Source of the DNA: a bacterium
GTDB taxonomy: Bacteria; UBA6262; WVXT01
Direction of reading: 5' to 3'
DNA length: 5,048 nucleotides
Assembly: GCA_046759165.1 (NCBI GenBank)
Contig: JBHIBS010000076.1
Location: forward strand, 1 to 5,048
Shown here: positions 1 through 5,048 of the stretch, in pieces
Layout of the letters: every line of letters begins with the position of its first letter
Numbering within the stretch: the first letter of the stretch is position 1
Position numbers and translations under genes: made by a program
Notes under the pieces: generated by a model
Told to the model about the DNA's origin: nothing
What the model saw: the letters and a program-made list of their open reading frames with translations, nothing else
Database searches by the model: none

Positions 1-1065
1 CTATTCTCTGAAGATGGAGTCAGAACTCTTTCTGATTCTCAAGCCCGGATAAAATTTATAAAGGGGGAGATTGTAAGGCTAGGTGAGAACTCATTGATTA
101 TCCTGAGACCGGAAAAGAAAGAGGAGACAGTGCAGCTACTTTCCGGAGAGTTGAGAGCCTCAGAGGCAAAGGTTCTCACTGCTTCTGCAGTAATTGAGCC
201 CCAAATCTCACCTACGCTCGTCAAACCAGACTTCAAGGCAAAGATAAAAGAGGATAAGACAACCTTGGTATCTGTTTACAAGGGGAAAGTAGACCTCATA
301 GCCCAGGGAGAGAGAGTGACAATTCCTGAAGGATTTATGTCTCAGGCAAAATTGAATTATGTTCCGGAAAAACCAATCGCCCTGCCGCCTCCGCCTGACC
401 TGGGACAGGCTGAGGAGGAGCTGGCAAAGGAACCAACTGCTGCTGAGCTACCCGAAGAGGAAAAGTTAGAAGAAAAGATTAACCTGGAGGAGAGCCTTGC
501 CGAGCTCGATTTCTCTGAAAAGAAGAGGAGACTGGCGATAAAATATCTCCATCTTCAGGTCGCTTCTGATCCCGAATTTAATGATATCCTGGAAGACAAG
601 AAATTGGAAAGTATCGAAGGGTACCAGAGGAGTAGACTTCCCGACGGTAAATATTTCTGGAGAATCTCTTATATTTATGAAGGCGAGTTCGAGAGTGAAT
701 ATTCGCTAGTCAGAAGTTTCCTAGTTCATACTATTCCTCCTGGGTTAGAGGTGTCTTCTCCCCGAGAAGGGGAAAAAATTGGAGATGAATTTGTTAAAGT
801 GAGAGGGAGGACAGAAAAAGATTGCAGAGTAATAGTGAACGATAAGCCCGTGTATGTTGATGAGAAAGGAGATTTTGTCGCTGTAGTATATTTGAGCCTG
901 GGGAAGAACGTAATCAGTGTTCAGTCCCAAGACAAATATGGCACTTTAGCTATAGTAAAGAGAGAGGTGGAAGTAGTCCCTCCGAAGGAGGGAGCTTTCT
1001 GGCATAAGGCAGGATTTGCGATAACAATGGGTGTGATTGCAATCATTCTAGTGAGTATCCTTTAA
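1..1065 (+). CDS. FecR-domain protein with Pro/Glu-rich linker, beta-rich Ig/FN3-like domains and C-terminal transmembrane anchor (5'-truncated by window edge)
   Basis: Frame +1 is open from base 1 (LFSEDGVRTLSDSQARIKFIKGEIVRLGENSLIIL...), upstream of the ORF-track start at 94. This N-terminal segment plus TTLVSVYKGKVDL resembles a FecR domain. It is followed by a PPPPD linker, YFWRISY (FN3-like), an Ig-like segment (PPGLEVSSPREG...VRGRTEKD...GDF...LSLGKNVISVQSQD) and a hydrophobic C-terminus (GFAITMGVIAIILVSIL). Stop TAA at 1063-1065. Confidence 0.75.
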   Translation, partial: LFSEDGVRTLSDSQARIKFIKGEIVRLGENSLIILRPEKKEETVQLLSGELRASEAKVLTASAVIEPQISPTLVKPDFKAKIKEDKTTLVSVYKGKVDLIAQGERVTIPEGFMSQAKLNYVPEKPIALPPPPDLGQAEEELAKEPTAAELPEEEKLEEKINLEESLAELDFSEKKRRLAIKYLHLQVASDPEFNDILEDKKLESIEGYQRSRLPDGKYFWRISYIYEGEFESEYSLVRSFLVHTIPPGLEVSSPREGEKIGDEFVKVRGRTEKDCRVIVNDKPVYVDEKGDFVAVVYLSLGKNVISVQSQDKYGTLAIVKREVEVVPPKEGAFWHKAGFAITMGVIAIILVSIL

Positions 1066-1075
1066 GGGATAAGAG

Positions 1076-1900
1076 ATGGCTAAGAAAGTGCTTATTGTGG
1101 ATAGCGATATTGATGCTAGGTTCTTAGTGAAGGTACATTTGAGAAGATTCGATGTTGAGTTTATCGAAGCCAGAGATGGAGAGTCGGGACTGGAACTCGC
1201 CCGGTCGCAGAAGCCAAACTTAATTGTGATGGATTATGTTCTGCCCAAGTTGAGCGGTTACGAAATGGTGAAGAGAATTCGGAAAGATGAAGCTACCAGA
1301 GGGGTCCCCATAATTATAGCTACAATAGCCGGGTTCAACTTGCAGATGAAGGAATTGAATATTGTGGAGTATCTTCCCAAGCCCTTCTCTCGAGCACAAT
1401 TCTTAAGAGCGGCGAAGAAAGCATTGGGAGAGATGCGCCTCAAAAGAGAGGAAACTAGACCAATCTCTACAGGTGCTGAAACTCCAAAGGGAGTGCCTCT
1501 CCCCAAACAGAAAGTGGAGGCTCCAGCCAAAATGGAAAAGATTGTTGTAGCTGATGACGAAGAAAATGTGAGAGAGTTACTGAAAAATTTACTTAAAGAT
1601 AGATATCGAATAATTCTGGCTAGAGATGGGCTGGAGTTGGTAGAAAAAGTCGAAAAAGAGAGACCGGACTTAATCATCTGTGATGTGATTATGCCCGGGA
1701 AGAGCGGTTATAAGGGGATTAAGAAATTGAGGGAAAAGCCTGAATTTCTCAACCTGCCAGTAATCTTCAATTCGGGCGTAGTTAAAGATAGAGAGTTATA
1801 CGAGACCTTAAAGCCAGAAGGACCGAGCTATTTCATGCGCAAGCCGTTCGAAAAGAAGGTCCTTTTAGAAAAAATAGAAGAAATGTTGAATAAAAAATAG
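1076..1900 (+). CDS. Response regulator with two tandem receiver (REC) domains and no output domain
   Basis: REC1: KVLIVDSD...PNLIVMDYVLPKLSG...IIIAT...YLPKPF. REC2: KIVVADDE...PDLIICDVIMPGKSG...VIFNS...FMRKPF. They are joined by a Pro/Lys-rich linker. Purine-rich RBS (AAGGGATAAGAG) upstream, 10 nt after the previous stop. Confidence 0.9.
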   Translation: MAKKVLIVDSDIDARFLVKVHLRRFDVEFIEARDGESGLELARSQKPNLIVMDYVLPKLSGYEMVKRIRKDEATRGVPIIIATIAGFNLQMKELNIVEYLPKPFSRAQFLRAAKKALGEMRLKREETRPISTGAETPKGVPLPKQKVEAPAKMEKIVVADDEENVRELLKNLLKDRYRIILARDGLELVEKVEKERPDLIICDVIMPGKSGYKGIKKLREKPEFLNLPVIFNSGVVKDRELYETLKPEGPSYFMRKPFEKKVLLEKIEEMLNKK

Positions 1901-1923
1901 CTTGTTTATCGCTCAAGAATCTC

Positions 1924-1952
1924 TTGACGCCAAAATCTTCACAAACTATCTT
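1924..1952 (+). promoter_or_regulatory. Putative sigma70-type promoter
   Basis: TTGACG (1924-1929), 17-nt spacer, TATCTT (1947-1952), in intergenic DNA upstream of the tRNA-Arg gene. Predicted start ~1959-1960. Confidence 0.55.
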
Positions 1953-1992
1953 TCAAACGGCAGGAGTGGCGGAGCGACAGTTCCGCGCCAAC

Positions 1993-2020
1993 GTAGGGGT
2001 TCGATTTATCGAACCCTTTT
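1993..2020 (+). repeat. GTAG-tagged palindrome (REP-like); also shaped like an intrinsic terminator
   Basis: GTAG (1993-1996) is immediately followed by the perfect inverted repeat GGGTTCGAT (1997-2005)/ATCGAACCC (2008-2016), then TTTT. Only one copy is in the window, so repeat status is inferred from the architecture. Confidence 0.45.
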
Positions 2021-2071
2021 CCAAACCCTCTTGGTTTGCTTTCGCTAAGGCAGAAGAATTGATATAGTTAT

Positions 2072-2143
2072 GGGCTCATAGCTCAACGGAGAGAGCACAG
2101 GGTTGCGGACCCTGGGGTGAGGGTTCGATTCCCTCTGAGCCCT
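2072..2143 (+). tRNA. tRNA-Arg(GCG)
   Basis: Full cloverleaf: acceptor GGGCTCA/TGAGCCC, D arm GCTC-AACGGAGA-GAGC (A20 Arg identity element), anticodon arm CAGGG-TT[GCG]GA-CCCTG (anticodon 2105-2107), T arm GAGGG-TTCGATT-CCCTC. CCA not encoded. Confidence 0.95.
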
Positions 2144-2163
2144 TAAATTCATAGGGATTGGGC

Positions 2164-2610
2164 GTGAAGATTTTCTTAATCTTTGCAAATGGGATATGTG
2201 CCGGATGGGCGGGGCTCGTATTCCTCTATTTTCTTAAATACAATTTCATTTCCTGGGCTATGGTGGATGTCTCTTCCATCATCCAGCTCTTTGCAGTATT
2301 TGCTCTAATCTTCGGGAAGAGAATATTAATGAATATTTCCATCCCTTTCCTTCTATTCTATGGAACAGAGGGATTTTTTGTTTACAATTGGTCTTTAAGG
2401 ATGATTCCTGCCCAGATAAGCCGCTCCATAATGGTCCTGACAGCTCTCTATATTATCTACCTTATGATTACGCGCTGGGAGATAGGGAAGTTGGCCATCG
2501 GGATTATGCTCGGAATTATACTCTTTGTACCATTTAGAATATGCGAGACTTACTATTTGAAGACCCATCCAGAAGTTAAGAGTTATTTCGAATTTTTTGA
2601 GGGTAAGTAA
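2164..2610 (+). CDS. Hypothetical integral membrane protein (~4-5 TM segments)
   Basis: Hydrophobic ORF filling the gap between two tRNAs. GTG at 2164 has AGGGA (2153-2157) 6 nt upstream, so it is preferred over the ORF-track TTG at 2158. Stop TAA at 2608-2610. No family recognised. Confidence 0.7.
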   Translation: MKIFLIFANGICAGWAGLVFLYFLKYNFISWAMVDVSSIIQLFAVFALIFGKRILMNISIPFLLFYGTEGFFVYNWSLRMIPAQISRSIMVLTALYIIYLMITRWEIGKLAIGIMLGIILFVPFRICETYYLKTHPEVKSYFEFFEGK

Positions 2611-2615
2611 TTTAT

Positions 2616-2703
2616 GGAGAGATGCCGGAGTGGTTGAACGGGGCGGTCTCGAAAACCGCTATCCCGATTTTTGGGATCGGAGGTTCGAATCCTCCTCTCT
2701 CCG
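2616..2703 (+). tRNA. tRNA-Ser(CGA)
   Basis: Acceptor GGAGAGA/TCTCTCC, discriminator G, D arm CCG...CGG, anticodon arm GCGGT-CT[CGA]AA-ACCGC (anticodon 2650-2652), long variable arm ATCCC...GGGAT, T arm GGAGG-TTCGAAT-CCTCC. CCA not encoded. Confidence 0.97.
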
Positions 2704-2841
2704 TTTGATTCACAGGAAGGATTCGAAGCGAGCGAGCGCCGAGGTCACCCGAGGAGGAGCGAAGGATGAGCGGCAGCGAGTGAGCCGGCTCTGAGGTTCT
2801 GGGAGGAAGGGGAGAACCGAAGAGGAATCCTCCTCTCTCCG
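2704..2841 (+). repeat. tRNA-linked structured repeat, module A copy 1 (ends in a duplicate of the tRNA-Ser(CGA) 3' end)
   Basis: 31-bp exact direct repeat at 2687-2717 and 2825-2855 (GAATCCTCCTCTCTCCGTTTGATTCACAGGA), period 138 bp. The body 2704-2824 aligns without gaps to 3779-3899 (about 95/121 identical by hand count). Confidence 0.9.
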
Positions 2842-2864
2842 TTTGATTCACAGGAGGGGTCGCT

Positions 2865-2934
2865 GGAGCGACGAGTAAGGAGCTCCGCCTTAGCGACGGG
2901 CGCGAGACGGTGAGCGCCCCGGGTCCGAAGCGAA
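2865..2934 (+). repeat. Structured repeat, module B copy 1
   Basis: 70 bp, 65/70 identical to 3944-4013. Hairpins GGAGC/GCTCC (2865-2886) and GGGCGC/GCGCCC (2898-2919). Confidence 0.9.
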
Positions 2935-2953
2935 TGAGTGGGGGAGGAATAGG

Positions 2954-3676
2954 ATGAGAAGCGGCGCAAAAAATTTCTTAATCCCATTTTTTACTTCTAT
3001 TCTTGTTTCGGCACTGGTCTGTTTTCTTTTCTTTCTTTACGGCATCCCCTTTCTGGAGAAGGTGGAAGTGCCGGATGTGAGGAGGGCAACCCTTAACCAA
3101 GGCAGGCTTATTCTGGAAAGTAGAAGACTTTTCTTGCTTGTGGAGTCCGAAAGAGAAGACCCCTCTATTCCTCAAGGCTCAATTATCAATCAGAGTCCTC
3201 TTCCAGGCTCTGTTGTCAGAAGAGGCACACCGATAACCGTTGTGCTCAGTAAGGGTAAGAAGGTGCTGGCTATCCCCAATCTCTCCTCGGTTCCCCTGGA
3301 AGAGGCACGCAGGAGATTAGAGGAGATGGGGCTTAGAGTGGGTAGTATAACCAAGCAGCTTTCCGATTCTATTGCCAAGGGTTCCATAATTTCCACCTTT
3401 CCTTCTCCCAATTCAATAGTGAAAGAAGGGACAATAATAGACCTCATCTTGAGTAGAGGCAAGGAGGAAATTGTCGTGCCCAATGTTCTTGGCAGAAGGT
3501 TAGGAGCAGCAAAGGGGATTTTAGAGAGGGCGGGCTTGAAAGTAGGTCAGATAGACTATGTATGCGATATAGAGAAATTATTCGATATCATTTTGGGGCA
3601 AAATCCGAGGCCCGGAAAGAGAGTCCCTATATCGACACGTGTGAACCTTACCATAAATGCTGAAGAGGAAGAATGA
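2954..3676 (+). CDS. PASTA-domain membrane protein (N-terminal TM plus three PASTA repeats, no kinase domain)
   Basis: GGAGG RBS at 2943-2947. N-terminal hydrophobic helix. Three repeats: VEVPDVRR...GSIINQSPLPG...VVLSKG, AIPNLSS...GSIISTFPSP...LILSRG and VVPNVLG...ILGQNPRPG...VNLTIN. Confidence 0.92.
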   Translation: MRSGAKNFLIPFFTSILVSALVCFLFFLYGIPFLEKVEVPDVRRATLNQGRLILESRRLFLLVESEREDPSIPQGSIINQSPLPGSVVRRGTPITVVLSKGKKVLAIPNLSSVPLEEARRRLEEMGLRVGSITKQLSDSIAKGSIISTFPSPNSIVKEGTIIDLILSRGKEEIVVPNVLGRRLGAAKGILERAGLKVGQIDYVCDIEKLFDIILGQNPRPGKRVPISTRVNLTINAEEEE

Positions 3677-3690
3677 CAGGAGAGTCCGAT

Positions 3691-3777
3691 GGAGAGGTGT
3701 CCGAGTGGCCGAAGGAGTACGCCTGGAGAGCGTATGAACGGGAAACCGTTCCGTGGGTTCGAATCCCACCCTCTCCG
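3691..3777 (+). tRNA. tRNA-Ser(GGA)
   Basis: Acceptor GGAGAGG/CCTCTCC, discriminator G, D arm TCC...GGA, anticodon arm TACGC-CT[GGA]GA-GCGTA (anticodon 3725-3727), variable arm GAACGG-GAAA-CCGTTC, T arm GTGGG-TTCGAAT-CCCAC. CCA not encoded. Confidence 0.97.
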
Positions 3778-3916
3778 GTTTGATTCACAGGAGGGATTCG
3801 AAGGCCGCGAACGCCGACCTTGTGGGAGGAAGAGCACTGGAAGTGCGGCAGTGAGCGGGCAGGCTCTGAGATTCTGGGAGTGAAGGGAGAACCGAAGAGG
3901 AATCCCACCCTCTCCG
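3778..3916 (+). repeat. tRNA-linked structured repeat, module A copy 2 (ends in a duplicate of the tRNA-Ser(GGA) 3' end)
   Basis: 17-bp exact direct repeat GAATCCCACCCTCTCCG at 3761-3777 and 3900-3916, period 139 bp. The body is homologous to 2704-2824. Confidence 0.9.
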
Positions 3917-3943
3917 AGAAAAAGGGGTCAGAGTCATTTTTTA

Positions 3944-4034
3944 GGAGCGACGAATAAGGAGCTCCATGTTAGCGACGGGCGCGAGATGGTGAGCGCCCCG
4001 GGTCCGAAGCGAAGGAGCGCCGAGGTCATCCGAG
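3944..4034 (+). repeat. Structured repeat, module B copy 2, running into a partial module A
   Basis: 3944-4013 matches 2865-2934 (65/70). 4005-4034 matches 2724-2753 (27/30). Confidence 0.85.
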
Positions 4035-4059
4035 AAAAAGCGCGGAGGGAGACAGTAGA

Positions 4060-4911
4060 ATGGGTAAGAAAAAGAGTGTCCTTGATTTTTGTAAGATGAA
4101 AAAAGGCAGAGAAAAGATTACATTTCTCACATGTTATGATTATCCTACTGCTACTTTTGCTGAGAAGGCTGGTTTAGATATGCTTTTGGTTGGCGATTCG
4201 TTGGGTATGGTTGTTTATGGATATGAAGGTACCATACCAGTAACAATGGAGCAGATGATTGTTCATGCAGAAGCTGTCCGCAGAGGAGCTCCCAATACCT
4301 TTGTTATTGGCGACATGCCATTTATGTCATACCAGGAATCTGTAGATAAGGCAATATATAATGCCGGGAGATTTTATAAAGAAGCAAATGTGGATGCTAT
4401 CAAACTTGAAGGTGGAAGGAGAGTAATTAATCAAATTAAAGGGATTGTAGATGCAGGAATGGTACTAATGGGACATATTGGCTTGACTCCTCAAAGTTCA
4501 GGTCAGTTAGGAGGATTCAAAGCTCAGGGTAGAACTGCTAAGAGTGCTATGGAGTTAATTTTGGATGCGAAGGCGATTGAGGAAGCAGGTGCTTTTGCTA
4601 TTTTGCTTGAGGCTATACCGCCAGAGGTAGGAAAGATTATCACAGAAAGAAATCAGATACCTGTTTTAAGTATTGGCGCAGGAATTGATTGTGATGGTCA
4701 AGTGCTGATTGTTGGTGATATGTTAGGATTGTCTGAAGCATTCACTCCTAAATTTGTGAAGAAATATGCTTCTTTGAGTAATGATATTACAAAAGCATTT
4801 AGGGAATATATACAGGATGTAAAGGAAGAGAAGTTTCCAGAAGAGAAACACGTATACAAAATGGAACCAGGTGAGAGAGAAAAACTTGAGGAATTGGTCT
4901 CAGACATATAA
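4060..4911 (+). CDS. panB: 3-methyl-2-oxobutanoate hydroxymethyltransferase (ketopantoate hydroxymethyltransferase)
   Basis: Hallmark motifs LTCYDY, LLVGDSLGMVVYG, GDMPFMSY, AIKLEGG, MGHIGLTPQS, GGFKAQGRT, IGAGIDCDGQVL and PKFVKKY. GGAGGGAG RBS upstream. Confidence 0.98.
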   Translation: MGKKKSVLDFCKMKKGREKITFLTCYDYPTATFAEKAGLDMLLVGDSLGMVVYGYEGTIPVTMEQMIVHAEAVRRGAPNTFVIGDMPFMSYQESVDKAIYNAGRFYKEANVDAIKLEGGRRVINQIKGIVDAGMVLMGHIGLTPQSSGQLGGFKAQGRTAKSAMELILDAKAIEEAGAFAILLEAIPPEVGKIITERNQIPVLSIGAGIDCDGQVLIVGDMLGLSEAFTPKFVKKYASLSNDITKAFREYIQDVKEEKFPEEKHVYKMEPGEREKLEELVSDI

Positions 4912-4995
4912 ATTCTTTAGTATTTTTTCCGATTTTTTTGAAAAAATAGAGTCCTTGCGAGAAGAAGGTATTTTTAGTAAGGGACGGTTGAATAG

Positions 4996-5048
4996 ATGAA
5001 AAAATTTAAGAAAATTCTGCTTATCCTTATTCTTCTTTTGCTACTTTT
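4996..5048 (+). CDS. Start of a secreted or membrane protein (3'-truncated by window edge)
   Basis: ATG at 4996 gives MKKFKKILLILILLLLL..., a basic n-region plus hydrophobic h-region typical of a signal peptide. The frame is open to the window end. Confidence 0.65.
   Translation, partial: MKKFKKILLILILLLLL

Follow-up and report, generated by a model that had tools for sequence, protein, structure and literature searches.

What places the same short non-coding body, followed by a copy of the tRNA's own 3' end, behind two different tRNA-Ser genes of one contig? The window analysed here, 5,048 nucleotides of DNA, is the entire contig C76 of a 1.89-Mb bacterial genome (G000, an assembly 92% complete), and its open reading frames encode a FecR-domain protein, a response regulator, a membrane protein, a PASTA protein and PanB. 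A first-pass annotation had read the pair as a tiny element family that inserts at a fixed T-loop register, takes on the host tRNA sequence and is mobilised in trans. Repeats of this kind, the TLRs of E. coli, have been known since 1978. [quoted passage not shown] Egan & Landy 1978 and Rudd 1999 are cited there for these repeats, which include the 178-bp repeats of tyrT (rtT).

Anatomy, junction and covariation of the units

The two bodies (2704–2824 and 3779–3899) align without gaps and are identical at 95 of 121 positions (78.5%), as first described, while 20,000 shuffles gave a mean of 35 and a maximum of 54. The periods are 138 at Ser(CGA) and 139 at Ser(GGA), and both distal copies indeed begin at TTC^GAAT, that is at T-loop position 57, directly after TTC. 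The exact 17-nt copy of the tRNA end reported for both loci was found at Ser(GGA) (3761–3777 = 3900–3916) and not at Ser(CGA), where the exact repeat is 31 nt long (2687–2717 = 2825–2855) and continues through the spacer. The nearby tRNA-Arg carries neither unit nor duplication, in agreement with the first description. An element absent from that description is an antisense T-arm in each unit (2718–2727 and 3793–3802), which perfectly complements the T-arm of its own host. A unit begins with the 3' part of the tRNA and runs through a spacer, the antisense T-arm, the three-way domain and the right-end hairpin up to the distal copy:

2072–2143: tRNA-Arg(GCG), anticodon GCG (ARAGORN)
2615–2704, plus strand: tRNA-Ser(CGA) (ARAGORN, Rfam), T-loop TTC at 2684–2686, host of unit A
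2687–2824, plus strand: unit A, 138 bp, in which the 3' part of the tRNA (position 57 onward) is followed by spacer, antisense T-arm, structured body and right-end hairpin
2718–2727, plus strand: antisense T-arm of unit A, exact complement of 2684–2693; DNA fold z -2.73 (2684–2728)
2728–2785, plus strand: three-way domain of unit A, supported by covariation and made up of a stem of 6 bp, a tandem GA/GA and two hairpins, one of which has a GGA loop
2789–2824, plus strand: right-end hairpin of unit A, stem, GA/GA, stem and purine loop, its last base pair abutting the junction
2825–2855, plus strand: distal copy at CGA, the last 17 nt of the tRNA followed by 14 nt of spacer
2856–2938, plus strand: dispersed hairpin repeat, separate from the unit (BLAST)
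3690–3778, plus strand: tRNA-Ser(GGA) (ARAGORN, Rfam), T-loop TTC at 3758–3760, host of unit B
3761–3899, plus strand: unit B, 139 bp, anatomy as in unit A
3793–3802, plus strand: antisense T-arm of unit B, exact complement of 3758–3767; DNA fold z -2.98 (3758–3803)
3803–3860, plus strand: three-way domain of unit B, other alleles of the modules of unit A, supported by covariation
3864–3899, plus strand: right-end hairpin of unit B, with mismatches in the inner stem
3900–3916, plus strand: distal copy at GGA, 17 nt, the tRNA-Ser(GGA) 3' end
3917–3943, plus strand: another dispersed repeat, 22 matches
3944–4042, plus strand: second copy of the dispersed hairpin plus a fragment of unit body

The distal copy at 2825–2855 may be the stub of a decayed second unit. 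No terminator-like site was found across 1880–4100. The stretch 2687–2854 occurs as one piece, without other letters, in contigs of three public runs of one study, an agreement that speaks for consistency only since one of these runs may be the source of the window itself.

Other dispersed repeats stand after each unit (about 2856–2938 and 3917–4042). The hairpin repeat 2856–2938 has 32 BLAST matches in G000, of which 27 are over 400 nt away from any tRNA. This dispersed hairpin (2856–2938, 3944–4017; about 30 copies) often replaces or interrupts unit bodies in relatives. The repeat 3917–3943 also flanks a Y1-transposase-family gene behind tRNA-His (C4:49726–50486).

The antisense arm exactly complements the host TTCRARTCNN at Ser(CGA), Ser(GGA), Ser(TGA), Leu(GAG) and Glu(CTC), and with one G–T pair at Gln(CTG). 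All nine arm pairs are kept in 12 of 12 distinct alignment rows, four of them having changed on both sides. The GAA of the arm faces the TTC, which is present only in the intact tRNA gene. The RNAalifold structure of 13 units (12 distinct), limited for this count to the 5' and middle helices, is 96.7% paired with compensatory changes in 11 of 23 pairs; none of 500 shuffles reached this and slid registers gave 25–43%. Because the structure was derived from the same, related rows, this score is to be taken as support rather than as a probability.

The sequence of the right-end hairpin differs among Ser, Gln, Leu, Trp, Glu and Asp units while its stems are kept, and between its end and the junction there is 0–1 nt; the parser could not handle the Ser(TGA/GCT) ends. 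An automated count found it in 44 of 61 cases (shuffle mean 19.9, maximum 30), but roughly a dozen chance matches to tRNA fragments, and redundant rows, are counted among these, and we relied on the table of hairpins and not on the ratio. A badly designed right-end pattern run over 12 genomes matched the control as often as the real sequences. The three-way domain alone (2728–2785), folded as DNA, does no better than shuffles (z +1.63), nor does the whole 346-nt precursor fold better than shuffles (z 0.27). GNA triloop hairpins, which are very stable in DNA, are enriched on the sense strand only (36 against 15.5, maximum 26), and GNRA tetraloops are somewhat raised (21 against 11.5, maximum 23). 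Together, these data establish the anatomy of the units, the covariation and the fixed junction.

Distribution in the host lineage and beyond

The units form an element family, as had been proposed, and not merely a pair: 11 tRNA loci of the host's taxonomic family carry a right end and a 3' copy in at least one genome. In G000, full units stand at 4 of 40 tRNAs (Ser(CGA), Ser(GGA), Gln(CTG) and Leu(GAG)), with two units and a decayed third at Gln(CTG). At Glu(CTC) and Ser(TGA) the antisense arm alone remains, and a further contig has a unit with a Leu(CAG) copy. The T-arm/antisense pattern and model R1 each match all nine family genomes and none of the three other class members.

Empty orthologous alleles, which the first-pass annotation had asked for, exist at Trp in G000 and at Ser(CGA) in G003. 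The tRNA-Trp locus is precisely empty in G000 and filled in G001, G002 (two units), G003 and G008; the panB tree is more simply explained by a loss in G000. At Ser(CGA) the 138-bp unit is present in none of the seven relatives examined (the G002 contig ending about 70 nt past the tRNA), and G001 has instead a 486-bp form carrying a four-helix-bundle gene (TIGR02436). At Ser(GGA), where no orthologue could be recovered from G002 and G003, four of five relatives have the 3' copy, with periods of 117–138 and bodies partly replaced by other palindromes. Near-identical tandem units occur at Gln in G000 and at three further loci (L195, L196 and L203). Eighteen metagenome loci, two of them from overlapping stretches, comprise 138-bp CGA units, tandem pairs and a form of about 1.2 kb whose cargo is an MntA-like gene pair, the first gene with a sub-threshold MntA match. 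The cargo forms have the junction of the unit and its last junction bases. Behind tRNA-Asn in G000, right ends with 3' copies lie about 3.0 and 6.4 kb downstream with genes between.

Three loci show other arrangements. At the tRNA-Trp of G006 (L241), a repeat interrupts the first copy at the T-loop; after it come a unit end and the beginning of a second tRNA-Trp copy. A tRNA-Gly(CCC) (C85:143–255) has a 21-nt 3' copy with a period of 35 nt and no body. In G008 (C6; L027), a 2.16-kb block with tRNA-Arg and tRNA-Ser(CGA) stands twice in tandem.

The first-pass annotation had supposed that a unit acquires the sequence of its host whenever it jumps. The comparison of genomes does not show this: both ends form tRNA-specific subfamilies that are kept across genomes, and the modules of the middle part are reshuffled among loci.

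A pattern scan of GTDB genomes found a cognate 3' duplication (at most one mismatch in 15) at 100 among the 120 matches listed, two of the 100 being units of the studied family itself. A tRNA was called at 95 of these 100 loci, again among the matches listed, covering 15 amino-acid types with 38 Ser. Bacterial record titles among the matches listed name Omnitrophota, Planctomycetota, Desulfuromonadales, spirochaetes, Firmicutes, Patescibacteria and Elusimicrobia; archaeal ones name Thermoplasmata, Nanoarchaeota, Halovenus, Poseidonia and Methanosarcinales. Since most of the arm is fixed and the period restricted by the scan pattern itself, evidence can be drawn from positions 57, 63 and 64 alone. 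Among the matches listed, base 57 of the copy equals that of the host at 93 of 100 loci, free position 63 pairs at 78 of 100 (shuffle 44.8, maximum 59) and free position 64 at 61 of 100 (shuffle 27.0). After collapsing these matches by isotype and T-stem, pairing holds in 41 of 50 (position 63) and 32 of 50 (position 64). Model R1 scores many bacterial units at 40–69 bits and includes parts of the T-arm, so that homology of the bodies across phyla is likely rather than demonstrated. The layout of the unit thus recurs in many bacterial phyla and some archaea. These results establish the empty, tandem and cargo alleles and the wide distribution of the units.

How the units may spread, and rival explanations

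We tentatively read the units as gene-less selfish cassettes that may be copied into the T-loop at TTC^R by an enzyme encoded elsewhere, most probably a small GIY-YIG nuclease, a reading to which we give nearly, though not quite, an even chance. The empty, tandem and cargo alleles, the distal decay and the fixed junction fit such a cassette. That empty alleles can arise by loss alone counts against insertion. On a single sense strand, the antisense arm would fold back on the T-loop and mark the site, and the right-end hairpin would mark the other end of the unit. A nick followed by repair synthesis or recombination could then add a unit next to the tRNA, pushing older units outward, where they would decay. 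Recombination between the direct repeats would lose or double units; each tRNA would keep its own end sequences and gene conversion would move middle modules between loci.

Circumstantial evidence makes the small tRNA-hugging GIY-YIG nucleases the best candidate helper. PF01541 has 99 matches in 38 unit-bearing genomes; 70 were fetched and six with long frames set aside, leaving 64. Of these small GIY-YIG matches, 25 have a tRNA no more than 350 nt away and always on the same strand; the rough expectation is 1.4, assuming 45 tRNAs in 2 Mb, and the genomes were picked for their units without a control set. Partial tRNA copies break at T-loop 55–57 at five GIY-YIG loci (L273, L278, L282, L283 and L308); other GIY-YIG cassettes break in the D-arm, in the anticodon arm or at 61. 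None of the GIY-YIG cassettes seen has the antisense arm and right-end hairpin inside, and the G000 assembly contains no small GIY-YIG gene. A nuclease between tRNA and partial copy, the mark of a GIY-YIG/tRNA cassette, is lacking from the units, and only the T-loop register is common to both. For such cassettes the literature consulted offered no published family.

At tRNA-Met, a small GIY-YIG gene lies between a 5' copy and the full gene in G007 (L278), G008 (L283), G002 (L295) and G001 (L267). The 5' copy stops at T-loop 55/56 and its anticodon arm is replaced by a palindrome. In G002 this cassette is apparently tandem across an assembly gap, and the tRNA-Met site of G000 holds an integrase fragment instead. 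At L274 and L308, one and the same tRNA is preceded by a GIY-YIG cassette and followed by a TLR-like stretch.

It is a bolder and rather unlikely extension that TLRs in general would be cross-domain, gene-less mobile cassettes, targeted by the antisense arm and moved by miniature GIY-YIG nucleases, with toxin–antitoxin-type cargo in polar arrays resembling integrase-free integrons, and with CsrA loops where the host has CsrA.

The units could alternatively be a structured RNA kept by the host and cut from the tRNA precursor, the tail serving as processing site, the antisense arm refolding the precursor and the loops binding CsrA in some lineages. Strong covariation on the sense strand speaks for this, as do the TLRs of rRNA operons, which are processed and bind Hfq and CsrA, use of the repeat by RNase E having been proposed (PMC8144298). 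Moreover, a CsrA-type hairpin (motif from PMC4005645) is present in 12 of 17 units from CsrA-positive genomes versus 3 of 33 from CsrA-negative ones (Fisher p 1.6e-5), in a comparison of 50 of the 100 host genomes whose assemblies are incomplete and whose kin are not independent. The link of CsrA loops to CsrA, the raised GNRA tetraloops and TLR processing (PMC8144298) point to selection on the RNA. By analogy with the RrA/B/F reports and the TwoAYGGAY proposal, the CsrA link suggests that some lineages may use the unit RNA. Against the host-RNA explanation, the junction persists where bodies are swapped, as they often are, for unrelated palindromes, close relatives differ in having or lacking units, and the 19 TLRs of tRNA operons score below 0.01 as CsrA binders (PMC8144298). 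CsrA was found in none of the 12 genomes of the host's class, which rules out a CsrA sponge in the host lineage. As to a CsrB/RsmZ or TwoAYGGAY sponge, marked by a stem with an A(N)GGAN loop in a CsrA-bearing host, the GGA of the unit is kept and lies off the consensus given in PMC4005645. We consider a host RNA an improbable explanation of the units.

A tyrosine integrase acting in trans, the helper favoured by the first-pass annotation, would make the unit a minimal integrative element with a crossover in the T-arm, possibly as a folded single strand like the attC of integrons. An intact tRNA with a 3' fragment is the signature of such elements, and a crossover in the T-loop or at the junction is standard for them (PMC4383910). 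The distal copy, too, can pair through its first bases with the antisense arm, and both the cargo forms and the tRNA-Asn array look like cassettes. In that array (C22:13801–20300), tRNA-Asn is followed by modules of genes and by two distal right ends, each with a 3' copy, with no recombinase seen between; its cargo genes are presumably an AbiE-like pair, CBS, PTS and antiporter genes. The distance between the two arms varies from 26 to 49 nt, a misfit with the core sites of integrases, which are duplex. The earlier remark that no integrase lies in the window holds more widely: none of 60 open reading frames downstream of units is a recombinase, and the unit body is in none of 30 integrase-family loci fetched. 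BLAST found no unit copies in phages or plasmids; among viral contigs the full pattern is absent and the half pattern occurs 33 times, nine of them at a tRNA and none with the duplication. Excised circles, looked for in contigs only, were not observed: no joint skips the GGA unit, and the 31-nt CGA repeat hides excision from 31-letter graphs. The variable arm distance and the lack of linked recombinases and of phage, plasmid or viral copies speak against an integrase, which we regard as quite unlikely.

Still less probable is that an HUH transposase (Y1 or IS91-like) moves the unit as single-stranded DNA, nicking at the hairpin bases. The hairpin-bounded ends, the pairing of the antisense arm across the cut site and the presence of Y1 genes in 9 of 12 class genomes would suit such an enzyme, and IS91 targets GTTC. 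To our knowledge, HUH enzymes normally leave no duplication; no unit body lies within 1.5 kb of the 12 Y1 loci fetched, and the single Y1 locus beside a tRNA is flanked by the repeat 3917–3943 and not by a unit, so that the REP/REPIN–RAYT arrangement is not seen here. No reverse transcriptase was found in G000.

Neutral local duplications homogenised by gene conversion would agree with the shuffling of middle modules between loci and with their occurrence away from tRNAs, but the fixed junction, the cognate antisense arm and the compensatory changes in many phyla contradict them, and the covariation counts largely refute this explanation.

Comparison with TLRs and other known systems

Our preferred reading, a selfish cassette copied into the T-loop, has to be set beside what is known of similar repeats. 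Like the TLRs of E. coli, the units stand directly behind a tRNA, one to several per locus and also in tandem, and end in a 3' copy of that tRNA which runs 17 nt to the gene end (31 nt at CGA; CCA is not encoded). Re-reading the K-12 loci Tyr, Lys, Ser(GGA), Pro and Arg revealed a cognate antisense arm, a hairpin body and a T-loop junction there too. Unlike in E. coli, where the copy starts at 58/59 and periods are 98–181, it starts at 56/57 in the studied units, their periods are 137–143, and cargo-bearing forms were seen. The Rfam family RtT (RF00391, cut-off 45 bits) has no match in G000, G004, G042, G053 or the window and 15 sites in K-12, and model R1 does not recover the tyrT units. By their hallmark the units are therefore TLRs, of a different sequence family. 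Thus, of the possibility that the body belongs to a family already described, the layout bears it out and the body does not, no Rfam family matching it: over the window and the 18 metagenome loci, Rfam gave tRNA and sub-threshold matches only. In the literature consulted, we found no TLR-like units outside enterobacteria, no antisense arm and no GIY-YIG link, part of which Rudd 1999, Williams 2002 and Bosl & Kersten 1991 may cover.

The multi-hairpin TwoAYGGAY RNAs (RF01731; bioRxiv 10.64898/2026.09.22.753630) are similar in their Csr/Rsm-type loops and mobile-like variation in copy number; unlike the units, they are not described as tRNA-linked in the part of that report available, and they have no Rfam match in the window or the 18 loci. 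Rfam sX4 (RF02223) likewise has a tRNA-Ser followed by a stretch pairing back onto the T-arm; it scores 34 bits where the cut-off is 70, and the tRNA part accounts for almost all of this. The rttR region is enriched in mobilome sequencing, which its authors read as RNA/DNA hybrids (10.1101/2024.07.17.603846).

Islands integrated at tRNAs (Islander; PMC4383910) share with the units the intact tRNA, the displaced 3' fragment and the site at T-loop or junction. To be listed by Islander, an island must contain an integrase gene and measure at least 2 kb; the units, with their 0.14 kb, are gene-less and structured, and have no linked integrase. A duplicated tRNA 3' end need not, then, signal an integrase island, and standard island finders drop such elements by size. 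With the filled, empty, tandem and cargo alleles that the host lineage offers at its orthologous tRNAs, a structure backed by covariation and a candidate enzyme, the TLR question becomes testable. The units are a real family of structured TLR-type cassettes, a variant of a known but unexplained kind.

Follow-up and report, generated by a model that had tools for sequence, protein, structure and literature searches.

Module A, a structured repeat that stands directly behind two tRNA-Ser genes, is probably the core of a unit of the tRNA-linked repeat (TLR) type, which lies in the 3′ trailer of tRNA genes, would be read on the tRNA strand and would fold there into a compact multi-helix structure; we put the probability of this reading at roughly 0.7. 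It is filed here as a TLR-type element with a core different from that of the E. coli RtT. The window, by which we mean the whole stretch of DNA analysed, is a complete contig of 5048 bp (C76) from a 1.885-Mb metagenome-assembled genome (42% GC, 165 contigs), and it carries three tRNA genes, with the protein genes between them on the same (+) strand. Behind each of the two tRNA-Ser genes lies a direct repeat (D1; 139 nt, 79% identity, offset 1075), which is module A, and 3′ of module A a second repeat (D2; 99 nt, 82% identity), which is module B. No terminator-like sites were found in 1850-4150, including the interval between tRNA and module. The preliminary description of module A dealt with an incomplete unit: the outer helix P0, the tRNA and a copy of the tRNA 3′ end bound the module, and the linkage to the tRNA, which was absent from that description, is the key to what module A is. 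The features of the window are the following:

2072-2143, + strand: tRNA-Arg (ARAGORN)
2615..2704, + strand: tRNA-Ser(CGA) without encoded CCA, the anchor of copy 1 (ARAGORN; Rfam tRNA, 57.3 bits)
2705..2717, + strand: linker (trailer) of 13 nt, direct repeat D4, recurring at 2842-2855
2718..2728, + strand: inverted copy of the T-loop and T-stem 3′ strand of the unit's own tRNA, AGGATTCGAA, then G; 5′ strand of P0
2719-2724 with 2825-2830, + strand: outer helix P0 (91.7% paired across copies)
2728-2824, + strand: unit core of module A, copy 1 (sequence comparison of the two window copies)
2728-2737 with 2776-2785, + strand: P1 of the three-way junction, tandem G·A at 2734-2735 with 2778-2779 (covariation)
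2739-2754, + strand: P2 hairpin, tandem G·A at 2741-2742 with 2751-2752 (covariation)
2759-2771, + strand: P3 hairpin with a GGA triloop (covariation)
2789..2824, + strand: P4 hairpin, CTCT-GA-GGTTCT ... AGAACC-GA-AGAG, with a purine-rich loop of the GGGAG..GGGAG type
2825..2841 (= 2687-2703), + strand: direct copy of the tRNA 3′ end, mid T-loop to discriminator (16/16; D3)
2842..2855, + strand: second trailer/linker copy (D4)
2856..2923, + strand: module B, copy 1, terminal hairpin 2898-2919; a separate module of the same repeat set
3690..3778, + strand: tRNA-Ser(GGA), the anchor of copy 2 (ARAGORN; Rfam tRNA)
3793..3899, + strand: module A, copy 2 (covariance model match, 118.4 bits)
3793-3802, + strand: inverted T-loop copy of copy 2, GGGATTCGAA (sequence)
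3803-3812/3851-3860 (P1), 3814-3829 (P2), 3834-3846 (P3) and 3864-3899 (P4), + strand: helices of copy 2 (copy-to-copy comparison)
3900..3916 (= 3761-3777), + strand: direct copy of the tRNA-Ser(GGA) 3′ end (16/16; run of 17 nt)
3944..4017, + strand: module B, copy 2 (D2)
4005-4042, + strand: lone P1-5′/P2-type submodule (BLAST match to module A positions 22-59)

The preliminary description was based on a comparison of the two window copies at an offset of 1075, which is confirmed by D1, and all four of its observations on this pair hold. P2 reads CC-GA-GG-tcac-CC-GA-GG in copy 1 (2739-2754) and CC-GA-CC-ttgt-GG-GA-GG in copy 2 (3814-3829), i.e., the swap from GG-tcac-CC to CC-ttgt-GG between GA/GA flanks is present as described, and in P3 GC-GA-A-gga-T-GA-GC (2759-2771) is indeed replaced by GC-AC-T-gga-A-GT-GC (3834-3846). 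The changes in the P1 arms (2728-2737/2776-2785) were also recovered, with 2729-2784 becoming a G·G mismatch, and the P4 stem (2789-2824) is retained with one mismatch, A·C at 2796-2817. The number of differences had been given as ca. 26, and 25 out of the 97 positions in 2728-2824 were counted. These differences largely preserve pairing, as had been proposed: 17 of the 25 fall in proposed pairs, and 9 of the 11 changed pairs either stay paired or go from G·A to Watson-Crick. Five of the 11 are standard pairs that become another standard pair (four of them by a change on both sides), four swap G·A or A·G for a standard pair, and two become mismatches. The RNA folding z-scores of the + strand are -0.72 for copy 1, which is no better than shuffled sequences, and -2.51 for the other copy, and the tRNA-plus-module precursor as a whole scores +0.26; in the fold predicted for this precursor, the 5′ acceptor strand of the tRNA pairs with the distal tail copy. 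Folding energy alone does not, therefore, set module A apart, and the case rests on the comparison of copies.

In the proposed fold, P0 would pair the inverted T-loop copy with the first bases of the second, direct copy of the tRNA 3′ end, and would enclose the three-way junction P1/P2/P3 (2728..2785, +) and the hairpin P4, each probably stiffened by tandem sheared G·A pairs. All six pairs of P0 change on both sides, tracking the tRNA. P4 is the least conserved helix (58.3% paired, all 6 pairs with both-side changes) and, in a by-eye reading of the alignment, is not formed as drawn in the copies behind Ser(TGA) and Ser(GCT). The P3 loop is GGA in most copies, and the P4 loops are GGA-rich. Two further structural candidates were rejected, both by eye: a helix between the P2 loop and P3 (UCAUCC with GGAUGA) lacks conservation across the copies in the alignment, and a kink-turn does not match tandem G·A pairs that lie in symmetric 2×2 positions within helices, without a bulge.

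The association with tRNA genes was established with a covariance model of module A built from nine copies, which at E values up to 0.01 gave 37 matches, distributed over all nine genomes of the bacterial family (9/9; 83-96% complete). Among the best 30 of these 37 matches, 24 have a co-oriented tRNA gene at most 700 nt upstream, mostly 13-18 nt away, and a distance of 14 nt is typical of the Ser, Gln and Leu(GAG) copies. The host tRNAs called are Ser(CGA, GGA, TGA, GCT), Gln(CTG), Leu(GAG, CAG) and Trp, and at least nine tRNA species are linked to the unit; most host tRNAs lack an encoded CCA. The search found no copy behind a 5S rRNA gene. As to the six matches without a called upstream tRNA, one begins inside tRNA-Ser(GGA), two lie at contig ends, one stands behind an apparent tRNA-Trp 5′ part (by eye), and one, on C61, stands as an orphan whose ends are of the Leu(CAG) type. 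The sixth (C22) has tRNA-Asn-type ends; between it and tRNA-Asn lie 6.2 kb, delimited by a 13-nt repeat of the end of that tRNA. Since this stretch carries genes for an AbiEi antitoxin, DUF4062, CBS, PTS-EIIA and a Na/H-exchanger, it is an island that landed between tRNA-Asn and its module.

Both ends of the unit, which is gene-less and measures ca. 138 nt, consist of sequence of its own tRNA. The start is the reverse complement of the tRNA's T-loop and first T-stem bases; in copy 1, AGGATTCGAA is the exact 10-nt reverse complement of the T-loop region and lies 13 nt downstream of tRNA-Ser(CGA). Across copies the inverted segment tracks the T-loop variants (TTCGAATCCT, TTCAAGTCCC, TTCAAATCCC, TTCGAATCTC): AGGATTCGAA stands behind the T-loop TTCGAATCCT, GGGACTTGAA behind TTCAAGTCCC and GAGATTCGAA behind TTCGAATCTC. 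The direct tail copy is identical to the own tRNA (16/16) in 17 of 22 copies, matches it at 15/16 in two, and is degenerate in three truncated composites. This identity often runs on into the trailer, to 17-35 nt in total; for the tail copy at 2825..2841, the first 6 nt of which form the 3′ strand of P0, the run extends over 31 nt. Between the direct repeats lie 121 nt without a gene.

Covariation was evaluated on two alignments. In the model-fitted alignment of the best 30 of the 37 matches (29 distinct; nine genomes), 75% of the cells are paired, and both-side changes occur in 25 of 33 pairs among the 29 distinct copies. Cells with both-side changes number 153, vs. 49.5 in shuffles (0/500 reach 153) and 9-40 with slid partners, and the covariation score is 0.382, vs. 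0.134 shuffled (0/500) and at most 0.112 slid. Because a model-fitted alignment favours its own structure, P1-P3 were re-counted on a plain MAFFT alignment, made without regard to structure, of the 24 full-length copies; five copies that are composite or truncated, and one that is identical to another, were left out. There, both-side changes occur in 12 of 21 pairs, with 78 such cells against 27.2 in shuffles (0/500) and at most 21 with slid partners, and a covariation score of 0.381 against 0.122 (shuffled) and at most 0.084 (slid). The covariation anticipated from the two window copies thus beats shuffled and slid controls on both alignments, even if the shuffle controls overstate its significance, since the copies are kin by descent and exchange. 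The helix “alleles” look as if they are swapped wholesale, which resembles recombination between copies more than stepwise compensatory mutation.

The tandem G·A pairs bear on the question which strand folds. In the MAFFT alignment, the tandem G·A positions of P2 never hold a standard pair (24/24 and 19/19 cells), and those of the inner P1 are non-standard in 22 of 24 copies; the other two copies have U-A plus C-G, as would be expected if these positions lie within a helix. In P3 and the outer P1, G·A and Watson-Crick pairs alternate among copies. The pairs of P1-P3 in the 24 copies comprise 353 Watson-Crick, 9 G·U, 1 A·C, 111 G·A and 0 U·C, a make-up that is sensible only if the + strand is the one that folds. 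When all five helices are counted, including the poorly aligned P4, G·U and A·C count 23 vs. 21, so that the wobble test alone is weak and the asymmetry is confined to the well-aligned P1-P3. The + strand also has the lower predicted energy in 24 out of 25 copies with RNA parameters and in 25 out of 25 with DNA parameters. This agrees with the earlier statement that, given its G·A pairs, only the + strand folds well. As far as sequence comparison goes, it is supported that selection acts on a strand-specific, single-stranded, branched fold with tandem G·A pairs; this part of the preliminary description is upheld by the covariation and by the G·A strand bias, and the choice between RNA and ssDNA, which it had left open, is shifted by the context in favour of RNA.

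The closest known counterparts are the TLRs of E. coli, among them the RtT RNA (rttR) of the tyrT operon (Rfam RF00391), known since 1978 (Egan and Landy, 1978; Rudd, 1999; both as cited in PMC8144298). According to Stenum et al. (2021; PMC8144298), strain K-12 has 22 TLRs at ten loci, and the rule for such a unit is 18-19 bp of identity between its own 3′ end and that of the tRNA upstream. The same authors state that E. coli TLRs have “no known function” and that an early link to amino-acid starvation was withdrawn. An RNA product has been reported for the E. coli RtT (PMC3318445, PMC8144298), and Rivas (PMC7657543, PMC8250186) reports covariation support for tandem GA in RtT. Outside the Enterobacteria, a literature search over papers from non-subscription sources, with few search terms, yielded no description of such units.

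In our own search, K-12 gave 16 matches to the Rfam family RF00391, behind Tyr, Pro, Lys/Val, Ser and Arg tRNA genes; among the 12 scored, 10 end in an 18-19-nt copy of the tail of their own tRNA, starting from the T-loop, and 8 hold an inverted copy of 8-10 nt. All RF00391 units at the tyrT locus close with 19 nt that repeat the tRNA-Tyr tail from AATCC in the T-loop, and the outer stem of the Rfam consensus pairs the tail copy with an inverted copy further upstream. Module A shares with these elements a position directly behind, and co-oriented with, a tRNA gene, a tail copy that starts in the T-loop (from AATCC over 18-19 nt in E. coli and from GAATCC over 16-17 nt or more in module A), and an outer helix made up of an inverted copy from the T-arm region and the tail copy. 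Both also occur as one to several tandem units per locus (one to five being the TLR criterion) and have a multi-branched interior with tandem G·A framed by helix. They differ in that P1 of module A encloses two hairpins and P4 is extra, that the inverted copy in module A is taken from the T-loop itself and not from T-stem and acceptor, that most of its host tRNAs lack an encoded CCA, that no copy was found behind a 5S rRNA gene, and that its host is an uncultivated family far from the Enterobacteria. RF00391, for which membership was set at 45 bits or more, had no match in the window at E up to 1, nor in 2690-2960 at E up to 10; conversely, the module A model scored E. coli RtT at ca. 8 bits (E ca. 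0.2), no better than antisense tRNA. The two cores are therefore not demonstrably homologous. As to other Rfam families, only tRNAs pass the threshold, and sX4 and others stay far below their gathering scores.

Within the family, the module was found at the same tRNAs in different genera: behind Gln in G000, G005 and G008, behind Leu(GAG) in G000, G004 and G005, and behind Trp in G001, G002, G003 and G008. Four genera have kept it at the same tRNAs, so that the association is old. In three other genomes of the phylum (98, 76 and 91% complete) the module A model found no copy (0/3), and among the sequence-search matches listed, those outside the family cover the tRNA part of the query only. Individual loci differ: the DNA behind the orthologous tRNA-Ser(CGA) is different in every relative retrieved, with nothing in G003, other modules in G001 and G005, and the linker plus module B in G002 and G006. 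The number of units per locus ranges from 0 to 3 (1-3 where units are present); each tRNA-Ser of the window carries one, two units lie 182 nt apart on C80 of the relative G002, and a tandem array on C19 of G000 consists of two full units and one partial unit. In the genome of the window, further copies were found with BLAST and nhmmer on C19, C22, C65, C7 and C61. By eye, copy 1 resembles the Ser(TGA) copies in its 5′ half and the Ser(GGA) copies in P4, a mosaic that points to recombination between units. Compared with the cores, which differ by ca. 20%, the tail copies are much better kept; this, together with identity that runs into the non-functional trailer, would indicate that the tRNA gene and its copy still undergo gene conversion or unequal crossing-over.

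For the TLR-type reading we envisage the following course. The tRNA and the unit would share one transcript, there being no terminator-like site to separate them, and a stable small RNA may be freed during tRNA 3′-end processing, as has been described for E. coli RtT. Gene conversion or unequal crossing-over would keep the direct repeats of 17-35 nt matched to the tRNA gene and would also account for gain, loss and tandem growth of units, and modules may be exchanged between tRNA loci by recombination. As the folding form, RNA is favoured over ssDNA by analogy and context, namely the tRNA-trailer position, the lack of terminators in the interval searched, the E. coli precedent, and the orientation of the sister modules B, which are co-oriented with flanking ORFs in 21/21 and 20/21 cases, 41/42 in total (ORFs from a crude in-house caller).

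Alternatively, the fold might matter as ssDNA, its hairpins serving as substrates of HUH (Y1/RAYT-type), integron-like or other recombinases on the lagging-strand template, with the unit spreading as DNA. We regard this as unlikely. ssDNA, too, can hold stable tandem G·A pairs and GNA loops, all 25 copies favour the + strand when folded with DNA parameters, presence and number of units vary among relatives, and the genome does hold two Y1_Tnp genes (C4 and C40; 62 and 53 bits). However, these genes are flanked by an inverted repeat of their own, of the AAAAAGGGGTCAGAGTCATTTTTT type, and not by module A hairpins, and the unit ends carry neither a GTAG tag nor a GTTRRRY (R) box. The ends, moreover, vary from tRNA to tRNA, a variation that a transposase with fixed ends would not tolerate; the copies are kept at the same tRNAs over four genera, and the co-orientation of 41/42 sister modules with ORFs fits transcription better than replication direction. 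The analogy with attC sites or HUH targets drawn in the preliminary description is, consequently, unsupported. For integrons in particular, GTTRRRY is absent at the unit borders and the units stand behind tRNA genes, not in cassette arrays. Like REP/BIME and REPIN-RAYT elements, module A belongs to short GC-rich hairpin modules that are mosaic, occur in many copies and break assemblies, but it is tied to tRNA tails and strictly sense-oriented; neither GTAG nor CTAC occurs in 2719-2834, and the RAYT-like genes have other flanking repeats. A MITE is rejected as well, the terminal inverted segments varying by tRNA and the direct repeats of 17-35 nt being tRNA tail.

The duplicated tail also brings to mind integrative elements that target tRNA genes, in which an attachment-site duplication leaves a direct repeat of the tRNA 3′ part, from the T-loop on, that brackets foreign DNA. 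A fixed orientation relative to the tRNA would also result from site-specific DNA insertion. In module A, too, a direct repeat starting in the T-loop brackets an insert, a resemblance that speaks for the ssDNA alternative as well, but this insert measures only ca. 121 nt, has no integrase gene, and consists of a covarying fold at nine tRNA species, accompanied by an inverted T-loop copy. That the units are inert scars, i.e., functionless remnants of tandem duplications or of integrative elements recombining in the T-loop, with hairpins derived from GC-rich mosaic repeats, seems quite improbable to us. A real 6.2-kb island with a 13-nt tRNA-Asn-end repeat does exist at the C22 locus, submodules occur alone elsewhere (e.g., 4005-4042), and the helix variants look block-swapped. 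Scars would be expected to decay; instead, the helices stay paired through many both-side changes, the G·A positions are near-invariant, and the tail copy is 16/16 in 17 of 22 copies even though the cores differ by ca. 20%. The 121 nt between the repeats without a gene, and the recurrence of the same core at nine tRNA species, are equally at odds with this explanation.

A role as a protein sponge, with the GGA triloop of P3 and the GGA-rich loop of P4 as putative CsrA/Hfq sites, would follow the precedent of the rrA, rrB and rrF TLR RNAs, for which Stenum et al. (2021; PMC8144298) report binding of CsrA and Hfq in vitro. The GGA loop of P3, present in most copies, and the GGA-rich P4 loops would be in line with such a role. 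It is nevertheless highly improbable, as CsrA (PF02599) was found in none of the nine family genomes (0/9; 83-96% complete), while the control search detected it in E. coli, B. subtilis and T. maritima. A small arginine-rich peptide, such as tpr, which is encoded inside the E. coli RtT repeat, has next to no chance of being the product: + strand ORFs of 64-65 aa do run through both copies, but they begin inside the tRNA genes, the 25 differences are spread evenly over codon positions in every frame (7-10 each), and any one + frame is open in at most 9 of the 24 copies.

On the TLR-type reading of module A, there would now be a second family with the TLR end architecture, on a different core and in a far-off lineage. 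This turns what was a single-species curiosity into a comparative problem that can draw on covariation, nine tRNA species and presence or absence between genera, so that the shared parts (inverted T-loop copy, tail copy, tandem G·A) become separable from accidental ones, the origin of the unit ends can be asked, and processing and binding partners become testable in more than one system. A broader joint reading, which we offer tentatively and consider more doubtful than probable, is that TLR-type units form a widespread class of small RNAs, ancient or recurrent, that is built as DNA at any tRNA and supplies decoys or platforms related to the tRNA end. Such small RNAs would ride on the 3′-end maturation of stable RNAs. 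One candidate route to them would be a template switch at the palindromic T-loop and subsequent gene conversion with the tRNA gene, giving inverted and direct tail copies around an exchangeable, nuclease-resistant, G·A-rich core. The RNA may then mimic the tRNA 3′ end as a decoy or platform for tRNA-end enzymes, with conserved junction and P4-loop purines as a putative binding surface.

For genome annotation, these units are of practical concern, as they mimic partial tRNA genes, risk confusion with integration scars and break assemblies. Many copies of module A lie at contig ends. The module B hairpin occurs in 26 copies in the genome. The public runs recorded as containing the stretch are DNA metagenomes from hydrothermal vents, the subsurface and sediments, with no RNA run listed among them. 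Over the repeats, DNA contigs from four public sequencing runs give a cover that is a mixture of the tRNAs and repeats of many organisms, and in one public run a contig joins 3803 to 3915, with unknown letters between the two sides.

Beyond the folded core of each tRNA-trailing unit (module A), the window carries further repeats and other features, here with forward-strand coordinates:

2856-2923 and 3944-4017: module B, a GC-rich module distinct from module A and known in two variants; a copy lies after each module A unit
3919-3942: a solo copy of AAAAAGGGGTCAGAGTCATTTTTT, directly 3' of the tRNA-tail copy (the direct copy of the upstream tRNA's 3' end) that closes unit 2
1924-1952: a promoter-like site, followed by a GC-rich stretch (region 1924-2040) 5' of tRNA-Arg

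Module B is a recurrent element of this genome (G000), in which 26 copies of its terminal hairpin were found, many of them at contig ends. The hairpin lies on the same strand as the ORF upstream of it in 21 of 21 cases; for the ORF downstream of it this holds in 20 of 21. Within the loop of module B's first hairpin lies the string GCGACGA[A/G]TAA (11-12 nt), which is also present in the RtT units of E. coli, known tRNA-linked repeat RNAs (RF00391), where it stands immediately 5' of the tRNA-tail copy; this likeness may be due to chance. A further module, TGAGGTTTCCCCTATTGAGCACAGGCTGATTCACATAAGGAGG, often occurs 3' of module B (C27:14490-14540, C40 and C2 of G000) and ends at its 3' side in a Shine-Dalgarno sequence immediately 5' of the following gene's start codon, and the repeat therefore seems, from its position, to be a source of ribosome-binding sites. 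The motif GATTCACA is found in the tRNA linkers of the window as well.

Both Y1 (IS200/RAYT-like) transposase genes of G000 are bracketed by inverted copies of the AAAAAGGGGTCAGAGTCATTTTTT-type motif, at the following loci:

C4:49700-50500
C40:2600-3450

Immediately upstream of one of these two genes lie tRNA-Arg and tRNA-His. In the window, the GC-rich stretch 5' of tRNA-Arg contains the GGAGCGACAG motif and a T-arm-like hairpin, GGGTTCGA-TTTA-TCGAACCC.

For the tRNA together with its module (window 2615-2842), the predicted minimum-energy fold pairs the 5' acceptor strand with the distal 3'-end copy and not with its own, so that on paper the two copies would compete for this strand.

A larger insertion was found at another tRNA:

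G000 C22:13801-20275 (L094): a 6.2-kb island between tRNA-Asn and its module A

At the borders of the island, 13 nt of the tRNA-Asn 3' end are repeated. It contains an AbiEi antitoxin gene, an unassigned 293-aa ORF, and genes of the DUF4062, CBS, PTS-EIIA and Na/H-exchanger types; no integrase gene of at least 70 aa was seen in it.

Parts of tRNA-Gly(CCC) (G000 C85:1-260) are duplicated on either side of the gene: upstream lies its 5' portion as far as the T-stem, together with a module B variant, and downstream its 3' portion, beginning with the T-loop. Both breakpoints are at the T-loop. In another genome of the same family (G006 C84:3251-3365, L077), a module A copy immediately follows an apparent tRNA-Trp 5' part, recognisable by the anticodon loop CTCCAAA; the copy closes with a Trp-type tail that has diverged. 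The locus may be a tRNA pseudogene with module A in its T-loop.
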